Virus record (IMG/VR): IMGVR_UViG_3300012347_000482 | Span: 117,051 to 145,656 of that record | DNA: 28,606 bases | Strand: one strand, 5' to 3' | From: a virus | Taxonomy: Duplodnaviria > Heunggongvirae > Uroviricota > Caudoviricetes | Part shown: one piece after another, positions 1 to 28,606 of the stretch | Numbering within the stretch: the first letter of the stretch is position 1 | Layout: each line of letters opens with the position of its first letter | Program-made: the position numbers and the translations under genes | The notes under the pieces: generated by a model | What the model was told of the DNA's origin: nothing | What the model saw: only the letters and a program-made list of their open reading frames with translations | Databases searched by the model: none

Positions 1-176
1 AAGACATCGGCATTAAGTACAACAGCTTTGCTCCAAAGTCAACACCAATTCCTTGGTTTAATAAGCACTCTAATAGTTCAAACAAACAATCTGCATTACA
101 AGAAACTGAATCAACTAATTACGTATTAGGTGTAATGTCTGCGGATTTAGACTACGATGCGCTACCTGCCCTTTAA
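1..176 (+). CDS. nrdB: Ribonucleotide reductase class Ia beta subunit, C-terminal fragment (5' truncated)
   Basis: Frame 3 reads DIGIKYNSFAPKSTPIPWFNKHSNSSNKQSALQETESTNYVLGVMSADLDYDALPAL*. This matches the NrdB tail pattern (NPIPW...QVAPQE.E...Y..G). Glutaredoxin follows. Confidence 0.85.
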   Translation, partial: DIGIKYNSFAPKSTPIPWFNKHSNSSNKQSALQETESTNYVLGVMSADLDYDALPAL

Positions 177-234
177 TCTTGAAATTTTTTGTTGTTTAGT
201 TTAATATATAAATATTAGTCTAACAGCTAATCAA

Positions 235-258
235 AGCACATGAGCTAGCTCATGTGCT
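235..258. repeat. Perfect 24-bp palindrome AGCACATGAGCTAGCTCATGTGCT
   Basis: Self-reverse-complementary; lies just upstream of the glutaredoxin RBS (AAAGGA). Confidence 0.9.
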
Positions 259-274
259 ACATTAAAGGAATTAT

Positions 275-505
275 ATGAACAAAGCAATCGTATGGAGCAA
301 AGATAATTGCCCTAATTGTGATCAAGCAAAAGCATTACTAACAATTAAAGGTATTGCTTTTGAAGAGCGAAAAATTGGTAGCGAATGGACTCGCGAAGCA
401 TTACTCGAAGCAGTACCTACTGCAAAATCTGTACCGCAGGTGTTTTTAAATGAGAAACATGTAGGCGGATTTATTGAATTAAAAAAATACTTAGAACAGG
501 AATAA
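275..505 (+). CDS. grx: Glutaredoxin
   Basis: CPNC active site, SVPQVF and VGGF motifs, 76 aa, downstream of nrdB. Confidence 0.93.
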   Translation: MNKAIVWSKDNCPNCDQAKALLTIKGIAFEERKIGSEWTREALLEAVPTAKSVPQVFLNEKHVGGFIELKKYLEQE

Positions 506-506
506 T

Positions 507-797
507 ATGATTATCGATATCGGTTTAAAAGTGGGTTCAGTTGTTACACTTAAATTAACAAGTGGTGAAGAATTAGTAGCTAGATTTGACGACGAGACCT
601 CGACTCATTATAAATTAAGTCGACCAATGGTAATCGGCATGGGCCAACAAGGACCTGGCTTAATGCCGTATTTATTTACAGTACACCCCGATAAGGTTGT
701 CCCATTATTAAAATCAACAGTAACTGTTGCAGTGGCTACTGATAGCGATTTTGCTAATCAATACTTACAGTCAACAACAGGAATTAAACTAGTATGA
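507..797 (+). CDS. Conserved phage hypothetical protein (possible Sm-like beta fold)
   Basis: 96 aa with VTLKLTSGEELVA and alternating beta-strand pattern; tightly packed with neighbours. Fold call is tentative. Confidence 0.65.
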   Translation: MIIDIGLKVGSVVTLKLTSGEELVARFDDETSTHYKLSRPMVIGMGQQGPGLMPYLFTVHPDKVVPLLKSTVTVAVATDSDFANQYLQSTTGIKLV

Positions 798-1330
798 GTT
801 TAGAAATTGTTGAAGAAGCTCTTAATGAGATGACCGAATTAGCAGGTGCTGCATGCGACTTGCTAGGAACTCTTGGATCTTTACTAGGTGCAGTAATTGC
901 CGAACTTGCACAGTTAGCAGAAGCTGCTATTAATTTTTTATTAGCAGTTATTGGTGCTGTTGCAAAGTTCTTCGGAGCACTAGCGGCTGTAATAGGAGAT
1001 ATTATCGGACTAATTTTAGGTGCGGTCTCTCTCGTTGCAGGATTAATAGATCAATTAAAAGTTTTCCTTGGAAAACTAGTAGCATTAGTTAGCGCAGGTG
1101 GTTGTAAAGGTGTCGTGGCTGCTGCCGCTGCATTAGGAGCAGGAATATCTAGTGCTATTGACTCTGTTAATTCATTTGCTGAATCCGGAGCTGTTGAAAC
1201 ATTTAAAGAAGGTGTAGAAAATTTAGCTAGCGAAGGACGTGCTATTGCGACTGAGATCGAAAGTTCAGTAAAAGCAGCAGCCGACGCTATCGAGTTTGAA
1301 ATTTTTAAAGCAGGGGTTACAATTGAGTAA
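794..1330 (+). CDS. Ala/Gly/Leu-rich amphipathic helical hypothetical protein
   Basis: 178 aa; ATGA-type overlap with the previous gene; long hydrophobic helical ladder followed by an acidic C-terminus. Confidence 0.7.
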   Translation: MSLEIVEEALNEMTELAGAACDLLGTLGSLLGAVIAELAQLAEAAINFLLAVIGAVAKFFGALAAVIGDIIGLILGAVSLVAGLIDQLKVFLGKLVALVSAGGCKGVVAAAAALGAGISSAIDSVNSFAESGAVETFKEGVENLASEGRAIATEIESSVKAAADAIEFEIFKAGVTIE

Positions 1331-1634
1331 TAGAGGAGTAGCTAGACTAGCCGATTTAACTGACGGAGTGTGCTATCATCCAGTACATCTTGTGCCTTTG
1401 CCTATCGGCGGTAAAATTATTACCGCCTCAGGAGACACTATAGATAATAATCGACCAGTAGCTAGACTCGGGGATACTGTGTTAGCCGATTGCGGACACA
1501 CATCTATCATCATCACTGCGGCGCCAACTGTAACTACAAACAGTCGGGGAACTGCAAGGCTAAACGATTTAGTAGGAAGCGGTCCATATATTGCTAGAAT
1601 CATCACCGCGTCAACAAATACAAATGCAACATAA
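1323..1634 (+). CDS. PAAR-like spike-tip protein
   Basis: Three xARLxD repeats (VARLAD, VARLGD, TARLND) with C/H residues (VCYH, DCGH). Likely TTG start at 1323 behind GCAGGGG; the track start at 1296 is probably too early. Confidence 0.8.
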   Translation: MSNRGVARLADLTDGVCYHPVHLVPLPIGGKIITASGDTIDNNRPVARLGDTVLADCGHTSIIITAAPTVTTNSRGTARLNDLVGSGPYIARIITASTNTNAT

Positions 1635-1642
1635 GGATTCAA

Positions 1643-1912
1643 ATGGCTAAAATAGATTTAGATGTATTAGTATCAATAGCTGCCGAAGTCGAAGAAGGCG
1701 ATCCTATTGATTGGGGTAAGCTTAAGCTAAGTAAAGAAGAAGCATATAAATTAATTGGAACTACTATTCTCGATATGTTTGATAAAGAAACGTATTCCGA
1801 CGAAGATAAGACAATAATGCTTGCCGCTATTACAAAGCTTACTGTTGAAAGCATGGTTTTAAATTTAAAAATTATGCAATTAACTAACGAATTGAATGCA
1901 CGTAACACATGA
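1643..1912 (+). CDS. Hypothetical protein
   Basis: 89 aa with AAGGA RBS; fits the + strand operon. Confidence 0.7.
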   Translation: MAKIDLDVLVSIAAEVEEGDPIDWGKLKLSKEEAYKLIGTTILDMFDKETYSDEDKTIMLAAITKLTVESMVLNLKIMQLTNELNARNT

Positions 1913-2211
1913 AATGTGAACAAGGCGATATTGCCAAAATTGTAATGAGTTTAAGACCTACTAATATAGGCAAAACAGTATTAGTAGAGCAATATATTGG
2001 GTATATGAATCAACACGAAGTCTTTAATTTTCGCGGAGTTTCATGCACTGCACAAATAACCGATCATTATTGGTGGGTAGCCACTGATTACGGTTTACAG
2101 AATATGCTAGGTGATACGCCAAAGGCATATATTCCGGATAGTTGGTTAGAACCTATTAGACCGGAAAAATTAAAAGCAGTAAATGACGAGAAATTCGAAA
2201 TAAATGCTTGA
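1909..2211 (+). CDS. Hypothetical protein (SH3/KOW-like beta pattern)
   Basis: 100 aa; ATGA overlap with the previous stop; GDIAKIV...IPDSWLEPI pattern. Confidence 0.7.
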   Translation: MKCEQGDIAKIVMSLRPTNIGKTVLVEQYIGYMNQHEVFNFRGVSCTAQITDHYWWVATDYGLQNMLGDTPKAYIPDSWLEPIRPEKLKAVNDEKFEINA

Positions 2212-2236
2212 CAATACACACAGATTATTATATAAT
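2208..2236 (+). promoter_or_regulatory. Sigma70-type promoter for cspA
   Basis: TTGACA (2208-2213), 17 nt spacer, TATAAT (2231-2236): perfect consensus. Confidence 0.88.
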
Positions 2237-2265
2237 ATATTTTTAACAGGAAAGAAGTAAGCAAT

Positions 2266-2469
2266 ATGGCAACAGGTAAAGTAAAATGGTTCAATGAAGC
2301 TAAGGGTTTTGGTTTCATCACTCCGGACAATGGCGGTGCAGATTTATTTGCACACTATACACAAATCCAATCTAATGGATTTAAAACATTGCAAGAGGGC
2401 CAAAGTGTGAGATTTGAAATCACAATGGGTCAAAAAGGACAGCAAGCAAGTAATATTCAATCTGTATAA
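2266..2469 (+). CDS. cspA: Cold-shock protein (CSD)
   Basis: [18 protein letters not shown] (RNP1) and DLFAHY (RNP2), 67 aa. Confidence 0.97.
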
Positions 2470-2501
2470 CAATTTTATTAGCAACACAAAGGAATCACAT
2501 C

Positions 2502-2582
2502 ATGGCAAGAGCACGTAAACCCAACAAGATTACTAAATCAGCAGTAGCACGTACCGCCCGTCGTGTTCTAAAAAGTCGCTAA
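2502..2582 (+). CDS. 26-aa highly basic peptide MARARKPNKITKSAVARTARRVLKSR (not in ORF track)
   Basis: AAAGGA RBS 7 nt upstream; sits between cspA and a UUCG terminator; 10 K/R and no acidic residues. Confidence 0.7.
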   Translation: MARARKPNKITKSAVARTARRVLKSR

Positions 2583-2605
2583 TAAAATACTAGGTTAAAT
2601 TTTAC

Positions 2606-2626
2606 AAGCACCTTCGGGTGCTTTTT
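2606..2626 (+). terminator. Rho-independent terminator with UUCG tetraloop
   Basis: AAGCACC-TTCG-GGTGCTT followed by a T-run. Confidence 0.9.
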
Positions 2627-2641
2627 AATTCTCCAACTAGA

Positions 2642-2670
2642 TTGACAACTACACACAATTCGCGCATAAT
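2642..2670 (+). promoter_or_regulatory. Sigma70-type promoter for the AAA ATPase
   Basis: TTGACA-17 nt-CATAAT. Confidence 0.75.
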
Positions 2671-2705
2671 AGATACTGTATTAACAAACGCAAGAAAGAA
2701 TCAAA

Positions 2706-3779
2706 ATGAGTTCATATTTTCTCAAAGCAGGTAACACATTTAAAGTAACCGATAAAGAATCGTTAGATTTACACGAAGAATTACCAGCAGGTAATTATGT
2801 AGTTAAAATTGACATGTATGGCAATTATTTCTTAGAAATTATTAGTAATTTCGAAGTTTCTGGTAAATTATATGGAAACACAACAAGACATGCTGCTCGT
2901 ATTTTAAATACCTTCTTAGATCGTCCTGCCGCTACAGGTGTTATGCTTGCAGGTGAAAAGGGTTCGGGCAAGACTTTATTAACTAAAACGATTGCAATCG
3001 ATGCTGCTAAGCAAGGTATTCCGACTATTGTAATTAACACACAATTTTTTGGTGATAAGTTCAATAGCTTTTTACAAAGTATTTCTCAGCCTTGCGTTAT
3101 TTTGTTCGACGAGTTCGAAAAAGTATACAATTCCGATAGTCAGGAAGAAATTCTTACGTTACTCGACGGTGTGTTTCCGAGTAAGAAATTATTCTTGTTA
3201 ACATGTAATGACAAGTGGAGAATTGACAGTCACATGCGTAATCGTCCAGGTCGATTATTTTATATGCTTGAATTTACAGGCATTGAGCATGAATTTATTG
3301 TAGAATACTGCAATGACAATTTAAAGAATAAAACTCATATTGACGAGTTAACTAAAATTGCTAGCGTATTTACTAACTTTAACTTCGATATGCTTAAAGC
3401 AATTGTTGAAGAAATGAATCGATACAACGAATCACCTCGTGAAGTGTTACAGATGCTTAACGCAAAACCAGAATTTAGTTCTCGAGCTAAGTATGATGTT
3501 TCATTGCAAGTTGAAGGCAAAGATGTACTAGCTGAGAATTTAGAAGATCGCGTAGTAAATTGTAATCCAATTGCAGATGAAATCAGTATTTCATTCAAAG
3601 AATTTACAGTTAGTGATACCGGTGAGCTAGATGACTACAATTGGATGCACATCAACTTTGATAGTTCCGAACTTAAGCATGTTGATGCAAAATCTGGTCA
3701 GTTTATCTTTCTAACTGAAGACGGTGATCGTCTGTTATTAAAGAAAAAAGTTGATCCTGAGTTTGCTTACGCATTTTAA
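2706..3779 (+). CDS. AAA+ ATPase
   Basis: Walker A GEKGSGKT, Walker B VILFDEFEK, and RPGR arginine-finger region. Confidence 0.9.
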   Translation: MSSYFLKAGNTFKVTDKESLDLHEELPAGNYVVKIDMYGNYFLEIISNFEVSGKLYGNTTRHAARILNTFLDRPAATGVMLAGEKGSGKTLLTKTIAIDAAKQGIPTIVINTQFFGDKFNSFLQSISQPCVILFDEFEKVYNSDSQEEILTLLDGVFPSKKLFLLTCNDKWRIDSHMRNRPGRLFYMLEFTGIEHEFIVEYCNDNLKNKTHIDELTKIASVFTNFNFDMLKAIVEEMNRYNESPREVLQMLNAKPEFSSRAKYDVSLQVEGKDVLAENLEDRVVNCNPIADEISISFKEFTVSDTGELDDYNWMHINFDSSELKHVDAKSGQFIFLTEDGDRLLLKKKVDPEFAYAF

Positions 3780-3857
3780 CTAAGTATTAATACGTGATGA
3801 ATTTTTCATCACATACAATGCAGTTTAGTGATACTGCATAACAATCACTATTTTATT

Positions 3858-3895
3858 AAAGGAAATATTTAAATGAAAAAACTCTTAATCGCATC
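3858..3895 (+). repeat. 38-bp direct repeat copy 1 (RBS + start of signal peptide)
   Basis: AAAGGAAATATTTAAATGAAAAAACTCTTAATCGCATC, identical to 4446-4483. Confidence 0.92.
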
Positions 3896-4325
3896 CGCAT
3901 TTGTGTTAGCTGCTACTGCCGCAAGTGCATTAGACTTCGGTGTTACAGCAGCTCGTGACTTCTCAGGAGTCGATCACGATTCAGTCGGCGTTACAGTAGG
4001 TCATGTTTATCCTAATGGCGTAGGCTTTTCTGCAGGGTTCGCTCGTGATGCTAACAAGTCAAGCGATCAAGATCGCTACAGCTTAATGGGTAGCTACGAT
4101 GTACTAAAATTCGGCGGCTCAACAGTTGCTGTTAAAGCCGGCGGTGTATTTATGGCAAATAGTGATGCCGAAAATGGTTCAGCTGCTGTAGTCGGTGCTG
4201 AACTTACAGTGCCGTTGACAAGCAAAATTGCAGCGACTTTTGAAGTATCGCACCAAGTTGGTCAAGATCGTGTTAGTCAAGACGATGGCAATCGTGCAAC
4301 TGTTGGTTTAAAATTCAAATTCTAA
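3873..4325 (+). CDS. Small outer-membrane beta-barrel protein (OmpA/Ail/Lom-like), copy A
   Basis: Sec signal MKKLLIASAFVLAATAASA, amphipathic beta-strands, C-terminal VGLKFKF ending in Phe (BAM signal). Confidence 0.8.
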   Translation: MKKLLIASAFVLAATAASALDFGVTAARDFSGVDHDSVGVTVGHVYPNGVGFSAGFARDANKSSDQDRYSLMGSYDVLKFGGSTVAVKAGGVFMANSDAENGSAAVVGAELTVPLTSKIAATFEVSHQVGQDRVSQDDGNRATVGLKFKF

Positions 4326-4377
4326 TCAACGTTAGATAAAAAATAGGGGACATTGTCCCCTATTTTTACGACAGTAT
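4323..4377 (+). terminator. 55-bp direct repeat copy 1 containing stop codon and terminator
   Basis: TAATCAACGTTAGATAAAAAATAGGGGACATTGTCCCCTATTTTTACGACAGTAT, identical to 4977-5031; stem AAAAATAGGGGAC/GTCCCCTATTTTT. Confidence 0.92.
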
Positions 4378-4445
4378 CGCCGGATATGTTGGCCTTGTAA
4401 GGATAATAGTGTATAATTAATACATGACACACAGTCATATGTAAC

Positions 4446-4483
4446 AAAGGAAATATTTAAATGAAAAAACTCTTAATCGCATC
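4446..4483 (+). repeat. 38-bp direct repeat copy 2
   Basis: Identical to 3858-3895. Confidence 0.92.
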
Positions 4484-4979
4484 AGCTCTTATTTTATCTG
4501 CATTTGCAGTATCTGCACAATCTGCTAAACCAGATATGTATGCAGAAGTAGGCTATACTCATGTTAATTTCAAAACAGACTTAGTTGAAGTTTCTCCGAC
4601 CGCTGTACGATTAGTACTAGGTAAAAATATTAACTCAGATGCGGCTATCGAAGGTCATGTATTAGTTGGATCATCGTCTGCTACGGCCGGAGCAGCTACA
4701 TACGACATCGATCCTAGCTACGGTGTTTTTCTTAAAGTGCAAGCACATGTAAGTGAATCAGTGAAAATTTATGCTCGAACAGGATGGGCACGAAGCAAAC
4801 TATCAGGTAGTGCATATGGCATTACTGTATCCGATTCTGCATCGGGCTTAGCAGGCGGTATCGGTGTAGCAGTTGCGCTAACAAAAGAATCAGAACTCTT
4901 TGTTGATGTTATGAAGTATAATACAGGTAGTGGTACTAACACCACTACTGCAACTACTGGCATTCGACTTAATTTTTAA
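4461..4979 (+). CDS. Small outer-membrane beta-barrel protein (OmpA/Ail/Lom-like), copy B
   Basis: Signal MKKLLIASALILSAFAVSA, YAEVGY first strand, C-terminal TGIRLNF. Confidence 0.82.
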   Translation: MKKLLIASALILSAFAVSAQSAKPDMYAEVGYTHVNFKTDLVEVSPTAVRLVLGKNINSDAAIEGHVLVGSSSATAGAATYDIDPSYGVFLKVQAHVSESVKIYARTGWARSKLSGSAYGITVSDSASGLAGGIGVAVALTKESELFVDVMKYNTGSGTNTTTATTGIRLNF

Positions 4980-5031
4980 TCAACGTTAGATAAAAAATAG
5001 GGGACATTGTCCCCTATTTTTACGACAGTAT
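4977..5031 (+). terminator. 55-bp direct repeat copy 2 containing stop codon and terminator
   Basis: Identical to 4323-4377. Confidence 0.92.
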
Positions 5032-5092
5032 TATCAATTCTTAAGTACTATGATGTATTATAGTATTAAATATATACATATACAATAAACTT

Positions 5093-6487
5093 ATGACCCC
5101 TGAACAAAACACTATAATAGTTAACGAATTACCATTAATACAAACATGCCCCAACTTTCTGTCAACAGATGAATGCAGCGAGCTTATTGAGTATTCAAAG
5201 GGTAAACTAGAGCAAGGCGAAGTAGTCGATGGTATAACTGGTGAATCCGTAGTCAACATTGACTACCGATCTGCATTTACTTGCGCACTCAGTAAGTCAT
5301 CAGAAATTAGTAAAAAGATATTTGACAAAGTAGAAAAATTTACAAATATAAGCTCGTTGCAATACGAAATTGCAAGTATTACACATTATGCAGTGGGTCA
5401 ACAATTTAAATTGCATCCAGACTATCTCAATCCACGAGATACACATGATAGCAAATCTATATTGCAATACGGCGGAAATCGTATCGGAACTATAATTATC
5501 TATCTTAATGAAGTAGAAAAAGGTGGAGAGACGTTATTTCCTTGGATAGGGCAATTTATTATTCCGAAAACTGGTAAGTTGGTGCATTTTAAGTACAATT
5601 ATTCTAACGCAGAACTAAACATTCGAACAGAGCACGCGAGTATGCCTGTATTAGAGGGAGAAAAGTATATTCTAACTATTTGGTTTAGAGAACAACCGGT
5701 ATCTAATATTGTCGAACATCCTTTAACATTTGTTGCCGAAGAAGCAATACGGACTAACTTAGTCGATACTAAATTTGAAATTAAGTGCGGTATTGCCGAG
5801 GATCAACAAATATTGTCAGTTGAGTTGCCTGCGAACAACGATCCTGCAAATGTTATATTGGTTCCATTTACTGGAGGGATGGATTCGTCATTATTGTTAT
5901 ATTTGATAGGTGCATTAAATAATCAGCAGTCAATACCGTATCATATTAGACCAATTTGCATTTATCTAATAGAAGCTGATGGTACACATAGTAATTTAGA
6001 AGATTACCAGGGCGTTATCGATATGTATGAATTGATTAAAAATAAAATCGGAGGCAACATTTCGTCATTGATGTTTGAACCTGGTAGATCAATACGACAC
6101 GGCATCCTTTCATATAAAGACGACAATAACCCGAGACACACAAAAACTCATAAATTTTTAAATAGAATGTATGTTTACAGTGCAGAAAATGCAATCCCGA
6201 ACGAAGATGATCCTCGATGGAAAAATGTTGGCTGGAGCCGAACGAAATCTACTATAGATTTCTGGAGACAGCCGTTTTTTAATCTTCAAAAATATCATAT
6301 TGTCGATGCCATGTTGCAATTAGGGCTAACTGATATAATAGAACATACTAGAAAGTGCCAGCATAATCATCCAACACTAGATCATGTTTGTAAATACATG
6401 CTATGTAATGAAAGACGATGGGCTTTTACTAAATTACAAAGAGAAGAAATTGGTAATAAATACTTTATAAACAAAGGAACACAATAA
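5093..6487 (+). CDS. Prolyl-4-hydroxylase-type 2OG-Fe(II) oxygenase fused to a QueC-like PP-loop domain, copy 1
   Basis: N-half: LHPD (HxD), RIGTIIIYLNEVEKGGETLFP, HASMPVLEGEKYILTIW. C-half: VPFTGGMDSS PP-loop and KCQHNH...C-KYML-CNERRWAF Cys cluster. Confidence 0.85.
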   Translation: MTPEQNTIIVNELPLIQTCPNFLSTDECSELIEYSKGKLEQGEVVDGITGESVVNIDYRSAFTCALSKSSEISKKIFDKVEKFTNISSLQYEIASITHYAVGQQFKLHPDYLNPRDTHDSKSILQYGGNRIGTIIIYLNEVEKGGETLFPWIGQFIIPKTGKLVHFKYNYSNAELNIRTEHASMPVLEGEKYILTIWFREQPVSNIVEHPLTFVAEEAIRTNLVDTKFEIKCGIAEDQQILSVELPANNDPANVILVPFTGGMDSSLLLYLIGALNNQQSIPYHIRPICIYLIEADGTHSNLEDYQGVIDMYELIKNKIGGNISSLMFEPGRSIRHGILSYKDDNNPRHTKTHKFLNRMYVYSAENAIPNEDDPRWKNVGWSRTKSTIDFWRQPFFNLQKYHIVDAMLQLGLTDIIEHTRKCQHNHPTLDHVCKYMLCNERRWAFTKLQREEIGNKYFINKGTQ

Positions 6488-6694
6488 ATGGAACTCGATA
6501 CTGTATTAGAATGGAAAGATCTAATTCCGTCTGCAGGAACTATAACTAAAACTCCGTCAACAAAATATATTGTTACCAACGGAGTAACTGGTGGTGGCAC
6601 CGGTCCAACAGATTTGAAGCCACCGAAACCAGTACCAAAAGATGACGGTGGGTCGACATTTACACCTCCTGATGACGGCGGTGAGTACGCATAA
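6488..6694 (+). CDS. Pro/Gly-rich small peptide, candidate precursor 1
   Basis: 68 aa; ATG abuts the enzyme stop; AAAGGA RBS lies within the enzyme's last codons (NKG); shares a motif with the peptide at 8245. Confidence 0.82.
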   Translation: MELDTVLEWKDLIPSAGTITKTPSTKYIVTNGVTGGGTGPTDLKPPKPVPKDDGGSTFTPPDDGGEYA

Positions 6695-6731
6695 TAATGC
6701 ATACTCTATAATATACTTGTATTAACAACAT

Positions 6732-6754
6732 CAATAGGGCCAGTGGCCCTATTG
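6732..6754 (+). terminator. Hairpin/terminator closing cassette 1
   Basis: CAATAGGGCC-AGT-GGCCCTATTG, 10-bp stem. Confidence 0.75.
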
Positions 6755-6829
6755 TTACGAGTAATTGCACTATCAAAATACAACACAGTGTAGTTTTATT
6801 TCATTAAATACAAAATATAGAACATTAAA

Positions 6830-8245
6830 ATGAACAATTACAACATTGAAACTTTGCAAGAACTCCCACTATTACAAGTAGTTAAACAATTCTTAAGCCC
6901 TGCCGAGTGCAAAGAAATTATAGAGTATAGTCAAGGTCGACTAGTTCCGAGTGAAGTTATAAGATACGAAGACGGACAACAAGTTGTAGATTATGCTATT
7001 CGATCTGCATCTACTACGTTTATTCCTACCGATAGCGAGTTAGGTCAACGAGTATTTGAAAAAGTTAGCAATTACTTAAATATCAGTAGTTCAAGATTCG
7101 AACGAATCGCAGTAACCCATTATTCGACAGGTCAAGAATTTAAACTGCATCCTGACTATTTTGCAACAGATAACAGTATCACAGGCCCTAATTCATCTGC
7201 AGAACGATGTAAATTTGGTGGTAATAGAATTTCTACTGTTATTGTGTATTTAAATACTGTAGAAGAAGGTGGCGAAACGCATTTTCCTTGGCTTGGAAAA
7301 TTTATAAAACCCGAACAAGGCGATTTAGTATTTTTTAAATACGACTATGACGATCCAGAATTAAATGTTAGAACAAATCATGCTAGCGTGCCAGTAATTG
7401 CCGGTGAAAAGTACATATTTACAATATGGATAAGAGAAACTACCATAGATCAAGAGTGTCTTGCATATAAAAACTTTACTGCAGAATCTGAATATTTAGA
7501 AAATTTAAAATCTGGAGAGTACGAACTTGAGTGCGGCCCAGCATATGATCGGCAACTATTAAAAGTAAATTTGCCAGCAAATACTGACCCGTGCAATACA
7601 ATTGTTGTACCGTATACCGGAGGAATGGACTCTTCATTAGTATTATATTTGTTAGGCGCCCTTAATAACCGACAAGTAATCCCGTATCACATTAAACCAA
7701 TATGTATATTTGAGGGGGATATGGAAAACTGGAATCCACTAGAAGATCACAGTAATGTCGAAAACATGGTTGAATTAATTCAACGTAAAATTGGCGGGAA
7801 TATTCGTCGCCCTAGTTTTATCCCGATGGAGCCAGGTACCAAGATGACTGATGCTATATTGGGATTTTATAGAAAAAATACCGCAGATCTTATACTAAAT
7901 AAATCGTTTAGATTTTTTAACCCAACATTAATTTATAGCGGAGAAAATGCATTGCCTACTGAAGACGATCATCGATGGAAGGACGTGCCTTGGTCTAGAA
8001 CACGATCGCATTCGCTAATTTGGATACAGCCGTTATTTAATTTAAAGAAATATCATATCCTTGATGCAATTATGCAATTGGGATTAGAAGATATATTAGA
8101 ACATACTTCAAAATGCCGTCATAATCACTTAAGTCTTGACGAGATTTGTCATTATATATTATGCAACGAAAGAAGATGGGCATTTACTAAATTAGGGTTA
8201 AGTGAGTTAGGTAATAAATACTTTATAAACAAAGGAGAAATATAA
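6830..8245 (+). CDS. Prolyl-4-hydroxylase-type 2OG-Fe(II) oxygenase fused to a QueC-like PP-loop domain, copy 2
   Basis: Paralog of 5093-6487: LHPD, YLNTVEEGGETHFP, HASVPVIAGEKY, VPYTGGMDSS, KCRHNH...C-HYIL-CNERRWAF. Confidence 0.85.
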   Translation: MNNYNIETLQELPLLQVVKQFLSPAECKEIIEYSQGRLVPSEVIRYEDGQQVVDYAIRSASTTFIPTDSELGQRVFEKVSNYLNISSSRFERIAVTHYSTGQEFKLHPDYFATDNSITGPNSSAERCKFGGNRISTVIVYLNTVEEGGETHFPWLGKFIKPEQGDLVFFKYDYDDPELNVRTNHASVPVIAGEKYIFTIWIRETTIDQECLAYKNFTAESEYLENLKSGEYELECGPAYDRQLLKVNLPANTDPCNTIVVPYTGGMDSSLVLYLLGALNNRQVIPYHIKPICIFEGDMENWNPLEDHSNVENMVELIQRKIGGNIRRPSFIPMEPGTKMTDAILGFYRKNTADLILNKSFRFFNPTLIYSGENALPTEDDHRWKDVPWSRTRSHSLIWIQPLFNLKKYHILDAIMQLGLEDILEHTSKCRHNHLSLDEICHYILCNERRWAFTKLGLSELGNKYFINKGEI

Positions 8246-8424
8246 TGAAAGAATCTACCATTATCGAGGAAAAATCTAATGTGTGGAGAGCATTTCCGGC
8301 CCCAGCAGCAGGTGTTATTAAATTGACAACTGCTGAGAAAGGAAAAATTTTAGCCGGAGTTTCACCTTCCCAACCTGGTGGACCTTCAAGCCCCACAGGA
8401 CCCGGTGCACCGGGCGATTTTTAA
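8245..8424 (+). CDS. Pro/Gly-rich small peptide, candidate precursor 2 (59 aa, not in ORF track)
   Basis: MKESTIIEEKSNVWRAFPAPAAGVIKLTTAEKGKILAGVSPSQPGGPSSPTGPGAPGDF*; TAATG stop/start overlap with the enzyme and AAAGGAG RBS. Confidence 0.82.
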   Translation: MKESTIIEEKSNVWRAFPAPAAGVIKLTTAEKGKILAGVSPSQPGGPSSPTGPGAPGDF

Positions 8425-8451
8425 CGCCAACTAAAATAATTTCTAACTGCA

Positions 8452-8480
8452 TTGACCTCTAGTAATAACTGTTGTATAAT
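8452..8480 (+). promoter_or_regulatory. Sigma70-type promoter
   Basis: TTGACC-17 nt-TATAAT upstream of 8509. Confidence 0.75.
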
Positions 8481-8508
8481 ATATTTTTATTAACAACTTT
8501 TAACTACT

Positions 8509-8889
8509 ATGTCGATGCATATTGAAGGTCCTTGGTTGTCCACTGCAGGCAAATCAAAAACAAAGAAAAAATTTCGCAATGCTGCCGAAGCAAAGCAAGC
8601 TAGAGAATTAGAATCTAGTTGGGCAGAACTTCAAAAAAAGTGGGGCGTTGAAAATAAAGTCAATCGTACTAAATCAACTCCGCTGTCATATAAACTAACT
8701 ACTCCAGTTGGTCGAACCAACACACATGATATTCCTTCGCGCGATACTGGCAGTGTACCTTGTGTTAAAGCTCCGCCTAAAGTATATACCGGAGATAAAA
8801 TGATCGGTATTTCGCAGATGGCAAAATCAAATGCTGTTCCTGTATTTAATACTGATCATATCACAGAAATCGCAAGAATGCGTCGATAA
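8509..8889 (+). CDS. Basic phage hypothetical protein
   Basis: 126 aa behind its own promoter; C-terminal YTGDKMIGISQMAKSNAVPVF block. Confidence 0.75.
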   Translation: MSMHIEGPWLSTAGKSKTKKKFRNAAEAKQARELESSWAELQKKWGVENKVNRTKSTPLSYKLTTPVGRTNTHDIPSRDTGSVPCVKAPPKVYTGDKMIGISQMAKSNAVPVFNTDHITEIARMRR

Positions 8890-8995
8890 AGTCTGTTTTA
8901 TCATCATTTTTTAAAAAATAAGCTATATATTATACGTTTCGCAAAGAAACTAAGATAGTTGGTATAAAAAGATCGCATCAATTTATGCCCGCGAG

Positions 8996-9118
8996 TCTTG
9001 GCCAATGAGAAACCCGTTATTTCGGGAAGCCAGGCTTGCCAAAGGTACAGTGTAAATTCTTGCACTGTGGCTGATGGAGAAGACGTCACGAACTAAGGGT
9101 TCTATTTTTGAGCCTCGT
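8996..9118 (+). ncRNA. Putative structured 5' leader RNA of the cell-wall hydrolase gene
   Basis: GC-richer intergenic stretch with stems CTTGGC/GCCAAAG enclosing CCCG-TTATTT-CGGG, then CAGTGT/GCACTG and GGGTTC/GAGCCT. The G.U pairs favour the + strand. Confidence 0.5.
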
Positions 9119-9176
9119 GGAAGTTTACTCCCTTTAAGTAATGTGTCTAACCGCACACCAATCAAAAGGAGAACAA

Positions 9177-9761
9177 ATGGTTAAATTATTATCACTGACA
9201 TTCATTATCGGTGCAATTATTGTTGCATTGTCAGTATCAGCAAATACAATCCAGCAAGAAAAAGAACTTGCTAATGCATACGAAAATGCTAGAGAATTAA
9301 CAGTATTGCTAGCAAAAAGTAAAAATATAGAAATTGACAGACAAGTGAAGCTCGATGTTGCAACGCAAAAAGAGCAACATTGTTTGGCTAAAAATATTTT
9401 CTACGAAGCAGGAAATGAGTCTGTAAATGGTAAAATTGCTGTTGCTCAAGTAACTGTTCAACGTTCAGAGCATCCTAAATATCCAGATAATATCTGCGAC
9501 GTTGTATACCAAAAAACTGCGGAAATGTGTCAATTTTCGTGGTACTGCGACTTAGCTGTTCAGCAAACAAAGGCGACTATCGGACCAGCATGGGAAGAAA
9601 GTAAACGCATTGCTAAACGAGTTCTAGTCGACGGAGTAAGATTGCCAGAAATTAAAGGAGCACTATTTTATAAAGCAAACTATGCACCTAACGATAGATT
9701 TTGGAACAGCCTTACTCCAGTGGCAACATTAGGGGTACATGTTTTTTACAAAAGACGTTAA
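9177..9761 (+). CDS. SleB/Hydrolase_2-family cell wall hydrolase (lytic transglycosylase)
   Basis: CLAKNIFYEAGNES, VAQVTVQR, YPDNICDVVYQ, CQFSWYCD, GALFY, GVHVFY motifs; N-terminal TM/signal. Start moved to 9177 (AAAAGGAG RBS). Confidence 0.88.
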   Translation: MVKLLSLTFIIGAIIVALSVSANTIQQEKELANAYENARELTVLLAKSKNIEIDRQVKLDVATQKEQHCLAKNIFYEAGNESVNGKIAVAQVTVQRSEHPKYPDNICDVVYQKTAEMCQFSWYCDLAVQQTKATIGPAWEESKRIAKRVLVDGVRLPEIKGALFYKANYAPNDRFWNSLTPVATLGVHVFYKRR

Positions 9762-9823
9762 AATATAGTATGCGATTAACCAACTATCATTTATATACTA
9801 ATTCTCATTTTTAACACACAGGA

Positions 9824-9842
9824 TACCGGCTTCGTGCCGGTA
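9824..9842 (+). terminator. Hairpin between the hydrolase and the 466-aa gene
   Basis: TACCGGC-TTCGT-GCCGGTA; its 3' end overlaps a TAAATA motif. Confidence 0.5.
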
Positions 9843-9852
9843 AATACATATT

Positions 9853-11253
9853 ATGCTATTAGCTTTCTTAACATTTATTTCAGGCATTGCAATTTCAGCA
9901 GTTGCCATTTATTACAGTGTACTCGGTCTTGCCGCAATTTTTGCTGCAGCCGTTGTTCCAATTATAGTCATGGGCTCTATCTTAGAAGTCAGTAAATTAG
10001 TAACCGCCTGGTGGCTTAAACGCAACTGGGGACGAGCACCATTTTTACTAAAAACATACATGCTCACGGCTGTGTTAGTCCTTATGCTTATTACTAGTAT
10101 GGGCATTTTTGGCTTTCTAAGTAAAGCACACGGAGATCAAAGTGTACCAATCGGAGACATTGCTTCGCAAGTTGCAATGCTTGACGATGACATTAAAACA
10201 CGAAAAGATAATATCGAAGTTGCACGTAAATCTCTAATTCAACTAGACAGCCAAGTTAACGAAGTACTAAGTCGAAGTACTGATCAAAATGGAGCTGAAC
10301 GAGCTGGACAAATTCGTAAACGACAAACTATCGAAAGAGAAACCCTACAGAAAGAAATTTCAATTGCACAAGCAGAAATTGTAAAATTAAATCAACAACG
10401 TGCGCCAATTGCAGGTAAACTGCGAGCAGTTGAAGCAGAAGTTGGTCCTATTAAATACATTGCACAACTAATCTACGGCGACTCTCCTGATAAGAATGTT
10501 CTAGAAAAAGCAGTAGTATGGGTTATCATCATTATTGTGTTTGTATTTGACCCGCTAGCTGTATTACTATTGCTATCAAGTCAGTTGAGCTTTCAGTGGG
10601 CATTAATTGAGCGTGAAGAAAAGAAAAAACTTTTAAAAGCATCTCTAGTTAATAAAGACCCAACACCAGTAACTCCAGTAGTACCTGTACCTGTTGTATC
10701 ACCGACTCCAGTTCCTACAGCACCCCAAGAAGTGGTTGCAACTCCTATTACGCAGGAACCAGAAGTTGTACCAACTCCTGCACCAGTCCAAGAACACATC
10801 GCAGTTGCTGATAATAACGTCATTGAGATGGTTAACGATGATAAATTATCAATCGATAAACCTAACGAATTGCCAGTTGTTGATACTGAAGAAGTTTCTA
10901 ATACTGCTGATACCGAATCTGACGACGATGTTATTATCAATAGTGCAGCCGACGAAGCAAAAATTGCAATGGCTACATGGAAATCTGAAAACCCAGATGA
11001 CAGCTTAAAACATCAACGTATCTTGTTTAAACAAGGCTTAATTGACAAACTTCCATGGGAAGAATCACTTAAGCCAGTAGCAGACGAAGAAAACGAAGCT
11101 GCTATCGAAGCTGCCAAATGGGCGCAAGAACAACTCGACTCGTCTAAAAAAAAAGTAAATAGTCCTAAAACTAAATCAATTTCGTACATACAAAATGCCG
11201 AACAGTCAAATGACACAATTTGGCAACGTGTTAAGAAATCTAAAGGTGAATAA
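9853..11253 (+). CDS. Membrane protein: N-terminal TM helices, coiled coil, fourth TM, Pro/Val-rich linker, acidic tail
   Basis: Three hydrophobic segments, a heptad-like region, WVIIIIVFVFDPLAVLLLL, then PTPVTPVVPVPVVSPTPVPTAP. Confidence 0.8.
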   Translation: MLLAFLTFISGIAISAVAIYYSVLGLAAIFAAAVVPIIVMGSILEVSKLVTAWWLKRNWGRAPFLLKTYMLTAVLVLMLITSMGIFGFLSKAHGDQSVPIGDIASQVAMLDDDIKTRKDNIEVARKSLIQLDSQVNEVLSRSTDQNGAERAGQIRKRQTIERETLQKEISIAQAEIVKLNQQRAPIAGKLRAVEAEVGPIKYIAQLIYGDSPDKNVLEKAVVWVIIIIVFVFDPLAVLLLLSSQLSFQWALIEREEKKKLLKASLVNKDPTPVTPVVPVPVVSPTPVPTAPQEVVATPITQEPEVVPTPAPVQEHIAVADNNVIEMVNDDKLSIDKPNELPVVDTEEVSNTADTESDDDVIINSAADEAKIAMATWKSENPDDSLKHQRILFKQGLIDKLPWEESLKPVADEENEAAIEAAKWAQEQLDSSKKKVNSPKTKSISYIQNAEQSNDTIWQRVKKSKGE

Positions 11254-11637
11254 ATGGATCAAGTGTTACTCGTATCATCACCGGACGATGTAGCATTGGA
11301 AGGAGTTAGACTACTAATTGTAGGCCTAACTCCCGAACAAAGCAACATTGTATCTTCAGCATTAACATCGTTAGAAACTATACCGCGAGTTATCTTATAT
11401 GTTTGGAATGAAGAGGAACCTATTGCGTGGTTAACTGACAAAATATATAAAAGTCAAACAACTATATTTAATGCCGACAGTGTAGATCAGACACTAGTCG
11501 GCTATCTTGCAGGTCGTCAATCGTCGTATTATTTCGGTACGCTAAAGTCGTTAAGCCAAATAAATAATTCTGTAATTTTCGATGTTGATACATGCCAGCA
11601 GGTACTAATCAACATATTCAACAAATACAAAGCATAA
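11254..11637 (+). CDS. Hypothetical protein
   Basis: 127 aa, coupled to the previous gene (TAAATG, AAAGGTG RBS). Confidence 0.7.
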   Translation: MDQVLLVSSPDDVALEGVRLLIVGLTPEQSNIVSSALTSLETIPRVILYVWNEEEPIAWLTDKIYKSQTTIFNADSVDQTLVGYLAGRQSSYYFGTLKSLSQINNSVIFDVDTCQQVLINIFNKYKA

Positions 11638-11661
11638 TTATACAAAAAGAATATATTAGTA

Positions 11662-11690
11662 TTGACATTGCCATTTTTCTACGCTATAAT
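11662..11690 (+). promoter_or_regulatory. Sigma70-type promoter
   Basis: TTGACA-17 nt-TATAAT, perfect consensus. Confidence 0.88.
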
Positions 11691-11718
11691 ATAGCTTAAC
11701 TTTAGAAAGATAAGAACA

Positions 11719-12303
11719 ATGGCAAATACTCATATTATGATCGACTTGGAAACATTAGATGTTACCCCAACGGCAACAATTTTAACGATTGGTGCCGTTA
11801 AATTTGATCCGTTCGGCGACGAACTCAATGATCCTAAATGCGATAAATTTTATGTTCGCGTAGATGTTGACAGCTGCGATGCACTCGGATGCACTGTTTC
11901 TCAATCTACACTCGACTGGTGGGCTCAGCAGAGTGCTGCCGCACAAGAAGAAGCATTTGACCCAGAAAATCGAATTTCAATTCAAGATGCAATGGCACAA
12001 CTATACAAGTTCTCGTGGGGTGCTAAACGAGTTTGGAGTCATGGTGCAGGGTTTGATATTCCAATTTGCGAAAATCTCTATAGGAAAATCGGTAAAGCAA
12101 TTCCTTGGGCATTCTGGGATGTTCGAGACACTAGAACGTTATTCGATATCGGCATTAACCCTACTCGCCCTCCTGTGTTAAAACATCATGCATTAGAAGA
12201 TGCATGGAATCAAGCAGTAGGTGTTCAAAATGTGTACCGTACACTACGAGGTTCAACTATGATGAACGGCTCGTACATTTCCCCATTAATCAGCGAAAAA
12301 TAA
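11719..12303 (+). CDS. DEDDh 3'-5' exo(ribo)nuclease (Rv2179c-like)
   Basis: IMIDLETL (ExoI), WSHGAGFD (ExoII), RDTRT, HHALEDA (ExoIII). Confidence 0.85.
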   Translation: MANTHIMIDLETLDVTPTATILTIGAVKFDPFGDELNDPKCDKFYVRVDVDSCDALGCTVSQSTLDWWAQQSAAAQEEAFDPENRISIQDAMAQLYKFSWGAKRVWSHGAGFDIPICENLYRKIGKAIPWAFWDVRDTRTLFDIGINPTRPPVLKHHALEDAWNQAVGVQNVYRTLRGSTMMNGSYISPLISEK

Positions 12304-12363
12304 TTATCAAGTTTTTTCTCAACTTGATAAATAAATTTGTTAATACTTCTATAGGTTAACAAA

Positions 12364-12405
12364 GAGCATAGTGCTCAACAAAAATAGATCTTACTTTTAA
12401 GGAGA
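12364..12405 (+). promoter_or_regulatory. Shared heat-shock-gene leader element (copy at dnaK)
   Basis: GAGCATAGTGCTCA hairpin, then TCTTACTTTTAAGGAGA over the SD; also present before hsp20. Confidence 0.65.
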
Positions 12406-12410
12406 TAAAC

Positions 12411-14288
12411 ATGTCAAAGATCATCGGTATTGATTTAGGTACTACCAATTCCTGCGTTGCTGTTATTGAAAACGGCGTTCCAAAAATTATCGAAAATAGC
12501 GAAGGTGCTCGTACTACACCAAGCATCGTTGCATACACAAATGACGAAATTCTAGTCGGTGCTAGTGCTAAGCGTCAAGCTGTAACAAATCCCAAAAATA
12601 CAATTTATGCTGCTAAGCGATTGATCGGTCGCAAGTTTAAAGAAGATGCTGTACAAAAAGACATCGGATTAATGCCGTATGTAATTACGGAATCTTCAAA
12701 TGGTGATGCTTGGATTAAAGCATCTGATCGAGAGTTAGCTCCCCCTCAAGTATCTGCAGAAGTTCTTCGCAAAATGAAAAAAACTGCTGAAGATTATTTA
12801 GGAGAAGAAGTAACTCAAGCAGTAATTACAGTACCGGCATATTTTAATGATAGCCAAAGACAAGCTACTAAAGATGCAGGTAAAATTGCAGGGTTAGAAG
12901 TACTGCGAATTATTAATGAACCAACAGCAGCAGCATTGGCTTATGGTGTTGATAAACAAGACAAAGCAGATCGTAAAATTGCAGTATACGACTTAGGTGG
13001 AGGTACCTTTGACGTTAGCATTATTGAAATTGCAAATGTCGACGGTGAGAAGCAAATCGAAGTACTTTCAACTAACGGTGATACATTTTTAGGCGGTGAA
13101 GACTTTGATCAACGCATTATGGATTTCTTAGTTGAAGAATTCAAGAAAGATAACGGCATTGACTTAACTAAAGACGGACTAGCGTTGCAACGATTAAAAG
13201 ATTCTGCAGAAAAAGCAAAGATTGAATTATCAAGCTCTGCTCAAACAGAAGTTAATCTACCGTATATTACTGCTGATGCAAGCGGTCCTAAACATTTAGT
13301 AGTTAAATTAACTCGAAGCAAACTAGAAAGCTTAGTAGACGAACTTGTAAGTCGCAGTATTGCTCCTTGTAAAACTGCAATGAAAGATGCCGGAGTTACT
13401 GCTAATGATATCGACGAAGTTATCTTAGTAGGCGGCATGACTCGTATGCCTAAAGTTCAAGAAGCCGTTGAAAAATTATTTGGTAAAGCACCACGTAAAG
13501 ATGTTAATCCAGACGAAGCAGTAGCTGCTGGTGCTGCAGTTCAAGGTGCTGTACTAGGTGGTGATCGTAAAGATGTGTTATTGTTAGACGTAACTCCGTT
13601 AAGTTTAGGTATCGAAACATTAGGTGGAGTAATGACTAAGCTAATTCAGAAAAACACAACTATTCCATCTAAAGCTAGCCAAACATTTAGTACTGCTGAA
13701 GACAATCAACCTGCTGTAACTATTAAAGCATTCCAAGGCGAGCGTGAGTTAGTTCAACATAATAAATTATTAGGTGAGTTTAATTTAGAAGGAATTGCTC
13801 CTGCTCGCCGAGGACAGCCGCAAATCGAAGTCACATTTGATATTGATGCAAACGGTATTATGCATATTTCTGCCAAAGATAAAACTACTGGTAAGGAAAA
13901 TAAAATTACTATTAAGAGTAATAGCGGCTTAACTGATGCCGAGATTCAAACTATGATTCGCGAAGCTGAAGAAAATGCAGAAGCTGATAAGAAAGCTCGT
14001 TCATTAATTGATGCTCGTAATTCAGCAGAAGCACAACTGCACGAAGTTCGTAAAGATATTGCCGAGTATGGCAATCAATTATCAGTTAGCGAAAAAGCAG
14101 AATTAGACGAAGTGATTGCATCTGTTGAAGAAGTTGTTAAGGGCGACGATGCTGACAAAATCACCGAAGCTCTAAATAAAGTATATCCAGCAATGGCTGT
14201 ATTATTAGAGAAAAAGCAAGCTGCTGAACAAGCAAATCAGACGACTGATAATGTAGTTGACGCAGAAGTTAAAGATTCTACTAGTTAA
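12411..14288 (+). CDS. dnaK: Hsp70 chaperone DnaK
   Basis: [52 protein letters not shown], terminal VVDAE; Betaproteobacteria-like [13 protein letters not shown]. Confidence 0.98.
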
Positions 14289-14294
14289 TTAGTA

Positions 14295-14317
14295 AAATAG
14301 GGGCAACGCCCCTATTT
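14295..14317 (+). terminator. Terminator after dnaK
   Basis: AAATAGGGGC-AAC-GCCCCTATTT. Confidence 0.85.
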
Positions 14318-14381
14318 ACAATGCATGAATTTTATTGTATAATAACTATATGTTTGCAAATACTGTTAAGGTTTGCAAATC

Positions 14382-14412
14382 GAGCATAGTGCTCATTCTT
14401 ACTTTAAGGAGA
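14382..14412 (+). promoter_or_regulatory. Shared heat-shock-gene leader element (copy at hsp20)
   Basis: GAGCATAGTGCTCA-TTCTTACTTTAAGGAGA. Confidence 0.65.
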
Positions 14413-14417
14413 AAATT

Positions 14418-14855
14418 ATGAATAATCAAATGTTAAAAGCAGATAAATTAGATGCAATCAATCGTATGCTAGTTGGTTTCGACTCTATGTTTACAAATTT
14501 AGAAAATCGATATAATATTACATCGCCAACTAATTACCCGCCTCATAATTTATTAAAACTCACTGATAATCTATACGAAATTCAACTTGCAGTTACTGGT
14601 TTTGAAAAAGACGAAATTCATGTTGAAGTTGATAACAATATATTAACTATCAAAGGGAATAGGGAACACAAAGATGAATGCGAATACATTCACAGAGGGT
14701 TATCTACTAAAGATTTCACAAGAGCATTTCCTCTTGCTGAATTTATAGAAGTTCGTAACGCAACTATTAAAAACGGTCTACTGATTATTAGTATCGTTAG
14801 GAATATACCCGAAGCTAAGAAGCCTCGTATTGTTGATATTATCGAAGTTAAATAA
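14418..14855 (+). CDS. hsp20: Small heat-shock protein (Hsp20/IbpA family)
   Basis: NYPPHN, LAVTGF, YIHRGLS, FTRAFPLAE, NGLLII, KKPRIVDI. Start moved to the ATG at 14418 behind AAGGAG. Confidence 0.94.
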   Translation: MNNQMLKADKLDAINRMLVGFDSMFTNLENRYNITSPTNYPPHNLLKLTDNLYEIQLAVTGFEKDEIHVEVDNNILTIKGNREHKDECEYIHRGLSTKDFTRAFPLAEFIEVRNATIKNGLLIISIVRNIPEAKKPRIVDIIEVK

Positions 14856-14896
14856 CCCCCGGGGGAGAAATCCCCTTAAACTAAGGAAAGAAAAAT

Positions 14897-15196
14897 ATGT
14901 CTACTGACGTTAAGATTAGCAATAAAGTCGCTGTTGCTGTAAAACCACCAGGTATGTGGAAAGTAATTTTGTTAAATGACGATCATACTCCTATGGATTT
15001 CGTTATATCGCTGTTAACTGATATTTTTAAACACAGCGTATCATCGGCAACTGATGTAACTCTCGACATACATAATACAGGAAGCGGTATTGCTGGTGTT
15101 TATAGTCATGAAGTTGCAGAACAACGAGGCATTGACGCATCACATCTTGCAAAAGAACACAATTATCCATTACAAATAATGGTCGAAGAAGAATAA
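14897..15196 (+). CDS. clpS: Clp protease adaptor ClpS
   Basis: WKVILLNDDHTPMDFV and IHNTGSGIAGVY motifs. Confidence 0.92.
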   Translation: MSTDVKISNKVAVAVKPPGMWKVILLNDDHTPMDFVISLLTDIFKHSVSSATDVTLDIHNTGSGIAGVYSHEVAEQRGIDASHLAKEHNYPLQIMVEEE

Positions 15197-15202
15197 CACA
15201 CT

Positions 15203-15229
15203 AAAGCCATTAAAATTAATGGCTTTTTT
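15203..15229 (+). terminator. Terminator after clpS
   Basis: AAAGCCATTA-AAAT-TAATGGCTTT plus T-run. Confidence 0.75.
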
Positions 15230-15249
15230 ATTAATATTAAATAATTATT

Positions 15250-15795
15250 ATGAGCTTAAAAGAAATTACCAAAGATTTACATCACGAAGCAGAAACAACT
15301 CAATTTGCTAAACTCCTACTAAGTGGGAAGATTAGCAAAGAAGATTATGCAAACTACTTATATCAACTTTTGCTAGTATATCCGTTAATCGAAAATGGTA
15401 ATAAATTGCTAGGAAACTTAACTAACTTAGCCGGAATTGAAAGATCGGCTGCGATTTTAGATGATTTTGTAGAAATTGCAGGAAACTCGTATACAGCTAC
15501 ATGGCTACCGACTACAATTTCATATCATAACTATTTGTTAGAATTAATAAACGATCCTAGCAGACGACATTTAATCAAAGCGCATATGTATTGTCGACAT
15601 ATGGGAGACTTGTATGGCGGTCAAATTATTAAAAAACAAGTTGCAAGTATTAGCTCTGGTAACTTTTACATATTTAAAAATGCAGAAGCATTGCGAGCTG
15701 CTATTCGATCAGAACTAACTGACGACTTAGGCGATGAAGCTAAAATTGCGTTTGAATGGGCAATTAAAATGATGAAAGAGTTGTATAATGAGTAA
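15250..15795 (+). CDS. Heme oxygenase (biliverdin-forming)
   Basis: LKEITKDLHHEAE (proximal His) and AHMYCRHMGDLYGGQII distal-helix motif. Confidence 0.9.
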   Translation: MSLKEITKDLHHEAETTQFAKLLLSGKISKEDYANYLYQLLLVYPLIENGNKLLGNLTNLAGIERSAAILDDFVEIAGNSYTATWLPTTISYHNYLLELINDPSRRHLIKAHMYCRHMGDLYGGQIIKKQVASISSGNFYIFKNAEALRAAIRSELTDDLGDEAKIAFEWAIKMMKELYNE

Positions 15796-16468
15796 TGTTT
15801 GGGATACGCTAATAGAAATTCGAGATATGTTTATTAGCGAGTTTAATAATACTGGTACCGAAGTGTATGAATCGGGTATGGAACAGTTTAATAAAGACAA
15901 CTGGATTAATCGTACATGGGAGTCAACGTCTTACAGACGTGCGCATTTAGATGTAGTAGATGCTCGATCATCTAAAGGGTTATTAATGATGCATTGCTGT
16001 ATCTTCCCACATACACATAATTCTGCTCCTATCTTTGGGTTTGATATTATTGCTGGCAAGAATAAAATTACTGGTTGCTTTTATGACTACAGTCCTACAA
16101 CAGATAAAAATCATCCACTATGCGAATGGTTTGCATACGAAGCAAGCCAGTTAGAATGGATTAAATCTCGTAAGCTGCCAGATTGGGCAACTAGAATTTT
16201 TAGCAATAGCATCATTGCTGCAGGCAATGTTAGCAAAGAAGAAGAGTTAGAACAAATTCTTGCTATGGCAAAAGAAGGAATTTCTGTATACTTAACTAGT
16301 GTTGGCGATACTAATAATGTCATAGAGGATTGTACCAACGAACAAAATTACTACTGCGAAAATCAAAAACAAAATCCACATACTGCAAAAGTTATGATTA
16401 GTTTAGGACTTAGCGAAGTTGATGTACACTCTTTTGTACAAGACTGTTTATTTCCAGAGATTAAATAA
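15788..16468 (+). CDS. Ferredoxin-dependent bilin reductase (PcyA/PcyX-like)
   Basis: RRAHLDVV, MMHCCIFP (His), PIFGFD (Asp), DYSP, PDWATRIFS, YCENQKQNPHT; overlaps the heme oxygenase gene. Confidence 0.85.
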   Translation: MSNVWDTLIEIRDMFISEFNNTGTEVYESGMEQFNKDNWINRTWESTSYRRAHLDVVDARSSKGLLMMHCCIFPHTHNSAPIFGFDIIAGKNKITGCFYDYSPTTDKNHPLCEWFAYEASQLEWIKSRKLPDWATRIFSNSIIAAGNVSKEEELEQILAMAKEGISVYLTSVGDTNNVIEDCTNEQNYYCENQKQNPHTAKVMISLGLSEVDVHSFVQDCLFPEIK

Positions 16469-17316
16469 TGAAAATACAAATAGTATCAGATCTACACTTA
16501 GAATGGTCTCCAATTGAGCTGCTTAATGTTAATAATGCAGATGTGCTAGTGTTGTCCGGTGATATTATGGTTGCCGAGACTTTGCACGATAAGCCTGCTC
16601 CGGGTCCAGATAACTTAGATAAACTAGCACAATATAGTTACGTTGACTCCGCTGCTAGGAAATTTAGATCATTTTTAAAAAATTGTAGTTTAAATTTCCC
16701 GCATGTAGTGTATGTTGCTGGCAATCATGAGTTTTATAACGGTCGATGGGTTGCTAGTATTCAGCATTTGCGAGATGAGTGTTCGGCATTTTCCAACGTT
16801 CATTTTTTAGAGTGCAACTCGGTAGATATCGATGATGTAACATTTGTCGGCGGAACTCTGTGGACTGATATGAACAAACGAGATCCATTAACATTGCATT
16901 CAATTCGTGATATGATGAATGATTTTAGAAAAATTCGTCGAGACGACTTGGGGTTTACTCCTTTGAAACCAGCTGATGTAGTAACTCGACATGACGAAAC
17001 TCTTAAATTTATCAATTCTGTAGTTAGTCAAGATTCAAATAAAAAATATGTTGTTGTTGGGCACCATGCTCCAAGTGAGTTAAGCATTCACGAATACTAT
17101 AAAGATCAAACAGTGTTAAATGGCGGGTACTCATCGGATTTAAGTAATTTTATTTTAGATAGGCCTCAAATTAAATTATGGACACACGGTCATATGCATA
17201 CACCGTTTGATTATACTATCGGTACTACTCGTGTAGTATGCAACCCTCGAGGATATGTATCAACATTAGATATTGAAAATCCCGAATTTAATCCCAATTT
17301 TATCGTAGAATTATAG
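16468..17316 (+). CDS. Calcineurin-like metallophosphoesterase
   Basis: SDLH, SGD, GNHE, GHHAPS, HGHMH, CNPRGY motifs. Confidence 0.9.
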   Translation: MKIQIVSDLHLEWSPIELLNVNNADVLVLSGDIMVAETLHDKPAPGPDNLDKLAQYSYVDSAARKFRSFLKNCSLNFPHVVYVAGNHEFYNGRWVASIQHLRDECSAFSNVHFLECNSVDIDDVTFVGGTLWTDMNKRDPLTLHSIRDMMNDFRKIRRDDLGFTPLKPADVVTRHDETLKFINSVVSQDSNKKYVVVGHHAPSELSIHEYYKDQTVLNGGYSSDLSNFILDRPQIKLWTHGHMHTPFDYTIGTTRVVCNPRGYVSTLDIENPEFNPNFIVEL

Positions 17317-17327
17317 AAAGAAATTGA

Positions 17328-17579
17328 ATGAAAGCTATTGTAATAACCCACAATCAGTGGAGTGCAATATTAGAAAAATTACGCAGTACAAATAAACCGA
17401 GTACATTGCTAGTTAGATCAAAAATGAGAGATACGCTAGGATTTACTTCTAGAGAGCATTTTGCAGTTGATCGATCAACTCAGGAATATACCACAAAAGT
17501 GCATATAGACTTTTATAACGAACATGCAAGAACAATGTTTTTATTAAAATTTTCAGAGGAAATAAATCATGAATGTTGA
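17328..17579 (+). CDS. Small hypothetical protein (family member 1 of 3)
   Basis: 83 aa ending DFYNEHARTMFLLKFS. Confidence 0.7.
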   Translation: MKAIVITHNQWSAILEKLRSTNKPSTLLVRSKMRDTLGFTSREHFAVDRSTQEYTTKVHIDFYNEHARTMFLLKFSEEINHEC

Positions 17580-17802
17580 ACAATTTTTAAAAAGTCGAGC
17601 TAGAGCAACATATTCTAGAGAATTTGTAGCTGTTGATTTAGCAAAGTCAACAATAGACGAAATTAACGATTGGTGTTCTTCTAGGTCTTTTTCTGAGTTT
17701 AATATAGAAACTAGATCTAAATTCACTAGATACCAATTTAATAACGACAATGATGCATCCTTATTTGCATTAAGATGGAGCAATTATTTTAAACAACTAT
17801 AG
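17569..17802 (+). CDS. Small hypothetical protein (family member 2 of 3)
   Basis: 77 aa ending FNNDNDASLFALRWS; GAGG RBS. Confidence 0.7.
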   Translation: MNVEQFLKSRARATYSREFVAVDLAKSTIDEINDWCSSRSFSEFNIETRSKFTRYQFNNDNDASLFALRWSNYFKQL

Positions 17803-17833
17803 TAATTTGCTCAGTTACAATAAAAATAAAAAT

Positions 17834-18076
17834 ATGATTAATAATGTAATAATTTCAATGGCAGCAGGATATTCGGAGCCTTACGATCAATTACTGCTAT
17901 TTTTAGAAAATTATCATAAAGTATTAATCACTAATTACGACGAATACCCTCAAAAACTAGTTTGGTGCTTAGAGCACGCACAAGGAAAATTTCGAGATCT
18001 TAATACAGGAGCAGGAGTGTGTTGGTGTTTCGAAAAAGAACATGATGCGTCGCTTTTTGCACTAATGTGGGGATAG
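17834..18076 (+). CDS. Small hypothetical protein (family member 3 of 3)
   Basis: Ends FEKEHDASLFALMWG. Start uncertain (ATG 17834 preferred over TTG 17807). Confidence 0.65.
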   Translation: MINNVIISMAAGYSEPYDQLLLFLENYHKVLITNYDEYPQKLVWCLEHAQGKFRDLNTGAGVCWCFEKEHDASLFALMWG

Positions 18077-18107
18077 CAAGACAATTAATCTATACTAATA
18101 AAACTAG

Positions 18108-18139
18108 CTGTTACAAGCGCATATAAGCGTCTGTAACAG
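18108..18139. terminator. Hairpin between convergent gene blocks
   Basis: CTGTTAC...GTAACAG outer stem with an imperfect inner GCGC/GCGT stem. Confidence 0.5.
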
Positions 18140-18182
18140 TTTAAAACAGTGCAGTAGTATGTTGCGTACTAGTTCTAGTATT

Positions 18183-18566
18183 TCAAATATCCGCTTGTGT
18201 TTCTAGTACTATAGGTACATCGTCCGGCGGTGTAACAAATACATGAAATCCTTCATAGTGCTGACCCCAATTCATAAACCAAACTTTTAGTGCATATTCA
18301 GTGTTAGGTAGCCATTCTACACGTTCTCCGTCGATAATCTCTTGATCAGTTTGTATATAAGTAACTCCCGGATCCGGCCATGTTCTCGACGAAACTAAAG
18401 CTCCTTTTTGACGAAGTTCATACCCAAAACTTAAATTACTAAATGGTATAACATCGAGGTGTTTCTTAATACCTGCAAAAATATCAGCATAATGCGGACT
18501 TAAATTGTTTAGTTGAAAGTCAAAAGTTTCGGTTACTGCCGAATATAAAACATTAATTGTACTCAT
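18183..18566 (-). CDS. Hypothetical protein (tail-module associated)
   Basis: 127 aa, directly downstream of the Gly-rich gene on the same strand. Confidence 0.7.
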   Translation of the reverse strand: MSTINVLYSAVTETFDFQLNNLSPHYADIFAGIKKHLDVIPFSNLSFGYELRQKGALVSSRTWPDPGVTYIQTDQEIIDGERVEWLPNTEYALKVWFMNWGQHYEGFHVFVTPPDDVPIVLETQADI

Positions 18567-18567
18567 A

Positions 18568-19434
18568 TTAAGAAATCCTATATCTAATTACTACAATTCC
18601 GGAACCGCCAGCACCGCCTGCTCCACTTTTTGCAGAGCCACTTTCACCTCCGCCCCCTGCGCCTCCATTACCTGTATTCGCACCGCCGGCTGCACCATTA
18701 GACACTCCCGCATATGCTCCACCAATACCACCAGTGGCATACGTTACATTCGCTCCAGTTCGATAGGTATTTGCCAATCCAACACCTGCAGTTCTAGAGT
18801 TGTTTGGCCCAGCTCCACCTCTACCACCGCCACCATTTCCATCACTAAAGGTAACTGTAGTGCTGCCACCTTTGTTACCTTGCCCTGCAGTTCCTGCTCC
18901 GCCAGCTGGTCTAGAAGTAGATCCGGTAGAACCCCCTGCTCCTCCGCCCGAACCGCCGCCGTTACCTGCACTCCTAGTAATAGCTCCTCCGCCACCGCCA
19001 ACGGTAGATACTCCAAATACACTAGAAGATCCGCCATTTCCGCCATATGAAGAATATCCAACATCGTTAGAAGATCCCCCCACTCCGCCACCTCCTCTGA
19101 CTACACTATATGCAGAAGCAGATGGAGTCATGGATCCTGCTATCATGCCACCTGCTCCGCCTCCGCCGCCTCCGCCGGAGTTGATAGCATTAAAGCCAGC
19201 ACTAGTTTCGTAACCACCACCACCACCGCCCCCTCCGCCGGCTACAATCAAATAGTCGATAACTCCGGCGTTTCGACCCGTATCAGTTACAGTAAAAGTT
19301 CCGTTGGAAAGAAACGTATGTACTTTATATGTGTATGTACCGTCAAAATATGTAGTTTCAGTGCCGCCTGTAGCCTGAATAGGGTTTACTGTATTGTCAG
19401 CTGTTGTACCAATTACTGCTTGTACTGTACCCAT
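18568..19434 (-). CDS. Glycine-rich virion/tail-associated protein
   Basis: GGTETT..YKVHTFLSNGTFTV, DYLIVAGGGGGG, terminal GGSGIVVIRY. Start moved to MGTVQ at 19434, just after the upstream stop. Confidence 0.8.
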   Translation of the reverse strand: MGTVQAVIGTTADNTVNPIQATGGTETTYFDGTYTYKVHTFLSNGTFTVTDTGRNAGVIDYLIVAGGGGGGGGGYETSAGFNAINSGGGGGGGAGGMIAGSMTPSASAYSVVRGGGGVGGSSNDVGYSSYGGNGGSSSVFGVSTVGGGGGAITRSAGNGGGSGGGAGGSTGSTSRPAGGAGTAGQGNKGGSTTVTFSDGNGGGGRGGAGPNNSRTAGVGLANTYRTGANVTYATGGIGGAYAGVSNGAAGGANTGNGGAGGGGESGSAKSGAGGAGGSGIVVIRYRIS

Positions 19435-19435
19435 A

Positions 19436-19945
19436 TTAGTAAACTGCTCCTGAAACAAAACACATATTCGGATTTGCAAATATAATAGTAACTACTCCTC
19501 TAACTCGAACATATATAGTGCCACCGTTTCCTCTATTTACATTAGTTCCCGAAATATATGCTTCGGCCATATATAGAACTAAGTATGAAACTGCAACTCC
19601 GTAATTTATAAAGGTTATAACATCTCCAGCTTGATATGTATTACCTAAGATTCCGATCCACGTTCCGTCTAGTATAATTGTTTTACCAGCATCTGTTGCA
19701 TCTAGATTACCTCCGCCTAACCCACTTTTAGATATAATTCTACGAACGTCGCCTTTAGAGTCCGATACTGATCCGCTAGAACTAGAAATATCACCCGTGG
19801 CACTAACAGTGCCAGTAACAGATATACTCGATGAAAATGTCTGTAGTGCTGTGAACGTATTTGCGGTATCTTTACGAAGTGCTGTTTCTTGTGTAGTCGC
19901 ATCTGGAAATACAACTCCAGTGCTACTTAATGTAGTTGATGGCAT
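19436..19945 (-). CDS. Tail fibre/decoration-like protein
   Basis: Start moved to MPSTTLSSTGVVFPDATTQETA (GAGGAAAG RBS); SDSKGDVR...LDATDAGKTI block. Confidence 0.7.
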   Translation of the reverse strand: MPSTTLSSTGVVFPDATTQETALRKDTANTFTALQTFSSSISVTGTVSATGDISSSSGSVSDSKGDVRRIISKSGLGGGNLDATDAGKTIILDGTWIGILGNTYQAGDVITFINYGVAVSYLVLYMAEAYISGTNVNRGNGGTIYVRVRGVVTIIFANPNMCFVSGAVY

Positions 19946-20153
19946 AACTTTCCTCGGATTGTAATTTTCATTAATGTATGTTGATATATTATATGTATTG
20001 CATTTTAAATGCAATCATTGTATAATACGCATATAAGCTAACATATTTATATAACTTTTTTTAAAAATAATTAAATCAATACAACTGTAATACATCTACT
20101 GTTTATATACTGGATAAATATTGTAGTAAATTCGCCAAAAATACTACGGGCAA

Positions 20154-20181
20154 TTGACAACAATCTGATAATTAGTACAAT
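20154..20181 (+). promoter_or_regulatory. Possible sigma70 promoter for the + strand tail module
   Basis: TTGACA-16 nt-TACAAT. Confidence 0.5.
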
Positions 20182-20210
20182 TAATCGATTTGAACTAGAT
20201 AAACACTAAT

Positions 20211-20792
20211 ATGCCTATTACAATAAGTAACAATACAATAACAGGTGTCCAAGCAGGCGGCATGGACGGAGTCCCATTTGCCTCGGGTACTAAGCTATTG
20301 TTCCAGCAATCATCAGCACCTACTGGATGGACGAAAGATGTTACACATAACGATAAGTCTATGCGAGTTGTATCGGGCACTGTAGGATCAGGAGGTTCAG
20401 TAGCGTTCACTACCGCGTTTGCGTCTCAGGCTGTGAGCGGGTCAATTAGCAGTACAACTGCATCAAATCAAGATACTACCGCAGGCGGAACAGTCGGCAA
20501 TACAACATTAACAACTGCACAAATGCCAAGTCATGATCATGTGTTATTTGTAACTCGTATGACTCAAGGAACTACAAGAACTGCTAATAACGAAGTCGGT
20601 GTAACTGCCGCCGGAGTATACGGTGGTCAAAACTGGTCCACAAACAGTAATGGCTCTAGTAATGCGCATAATCACAGCTTTACCGGAGCTGCCCATAATC
20701 ACACACAAAATGCACACAACCACACATTTACAGGTACTGCTATCAATATGGCTGTACAATATGTAGATGTTATTATTGCTACAAAGGATTAA
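20211..20792 (+). CDS. Short tail-fibre / tail-collar-like protein
   Basis: FQQSSAPTGWTK collar-like motif, LTTAQMPSHDH and HNH/HTH metal-binding fibre repeats. Confidence 0.78.
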   Translation: MPITISNNTITGVQAGGMDGVPFASGTKLLFQQSSAPTGWTKDVTHNDKSMRVVSGTVGSGGSVAFTTAFASQAVSGSISSTTASNQDTTAGGTVGNTTLTTAQMPSHDHVLFVTRMTQGTTRTANNEVGVTAAGVYGGQNWSTNSNGSSNAHNHSFTGAAHNHTQNAHNHTFTGTAINMAVQYVDVIIATKD

Positions 20793-20794
20793 TT

Positions 20795-21103
20795 ATGAAG
20801 ATCGAACCAAAAAATCAATGCCCTCTTAATAACTTTGAACCGTGCAAACAACTTGATTGTGCATGGTTCATGAAGATTCGGGGAACTAACCCAAACACTG
20901 GTCAAGATATAGACGATTGGGGTTGCTCAGTTGCATGGATGCCAATTTTATTAATAGAAAACTCTCAAATGAGTAGGCAGACAGGTGCAGCAGTTGAAAG
21001 TTTTAGAAACGAAATGGTTAAATCAAATGAAGTCAGTCAACAGATACTGATTTCGGCAGCGCAACAAGCATTAAATCAAAAGATATTAGGAGATTCTAAA
21101 TGA
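20795..21103 (+). CDS. Cys-containing hypothetical protein of the tail module
   Basis: CPL..C..LDCAWF...WGC pattern; tightly packed. Confidence 0.7.
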   Translation: MKIEPKNQCPLNNFEPCKQLDCAWFMKIRGTNPNTGQDIDDWGCSVAWMPILLIENSQMSRQTGAAVESFRNEMVKSNEVSQQILISAAQQALNQKILGDSK

Positions 21104-21369
21104 GACTCACACTAATTCGCACAGACGGATTCATATCAATCGATGGTGTTGGATATAATGTTGATTTATCGACGATTGATCAGACTATACATGCATTACA
21201 ATGGTATGAGGATCAAGGAGAAATAGAATACGCAGATTCAAGAGGTCGAATTGTAGAAAATGTTGAAATAACGTCTCTTGACGATTTTCAGTATGTTATT
21301 TCATTATGGCATCAAAAACGGTATCAAGATCTGCAAGATTCAACAGCAGATGAAACTAATAGTATATAA
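21100..21369 (+). CDS. Putative tail-fibre assembly protein
   Basis: IHALQWYEDQGEIEY motif; ATGA overlap; follows the fibre gene. Confidence 0.6.
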   Translation: MRLTLIRTDGFISIDGVGYNVDLSTIDQTIHALQWYEDQGEIEYADSRGRIVENVEITSLDDFQYVISLWHQKRYQDLQDSTADETNSI

Positions 21370-21402
21370 TTAAGTAACTTAAGGCACAATACGCTAATCC
21401 TT

Positions 21403-21840
21403 TTAGACAGCCCCAGTGTGCCAGTTTTGTTCAGATACAGCAGTTTTCAATTCTTCGACATCGGCTGCTGATGTGATAGCAATTTCTAATCTATTTGATT
21501 CGTTGATAATTGCAAGTCGAGTAGCTGTAATTTGTGCTGGTACTTCTACATTTCTTTCGACTTTTCGAATTATGTACCAATCAGTACTAGATAATAAAAT
21601 TCCACATGTAGATTTAACTTGATTAATCCACCATACTTTTAAATCTGCTAAGTCTTTGGGATTATCTTTACTCCAATAAAATCTTTCGTCGAAATATGTA
21701 TCTTCGTCTGGTACTTCAATAATACCGATTTCTAATTTTTCTTTAGCAGTTGATAGTCTTAACCAATTTGCAGGATATTGAATTTCGTTATGTGTAAAAG
21801 CAGTATCAACTGCTAATGGTATTCCGTTTAATAAAAACAT
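21403..21840 (-). CDS. Putative tail-fibre assembly chaperone
   Basis: QYPANWL, LLSSTDWYIIR...ERNVEVP...R motif typical of fibre chaperones. Confidence 0.72.
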   Translation of the reverse strand: MFLLNGIPLAVDTAFTHNEIQYPANWLRLSTAKEKLEIGIIEVPDEDTYFDERFYWSKDNPKDLADLKVWWINQVKSTCGILLSSTDWYIIRKVERNVEVPAQITATRLAIINESNRLEIAITSAADVEELKTAVSEQNWHTGAV

Positions 21841-21844
21841 TGTG

Positions 21845-24208
21845 TTACCTTGCTAGTGAATTTTTAAATGGGGTTTCTGCAAATGCTAAGTAAATGTAAG
21901 GTAATCCCGATCCGTTAACTCCGACATCAGTAGTACGAAGTTTGAACCCGTTTGATACAAAATCAAATACATCGAGTGCAACATCAGCAGCTGAAAGATT
22001 TGGACGTTGTGCATTAAACATTACATTATAGCTATTTCTAGCAACATCATAAATGAGCCAGTTTCTAGCAGTTGCATCGGCTTGTCTAAAAAGAATAAAT
22101 TTTGGTCTAAATCCAGTATAAACAAATGTACCATTAGCCAATCCGTTTCCAATATACAGTCCAGTTTTACTGTACCCTTCAACTTCGGAAAAACAGTATG
22201 CTATTCTATTAGTAAGTCCGTTCCACGAACTTCCTACTGTAAACACTGTTGATGTCGGTGCAGTATTGTTCCATGCTCCTACTGCTGTAACTGGTCCGGC
22301 CTGTGCATTAAGTAATATGTATTTTGTAGGACCAAGATAATTATGATACACCCACCAATTGCTAGTAGTCCCAGTCGATTTCAAAATTATCACAGTCGGA
22401 GTAACATTTAATCCATGACCAACTGTAATACTTCCGCTTGCAGTTGTAGTAAACTGAACAACACTACATCCAGCTGTTGGATTTGCTCTTACAGTCGAAG
22501 TTACAGATCCATTATTATTAGTTGCATTTGTTAAACTAGTTTTCCATTGCCATGCAACATATGTATTAGCAAATGATCCGATTCCATTTGCTCCAGAAAT
22601 ACTAAATCCGTTAGAATTTAACGAAGTAATATAAGACGTTGAGTCTTCAGCATTAGTAAGGTTTGTATACACATTTTTGCTAGCACCTCGAATACTGTCG
22701 TTAACAATAGTAGATGCATTTGCTTCTGATCTTGATTTCGCCCAAATTAATCCTGGCTGAAAATTTCCATCATTAACAAATGTTTGAGCAAGCCCGATAC
22801 CTGAATATGTAGTAATACTCATATGCTGTTCAGGGTTTGTAATTAAAGGATCGGGCAAATTAAAAGAATTTAATCTCTTATATCCAGTTGGAATAGAATA
22901 TGCAAACGGTTGTTGCCCAAAATTAATCGATATAGTATTATTTTGAACTGATATCGCCGGACTGTATAATCCTACTGGAAGACTAGTGAATGCAACCCCC
23001 TGTGATACACCATTTTTATAAAAAGTTAATGTTCGGTTATCTAAATCTAATGCGATTCCGACTGTATCCCCTACTAATATTGTCGCTCCATACGCAGTTG
23101 CAACAGAATTGTTATATTTTGTACCGGAACCAGCATATCCCCAACCACCAGTAGTATTCCCAACAAAGCCGTAATCCCAATCAATATGATTATTATGAAT
23201 ACCAATAAGCGGGTTTGCTCCATTTTTAGTTACTAATGTTGCTTCCCAATACCATTTACCCGATGTAACAGCAATTGTTGCTTTGCATCCTACGTTTGTC
23301 GATGCCGAAGTTGCAGTTAATGCAGAATCTTGAATAGTCAAACTTGCATTTGTTGCTATCGAATTTAAAGTTGCATAATTACTAGCTATCGGACTTGTTA
23401 AAGTAGGAACATCTAATACTGAATCATAACTTGCTCCAGCAGTTATGCTTATACTAGTTGTATTAAAATAGTTGTTGTTACCTGAAAAATCTTTCCCTAA
23501 TCCTGTATTTGATCCCGAAGTTAGTGACGAGCTATCTGTAAATTTTAAATAAAATCCCGTAGTGCCGTGTGTTCCAGCATACTTCCTTGGAGACCACGAA
23601 TTGGTTATCGGAGATATTTCTCCAAAATAACTTGCATCTCGTGCAAGTCCGCTAATAAAATTTACTTCGGCTAAATAACCATTAAAAAAAGTAGTTGCAC
23701 CTCCAGAAGCAAGACTAGCATCTGCTCCTAAGTATGTAATAGTTGCAGAATTTGTATATGTAGAATAGTTAAGAGTTGGGTAAATTGCTGTAACAAATGA
23801 TGTTACTTGTTGACCATTCACGTATATCTTTACACGATTTGATGTAGTTGCTTGGGTAGTATCAACTGCTACAACAATATGATACCACGATGCTGTATCT
23901 CGAAAAACTTGCGTAGTTGTTAAATTATAAACAAACGCTGTACTGCTATAGTCGTAAACAGCAAGATAATTAGCAACGGTAAATCTAATCGCAGCATGAG
24001 CATTGGTAGTAGTACCTTGCCATACTCCGAATAAATTGTGACCTGCGTCTAGCATCGATCTTTTAACCCATCCGCTCCATGTCCAGATTTGTCTATTGCC
24101 TGCAACTACTGGAGTTCTCGATAGTCGTGCAGATGCTGCAGCTCGAAATCTTAAAGACTTTTCTACAGGGTAATAAATTTGACCGGACGGTAAAACTGTT
24201 AACGTCAT
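21845..24208 (-). CDS. LamG/concanavalin-A + SPRY-domain tail-fibre/adhesin protein
   Basis: WTWSGWVKR, WYHIVVAVDTT, NGYLAEVNF (LamG); SGKWYWE, GDTVGIALDLD, FYKNG (SPRY); FQPGLIWAKSR. Confidence 0.85.
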   Translation of the reverse strand: MTLTVLPSGQIYYPVEKSLRFRAAASARLSRTPVVAGNRQIWTWSGWVKRSMLDAGHNLFGVWQGTTTNAHAAIRFTVANYLAVYDYSSTAFVYNLTTTQVFRDTASWYHIVVAVDTTQATTSNRVKIYVNGQQVTSFVTAIYPTLNYSTYTNSATITYLGADASLASGGATTFFNGYLAEVNFISGLARDASYFGEISPITNSWSPRKYAGTHGTTGFYLKFTDSSSLTSGSNTGLGKDFSGNNNYFNTTSISITAGASYDSVLDVPTLTSPIASNYATLNSIATNASLTIQDSALTATSASTNVGCKATIAVTSGKWYWEATLVTKNGANPLIGIHNNHIDWDYGFVGNTTGGWGYAGSGTKYNNSVATAYGATILVGDTVGIALDLDNRTLTFYKNGVSQGVAFTSLPVGLYSPAISVQNNTISINFGQQPFAYSIPTGYKRLNSFNLPDPLITNPEQHMSITTYSGIGLAQTFVNDGNFQPGLIWAKSRSEANASTIVNDSIRGASKNVYTNLTNAEDSTSYITSLNSNGFSISGANGIGSFANTYVAWQWKTSLTNATNNNGSVTSTVRANPTAGCSVVQFTTTASGSITVGHGLNVTPTVIILKSTGTTSNWWVYHNYLGPTKYILLNAQAGPVTAVGAWNNTAPTSTVFTVGSSWNGLTNRIAYCFSEVEGYSKTGLYIGNGLANGTFVYTGFRPKFILFRQADATARNWLIYDVARNSYNVMFNAQRPNLSAADVALDVFDFVSNGFKLRTTDVGVNGSGLPYIYLAFAETPFKNSLAR

Positions 24209-24582
24209 TAAGCAACTCCCATAGACCGACCTTGTTCGTATAAATTTGTACCGTCTGATCTAAATACAAAAAAATCTCTAGCATTTGCATCAATTGACAA
24301 TGTTGGAGCAGTGGCATAAGCAAATTTAAAAACTGTGTCCCATGCTAGTGTGCGTAATCCAGATGCGTCTTGTTGTACTAACAAAGAATAAAATGCTCCT
24401 GTTTTTAAATTAGTCGGAGCACTCATTGTTCTGTTACCTCCCAATGTTACTGTGGCAACTTGTGCTGCAGTAGTGTCCCACGAAATTGTAGCACCGTCAG
24501 TTAATGTAGCTTCTAACGAATATGCCGTTTCAGTACATTGAAACCCAGTAATTGTTCCAGAGCCTAGCGTTACAGCAGTCAT
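24208..24582 (-). CDS. Tail-associated hypothetical protein
   Basis: LTDGATISWD, VTLGGNRTMSAPTN, QQDASGLRTLAW; AAGGA RBS. Confidence 0.72.
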   Translation of the reverse strand: MTAVTLGSGTITGFQCTETAYSLEATLTDGATISWDTTAAQVATVTLGGNRTMSAPTNLKTGAFYSLLVQQDASGLRTLAWDTVFKFAYATAPTLSIDANARDFFVFRSDGTNLYEQGRSMGVA

Positions 24583-24626
24583 TTATATTTTCCTTGATTA
24601 ATATGTATTTACAGTTAGTAAATCAA

Positions 24627-25130
24627 TTACAAACTATTTACTTCGGGTTTTAATTTCTGAATAAAACTTGCTTGACGCTTAATATTGCCAGGCTGCCCAA
24701 GTCCGATATCGTCATGACTGAAAACTCCGTACAATTTAAATATTGTAGGATTCTTGCCTTCCATTGTATAAAATAATCTAATATCCGAATTCATATTTGC
24801 ATATCGCATCTTAGGGAAAGCTTTACCAATTGGGCCGTCGCCGCCAAATGGTTTATCTTTGCTGCCAAATTGTTGCATTGGGTCTGCAGTTTTAGTCGCA
24901 ATAAATTCAGCAATCTTCTCTTCGATATTAGTCATCATTGCTTTTCGACCTTCAACTGTGCGGTCAAACAGTTTGCTTTTTAAAAATTGAGCTCCGCCGG
25001 CTGCAGGAACAGCGGGTGCTTGCATATTATTTTTAGATTTGGATTTAGCTTCGACTAGTAACCATTTGCCAGTTTCGGCTTCTAATAGTTGACTAATCAC
25101 ATCTCTTTGAATGAATTCTTGTAATTTCAT
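24627..25130 (-). CDS. RelE/YafQ-like ribonuclease-fold protein with an N-terminal extension
   Basis: Start moved to MKLQEFIQ (25130). C-half KDKPF.G...RYANMNSDIRLFY...LYGVFSHDD resembles YafQ (D.RLIY...GSH). Confidence 0.6.
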   Translation of the reverse strand: MKLQEFIQRDVISQLLEAETGKWLLVEAKSKSKNNMQAPAVPAAGGAQFLKSKLFDRTVEGRKAMMTNIEEKIAEFIATKTADPMQQFGSKDKPFGGDGPIGKAFPKMRYANMNSDIRLFYTMEGKNPTIFKLYGVFSHDDIGLGQPGNIKRQASFIQKLKPEVNSL

Positions 25131-25249
25131 ATAATAGTTCCGTAATACATTATTTAGTATTTTCATGTAGTAGCATTTAGCATAAGTTGGCGTTCTGAAA
25201 CATTGCACTTCGTTGCAATTACATGTACAATAGTACATAGGCAAAAAAT

Positions 25250-25800
25250 TTAGGCATACAATTTCTCATATAGGCATATTATACAGTTTAAGGTTGACGG
25301 GCCGTTTGTAATACCGTTGGTAAATCCGTTCTGATGTGTGACGGCAGCCAGATCTCACCGCTGTAGTGAGGCTTTTATGCACTACCTCAAGTTAAAGCTT
25401 GAGATGCCTTTAAAACATCTCCCCTCTGCGGAGCTCATGTTTGTGTAATCGTACAGGTTGAATGATAGTAATATCGTTGTAAGGGCTATTCTGGCCTTTA
25501 CAGTTTCTATATATTGTATGCATCAATGACACGAAGATGCTTAAAAGACGCCGCAGGTTATGGTAAGGGTAGTGCCAAACAGTATGAAACTATAAAACAC
25601 CTGCTGTCAGGACAAGCGAAGACAACTCAGATGAGACTCAAGCTTTGGCATCCCCAAAGGGGTGTCATATTCGCTCTACAATCTAGATGAAGTAAGACAC
25701 TGCTTCGCAGCTTTAAATAATTAAAATAATTAATAGAAAGAAAAAAATGCTTCAAGCGAAGCGTAGAAGCTGTTGAGCGTAAGCTCAACAATGTATAATA
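25250..25800. other. Long structured divergent intergenic region (candidate origin or ncRNA)
   Basis: No credible ORF; many hairpins; lies between divergent gene blocks. Confidence 0.5.
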
Positions 25801-25850
25801 AAAACGTTTATAATAATAGCTTAAATATATCACAATAAAGGAATCAAAAA

Positions 25851-26237
25851 ATGACAGAAACAAATACTGCGTTGATATTATTAACAATGTTAGGAATAAA
25901 ACACTTTGTAGTAGATTTTCCTCTACAAAATAAGTTTCAGTGGTCTAATAAGGGAACTTATGGACATGCTGGTGGAGTATTACATGCAGGGCTACATGGA
26001 GCAGGTACATATGTTTCAATGCTATTACTATTCGGGCTTAGTAGTATATTAATTGCTTTTGCAATGGGGATTATTGATATGTTAATTCATTATCATGTTG
26101 ACTGGGCTAAAATGAATATCAATGCAAAGTACAACTGGGCTGCTAATACGCATGAGGAATTTTGGTGGTTATTAGGTCTTGACCAACTACTTCACTTTTT
26201 AACTTACATTGCAATTGTTGCATTTATATTTAACTAA
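25851..26237 (+). CDS. DUF3307-like membrane protein
   Basis: KHFVVDFPLQ, LHAGLHG, HYHVDWAK, GLDQLLH motifs. Confidence 0.8.
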   Translation: MTETNTALILLTMLGIKHFVVDFPLQNKFQWSNKGTYGHAGGVLHAGLHGAGTYVSMLLLFGLSSILIAFAMGIIDMLIHYHVDWAKMNINAKYNWAANTHEEFWWLLGLDQLLHFLTYIAIVAFIFN

Positions 26238-26267
26238 TACTAAATAAAACTATATTTTAGGAATAAT

Positions 26268-26765
26268 ATGAAAACACTACGCGATTATATAGATCTAGTC
26301 AACGAATCATTTAACAGTATGATGGATTTAGAAAGAAATGCTTCTTTAGAAAAACGAATAAATCAAATAGCAGACCGTGCCGGGATTTCGAATGTAAAAG
26401 CATTGTCGACTTGGTCTCCAGAAAGTCATTTTGTAACATTTAACTACGACGGTGCGTTAGAAGTACACATTTTAGGTCCTAATATGACTCCGTATTTTAC
26501 AAAGAACAATCCTGCTCCTATGCGAGTATTTTCTACTGCTATTAATTTGATAAAACAACACGCTGAATCCGGCGGACTAGTTAGGATAGAATGCAGTCCA
26601 GAAAAAGAAGCTGTTGATTTTTATAAACTGTTTGCTAATCGAGCCGAAAAACTAGGATACGATGTTGAATTTATTCCTAAATATATGGGATCTTCGGGAG
26701 TTATGGTATCAGCATACGAAATTTCTAAGCCAACTAATAAAGAAAATCCCAACGATACTGAATAA
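26268..26765 (+). CDS. Hypothetical protein with a T4 capsid-targeting-like N-terminus
   Basis: Starts MKTLRDYIDLVNES; TAGGA RBS. Confidence 0.7.
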   Translation: MKTLRDYIDLVNESFNSMMDLERNASLEKRINQIADRAGISNVKALSTWSPESHFVTFNYDGALEVHILGPNMTPYFTKNNPAPMRVFSTAINLIKQHAESGGLVRIECSPEKEAVDFYKLFANRAEKLGYDVEFIPKYMGSSGVMVSAYEISKPTNKENPNDTE

Positions 26766-26779
26766 CTACAGGTGTACAC

Positions 26780-27361
26780 TTGAAAAATCGCAAACCAGTT
26801 ATATTGTACGAAGAGTTTAGCGCAGAAGATAAAGTTGATCTTGCATTGCTTGAAAATTCAGTACATTTTTTATTCGGTGAAATTACAGAAGAAAATGTAC
26901 TGAATGCAATTAAATGGATAGTATATGAAAATTTATCTCCTAACAAAACTAAACATTTAACTCTTTATATTAACTCACCTGGCGGAGACTTGTATCATGC
27001 GTTTGCACTAATTGACGTTATAAAAGCAAGTAAACGACCAATACATACTATTGGTATTGGAACTATAATGAGTTCGGGATTTTTAATTTTTGTATCAGGA
27101 TCGAAAGGACATCGCTATATAAGTACAAACACAGGAATAATGTGTCATCAATATAGTGATTCGCCTGTTGGTAAACATCACGATTTAAAAGCTTCGATGA
27201 TAGAAGGCGAACATTGCGAACGCAGAATGTTCGATATATTAAAAACAGCTACTAATTTATCAATAAGTGAAATTAAAAATAAATTATTACCTGCAACAGA
27301 TGTATACTTAACTGCAATTGAACTGATCGAGCTGGGAGCAGCCGATTATATTTTTACTTAA
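26780..27361 (+). CDS. clpP: ClpP-like serine protease subunit
   Basis: LYINSPGG, IMSSG (Ser), MCHQ (His), DVYLTA.E..ELG.AD; TTG start. Confidence 0.88.
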   Translation: MKNRKPVILYEEFSAEDKVDLALLENSVHFLFGEITEENVLNAIKWIVYENLSPNKTKHLTLYINSPGGDLYHAFALIDVIKASKRPIHTIGIGTIMSSGFLIFVSGSKGHRYISTNTGIMCHQYSDSPVGKHHDLKASMIEGEHCERRMFDILKTATNLSISEIKNKLLPATDVYLTAIELIELGAADYIFT

Positions 27362-27371
27362 AGGATTTCAT

Positions 27372-27617
27372 ATGTCAGTTATTGATTTTAGTAATAAATT
27401 AAAAGAAAAACAAATGTTAGAAGAACACAAAGCTGCTCTACTAGCAATTGTAGAGTCGTTAAAAGCAGGTGTCGAAGACGGCACTATTAAAGAATTTGTA
27501 GGTGTAAGTATCGACGATGACGGTGAACTTAAACTGTATGTTGGTGCAATGGATTTACCAGGCGGTGTTGGACTATTTGAAATTGGTAAAACACTATTGA
27601 TTCAAGATCAGCTGTAA
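27372..27617 (+). CDS. Hypothetical protein
   Basis: 81 aa; AAGGA RBS. Confidence 0.7.
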   Translation: MSVIDFSNKLKEKQMLEEHKAALLAIVESLKAGVEDGTIKEFVGVSIDDDGELKLYVGAMDLPGGVGLFEIGKTLLIQDQL

Positions 27618-27655
27618 AACAGTCAAAATAACCACATTATAGTGCATTATTTTAG

Positions 27656-27684
27656 TTGACACATAAATAAAACTATATTATAAT
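27656..27684 (+). promoter_or_regulatory. Sigma70-type promoter P1 upstream of the tRNA cluster
   Basis: TTGACA-17 nt-TATAAT. Confidence 0.85.
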
Positions 27685-27748
27685 AGTTATACTTTAATGC
27701 AATGTTGCATTGCTAATAAACAAATTTAACCAAATTTGCAATTAGTAC

Positions 27749-27777
27749 TTGACAACATTGCTAAATAAAAGTATACT
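27749..27777 (+). promoter_or_regulatory. Sigma70-type promoter P2 upstream of the tRNA cluster
   Basis: TTGACA-17 nt-TATACT. Confidence 0.8.
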
Positions 27778-27837
27778 TAATACATGTTGTTACATTACAA
27801 AGTTAATAACATGAAAGAGAAAAATAAAAGATTATAA

Positions 27838-27987
27838 ATGAACAGTACGGTTAATTATCAAATTATTAATAATGCAAGCGAACAGACGAGCTCGATGCTC
27901 TCTTATTGGCCGGCGATTAATACGAATGATAATATGCCGGAGAGTAATCATTATAAAATAGGTTTATTAGCGGAGAAGAACAGTTAA
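27838..27987 (+). CDS. Possible 49-aa leader ORF
   Basis: MNSTVNYQIINNASEQTSSMLSYWPAINTNDNMPESNHYKIGLLAEKNS*; weak RBS; lies between the promoters and a terminator. Confidence 0.3.
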   Translation: MNSTVNYQIINNASEQTSSMLSYWPAINTNDNMPESNHYKIGLLAEKNS

Positions 27988-28015
27988 CTATTTAACAGTT
28001 CATATAGAAACTAAT

Positions 28016-28049
28016 AAACCCTAGGATTAAAACCCCGGGGTTTTTCTTT
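28016..28049 (+). terminator. Terminator between the promoters and the tRNAs
   Basis: AAACCCTAGG...CCCCGGGGTTT stem (one mismatch) followed by TTTTTCTTT. Confidence 0.65.
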
Positions 28050-28218
28050 ACTTGCAGTGTTAATAGGGAACGTAGCCCTTGCTAAACACTATAATACATA
28101 GCAAACGGGCGGAACTAAGGATGGAACACTTTATGTAGTGTGAAAAATCTAGTCATAATAAAACAAATTAGTTAAAACATCGTTTGTTTTATTATACACA
28201 TTTGAATAAAGTGTGTTT

Positions 28219-28308
28219 GGAACGGCTGAGCATTGGTGAGCTCAAGAGACTGTAAATCTCCCGCACAACCGTAAGACTGTATAGGTTCAATTCCTATTCG
28301 TTCCACCA
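28219..28308 (+). tRNA. tRNA-Tyr (GTA)
   Basis: Acceptor GGAACGG/TCGTTCC + ACCA, D stem GAGC/GCTC, loop CT-GTA-AA, long variable arm, T arm ATAGG-TTCAATT-CCTAT. Confidence 0.88.
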
Positions 28309-28318
28309 ATTGTATTTT

Positions 28319-28392
28319 GCCCTATTAGTTAAATGGTATAACACCTGTTTTGTAATCAGGTATTGGCAGTTCGATTCTGTCATGGGGCACCA
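28319..28392 (+). tRNA. tRNA-Thr (TGT)
   Basis: Acceptor GCCCTAT/ATGGGGC + ACCA, loop TT-TGT-AA, T arm GGCAG-TTCGATT-CTGTC. Confidence 0.92.
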
Positions 28393-28398
28393 AGTTTA

Positions 28399-28458
28399 AG
28401 AATGCATACAGCAAAAATTAAAATTTCACTATTGGCTGTGAAAAGCAAACTGCATTCT
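28399..28458 (+). ncRNA. Armless tRNA-like repeat element 1
   Basis: 7-bp outer stem AGAATGC/GCATTCT, conserved CAGCAA, inner stem TTTCAC/GTGAAA with an 8-nt loop. Confidence 0.55.
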
Positions 28459-28467
28459 GTTTTATTT

Positions 28468-28542
28468 GTCTCGTTCATCTAGCGGTAAGGATATTTGACT
28501 TTCTATCAGATTACACCGGTTCGAATCCGGTACGAGACTCCA
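28468..28542 (+). tRNA. tRNA-Glu (TTC)
   Basis: Acceptor GTCTCGT/ACGAGAC + TCCA, loop CT-TTC-TA, T arm ACCGG-TTCGAAT-CCGGT. Confidence 0.9.
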
Positions 28543-28547
28543 GTTTA

Positions 28548-28602
28548 AGGATGCGTTCAGCAACTCTTAAAATTCAACTTTTAATTGAAAAATAAGCATC
28601 CT
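28548..28602 (+). ncRNA. Armless tRNA-like repeat element 2 with a Lys(UUU)-like anticodon stem-loop
   Basis: 7-bp outer stem AGGATGC/GCATCCT, conserved CAGCAA, inner TTCAA-CT-TTT-AA-TTGAA. Confidence 0.6.
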
Positions 28603-28606
28603 GTTT

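What the first reader, a model, noticed from the sequence alone, without database searches (positions are those of the whole stretch)
5093..8424. Duplicated enzyme + cognate peptide cassettes: candidate phage-encoded RiPP-type system
Seen: two tandem units of identical layout. Each has a ~465-470 aa protein fusing a prolyl-4-hydroxylase-type 2OG-Fe(II) dioxygenase (HxD...H, YLN.VE.GGET.FP) to a PP-loop domain (TGGMDSS), followed by a translationally coupled 59-68 aa Pro/Gly-rich peptide. The peptide RBS (AAAGGA) is encoded by the enzyme's conserved terminal NKG. Established: P4H enzymes hydroxylate Pro in Pro-rich and X-Pro-Gly peptides, and PP-loop enzymes (QueC, AsnB/lasso cyclases) adenylate carboxylates. 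Inference: each enzyme modifies its own adjacent peptide twice (Pro hydroxylation plus carboxylate activation leading to an amide, macrocycle or nitrile). I know of no described phage system with this architecture. Duplication with diverging cores suggests selection for product diversity, e.g. anti-defence, host-takeover or virion-decoration peptides.
Basis: partly seen in the sequence, partly recalled or inferred. Interest (0 to 1): 0.92.

Follow-up and report, generated by a model that had tools for sequence, protein, structure and literature searches.

The report
Phage peptide-modifying enzyme and peptide cassettes
A large freshwater phage carries two copies of an undescribed two-in-one enzyme (proline hydroxylase fused to an ATP-using PP-loop domain), each followed by its own small proline/glycine-rich peptide, and about 20 related phage loci show the same pairing, so this is probably a new kind of phage-made modified peptide.

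Summary
Two paralogous enzymes (464 and 471 aa, 53% identical) fuse a collagen-type prolyl 4-hydroxylase to a divergent QueC-like PP-loop ATPase. Each is translationally coupled to a 68- or 59-aa peptide.

The pairing is conserved. All 21 related loci with downstream sequence encode, in the same position, a peptide with a conserved leader motif, a conserved Gly about 15 residues later and a variable Pro/Gly core.

New here:
- In several relatives the core is followed by a Hint self-cleaving domain instead of a stop codon, or the peptide is fused in frame to the enzyme.
- Members with a dead or absent hydroxylase have nearly Pro-free cores.
- A complex model (0.82 against 0.00 for controls) puts the leader on a beta-hairpin at the start of the PP-loop domain and the start of the core in the hydroxylase site.
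- Related strains replace the core of peptide B right after GVSP.

Best reading: a phage-specific, RiPP-like maturation system. Pro hydroxylation is well supported by inference. The PP-loop chemistry is unresolved; activation of the peptide's C-terminal carboxylate is my leading guess.

I found no published description. This scan earlier noted an unfused analogue (PP-loop gene, micropeptide, hydroxylase) on other DNA, in Erwinia phage Yoloswag.

The parts
4997..5021 (+). G+C hairpin plus T run upstream of unit A (terminator of the preceding OMP gene)
   Evidence: sequence read
5093..6487 (+). Enzyme A (464 aa): hydroxylase-PP-loop fusion
   Evidence: AF2 pLDDT 91, pTM 0.87
5093..5722 (+). Enzyme A, collagen-type prolyl 4-hydroxylase domain (residues 1-210; H108, D110, H181, K191)
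   Evidence: Pfam PF13640 1.4e-10. Foldseek: 3itq 34% id, TM by target 0.78; 3gze 0.84; 5c5t
5735..6484 (+). Enzyme A, PP-loop ATP pyrophosphatase domain (residues 215-464). Contains the leader-docking beta-hairpin 223-245, LPAN 245-248, TGGMDSS 260-266, K400/H402/D405, and the probable Zn site C422/H426/C433/C438 followed by ERRW
6473..6478 (+). AAAGGA ribosome-binding site for peptide A inside the enzyme's N-K-G codons
6488..6694 (+). Precursor peptide A (68 aa): leader residues 1-32 (6488-6583), core residues 33-68 (6584-6691)
6732..6754 (.). 10-bp-stem hairpin after peptide A (terminator-like)
6830..8245 (+). Enzyme B (471 aa), paralogue of A with the same two domains
8231..8237 (+). AAAGGAG ribosome-binding site for peptide B
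8245..8424 (+). Precursor peptide B (59 aa): leader residues 1-38 (8245-8358), core residues 39-59 (8359-8421). Related strains diverge from position 8366 onward
8401..8424 (+). GC hairpin plus T run overlapping the end of peptide B (terminator-like)

Best explanation
Each unit is a self-contained, phage-encoded, RiPP-like peptide maturation cassette. The small gene gives a precursor with an N-terminal leader (motif [LI]P-x-x-G-x-[IV]) and a variable Pro/Gly core that starts about 15 residues later, after a conserved Gly. The leader docks as an added beta-strand on the hairpin that opens the PP-loop domain. This feeds the start of the core into the fused collagen-type prolyl 4-hydroxylase, which hydroxylates core prolines. 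The PP-loop domain then spends ATP on a second modification. My leading guess is adenylation of the peptide's C-terminal alpha-carboxylate, followed by amidation, dehydration to a nitrile, or ligation to a nucleophile. Shown here: the architecture, its conservation, and the motifs. Inferred: binding mode (model only), hydroxylation (homology plus covariation), and the PP-loop target (logic only). My odds by step: enzyme-substrate pair about 0.8, Pro hydroxylation about 0.7, C-terminal target about 0.35. The biological role of the product is unknown. Fast core turnover between strains suggests a conflict-related target.
For: (1) Synteny. 21 of 21 related loci carry a homologous leader-plus-core peptide directly after the enzyme, usually overlapping or within a few bases of its stop. 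Only the two window peptides match the pattern in the whole genome record.
(2) Fold. The N-domain matches peptide-hydroxylating enzymes: B. anthracis P4H, Chlamydomonas P4H bound to (Ser-Pro)5, and PBCV-1 vCPH. The Fe/2OG residues are intact.
(3) Covariation. The core Pro fraction has a median of 0.28 with an intact hydroxylase (n=18) and 0.03 where its Fe ligands are lost or the domain is absent (n=6), Mann-Whitney p=0.003. PP-loop and Zn residues stay intact in all of them.
(4) Complex model. Score 0.82/0.82/0.86, best of 3 controls 0.00; that mark was reached by 58 of 80 solved complexes and 2 of 110 mismatched pairs. The runs share at least 35% of contacts and partner pLDDT is at least 49. 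Peptide residues 17-23 pair with enzyme 223-230; peptide 24-39 touches H108/D110 and neighbouring residues.
(5) L077 and P0068 keep the hairpin and L[PS]AN but have lost the P-loop in the hydroxylase-fused copy. In L077 an intact stand-alone PP-loop gene lies next to it, which fits a docking role for this domain.
(6) C-terminus logic. Ten cores contain no Asp, Glu or Lys, so the alpha-carboxylate is their only carboxylate. The peptide N-terminus is blocked in the in-frame enzyme-peptide fusions P0021, P0042, P0044-46, P0071-72 and P0065. The C-terminus is always set precisely, by a stop codon or by the Cys1 of a Hint domain (L037, L068, L070, L044, L046-48, P0065; Pfam Hom_end_hint 39.9 bits; invariant Cys1 and TxxH His).
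(7) The core evolves faster than the leader or enzyme (44% against 71% and 76% identity). Contigs from two studies replace peptide B's core right after GVSP.
Against: No biochemical data exist and no RNA run was available. The complex model used my own unpaired alignments, and the peptide's own fold is uncertain (pLDDT about 50). It gives no confident contact for peptide residues 40-68 or for the P-loop itself, so the PP-loop target is untested. Hint-linked members already get a thioester at the C-terminus yet keep an intact PP-loop. That is awkward if the PP-loop only activates that carboxylate. The conserved junction Gly and its spacing persist in hydroxylase-less members, so the PP-loop might act there instead. 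L006 has an intact hydroxylase but an almost Pro-free peptide, and peptide A's first core Pro lies 7 residues after the junction Gly rather than 3. The covariation rests on only about two independent losses. I found no leader peptidase or exporter nearby.
Confidence: 0.6

Rival explanations
1. The peptide is a tag or handle rather than a free product. The PP-loop domain (or, in relatives, the Hint thioester) joins its C-terminus to an amine or hydroxyl on a macromolecule: a phage or host protein, the cell envelope, or a modified DNA base. This would resemble ubiquitin-like tagging or the CmoY-type ligation on phage DNA.
For: Phage AsnB-type PP-loop ligases do join a carboxylate to an amine on DNA (CmoY, PMC12783734). 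QueC-family Cap9 and QatC modify proteins. Hint domains transfer their N-terminal cargo to nucleophiles (Hedgehog; established knowledge). In-frame enzyme-peptide fusions are easier to explain if the tail is not released as a small product. In Erwinia phage Yoloswag an unfused PP-loop gene, a 44-aa (DPA)n peptide and a hydroxylase lie next to a CmoA-like gene.
Against: No acceptor can be named. No C5-methylase, CmoA or DpdA-like gene lies next to any of the 21 loci, and TGT, QueD and FolE are absent from the 145.6-kb record, which is only 41% complete. Hypervariable cores are unusual for a tag.
Confidence: 0.13
2. The peptide is a reusable scaffold or carrier. Chemistry happens only at its C-terminus (ATP-dependent addition and tailoring of a small unit), and a small molecule is then cut off. 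This is how scaffold peptides work in pearlin-type pathways (from my own knowledge).
For: The precisely defined C-terminus, tolerance of enzyme-peptide fusion, and the leader-docking model. The model places only the leader and the start of the core with confidence.
Against: The hydroxylase/Pro covariation and the fast-changing cores point to the core itself being the product. No protease or aminoacyl-transfer enzyme is conserved nearby.
Confidence: 0.08
3. The peptide is not a substrate. It is a small regulatory or adaptor subunit that docks on the hairpin, while the enzyme modifies something else: host proteins such as EF-Tu, or nucleotide/7-deazaguanine chemistry.
For: Bacterial hydroxylases of this fold hydroxylate EF-Tu (5v7y, 4iw3 among the fold hits). 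The C-domain's nearest folds are nucleotide and tRNA enzymes. Pro-rich linkers occur in other proteins of the genome.
Against: The canonical QueC substrate and Zn motifs are not present. An adaptor would not be expected to have a hypervariable tail, Hint-defined ends or Pro content that tracks hydroxylase integrity.
Confidence: 0.07
4. The small ORFs are chance ORFs and the two enzymes are ordinary auxiliary oxygenases.
For: None beyond their small size and low-complexity composition.
Against: Conserved position, leader motif and spacing across enzymes of 30-80% identity, and a genome-wide pattern control.
Confidence: 0.01

Closest known systems
Collagen-type / plant-type peptidyl prolyl 4-hydroxylases (B. 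anthracis P4H 3itq; Chlamydomonas Cr-P4H-1 with (Ser-Pro)5, 3gze; PBCV-1 vCPH 5c5t)
   Same: Same fold (TM by target 0.75-0.84, up to 34% identity), the HxD...H plus Lys 2OG/Fe site, and a preference of the known enzymes for Pro-rich repeat peptides like the cores here.
   Different: Here the domain is fused to a PP-loop domain that appears to supply substrate docking. The presumed substrate is a dedicated adjacent micropeptide, not a collagen-like or cell-wall protein.
QueC and the QueC-family protein modifiers Cap9 (type IV CBASS) and QatC (QatABCD)
   Same: PP-loop fold with a C-terminal metal-binding knuckle. QueC 3bl5 scores Z 11.2 and Cap9 9nto Z 10.2. Cap9 and QatC show that this scaffold can work on a protein partner's flexible tail.
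   Different: Below the Pfam QueC cut-off (14.1 against 22 bits). The Zn motif is C-x3-H-x6-C-x4-C rather than C-x8-C-x2-C-x2-C. YxQxHxxE, VPxRN and YPDC are absent. Cap9 and QatC target an N-terminal Gly, whereas here the peptide N-terminus can be fused to the enzyme. TilS, LarE and NcsA score equally well, so the domain is not specifically QueC.
AsnB-type PP-loop enzymes acting on ribosomal peptides or phage DNA (lasso peptide cyclases, from my own knowledge; CmoY, PMC12783734)
   Same: ATP-dependent carboxylate adenylation followed by amide formation, and leader-guided action on a small precursor (lasso).
   Different: No Asn_synthase domain match. Many cores have no Asp or Glu side chain to activate. 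No CmoA or CmoX partner is present.
Hedgehog / bacterial intein-like Hint autoprocessing domains (in relatives, not in this window)
   Same: Cys1 and the TxxH His are invariant, with no C-terminal Asn and no C-extein, so N-terminal cleavage through a thioester is expected.
   Different: The cargo is an 11-16-residue Pro- or Gly-rich core behind a leader. The gene is always coupled to the PP-loop enzyme and is interchangeable with a plain stop codon.
Unfused trio in Erwinia phages Yoloswag/Y3 and Salmonella phage Sen-NF (PP-loop gene, 44-aa (DPA)n peptide, hydroxylase)
   Same: The same three parts. Their hydroxylases are the best cultured-phage matches to this N-domain (28-32% identity). I checked the gene order and peptide.
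   Different: Separate genes in a different order. The PP-loop protein is AsnB/QueC-like and alignable to this family only at the P-loop (hhalign probability 12%). The peptide is an acidic repeat without this leader motif.

Membership tests
RiPP-type system (ribosomal precursor plus leader-guided modifying enzyme) | Small precursor gene next to the modifying enzyme | tested here: met
   21 of 21 related loci; translational coupling in the window
RiPP-type system (ribosomal precursor plus leader-guided modifying enzyme) | Conserved leader and variable core | tested here: met
   Leader Gly nearly invariant and junction Gly at a median spacing of 15. Leader 71% against core 44% identity between close relatives. 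Core replaced between strains
RiPP-type system (ribosomal precursor plus leader-guided modifying enzyme) | Enzyme binds the leader | tested here: inconclusive
   Model only: score 0.82, best control 0.00, leader 17-23 on hairpin 223-230. No measurement
RiPP-type system (ribosomal precursor plus leader-guided modifying enzyme) | Core is post-translationally modified, and the leader is removed or the product exported | not testable with these tools
   Needs mass spectrometry. No conserved protease or transporter was seen in neighbours
Peptidyl prolyl 4-hydroxylase (2OG-Fe(II), PF13640 / P4Hc) | HxD...H iron triad and basic 2OG-binding residue; score above the Pfam cut-off | tested here: met
   H108, D110, H181, K191; 42.5 and 46.5 bits against a cut-off of 27
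Peptidyl prolyl 4-hydroxylase (2OG-Fe(II), PF13640 / P4Hc) | Fold of the collagen-type enzymes | tested here: met
   3itq, 5v7y, 3gze, 5c5t; E 1e-19 to 1e-12, TM by target 0.75-0.84
Peptidyl prolyl 4-hydroxylase (2OG-Fe(II), PF13640 / P4Hc) | Hydroxylates peptidyl proline | not testable with these tools
   Indirect support only: Pro content tracks hydroxylase integrity
QueC (PF06508, 7-cyano-7-deazaguanine synthase) | Score above the Pfam gathering cut-off | tested here: not met
   14.1 bits against 22 for enzyme A, C-terminal 55 residues only; no hit for enzyme B
QueC (PF06508, 7-cyano-7-deazaguanine synthase) | SGGxDS P-loop | tested here: met
   TGGMDSS; G262 and S265 invariant in 43 sequences
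QueC (PF06508, 7-cyano-7-deazaguanine synthase) | C-x8-C-x2-C-x2-C zinc motif and the YxQxHxxE, VPxRN and YPDC substrate motifs (PMC13329287) | tested here: not met
   The motif here is C422-x3-H426-x6-C433-x4-C438. None of the three substrate motifs appears in the family alignment
PP-loop ATP pyrophosphatase (adenine nucleotide alpha-hydrolase) superfamily | Rossmann-like fold with an N-terminal P-loop | tested here: met
   AF2 pLDDT 92. QueC Z 11.2, TilS 10.8, LarE 10.8, NcsA 10.4, Cap9 10.2, effectively tied
Asparagine synthetase-type lasso cyclase / CmoY | Asn_synthase (PF00733) domain | tested here: not met
   No PF00733 hit at E up to 1
Hint autoprocessing domain (relatives only) | Cys1 nucleophile and TxxH block B | tested here: met
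   Invariant C and H in 8 sequences; Hom_end_hint 39.9 bits against a cut-off of 32.1 for L068. The window itself has no Hint domain

The most novel reading that the evidence does not exclude
This is a new, phage-restricted class of ribosomal peptide. The precursor's C-terminus is set either by a stop codon or by a Hedgehog-like Hint self-cleaving domain. A QueC-like PP-loop domain then converts it with ATP to an amide or nitrile, or ligates it to a target, after a fused hydroxylase has decorated the core. That would be the first PP-loop/QueC-type enzyme acting on a peptide C-terminus and the first Hint-coupled RiPP. Strain-level hypervariable cores would point to a role in phage-host conflict.
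Probability: 0.3. Interest if true: 0.9.

Novelty: new variant of a known kind. Interest (0 to 1): 0.8.

Why it matters
Few ribosomal peptide natural-product pathways are known from lytic phages, and none has this enzyme set. The family is rare: about 47 near-full-length members among 5.8 billion protein clusters. It was seen only in viral and metagenome contigs, and it recurs in freshwater and other aquatic metagenomes from 13 studies.

It offers three things:
- A compact two-gene system, easy to express, for finding new ATP-dependent peptide chemistry.
- A natural experiment in which a stop codon, a Hint domain and an in-frame enzyme fusion are interchangeable ways of presenting the same substrate.
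- A hydroxylase whose substrate is supplied by a neighbouring domain.

If the hypervariable products target host or competitor functions, they would be a new class of phage effector.

Tried and rejected
- Megablast of 25 kb of the window against 50,697 phage records gave no match. tblastn found only stand-alone hydroxylases.
- The genome-contig scan failed with the alignment. With P0017 it found no relative, but this route finds close relatives only.
- Distant phage QueC-like proteins of about 210 aa (L013-L027, L050-L066) have no downstream Pro/Gly peptide, so the association is specific to the closer family.
- The recurrent ~235-aa protein next to the enzyme (L037, L068, L075; twice, a few genes downstream, in L001) looked to me like a sulfotransferase because of its N-terminal PRT[KR]STA motif. 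Pfam and a PDB profile search gave nothing, so the guess is unsupported.
- The conserved 254-aa gene after the stand-alone PP-loop/Hint pairs has no Pfam or Atlas hit.
- The own genome record has no Hint domain, TGT, QueD or FolE. The record is only 41% complete, and the Hint control rang nowhere, so this is not evidence of absence.
- No RNA holder was listed among the sequencing runs.
- The sigma-70 promoter scan was not above shuffles, and the alignment of the two upstream regions was uninformative.
- Literature searches found no paper describing a hydroxylase-PP-loop fusion with a cognate peptide. These included the QueC family survey, the jumbo-phage survey and a phage RiPP mining study. 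Subscription journals were not searched.


Full report
**What is there**

The window belongs to a 145.6-kb viral record estimated at 41% complete. The same protein also occurs on a 261-kb contig. The surrounding genes are those of a large aquatic myovirus-like phage:
- a virion structural / tail-fibre protein, an exonuclease, a clamp-loader-like ATPase and a SleB-type cell-wall hydrolase;
- two outer-membrane beta-barrel proteins;
- heme oxygenase with a bilin reductase.

Near-identical DNA occurs in pond, freshwater, aquatic, groundwater and wetland metagenomes from 13 studies.

At 5093-6487 and 6830-8245 lie two paralogous genes of 464 and 471 aa, 53% identical. Each is followed by a translationally coupled small ORF of 68 aa (6488-6694) or 59 aa (8245-8424). 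The AAAGGA(G) ribosome-binding site sits in the enzyme's last codons. Hairpins with T runs close each pair.

**The enzyme**

The AF2 model of enzyme A is confident (pLDDT 91, pTM 0.87).

Residues 1-210 are a collagen-type peptidyl prolyl 4-hydroxylase.
- Pfam 2OG-FeII_Oxy_3 scores above its cut-off.
- Foldseek matches B. anthracis P4H (34% identity), Chlamydomonas P4H bound to (Ser-Pro)5, and the chlorella-virus collagen hydroxylase, with TM by target 0.75-0.84.
- H108, D110, H181 and K191 are in place.

Residues 215-464, folded alone, give pLDDT 92 and a PP-loop ATP pyrophosphatase fold.
- QueC, TilS, LarE, NcsA and Cap9 all score Z 10-11, effectively tied. Foldseek E-values are only about 1e-5.
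- At sequence level only the last 55 residues touch the QueC model, below its cut-off. A family profile finds nothing significant in the PDB.
- The family invariants are the P-loop (T/S-G-G-x-D-S), N276, P282-Y283, K400, H426, C433, C438 and R441-R442-W443. Nearly invariant (90% or more) are H402, D405 and E440, and C422 in most members.
- The published QueC substrate motifs and the four-Cys zinc motif (PMC13329287) are not present.

I therefore call this a new, virus-specific branch of the PP-loop superfamily with a QueC-like metal knuckle, not a QueC. The Atlas neighbours are virus-only QueC-like clusters.

**Rarity and distribution**

About 47 near-full-length relatives exist among 5.8 billion protein clusters. 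The C-domain finds 79 representatives among 1.84 billion, 23 of them at E of 1e-30 or better. All come from metagenomes or IMG/VR viral contigs. None was found in reference prokaryote genomes with the limited test I could run.

**The peptide is a conserved partner**

I scanned downstream of every relative that had flanking DNA. All 21 loci encode a peptide on the same strand that overlaps the enzyme's stop or starts within about 40 nt of it. One of them was not called by the source annotation (L001 7475-7741).

The peptides share three features:
- a leader motif, roughly [LI]P-x-x-G-x-[IV];
- a conserved Gly at a median of 15 residues further on (range mostly 14-19);
- a variable core, typically G-[VP]-[SA]-P followed by P-x-x or Gly-rich repeats.

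A pattern built from these features hits only the two window peptides among 1,514 ORFs of the genome record.

A related phage contig (L067) has the same tandem of two units, followed by the same downstream gene. Between the window and L067 the enzyme is 76% identical, the leader 71% and the core 44%. Contigs from two independent studies follow the window through peptide B's leader and then diverge at 8366, just after GVSP, into a different core reading PGPPGGGGSA.

**Three alternative ways of presenting the core**

1. A plain stop codon, as in the window.
2. A Hint domain directly after the core.
   - Seen in L037, L068 and L070, in the stand-alone PP-loop loci L044 and L046-48, and in the all-in-one protein P0065 (hydroxylase, PP-loop, peptide and Hint in one chain).
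   - Pfam confirms Hint (39.9 bits for L068).
   - Cys1 and the block-B His are invariant. There is no C-terminal Asn and no C-extein, so only N-terminal cleavage is expected.
   - The Hint junction falls where the free-standing peptides stop: ...PSGY|C and ...GPIT|C against ...VSTY-stop and ...PVGY-stop.
3. In-frame fusion of leader and core to the enzyme's C-terminus. This arose at least twice: in P0021, and in the clade P0042, P0044-46 and P0071-72.

**Link between the hydroxylase and proline**

The in-frame fusion clade has lost the iron ligands (H108 to R or Q; H181 to Y). It keeps the P-loop and Zn residues, and its cores are Gly/Asp-rich and almost Pro-free. The stand-alone PP-loop proteins have no hydroxylase at all, and their cores are Gly-only.

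The median Pro fraction of the core is 0.28 with an intact hydroxylase (n=18) and 0.03 otherwise (n=6), p=0.003. This counts sequences, not events: there are about two independent losses. L006 is an exception, with an intact hydroxylase and a Pro-poor peptide.

**Binding model**

The complex of enzyme A and peptide A scored 0.82, 0.82 and 0.86, against 0.00 for all three controls. That mark was reached by 58 of 80 solved complexes and 2 of 110 mismatched pairs. The runs share at least 35% of contacts, partner pLDDT is at least 49, and my own alignments were used.

- The best-defined contacts put leader residues 17-23 alongside enzyme residues 223-230, the first strand of the hairpin that opens the PP-loop domain.
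- Further contacts involve the invariant LPAN (246-250) and helix 271-278.
- Peptide residues 24-39 run into the hydroxylase site (105-110, 126-128, 172-180, 195-199).
- Nothing confident is said about peptide residues 40-68 or about the P-loop.

L077 and P0068 fit a docking role for this domain. The hydroxylase-fused copy there has lost the P-loop but keeps the hairpin and L[PS]AN, and in L077 an intact stand-alone PP-loop gene sits next to it.

**What the PP-loop does**

This is the open question. Three facts constrain it:
- Ten cores have no Asp, Glu or Lys, so the only carboxylate common to all precursors is the C-terminal one.
- The peptide N-terminus is blocked in the fusions, which argues against the N-terminal chemistry of Cap9 and QatC.
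- The C-terminus is always precisely defined.

I therefore favour adenylation of the C-terminal carboxylate at about 0.35. The next step could be QueC-like amidation, dehydration to a nitrile, or transfer to another nucleophile.

Against this, Hint-linked members already have a thioester at that position and still keep the PP-loop intact. The two can be reconciled if the thioester is hydrolysed or ammonolysed first. It could equally mean that the PP-loop acts elsewhere, for example at the conserved junction Gly, whose spacing persists without the hydroxylase.

**Comparison with known systems**

The system works like a RiPP pathway (precursor, leader docking, tailoring). It uses a hydroxylase like the collagen and plant enzymes, a PP-loop domain like QueC, Cap9, QatC or AsnB-type cyclases and CmoY, and, in relatives, a Hedgehog-like Hint. 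It is a member only of the hydroxylase family and of the PP-loop superfamily. It fails the QueC and AsnB tests.

An unfused analogue exists in Erwinia phages Yoloswag/Y3 and Salmonella phage Sen-NF: PP-loop gene, then a 44-aa (DPA)n peptide, then a hydroxylase. I verified the gene order and the peptide in Yoloswag, and the PP-loop and hydroxylase genes in Sen-NF. Its PP-loop protein aligns to this family only at the P-loop.

I found no paper describing the fusion family or its peptides.

**Verdict**

The finding is real, conserved and undescribed. It is now strengthened by synteny, covariation, a controlled complex model and strain variation, and extended by the Hint and fusion forms. The second chemical step and the biological role remain inference. 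I class it as a new variant of a known kind (RiPP-like maturation) and score interest at 0.8.

Noticed in passing
window 9853-11253: This 466-aa multi-pass membrane protein has a Pro/Thr/Val-rich linker (around PTPVTPVVPVPVVSPTPVPTAP) that closely resembles the peptide cores of other loci, such as L069 and L037. It might be a further substrate of the hydroxylases. Two other ORFs in the genome record also have Pro-rich runs (G000 70265-72478 and 80065-81204).
   Followed up: partly
L037 1760-2494; L068 1120-1839; L075 17-715; L001 10268-10948 and 10933-11616: A conserved ~235-aa protein with an N-terminal PRT[KR]STA motif lies directly upstream of the enzyme in three loci. It occurs twice, a few genes downstream of the enzyme, in a fourth. 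L068 also has an APS-kinase-domain gene beside it. No Pfam or PDB profile hit, so it may be a third component of a sub-clade.
   Followed up: partly
L044, L046, L047, L048: Stand-alone PP-loop gene, then a Gly-core-Hint protein with a hydrophobic C-terminal helix, then a conserved 254-aa protein of unknown family. This is a three-gene variant without a hydroxylase.
   Followed up: partly
L077 217-2048; P0068: Split or duplicated forms. An intact stand-alone PP-loop gene is followed by a hydroxylase fused to a PP-loop-like domain that has lost its P-loop. P0068 (828 aa) is a head-to-tail double of the fusion, with the first P-loop degenerate.
   Followed up: partly
L001 7997-9493; L069 8236-9392; L008 and L042 minus strand: Large radical-SAM (B12-binding type) genes recur within a few genes of the cassette in several loci. 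A methyltransferase sits directly upstream in L003, L007 and L043.
   Followed up: no
L073 (Erwinia phage Yoloswag) 2832-4636: Unfused analogue: a 291-aa AsnB/QueC-like PP-loop protein, a 44-aa (Asp-Pro-Ala)-repeat peptide and a prolyl-hydroxylase-type oxygenase, next to a gene annotated as tRNA methyltransferase.
   Followed up: partly
window 3873-4325 and 4461-4979: Two signal-peptide-bearing outer-membrane beta-barrel genes (OMP_b-brl 1.4e-17; weak YfaZ) lie directly upstream of the cassettes. Both start with the same MKKLLIASA sequence.
   Followed up: no
window 15250-16468: Heme oxygenase and ferredoxin-dependent bilin reductase genes side by side. This auxiliary pair is typical of aquatic phages.
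   Followed up: no
window 8452-8480: Near-consensus sigma-70 promoter (TTGACC, 17 nt, TATAAT) just after peptide B's terminator and before the conserved 126-aa gene (8509-8889, phrog_27048). The same gene also follows the tandem in L067.
   Followed up: no
L067 2891-3232: The second peptide of the related phage is 113 aa and contains two leader-junction-core modules in one chain (…YVITDGVSP… and …YVITNGVGGGG…). This may be a multi-core precursor.
   Followed up: no

What the first reader, a model, noticed from the sequence alone, without database searches (positions are those of the whole stretch)
6488..8424. Two peptides share a leader-like motif with exact spacing and have hypervariable Pro/Gly cores
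Seen: peptide 1 has W-KDLI-PSAGTITKTPSTKYIVTNGV and peptide 2 (missed by the ORF track) has W-RAFPA-PAAGVIKLTTAEKGKILAGV. Both fit P-x-A-G-x-I-x2-T-x3-K-x5-G-V-[T/S] without gaps, with an upstream Trp. After GV they diverge: TGGGTGPTDLKPPKPVPKDDGGSTFTPPDDGGEYA (internal PxDDGG duplication) versus SPSQPGGPSSPTGPGAPGDF (X-Pro-Gly triplets QPG, GPG, APG). Both end in G-[D/E]-[F/Y]. Established: conserved leader plus variable core is the hallmark of RiPP precursors. Inference: the leader docks the enzyme, core prolines are hydroxylated, and the terminal G-[DE]-aromatic or C-terminal carboxylate is the PP-loop target.
Basis: partly seen in the sequence, partly recalled or inferred. Interest (0 to 1): 0.8.

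Follow-up and report, generated by a model that had tools for sequence, protein, structure and literature searches.

The report
Phage peptide-modifying enzyme with cognate peptides
Two tiny genes directly behind two duplicated phage enzymes encode real, fast-evolving proline/glycine-rich peptides with a conserved docking motif; the same enzyme-plus-peptide pair recurs in about twenty uncultured phages, which points to an undescribed peptide-modification system.

Summary
Both peptides (6488-6694 and 8245-8424) are present as described and share the ungapped motif.

A profile built only from peptides of other phages picks these two out of 780 six-frame ORFs of the window (E 1e-7 and 8e-4; next best 0.14).

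Each peptide gene starts at the stop codon of a 464/471-aa enzyme. The enzyme is an intact collagen-type prolyl 4-hydroxylase fused to a divergent QueC-family PP-loop domain. In all 21 other cassettes examined (about 15 distinct phage lineages), a homologous enzyme is followed, -38 to +41 nt from its stop, by such a peptide. Nearly all have a ribosome-binding site.

The peptides have a conserved [L/P]-x-x-G-x-[I/V/L] motif, a 10-17 residue spacer, a G-x-[S/A]-P entry and a hypervariable Pro/Gly tail. In the closest ortholog pair the tail dN is 0.56 against 0.024 for the enzyme.

A complex model (ipSAE 0.77, best control 0.00) docks the motif as a beta-strand on the QueC-like domain. It places the first tail proline at the hydroxylase iron site.

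The RiPP-like reading is partly supported. The PP-loop target is unknown, the terminal G-[D/E]-aromatic is not conserved, and no protease or exporter co-occurs. Three relatives fuse the peptide to a self-cleaving Hint domain.

The scan noted this same stretch before (e1-5442615) and an analogous trio in Erwinia phage Y3.

The parts
5093..6487 (+). Enzyme 1 (464 aa). N-terminal prolyl 4-hydroxylase domain (about 5093-5730) fused to a QueC-like PP-loop domain (about 5735-6487). PP-loop T-G-G-M-D-S at 5870-5887.
   Evidence: Pfam PF13640 E 1.4e-10. 53% identical to enzyme 2. Weak QueC match E 0.0075 at the C-terminal metal-site region.
6473..6478 (+). Shine-Dalgarno-like AAAGGA for peptide 1. It lies inside the enzyme's conserved terminal Asn-Lys-Gly codons.
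   Evidence: Read. The same arrangement is seen in nearly all of 23 cassettes.
6488..6694 (+). Peptide 1 (68 aa). Its ATG directly follows the enzyme's TAA. Docking motif and spacer at 6527-6589; variable Pro/Gly/Asp tail at 6587-6691.
   Evidence: Profile from other loci E 8e-4. Identical in a 261-kb relative and 63% identical with indels in L159, against 78% for the enzyme.
6732..6754 (.). Palindromic GC-rich hairpin between the two cassettes (10-bp stem).
   Evidence: Its function as a terminator was not shown.
6830..8245 (+). Enzyme 2 (471 aa). P4H domain with H107, D109, H184 and K194. QueC-like domain from about residue 215, with PP-loop T263-S268 at 7616-7633. Metal-site residues C431, H433, C440, C445, followed by E-R-R-W.
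   Evidence: C-domain model pLDDT 89. Fold matches. hhalign to the stand-alone QueC-like family E 8e-44.
8232..8237 (+). Shine-Dalgarno AAGGAG for peptide 2.
8245..8424 (+). Peptide 2 (59 aa). TAATG overlap with the enzyme 2 stop. Docking motif and spacer at 8302-8364; Pro/Gly tail at 8365-8421.
   Evidence: Profile from other loci E 1.2e-7. Complex model ipSAE 0.77 against best control 0.00. Leader dN/dS 0.13 against L191.
8452..8480 (+). Promoter-like site (11 of 12 consensus matches) that marks the start of the next transcription unit, so the cassette ends at peptide 2.
   Evidence: This is a consensus match only.

Best explanation
A tandemly duplicated two-gene peptide-modification module of a large uncultured phage.

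Each module makes a bifunctional enzyme (collagen-type prolyl 4-hydroxylase fused to a divergent QueC-family PP-loop ATPase domain). By translational coupling it also makes a short cognate peptide.

The peptide's conserved [L/P]-x-x-G-x-[I/V/L] stretch docks as an antiparallel beta-strand. It sits on the beta-hairpin and first helix of the QueC-like domain, at the interface with the hydroxylase domain. This feeds the following G-x-[S/A]-P entry and the Pro/Gly-rich tail into the Fe/2-oxoglutarate site, where prolines are hydroxylated.

The QueC-like domain then carries out a second, ATP-dependent step. The most likely step is adenylation of the peptide's C-terminal carboxylate, leading to an amide, a nitrile or a ligation product.

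Shown: the genes, their conservation and coupling, the domain identities, and the conserved/variable anatomy.
Predicted by models: docking and access to the hydroxylase site.
Inferred: hydroxylation itself, all chemistry of the QueC-like domain, and the biological role of the product.
For: Gene pair conserved:
- All 21 other cassettes with a homologous enzyme (about 15 distinct lineages; several loci are near-duplicates) have a short ORF starting -38 to +41 nt (median -1) from the enzyme stop. Nearly all have an AAGGA/GGAG site.
- A natural in-frame enzyme-peptide fusion exists (P0010).

Homology of the peptides.

Selection:
- Leader dN/dS is 0.13 (window against L191).
- In the pair where the enzymes are 95% identical, enzyme dN is 0.024, leader dN 0.115 and tail dN 0.56.

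Hydroxylase domain:
- The family profile hits Bacillus anthracis P4H at E 1e-47. It also hits Chlamydomonas, human C-P4H alpha-2 and PBCV-1 P4H.
- H-x-D...H and the 2OG lysine are invariant in 40 sequences.

QueC-like domain:
- VIA Z 12.4 to QueC 3bl5 and 11.8 to Cap9 9nto_B, at rmsd 2.8-3.4 A.
- hhalign probability 100%, E 8e-44, to a stand-alone phage family. 27 of 28 members of that family match Pfam QueC.
- T/S-G-G-x-D-S, three Cys plus one His, and E-R-R-W are conserved.

Docking:
- ipSAE 0.77 (three runs 0.76-0.78) against a best control of 0.00. That mark was reached by 58 of 80 solved complexes and 2 of 110 mismatched pairs. Runs share at least 55% of contacts; partner pLDDT is 50-55.
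- Peptide residues 22-28 pair with enzyme 227-233 and touch 273-281 and 413-418. Peptide residues 38-43 touch 107-112.
- An AlphaFold2 model of the natural fusion P0010 turns the six residues after the conserved Gly into a strand at pLDDT about 66. The rest of the tail is below 50.

Precedents:
- The PP-loop enzymes PesC, TsrC and ScdTA act on RiPP C-terminal carboxylates, beside a proline hydroxylase in the pes cluster (10.64898/2026.03.11.711119).
- The QueC-family proteins Cap9 and QatC act on protein termini (PMC13279940).

Analogous trio: a separate PP-loop enzyme, a Pro-repeat micro-peptide and a P4H in Erwinia phage Y3.

QueC-like domain kept when the hydroxylase is lost: two relatives have lost hydroxylase iron ligands (H107 to Q, H184 to Y) but keep the QueC-like domain. 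Their fused tails are not Pro-rich.
Against: - No modification has been observed.
- The complex model is a prediction. The proline-in-P4H part may reflect memory of solved P4H-peptide complexes. The peptide's last 16 residues and the PP-loop itself are not among the confident contacts.
- The PP-loop motif deviates from S-G-G-x-D-S: Thr first, Asp to Glu or Gly to Ala in some members, and a one-residue deletion in one clade. One of the four QueC cysteines is lost. Catalytic competence is therefore not assured.
- The C-terminal residues are not conserved.
- The precursor lies downstream of the enzyme and is tightly coupled to it, which is unusual for high-turnover RiPP substrates.
- No protease or exporter recurs in the gene tables.
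- The co-variation between a dead hydroxylase and a proline-poor tail rests on two proteins. Their docking motif is only weakly recognised (E 0.18 and 9.9).
- A stand-alone close homologue without a hydroxylase is followed by a Thr/Pro-rich peptide that lacks the motif.
Confidence: 0.6

Rival explanations
1. Hydroxylation only. The peptide is a hydroxylase substrate, and the QueC-like domain has become a non-catalytic docking module, playing the part that RiPP recognition elements play elsewhere. No ATP-dependent step follows.
For: - All confident contacts of the docking motif are on the hairpin and helices of the QueC-like domain, not in its PP-loop.
- The PP-loop and the metal site deviate from the canonical QueC motifs.
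- The window domain is below Pfam's QueC threshold.
Against: - The Gly, Asp and Ser of the PP-loop, the Cys/His cluster and E-R-R-W are invariant or nearly so across sequences only 32-50% identical.
- Two relatives with dead hydroxylase ligands keep the domain. One of them has a canonical S-G-G-M-D-S.
- Phages of the Y3 type pair the same kind of hydroxylase and a Pro-rich peptide with a different PP-loop enzyme. This suggests the ATP-dependent chemistry is part of the pathway.
Confidence: 0.15
2. Peptide tag. The hydroxyproline-rich peptide is not an end product but is joined through its activated C-terminus to another molecule (a phage or host protein, the cell envelope, or a nucleic acid). 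Activation would be adenylate from the QueC-like domain, or thioester in the Hint-fused forms.
For: - Three independent loci fuse the peptide directly to a Hint module. The module's first Cys aligns with Cys1 of the PI-SceI intein, and its end lacks the His-Asn plus nucleophile needed for splicing. It could therefore only cleave at the peptide's C-terminus through a thioester.
- The QueC relatives Cap9 and QatC make or are thought to make protein conjugates (PMC13279940).
- Enzyme and peptide are made in a coupled, roughly stoichiometric way.
Against: - No acceptor is known.
- The C-terminal residues vary widely.
- Hint loci keep the QueC-like domain, so the two activating routes would be redundant.
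- Thioester hydrolysis to a free acid is an equally good reading.
Confidence: 0.1
3. Regulatory partner. The peptide is a pseudo-substrate, chaperone or subunit that controls an enzyme whose real substrates are other proline-rich proteins of the phage or host.
For: - Tight translational coupling and a downstream position.
- The window encodes a membrane protein (9853-11253) with a long Pro/Val/Thr linker. It was the third-best hit of the peptide profile, at E 0.14.
Against: - The Pro-rich tail evolves about 20 times faster than the enzyme, which does not fit a fixed regulatory interface.
- The peptide's proline entry is modelled in the catalytic site like a substrate.
- Such a proline-linker protein was seen only in the window; neighbouring genes of the other loci were not examined for one.
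Confidence: 0.1
4. Chance ORFs. The two short frames are not genes.
For: The ORFs are short, of low complexity, have no Pfam match, and one was missed by an ORF track.
Against: - The position, ribosome-binding sites and motif are conserved in all cassettes examined.
- Purifying selection acts on the leader.
- Gene callers call them in relatives.
Confidence: 0.01

Closest known systems
Leader-guided RiPP tailoring, especially the nitrilobacillin (pes) pathway and the C-terminal amidases TsrC and ScdTA (10.64898/2026.03.11.711119)
   Same: - A short ribosomal peptide with a conserved recognition part and a variable modified part.
- A 2-oxoglutarate enzyme that hydroxylates proline, together with a PP-loop-superfamily enzyme that adenylates the peptide's C-terminal carboxylate.
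   Different: - The enzymes are unrelated at family level: an asparagine-synthetase-like enzyme and a HExxH hydroxylase there, a QueC-like domain and a collagen-type P4H fused in one chain here.
- No RRE, protease or exporter is present here.
- The host is a phage.
- The precursor lies downstream and is translationally coupled.
- The chemistry here is unproven.
Peptidyl prolyl 4-hydroxylases (Bacillus anthracis P4H 5iax/3itq, Chlamydomonas P4H 2jig/3gze, PBCV-1 P4H 5c5t, human C-P4H)
   Same: - Clear sequence homology (E 1e-47 to 1e-22).
- An invariant iron triad and 2OG lysine.
- Substrates of the known enzymes are Pro-rich polyproline-II peptides such as X-Pro-Gly, Ser-Pro and Pro-Ala-Pro-Lys repeats (from established knowledge). 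The tails here resemble them.
   Different: This enzyme is fused to a QueC-like domain and paired with a dedicated encoded micro-substrate. Substrate capture appears to rely on a docking motif outside the hydroxylase domain.
QueC family, including the protein-directed members Cap9 (type IV CBASS) and QatC (PMC13279940; 10.1101/2025.04.06.647259)
   Same: - The fold (Z 12.4 and 11.8).
- The PP-loop and the C-terminal metal-site region with a following Arg-containing helix.
- A disordered protein tail as the presumed substrate.
   Different: - Thr replaces the first Ser of the PP-loop.
- The metal site is Cys3-His-like instead of Cys4.
- The domain scores below Pfam's QueC threshold.
- The peptides have no conserved N-terminal Gly.
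- No 7-deazaguanine genes are present in the 145.7-kb record.
- The nucleobase-binding Tyr/Asp pair was not examined.
PP-loop enzyme + Pro-repeat micro-peptide + P4H trio of Erwinia phage vB_EamM_Y3 and relatives (earlier scan finding e1-4038741)
   Same: - The same three functions sit side by side in a jumbo phage.
- Its hydroxylase is a homologue of the N-domain here (28-32% identity, E 1e-13 to 1e-19).
- The peptide is short, Pro-rich and ends in an aromatic residue.
   Different: - The genes are separate.
- The PP-loop enzyme is annotated as asparagine synthase and shows no significant similarity to the domain here (E 0.17).
- The peptide is an Asp-Pro-Ala repeat without the docking motif.
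- It lies beside a gene annotated as a tRNA methyltransferase, which the earlier scan note reads as part of a DNA cytosine-modification set.
Hedgehog-type and bacterial intein-like Hint autoprocessing domains
   Same: In three relatives the peptide is followed at once by a Hint module beginning with Cys. The module has no terminal His-Asn plus nucleophile. This is the hallmark of N-terminal cleavage through a thioester without splicing.
   Different: The module is attached to a 40-63 residue proline-rich peptide next to a tailoring enzyme. The full-text searches run here found no paper pairing a Hint domain with a precursor peptide.

Membership tests
RiPP-type precursor/tailoring system | Short ribosomal precursor gene next to its tailoring enzyme | tested here: met
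   All 23 cassettes, gap -38 to +41 nt.
RiPP-type precursor/tailoring system | Conserved recognition region and variable modified region | tested here: met
   Alignment A3. Leader dN 0.115 against tail dN 0.56, with enzyme dN 0.024.
RiPP-type precursor/tailoring system | Enzyme binds the recognition region | tested here: inconclusive
   Prediction only: ipSAE 0.77 against best control 0.00, and a strand in the AF2 model of a natural fusion. No binding was measured.
RiPP-type precursor/tailoring system | Post-translational modification of the core actually occurs | not testable with these tools
   Needs mass spectrometry of the co-expressed peptide.
RiPP-type precursor/tailoring system | Leader removal and export functions (common but not universal) | tested here: not met
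   No protease or transporter recurs in the gene tables of ten loci or next to the window cassettes.
Peptidyl prolyl 4-hydroxylase (2OG-Fe(II) oxygenase, PF13640) | Homology to characterised P4Hs above family threshold | tested here: met
   PF13640 at 42.5 and 46.5 bits against a cut-off of 27. Profile against PDB E 1e-47 to 5e-22.
Peptidyl prolyl 4-hydroxylase (2OG-Fe(II) oxygenase, PF13640) | His-x-Asp...His iron triad and 2-oxoglutarate-binding Lys | tested here: met
   H107, D109, H184 and K194 are invariant in 40 sequences. They are lost only in P0081 and P0083.
QueC family (PF06508) within the PP-loop ATP pyrophosphatases | Adenine-nucleotide alpha-hydrolase fold with QueC-type C-terminal part | tested here: met
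   Model pLDDT 89. Z 12.7 TilS, 12.4 QueC (residues 35-245), 12.0 LarE, 11.8 Cap9. Foldseek E about 1e-5.
QueC family (PF06508) within the PP-loop ATP pyrophosphatases | S-G-G-x-D-S pyrophosphate loop | tested here: inconclusive
   The motif is T-G-G-M-D-S here. Gly and the last Ser are invariant; Thr and Asp are present in at least 90%. Some members have Ala for Gly, Glu for Asp, or a deletion.
QueC family (PF06508) within the PP-loop ATP pyrophosphatases | Four-Cys zinc site near the C-terminus | tested here: not met
   Only three of the four cysteines align, and the first of these is not invariant. An invariant His lies nearby. Metal binding is untested.
QueC family (PF06508) within the PP-loop ATP pyrophosphatases | Score above Pfam gathering threshold | tested here: not met
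   12.9 and 16.2 bits against a cut-off of 22. The link is indirect, through the stand-alone phage family: hhalign E 8e-44, and 27 of 28 of those members hit QueC.
QueC family (PF06508) within the PP-loop ATP pyrophosphatases | 7-carboxy-7-deazaguanine recognition (Tyr/Asp pair) and pathway partners QueD/QueE/TGT | tested here: inconclusive
   No PTPS, TGT or canonical QueC in the 145.7-kb record, which is only about 41% complete. The Tyr/Asp pair was not examined.
Cap9/QatC-type N-terminal protein modification | Conserved N-terminal Met-Gly motif on the substrate tail | tested here: not met
   The second residues of the peptides are Glu, Lys, Asn, Thr, Asp, Gln, Ser, Leu or Ile. None is Gly.

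The most novel reading that the evidence does not exclude
Large aquatic and sewage phages carry a previously undescribed class of ribosomal peptide tags. These are hydroxyproline-rich, hypervariable peptides whose C-terminus is activated for covalent attachment to a phage or host target. Activation is either by a QueC-derived adenylating domain or, in some lineages, by a fused Hint thioester module. This would amount to a phage-encoded, ubiquitin-like but unrelated conjugation system, with fast evolution of the tag driven by conflict with the host.
Probability: 0.1. Interest if true: 0.9.

Novelty: new variant of a known kind. Interest (0 to 1): 0.72.

Why it matters
If the model holds, this is a compact and widely spread phage module. 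About 30 clusters at 50% identity have the fused architecture, from lakes, sea and sewage. In a single polypeptide with a built-in substrate-docking site, it combines two chemistries that bacteria use in separate RiPP enzymes.

It would give:
- a first function for the many 'prolyl 4-hydroxylase' auxiliary genes annotated in phage metagenomes;
- a new, peptide-directed branch of the QueC family, beside Cap9 and QatC;
- a minimal two-gene system for installing hydroxyproline, and possibly C-terminal amide or nitrile groups, on tolerant and highly variable sequences;
- natural peptide-Hint fusions that hint at C-terminal activation.

The hypervariable tails beside nearly identical enzymes also suggest an arms-race role that could be tested directly.

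Tried and rejected
- Scan of bacterial and archaeal genomes with the C-domain alignment failed for lack of a conserved stretch. Presence in cellular genomes is untested.
- Five full-text searches aimed at this architecture found no paper describing a P4H-QueC fusion, a phage P4H with a cognate peptide, or a Hint-fused precursor peptide. One search gave the QueC-family precedents and the nitrilobacillin precedent. This covers open-access text only.
- Stop-codon readthrough as the way the peptide is made: only peptide 1 is in frame with its enzyme; most others are in other frames or overlap. Rejected in favour of coupled re-initiation.
- Side-chain Asp/Glu as the PP-loop target: the ortholog of peptide 2 in L159 has no acidic residue in its tail. 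Rejected as a general mechanism.
- Cap9-like N-terminal modification: no N-terminal Gly. Rejected.
- True splicing intein in the three fused forms: the end of the Hint module lacks His-Asn plus a nucleophile. Splicing is judged unlikely, but this rests on reading the sequence only.
- The peptide profile does not recognise the Y3 Asp-Pro-Ala peptide or the Thr/Pro peptide after the stand-alone domain in L195. These are analogues, not members.
- The tails of P0081 and P0083 match only weakly (E 0.18 and 9.9).
- An iron-sulfur/thiolation reading (the best Foldseek hits are TtuA and LarE; a NifU-like gene precedes one stand-alone homologue) was considered. It is left open at low weight because the Cys pattern follows QueC's zinc site.
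Full report
**What is there.** The window is part of a 145,656-bp IMG/VR viral record, estimated about 41% complete. It carries phage hallmark genes: a virion structural protein, a phage ATPase and an exonuclease. Between 5093 and 8424 lie two tandem cassettes on the + strand. Enzyme 1 (5093-6487, 464 aa) is followed by peptide 1 (6488-6694, 68 aa). Enzyme 2 (6830-8245, 471 aa) is followed by peptide 2 (8245-8424, 59 aa). The enzymes are 53% identical over their whole length. Peptide 1's ATG directly follows the enzyme's TAA. Peptide 2's ATG shares one base with the enzyme's TAA. Both have an AAGGA-type site 7-9 nt upstream, inside the last codons of the enzyme gene.

**The observation.** Both peptides fit the ungapped pattern from the Pro of the motif to G-V-[T/S], with a Trp a few residues upstream. 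The tails read as described. Pairwise BLASTP is weak but positive (E 0.002). The stronger test uses other phages. I built a profile from 18 downstream peptides of other loci, leaving out the window and its near relative. I then searched all 780 six-frame ORFs of the window. Peptide 2 came first (E 1.2e-7), peptide 1 second (8e-4) and the next ORF scored 0.14. In the whole viral record only these two places match.

**Conservation elsewhere.**
- The enzyme has about 45 full-length relatives in the word-indexed search, all metagenomic.
- An exhaustive profile search with the C-terminal domain gives 30 clusters at E 1e-30 or better, 130 at 1e-10 and 645 at 1e-3.
- I fetched loci for full-length relatives from viral and metagenome collections.
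- In all 21 other cassettes (about 15 distinct lineages; several loci are near-duplicates) a short ORF starts -38 to +41 nt from the enzyme stop (median -1). Nearly all have a ribosome-binding site, and gene callers usually call it.
- The enzyme's conserved terminal Asn-Lys-Gly is encoded by AAC-AAA-GGA, so it doubles as that ribosome-binding site.
- One relative (P0010) has enzyme and peptide in one frame without a stop.

**Anatomy of the peptides (alignment A3).**
- A variable N-terminal stretch of about 5-25 residues.
- A [L/P]-x-x-G-x-[I/V/L] motif whose Gly is present in at least 90% of sequences.
- A spacer of about 10-17 residues.
- An entry of the type G-[V/P/A]-[S/A]-P.
- A Pro/Gly-rich tail of very variable length and sequence.

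The exact spacing and the Trp are features of this phage clade only.

**Evolution of the peptides.**
- In the relative L159, enzyme 2 is 95% identical to the window's but peptide 2 only 72%, with indels.
- By Nei-Gojobori counts, enzyme dN is 0.024, leader dN 0.115 and tail dN 0.56.
- Against the more distant L191 the leader has dN/dS 0.13. It is therefore translated and under purifying selection.
- The terminal G-[D/E]-aromatic is not conserved. The orthologs of peptide 2 end in GGF, PGF and INY, and that of peptide 1 in PGL.
- About 10 of the 20 non-Hint peptides end in, or next to, an aromatic residue.

**The enzyme, N-terminal half.** This half is a genuine peptidyl prolyl 4-hydroxylase. 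Pfam PF13640 is above threshold. The family profile hits Bacillus anthracis P4H at E 1e-47, Chlamydomonas P4H at 2e-33, human C-P4H alpha-2 at 8e-25 and PBCV-1 P4H at 5e-22. The iron ligands and the 2-oxoglutarate lysine are invariant in 40 sequences.

**The enzyme, C-terminal half.**
- It has no Pfam match above threshold.
- It folds with high confidence (pLDDT 89) into a PP-loop ATP-pyrophosphatase fold. Matches are Z 12.7 to TilS, 12.4 to QueC (covering residues 35-245), 12.0 to LarE and 11.8 to the CBASS protein Cap9 at rmsd 2.8 A. Foldseek gives E about 1e-5 to TtuA, LarE and QueC.
- A family of stand-alone phage proteins of about 200 aa bridges it to QueC. Profile-profile comparison gives probability 100%, E 8e-44 over 205 columns. 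27 of 28 of those proteins match Pfam QueC.
- Compared with them, the fused domain has Thr for the first Ser of the PP-loop. It has lost one of the four zinc-site cysteines while gaining an invariant His. It keeps the Cys-x-Glu-Arg-Arg-Trp helix.
- The viral record has no QueD, TGT or canonical QueC. A role in 7-deazaguanine synthesis is therefore unlikely, though the record is incomplete.

**How peptide and enzyme fit.**
- A complex prediction with my alignments gave ipSAE 0.77 (runs 0.77, 0.76, 0.78) against a best control of 0.00. That mark was reached by 58 of 80 solved complexes and 2 of 110 mismatched pairs. The runs share at least 55% of contacts and the partner's pLDDT is 50-55, so its own fold is uncertain.
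- The model supports binding but does not show it.
- Peptide residues 22-28, which hold the conserved motif, pair antiparallel with enzyme residues 227-233. This is the first strand of a hairpin that opens the QueC-like domain. They also pack against 273-281, the helix that follows the PP-loop, and 413-418.
- Residues 38-43, the G-V-S-P entry, touch 107-112, which include two iron ligands.
- The last 16 residues and the PP-loop are not among the confident contacts.
- An independent AlphaFold2 model of the natural fusion P0010, with no alignment depth for its tail, makes the six residues after the conserved Gly a strand at pLDDT about 66. The rest of the tail stays below 50.
- The proline-in-hydroxylase part may be helped by memory of solved P4H-peptide complexes. 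I know of no solved analogue of the docking on the QueC-like hairpin.

**Variants that inform the mechanism.**
1. In three loci (L081, L161, L165) the peptide is fused, right after its Pro-rich part, to a Hint module.
   - Pfam places the start of the Hint exactly at the Cys.
   - This Cys aligns with Cys1 of the PI-SceI intein.
   - The module's end has no His-Asn plus nucleophile.
   - It looks like a Hedgehog- or BIL-type self-cleaving domain that would release the peptide through a C-terminal thioester. This draws attention to the peptide's C-terminus.
2. Two relatives (P0081, P0083) have lost hydroxylase ligands (His to Gln, His to Tyr) but keep the QueC-like domain.
   - They carry in-frame tails that are Cys-rich or Gly/Asp-rich rather than Pro-rich.
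   - This fits 'hydroxylase acts on the prolines, QueC-like domain does something else'.
   - It rests on only two cases, whose docking motif is weak by profile.
3. A close stand-alone QueC-like protein without a hydroxylase is followed by a Thr/Pro-rich 48-aa peptide without the motif. This blurs that picture.
4. Following a lead from an earlier scan note (e1-4038741), I confirmed a trio in Erwinia phage Y3. An annotated asparagine synthase (a different PP-loop family), a 49-aa Asp-Pro-Ala repeat peptide and a P4H homologous to the N-domain here sit side by side. The trio of PP-loop enzyme, Pro-rich micro-peptide and P4H therefore appears to have been assembled with two different PP-loop lineages. 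This argues that the ATP-dependent step is part of the pathway.

**Mechanism proposed.**
- The conserved motif docks on the QueC-like domain.
- The tail is hydroxylated on prolines.
- The QueC-like domain adenylates a carboxylate of the peptide. Some tails have no acidic residue, so the only universal carboxylate is the C-terminus.
- There is precedent. The PP-loop enzymes PesC (nitrile), TsrC and ScdTA (amide) act on RiPP C-termini, in the pes cluster beside a proline hydroxylase (10.64898/2026.03.11.711119).
- QueC itself turns a carboxylate into an amide and then a nitrile with ammonia, per that paper's discussion.
- Cap9 and QatC show QueC-family enzymes working on disordered protein tails (PMC13279940).
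- This last step is inference. I give it roughly one chance in three, against about two in three for hydroxylation of the peptide and about 0.85 for the peptides being real cognate partners of the enzymes.

**Known or new.** The logic is that of leader-guided peptide tailoring, and both enzyme superfamilies are known. The following are not described in the open-access literature I could search:
- the fused P4H/QueC-like architecture;
- its built-in docking site;
- the coupled hypervariable peptide;
- the phage-only distribution seen so far;
- the Hint-fused forms.

The scan itself has noted this same stretch before (e1-5442615, e1-5442617), and analogous cassettes on other phage DNA (e1-4038741, e1-3417801). 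I file it as a new variant of a known kind. No protease or exporter accompanies it, and its biological role in infection is unknown.

Noticed in passing
window 9853-11253 (+): A 466-aa predicted membrane protein has a long Pro/Val/Thr-rich linker whose wording resembles the tails of peptides in other loci. It was the third-best hit of the peptide profile (E 0.14). It could be another substrate of the hydroxylases.
   Followed up: no
L081:3876-4589, L161:3278-3988, L165:4391-5119: The peptide is fused directly to a Hint autoprocessing module that lacks a splicing-type C-terminal end, followed by a 35-40 residue tail with a conserved acidic/aromatic patch.
   Followed up: partly
P0019 (696 aa): One full-length enzyme homologue carries a Hom_end_hint (intein-type) insertion in or after the enzyme itself.
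   Followed up: no
P0078 (828 aa); L197:217-2047: Internally duplicated or split forms in which one hydroxylase/QueC-like unit has a degenerate PP-loop and the other an intact one. This suggests pseudo-enzyme partners.
   Followed up: no
L174-L188; A6: A large family (hundreds of clusters) of stand-alone phage QueC-like proteins of about 200 aa with a canonical PP-loop and four Cys. Their neighbours vary: a Dam-like methylase-looking ORF (my reading of its N-terminal motif, not searched), a NifU-like gene and a 2OG oxygenase. Their function is unknown.
   Followed up: partly
L198 (Erwinia phage Y3, record 13437-15232): An annotated asparagine synthase, a 49-aa Asp-Pro-Ala repeat peptide and a 2OG-Fe(II) oxygenase sit side by side. 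This is an analogous trio in a cultured jumbo phage that could serve as an experimental model.
   Followed up: partly
window 3873-4325 and 4461-4979 (+): Two outer-membrane beta-barrel-like genes with the same signal-peptide start lie just upstream of the cassettes. The same gene order is kept in relatives.
   Followed up: no
L002:6365-6649, L163:5799-5975, L082:5817-6005: A small conserved protein with a shared N-terminal motif lies a few hundred bases downstream of the peptide gene in three otherwise different loci.
   Followed up: no
window 12411-14288 (+): The phage encodes a full-length DnaK/Hsp70 homologue. This is my reading of the translation; no family search was run on it.
   Followed up: no
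L167 and L168: In some relatives the enzyme sits in an island of redox and iron genes: NifU, rubrerythrin, rubredoxin, AhpC, further 2OG and Asp/Arg hydroxylases, and radical SAM.
   Followed up: no

What the first reader, a model, noticed from the sequence alone, without database searches (positions are those of the whole stretch)
28393..28606. Armless tRNA-like elements interleaved with tRNAs, one with a perfect Lys(UUU) anticodon arm
Seen: after tRNA-Thr and after tRNA-Glu there is a 55-60 nt repeat, GTTTA-AG(A/G)ATGC-..CAGCAA...TAAAATT..hairpin..TGAAAA..GCAT(T/C)CT-GTTT. The 7-bp outer stem shows a compensatory A-T to G-C change between copies. Copy 2's inner hairpin is a canonical 5-bp stem with a 7-nt loop CT-TTT-AA; copy 1 has a different 8-nt loop (TATTGGCT). 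There are no D or T arms and no CCA. Established: host anticodon nucleases (PrrC, PARIS AriB) cut tRNA-Lys(UUU), and armless tRNAs exist in some mitochondria. Inference: these are mini-tRNA decoys or mimics with a constant scaffold and variable loop, or processing signals for the tRNA operon. A degenerate third copy may sit at 28117-28150.
Basis: partly seen in the sequence, partly recalled or inferred. Interest (0 to 1): 0.78.

Follow-up and report, generated by a model that had tools for sequence, protein, structure and literature searches.

The report
Mini Y-like RNAs in phage tRNA array
The two "armless tRNA-like" repeats are real members of a large, uncatalogued family of small phage RNAs that sit among tRNA genes, and they are most likely the RNA partners of a divergent Ro60-like protein that one study links to anti-defence.

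Summary
Two about 63-nt elements (28394-28462 and 28543-28606) follow tRNA-Thr and tRNA-Glu. The proposed third copy is not supported.

They belong to a family with over 300 distinct members in phage tRNA arrays. It is absent from Rfam at gathering score and was not found in cellular genomes. The anatomy is A-GGAUnn, nnCAGCAA, a variable payload, an A-rich strand, nnAUCC-UGU. The terminal stem covaries strongly.

In short forms the payload is often an anticodon-arm mimic with loop C-U-U-N-U-A-A (UUU, UGU and UCU). In long forms it is a YrlA-like tRNA-like domain.

The elements are tightly linked to a 470-aa DUF2828/DUF7788 gene. It was found in 25 of 31 element-bearing records, and an element lies 13-45 nt upstream of it in 37 loci. 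Its model matches Ro60/TROVE over its full length.

The best reading is a new variant of Y RNA that pairs with this Ro60 branch. Binding, expression and any decoy function are untested, and the window's own contig fragment lacks the gene.

Short forms also share every published sequence and structure hallmark of Dictyostelium Class I RNAs (subthreshold RF01414 matches). Giant viruses carry tandem arrays beside the same gene.

The parts
28219..28305 (+). tRNA (anticodon GTA, long variable arm), the first gene of the array; context only
   Evidence: Rfam RF00005 at 42.6 bits. ARAGORN did not call it.
28319..28392 (+). tRNA-Thr(UGU) with encoded CCA; element copy 1 starts 1 nt later
   Evidence: ARAGORN; Rfam 63.5 bits; sequence.
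28394..28462 (+). Element copy 1. The predicted RNA core runs from AAG to CUGU, about 28398-28460. Terminal stem 28399-28405 with 28452-28458. CAGCAA motif 28409-28414. Payload hairpin 28425-28442 with an 8-nt loop UAUUGGCU.
   Evidence: Model R1 at 62.3 bits. RF01414 at 23.4 bits over the full model length. Sequence.
28468..28542 (+). tRNA-Glu(UUC) with encoded CCA, lying between the two elements
   Evidence: ARAGORN; Rfam 54.6 bits.
28543..28606 (+). Element copy 2. Core about 28547-28605. Terminal stem 28548-28554 with 28597-28603. CAGCAA 28558-28563. Anticodon-arm mimic 28573-28589 with loop CUUUUAA. The contig ends here.
   Evidence: R1 at 73.1 bits. RF01414 at 27.7 bits over the full length. 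Identical to L010:3005-3068 in another viral contig.

Best explanation
The two elements are short members of a large family of virus-encoded Y-RNA-like small RNAs.

They are most likely co-transcribed with the tRNA array and released when the flanking tRNAs are processed. This step is inferred from their position and strand.

Each RNA has two parts. The constant module is A-GGAUnn / nnAUCC-UGU closed by a Watson-Crick stem, with a single-stranded nnCAGCAA bulge and an A-rich opposite strand. The variable payload differs between members.

I infer that the constant module is the binding site for a divergent Ro60 homologue, the roughly 470-aa DUF2828/DUF7788 protein with a TROVE-like ring and a vWA domain. 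That gene normally sits at or in the same tRNA array.

The payload mimics a part of a tRNA. In short forms such as the window's copy 2 it is an anticodon arm, mostly with U34-N35-U36 (Lys, Thr or Arg(UCU)-like). In long forms it is a T arm, a capped acceptor hairpin and a D arm, as in bacterial YrlA.

By analogy with Ro60-Y RNA particles, the payload would tether the protein to a tRNA-recognising factor, or gate it, or present a mimic to that factor. The purpose would be tRNA surveillance or counter-defence during infection.

Shown here: that the family exists, its structure, its placement in tRNA arrays, its linkage to the gene, and the Ro60-like fold of the protein model. Inferred: transcription and processing, protein binding, and biological role.
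For: The family is real.
- A strict pattern found 19 viral loci and a looser one found more than 120.
- Model R1 gave 163 hits in 80 of those loci. It gave only 1 weak hit in 80 prokaryote-genome loci that matched the same pattern by chance.
- My own scan found 312 distinct members in 140 loci.

Structure is supported.
- 96.4% of cells are paired, against 75% in shuffles and about 40% when partners are slid.
- 10 of 12 pairs show compensatory changes.
- The outer stem is 99.9% paired.
- U-G pairs occur in the inner stems on the tRNA strand only.

Placement.
- Orientation agrees with neighbouring tRNAs 304 to 1.
- The stem starts 6-7 nt after an upstream tRNA in 121 cases.

Linkage to the protein gene.
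- PF25043 is present in 25 of 31 element-bearing viral records, and in none of 14 control bacterial genomes.
- All 5 complete genomes with model-confirmed elements have the gene.
- The 3 records at 92-100% estimated completeness that lack the gene (G012, G016, G030) also lack model-confirmed elements.
- In the 45 loci that hold the gene, an element lies 13-45 nt upstream on the same strand in most of the 37 upstream cases (all within about 100 nt). One lies directly downstream in 8 cases.
- Starting instead from the protein: one phage lineage has four elements directly upstream (L152). Another has a 45-nt minimal element abutting the ribosome-binding site (L149). Giant-virus loci have tandem arrays beside the gene.

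The protein is Ro60-like.
- The AlphaFold model has pLDDT 89.6.
- The top 12 Foldseek PDB hits are all Ro60/TROVE over the full length, with TM 0.5-0.62 and E down to 5e-8.
- The MIDAS residues DxSxS...T...D are invariant.
- The weak top profile hits against PDB are TROVE/Ro60.
- UniRef names some relatives as TROVE domain-containing.
- Mycobacteriophage homologues are annotated 'Ro-like RNA binding protein'.

Long forms match Rfam YrlA over the tRNA-like domain or the full model, at up to 48.9 bits and E 1.7e-10.

Precedents exist.
- Y RNAs are encoded next to Ro60 genes in bacteria and phages (PMC4201824; PMC12135203).
- Bas63 gp130, a Ro60-like gene directly upstream of that phage's tRNAs, counters the Ppl defence. 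The authors guessed that unidentified Y RNAs lie among the tRNAs (bioRxiv 10.1101/2024.10.10.617714).
- The E. coli Ounavirinae phage phiSUSP1 has four family members just downstream of its copy of the gene.
Against: - There is no binding, expression or processing data for any member.
- The window's own record has no DUF2828/DUF7788 gene. It is a 41%-complete fragment that ends inside the array.
- The known Ro60-binding motif (GNCGAA/CGAA) is absent. The conserved motif here is CAGCAA.
- Pfam TROVE does not detect the protein.
- No member reaches the Rfam YrlA gathering score (maximum 48.9 against 69).
- One protein lineage looked up independently had no adjacent element (L151).
- The co-occurrence set was chosen through the RNA. 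It has only a small internal control and no matched set of tRNA-rich phages without the RNA.
- The equivalence of Bas63 gp130 with this family is inferred from taxonomy and gene position. It was not checked on the sequence.
Confidence: 0.62

Rival explanations
1. The elements are free-standing decoys or sponges. They are stable RNAs displaying anticodon-arm mimics that titrate host anticodon nucleases such as PrrC or PARIS AriB, or collateral Cas13 cleavage, without needing a dedicated protein partner. The scaffold would serve only for stability.
For: - 37% of short members carry canonical anticodon-type loops, against 0.6% of shuffles. 60 of 68 have U36 and most have U34. UUU, UGU and UCU dominate.
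- Positions 34-35 alone vary between otherwise identical scaffolds.
- Some arms read UUGACUUUUAAUCAA with U36-A-A-U-C-A. That is the AriB site U36AAUC|A41. AriB's main targets are Lys(UUU) and Thr(UGU) (PMC12409363).
- The arms are not copies of the phage's own tRNA arms.
Against: - A sequence-invariant scaffold (AGGAU, CAGCAA, UGU) tightly linked to one protein gene is not needed for stability alone.
- The same scaffold carries payloads with no anticodon loop, including the window's copy 1, and large unrelated inserts.
- Restoring the AriB site in a resistant tRNA did not restore cleavage, so an isolated arm may not be recognised.
- The T-rich base composition inflates UUU.
Confidence: 0.13
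2. The elements are punctuation or processing and stability signals for the polycistronic tRNA transcript. They would be structured spacers that guide or block RNases so that neighbouring tRNAs mature correctly, with no role of their own.
For: - They sit at fixed distances from flanking tRNAs, 6-7 nt after the CCA and 10-11 nt before the next tRNA. They are always on the tRNA strand.
- They start right after an encoded CCA.
Against: - Most tRNA junctions in the same arrays lack them.
- Members also flank the Ro60-like gene.
- In giant-virus loci they form tandem arrays, and the called genes and spans examined there show no tRNAs, though those loci were not scanned for tRNAs.
- The payloads are elaborate, covarying and diversifying, and include complete YrlA-like domains.
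Confidence: 0.1
3. The elements are DNA-level repeats, either miniature mobile elements or recombination sites that shuffle tRNA cassettes. On this view the stems are terminal inverted repeats and the GTTT...GTTT flanks are target duplications.
For: - The GTTT flanks and inverted termini in the window.
- The contig breaks at the repeat.
- An identical copy sits in a different tRNA context in another contig.
Against: - The 304 to 1 strand bias relative to tRNAs.
- Compensatory changes keep pairing in the inner hairpins too, and U-G pairs are tolerated on one strand only.
- The flanks vary (uuuuA, uguaua, cagAA) while the RNA-level features persist.
- No transposase is associated with the elements.
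Confidence: 0.03
4. The elements are functional minimal (armless) tRNAs that are charged and used in translation.
For: Copy 2 and many relatives have a canonical 5-bp stem and 7-nt anticodon-type arm.
Against: - There is no CCA and no acceptor geometry, and the conserved 3' end is CUGU.
- ARAGORN and the Rfam tRNA model do not detect them.
- Copy 1 and many members lack an anticodon-type loop.
- The acceptor-like hairpins in long forms are capped by tetraloops.
- From general knowledge, bacterial EF-Tu and ribosomes need the T arm and the elbow.
Confidence: 0.02

Closest known systems
Bacterial and phage Y RNAs of the YrlA type (Rfam RF02553; Chen et al. 2014, PMC4201824; phiLo Yrl1 and Yrl2, PMC12135203)
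   Same: - The 5' and 3' ends form a stem next to a conserved bulge.
- The RNAs are modular.
- They are encoded beside a Ro60-type gene, including in phages.
- Long forms carry the same T arm, closed acceptor-like hairpin and D arm, and match RF02553 at up to 48.9 bits.
   Different: - The conserved motif is CAGCAA with AGGAU...AUCCUGU, not GNCGAA/CGAA.
- The partner is the DUF2828/DUF7788 branch, which Pfam TROVE does not see.
- There are several copies per genome, interleaved with tRNAs.
- Most members are about 60 nt, and the tRNA-like domain is replaced by a lone hairpin that is often an anticodon-arm mimic.
- No member reaches the RF02553 gathering score.
Dictyostelium Class I RNAs (Rfam RF01414; Kjellin et al. 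2021, PMC7919456)
   Same: - About 60 nt long.
- They start with AAG and end with CUGU.
- A 6-bp terminal stem whose first G pairs with the C of CUGU.
- A conserved motif ending in ACAGCAA directly 3' of the 5' stem strand.
[quoted passage not shown]
   Different: - All matches fall below the gathering score of 41.5.
- These RNAs are viral, lie in tRNA operons or beside a Ro60-like gene, and have no DUSE promoter.
- Class I RNAs were reported as unique to dictyostelids and bind the RRM protein Rnp1A.
- I could not determine whether Dictyostelium has a DUF2828-type protein.
Phage tRNAs that neutralise tRNA-targeting defences (T5 tRNA-Lys, Thr and Asn variants against PARIS AriB; PMC11464382, PMC12409363)
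   Same: - They are encoded in phage tRNA arrays.
- The emphasis on Lys(UUU) and Thr(UGU)-type anticodon arms is shared.
- Both plausibly concern host attack on tRNAs.
   Different: - Those are complete, functional, cleavage-resistant tRNAs that replace the cut host tRNAs.
- These elements are not tRNAs and cannot decode.
- Several retain the sensitive UAAUC(A) sequence rather than avoiding it.

Membership tests
Y RNA / YrlA (Ro60-associated RNAs) | A terminal stem formed by the 5' and 3' ends, next to a conserved single-stranded bulge or internal loop | tested here: met
   The outer stem is 99.9% paired with 5 of 7 pairs covarying. The CAGCAA bulge is invariant.
Y RNA / YrlA (Ro60-associated RNAs) | The Ro60-binding motif GNCGAAN0-1G / CGAA on the 5' strand | tested here: not met
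   The family consensus is AAGGAUnn-nnCAGCAA. The motif definition comes from PMC4201824 and PMC12135203.
Y RNA / YrlA (Ro60-associated RNAs) | Encoded adjacent to a Ro60/TROVE-type gene | tested here: met
   Met at family level. The gene is in 25 of 31 records, and an element lies directly upstream in 37 loci. The protein has a Ro60 fold. The window's own truncated contig lacks the gene.
Y RNA / YrlA (Ro60-associated RNAs) | A tRNA-like domain: T arm, closed acceptor-like stem and D arm | tested here: inconclusive
   Present in long family members. Absent from both window copies, which carry a single hairpin.
Y RNA / YrlA (Ro60-associated RNAs) | Reaches the Rfam RF02553 gathering score (69 bits) | tested here: not met
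   The best score is 48.9 bits, at L073:3655-3779. There are no hits in the window.
Y RNA / YrlA (Ro60-associated RNAs) | Physically bound by the Ro60 homologue | not testable with these tools
   This needs RIP/CLIP or EMSA. The complex predictor offered here does not take RNA.
Dictyostelium Class I RNA (RF01414) | About 42-65 nt long, with a 6-bp terminal stem whose 5' G pairs with the C of the 3' CUGU | tested here: met
   The window cores are about 63 and 59 nt. They read AAG-GAUGC...GCAUC-CUGU. The feature list is from PMC7919456.
Dictyostelium Class I RNA (RF01414) | A conserved 11-nt motif (...UUACAGCAA) adjacent to the 5' stem strand | tested here: met
   The window has AUACAGCAA and GUUCAGCAA. 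The family has UAACAGCAA. E. coli phage and minimal forms have UUUACAGCAA.
Dictyostelium Class I RNA (RF01414) | Reaches the Rfam gathering score (41.5 bits) | tested here: not met
   Scores are 23.4-29.1 bits. All hits cover the full model, 1-56 of 56.
Dictyostelium Class I RNA (RF01414) | A dictyostelid nuclear gene with a DUSE promoter about 60 nt upstream | tested here: not met
   These lie in phage tRNA operons. A tRNA ends 6-7 nt upstream.
tRNA (including armless or minimal tRNAs) | An acceptor end with a discriminator and CCA (encoded or addable), and detection by tRNA models | tested here: not met
   There is no CCA and the 3' end is CUGUUU. ARAGORN and RF00005 do not report the elements even at E up to 10.
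tRNA (including armless or minimal tRNAs) | An anticodon arm with a 5-bp stem and a 7-nt loop carrying U33 and a purine at 37 | tested here: inconclusive
   Met by copy 2 (CUUUUAA) and by 68 of 185 short relatives. Not met by copy 1, which has an 8-nt loop.
Ro60/TROVE proteins (for the linked DUF2828/DUF7788 protein) | An alpha-helical ring plus a C-terminal vWA domain with a MIDAS site | tested here: met
   The model has pLDDT 89.6. The top 12 PDB matches are Ro60/TROVE over the full length. DxSxS, T and D are invariant.
Ro60/TROVE proteins (for the linked DUF2828/DUF7788 protein) | Matches Pfam TROVE (PF05731) | tested here: not met
   None of 30 records, nor the window's own record, matches. 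The protein matches PF11443 and PF25043 instead.

The most novel reading that the evidence does not exclude
These viral RNAs and the Dictyostelium Class I RNAs are one ancient RNA class. They would be the cognate 'Y RNAs' of the DUF2828/DUF7788 branch of Ro60 proteins. That branch runs from phages through giant viruses to eukaryotes. In phages, the short forms would use exchangeable anticodon-arm mimics (U-N-U anticodons) to aim the particle at, or shield tRNAs from, tRNA-targeting host defences.
Probability: 0.25. Interest if true: 0.9.

Novelty: new variant of a known kind. Interest (0 to 1): 0.8.

Why it matters
- It would supply the missing RNA partners for a very common but unstudied phage protein. 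That protein has 6,312 clusters at 50% identity and occurs in 710 cultured phage records, including Felix O1-like coliphages. One homologue has been reported to counter a defence system.
- It adds a large structured-RNA family to phage tRNA arrays. These arrays are usually read as tRNAs plus junk or tiny ORFs, and at least two annotated 'hypothetical proteins' overlie members.
- The diversifying anticodon-arm payloads suggest a programmable tRNA-mimic display. That bears on the arms race around tRNA-cleaving immunity.
- The shared hallmarks with Dictyostelium Class I RNAs, and the giant-virus arrays beside the same gene, make a long-standing question directly testable: what Class I RNAs bind and what they do.

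Tried and rejected
- Extending the array was impossible because the record ends at the window end.
- The third copy at 28117-28150 gave no model hit even with filters off.
- Rfam at gathering score finds only tRNAs in the window.
- Nucleotide search of cultured phages with the window end found only tRNA-Thr matches.
- Pfam TROVE was negative in the window's record and in 30 other records. This first argued against a Ro60 link, until the DUF2828/DUF7788 protein was folded.
- The single-sequence fold was useless, with pLDDT 38.
- The loop triplet of an element does not match its neighbouring tRNAs. The arms are not copies of the phage's own tRNA arms.
- The permuted or split tRNA gene idea for long forms was dropped. 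The acceptor-like hairpins are capped by GNRA or UUCA-type loops, and the order of arms equals YrlA.
- The self-cleaving ribozyme idea was dropped. No Rfam ribozyme matches, and conservation is confined to one strand of the loop.
- The prokaryote-genome scan returned only chance pattern matches, with 1 weak model hit in 80 loci.
- I could not settle whether Dictyostelium has a DUF2828 protein, or whether the Class I pull-down protein DDB_G0281243 is one.
- One model search was wasted on a wrong threshold, and exceeded a length limit.
- The earlier-findings index held nothing similar.
- The complex predictor was not used, because it does not take RNA.

Full report
**What is in the window.** The last 390 bases hold three tRNAs on the + strand: an anticodon-GTA tRNA at 28219-28305, Thr(UGU) at 28319-28392 and Glu(UUC) at 28468-28542. 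Two related elements follow the encoded CCA of Thr and of Glu, at 28394-28462 and 28543-28606.

Both elements read GUUUAAG(A/G)AUGC, three bases, CAGCAA, a hairpin, an A-rich stretch, then GCAU(U/C)CUGUUU. The compensatory A-U to G-C change in the 7-bp outer stem is real. So are the CUUUUAA loop on a 5-bp stem in copy 2 and the 8-nt loop in copy 1. The window is the end of a 145,656-bp IMG/VR virus record estimated to be 41% complete. The record stops inside copy 2's 3' flank, so the array cannot be extended. The proposed third copy at 28117-28150 is not detectable.

**The repeat belongs to a large family.** An exact pattern built from the two copies found 19 viral contigs, and every one was a tRNA array. 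From 24 distinct copies I made an alignment and a covariance model, R1.

As a control, the same loose pattern also matches the far larger prokaryote-genome collection. By my own estimate several hundred such matches are expected by chance. There, R1 confirmed only one weak hit in 80 loci. A script that required only a G-initiated 6-bp stem, C[ACG]GCAA and a following TG found 354 instances, 312 of them distinct, in 140 loci. Features that the script did not force are also conserved: an A before the stem, GAU in the stem, an A-rich 3' strand, and UGUU after the stem.

**Structure and strand.** On a 144-sequence model alignment, 96.4% of cells pair, against 75% after shuffling and about 40% when partners are slid. 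Ten of 12 pairs show double changes. The outer stem is 99.9% paired with no G-U at all. The inner stems tolerate U-G on the tRNA strand. Elements share the strand of nearby tRNAs 304 to 1. They typically start 6-7 nt after an upstream tRNA and end 10-11 nt before the next one. In complete genomes they cluster in the tRNA region, at 3-5 per genome. This is an RNA-level element made from the tRNA transcript, although transcription itself was not observed.

**Payloads.** Lengths fall into two main groups, at about 50-60 nt and about 110 nt, with a tail reaching 170 nt.

- **Short forms** carry a single hairpin. Of 185 with a predicted hairpin, 95 have 7-nt loops (9.6% in shuffles). Sixty-eight fit the anticodon-loop rule Y-U-NNN-R-N (0.6% in shuffles).
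- **The loop triplets** are UUU 30, UGU 12, UCU 9 and GUU 3, and 60 of 68 end in U.
- **Nearly identical scaffolds** differ only at loop positions 34-35.
- **The arms** are A/U-rich and are not copies of the phage's own tRNA arms.
- **Some arms** equal the UUGACUUUUAAUCAA of gammaproteobacterial-type tRNA-Lys. The assignment of that sequence to tRNA-Lys rests on my own knowledge.
- **Long forms** hold a T arm, an acceptor-like hairpin capped by a tetraloop, and a D arm, in the order seen in bacterial YrlA. They match Rfam YrlA at up to 48.9 bits, below the gathering score of 69.
- **Other payloads** are tRNA bodies without an acceptor end, or large unknown folds.

**The partner gene.** Pfam TROVE was absent from the window's record and from 30 other records. 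In the cultured Pseudomonas phage Milchi, four elements lie between tRNAs close to an 'RNA-binding protein' that matches DUF2828 and DUF7788.

DUF7788 then turned up in 25 of 31 element-bearing records, and in none of 14 control bacterial genomes. All five complete genomes with model-confirmed elements have it. The three records at 92-100% estimated completeness that lack it also lack model-confirmed elements.

Within the 45 loci that include the gene, an element lies on the same strand directly upstream in 37 cases, mostly 13-45 nt before the start codon. One lies directly downstream in 8 cases. I also started from diverse proteins rather than from the RNA. One lineage has four elements directly upstream. 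One has a 45-nt minimal element that runs into the Shine-Dalgarno sequence, which would allow autoregulation (an inference). One lineage has none.

**The protein is a Ro60 homologue.** With a 50-sequence alignment the model reached pLDDT 89.6. Its 12 best PDB matches are all full-length Ro60/TROVE structures: Thermus phage phiLo, Xenopus, human and Deinococcus. TM-scores are 0.5-0.62 for most, and lower for Deinococcus Rsr and one human Ro60 entry. Only vWA domains follow in the ranking. The MIDAS residues are invariant. The family is very large. It occurs in 710 cultured phage records, including all Felix O1-like coliphages, and in mycobacteriophages it is annotated 'Ro-like RNA binding protein'.

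A preprint reports that Bas63 gp130 is Ro60-like, lies directly upstream of that phage's tRNAs, and counters the Ppl defence. Its authors guessed that unidentified Y RNAs hide among the tRNAs. I infer, but did not verify on the sequence, that gp130 is this protein. In E. coli phage phiSUSP1 the gene heads the tRNA array. Four family members follow it, with a variant scaffold AAGACCnn...UUACAGCAA...nnGGUCUGG.

**Interpretation.** Four things together make a Y-RNA-type particle the best-supported explanation:

- a terminal stem with a conserved bulge;
- modular payloads that include a YrlA-like domain;
- placement beside a Ro60-type gene;
- published phage Ro60-Y RNA pairs.

The window's copies would be minimal versions in which the effector module is a single hairpin, an anticodon-arm mimic in copy 2. 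What the payload does is inference. The U-N-U bias parallels the known targets of PrrC and AriB. However, AriB needs more than the arm, so a simple decoy role is not established.

Weaknesses are these. There are no binding or expression data. The motif differs from the known CGAA-type Ro60 site. The window's own fragment lacks the gene. The co-occurrence sample was selected through the RNA.

**The Class I resemblance.** With relaxed thresholds, the only non-tRNA Rfam family matching the two window copies is Dictyostelium Class I RNA. Both match the full model length, at 27.7 and 23.4 bits against a gathering score of 41.5. Nine further members, including one from the E. coli phage, do the same.

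The published hallmarks of Class I RNAs are all present: about 60 nt, an AAG start, a CUGU end, a 6-bp terminal stem, an 11-nt motif ending in ACAGCAA next to the 5' stem, and a variable remainder. Giant-virus contigs with an NCLDV capsid gene carry head-to-tail arrays of 76-83-nt units (uguaua-GGAUAC-AU(U)CCAGCAA...GUAUCC-uguaua) beside a DUF2828/DUF7788 gene. Fungi encode the protein as well. I could not determine whether dictyostelids do, so homology with Class I RNAs remains a lead rather than a result.

**Verdict.** The element is best filed as a new variant of the Y RNA kind: a new scaffold, a new Ro60 branch, and mini-forms with anticodon-arm payloads interleaved with tRNAs.

Noticed in passing
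L060:13784-14014; L153:4585-4836; L154:4516-4675; L155:4411-4836; L156:3189-3440: Giant-virus (NCLDV) contigs carry perfect head-to-tail arrays of 76-83-nt scaffold units. The arrays lie next to, and are divergently oriented from, a DUF2828/DUF7788 gene. An NCLDV major capsid gene lies nearby.
   Followed up: partly
L149:2948-2992: A minimal 45-nt family member (AAGAAUC-UUUACAGCAAC-...-GAUUCUG) runs straight into the GAGGAG ribosome-binding site of the Ro60-like gene. This looks like an autoregulatory leader.
   Followed up: no
L142:4658-4786 and L277:7832-8002: Small 'hypothetical protein' CDSs annotated in Pseudomonas phage Milchi and E. coli phage phiSUSP1 overlie family members. They are probably spurious gene calls.
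   Followed up: no
L123:389-549, L115:3413-3566, L108:8576-8737, L134 (166-nt member): Some scaffolds carry conserved 150-170-nt payloads with several hairpins, including a recurrent GUGAGUUUCGAUUUCUCAC arm. These match no Rfam family and their nature is unknown.
   Followed up: no
window 12411-14288 (+): The phage encodes a full-length DnaK/Hsp70 homologue, about 66% identical in tblastn to DnaK-type sequences in records named for Pseudomonas and Acinetobacter phages.
   Followed up: partly
window 27656-27684 and 27749-27777 (+): There are two near-perfect sigma-70 consensus promoters (12 of 12 and 11 of 12 matches, both with 17-nt spacers). They lie upstream of a small ORF and the tRNA array.
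   Followed up: no
window 5093-6487 and 6830-8245 (+): Two adjacent paralogous ORFs of about 465 aa have N-terminal matches to 2OG-Fe(II) oxygenase and DNA endonuclease PHROGs.
   Followed up: no
G000:C1:1-1300 (outside the window): The start of the contig encodes, on the minus strand, a protein made of many short tandem repeats. It looks like MORN repeats by eye.
   Followed up: no
L016:8204-8452; L005:284-761; L018:926-1340; L001:698-815: Related phage contigs hold a group I intron, tmRNA genes, and a tRNA with a roughly 45-nt insertion, all in or near the tRNA arrays.
   Followed up: no
L192:632-710: This is the only model hit in the prokaryote-genome sample (Algoriphagus alkaliphilus DSM 22703, 30.3 bits). 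It may be a prophage copy or a chance match.
   Followed up: no
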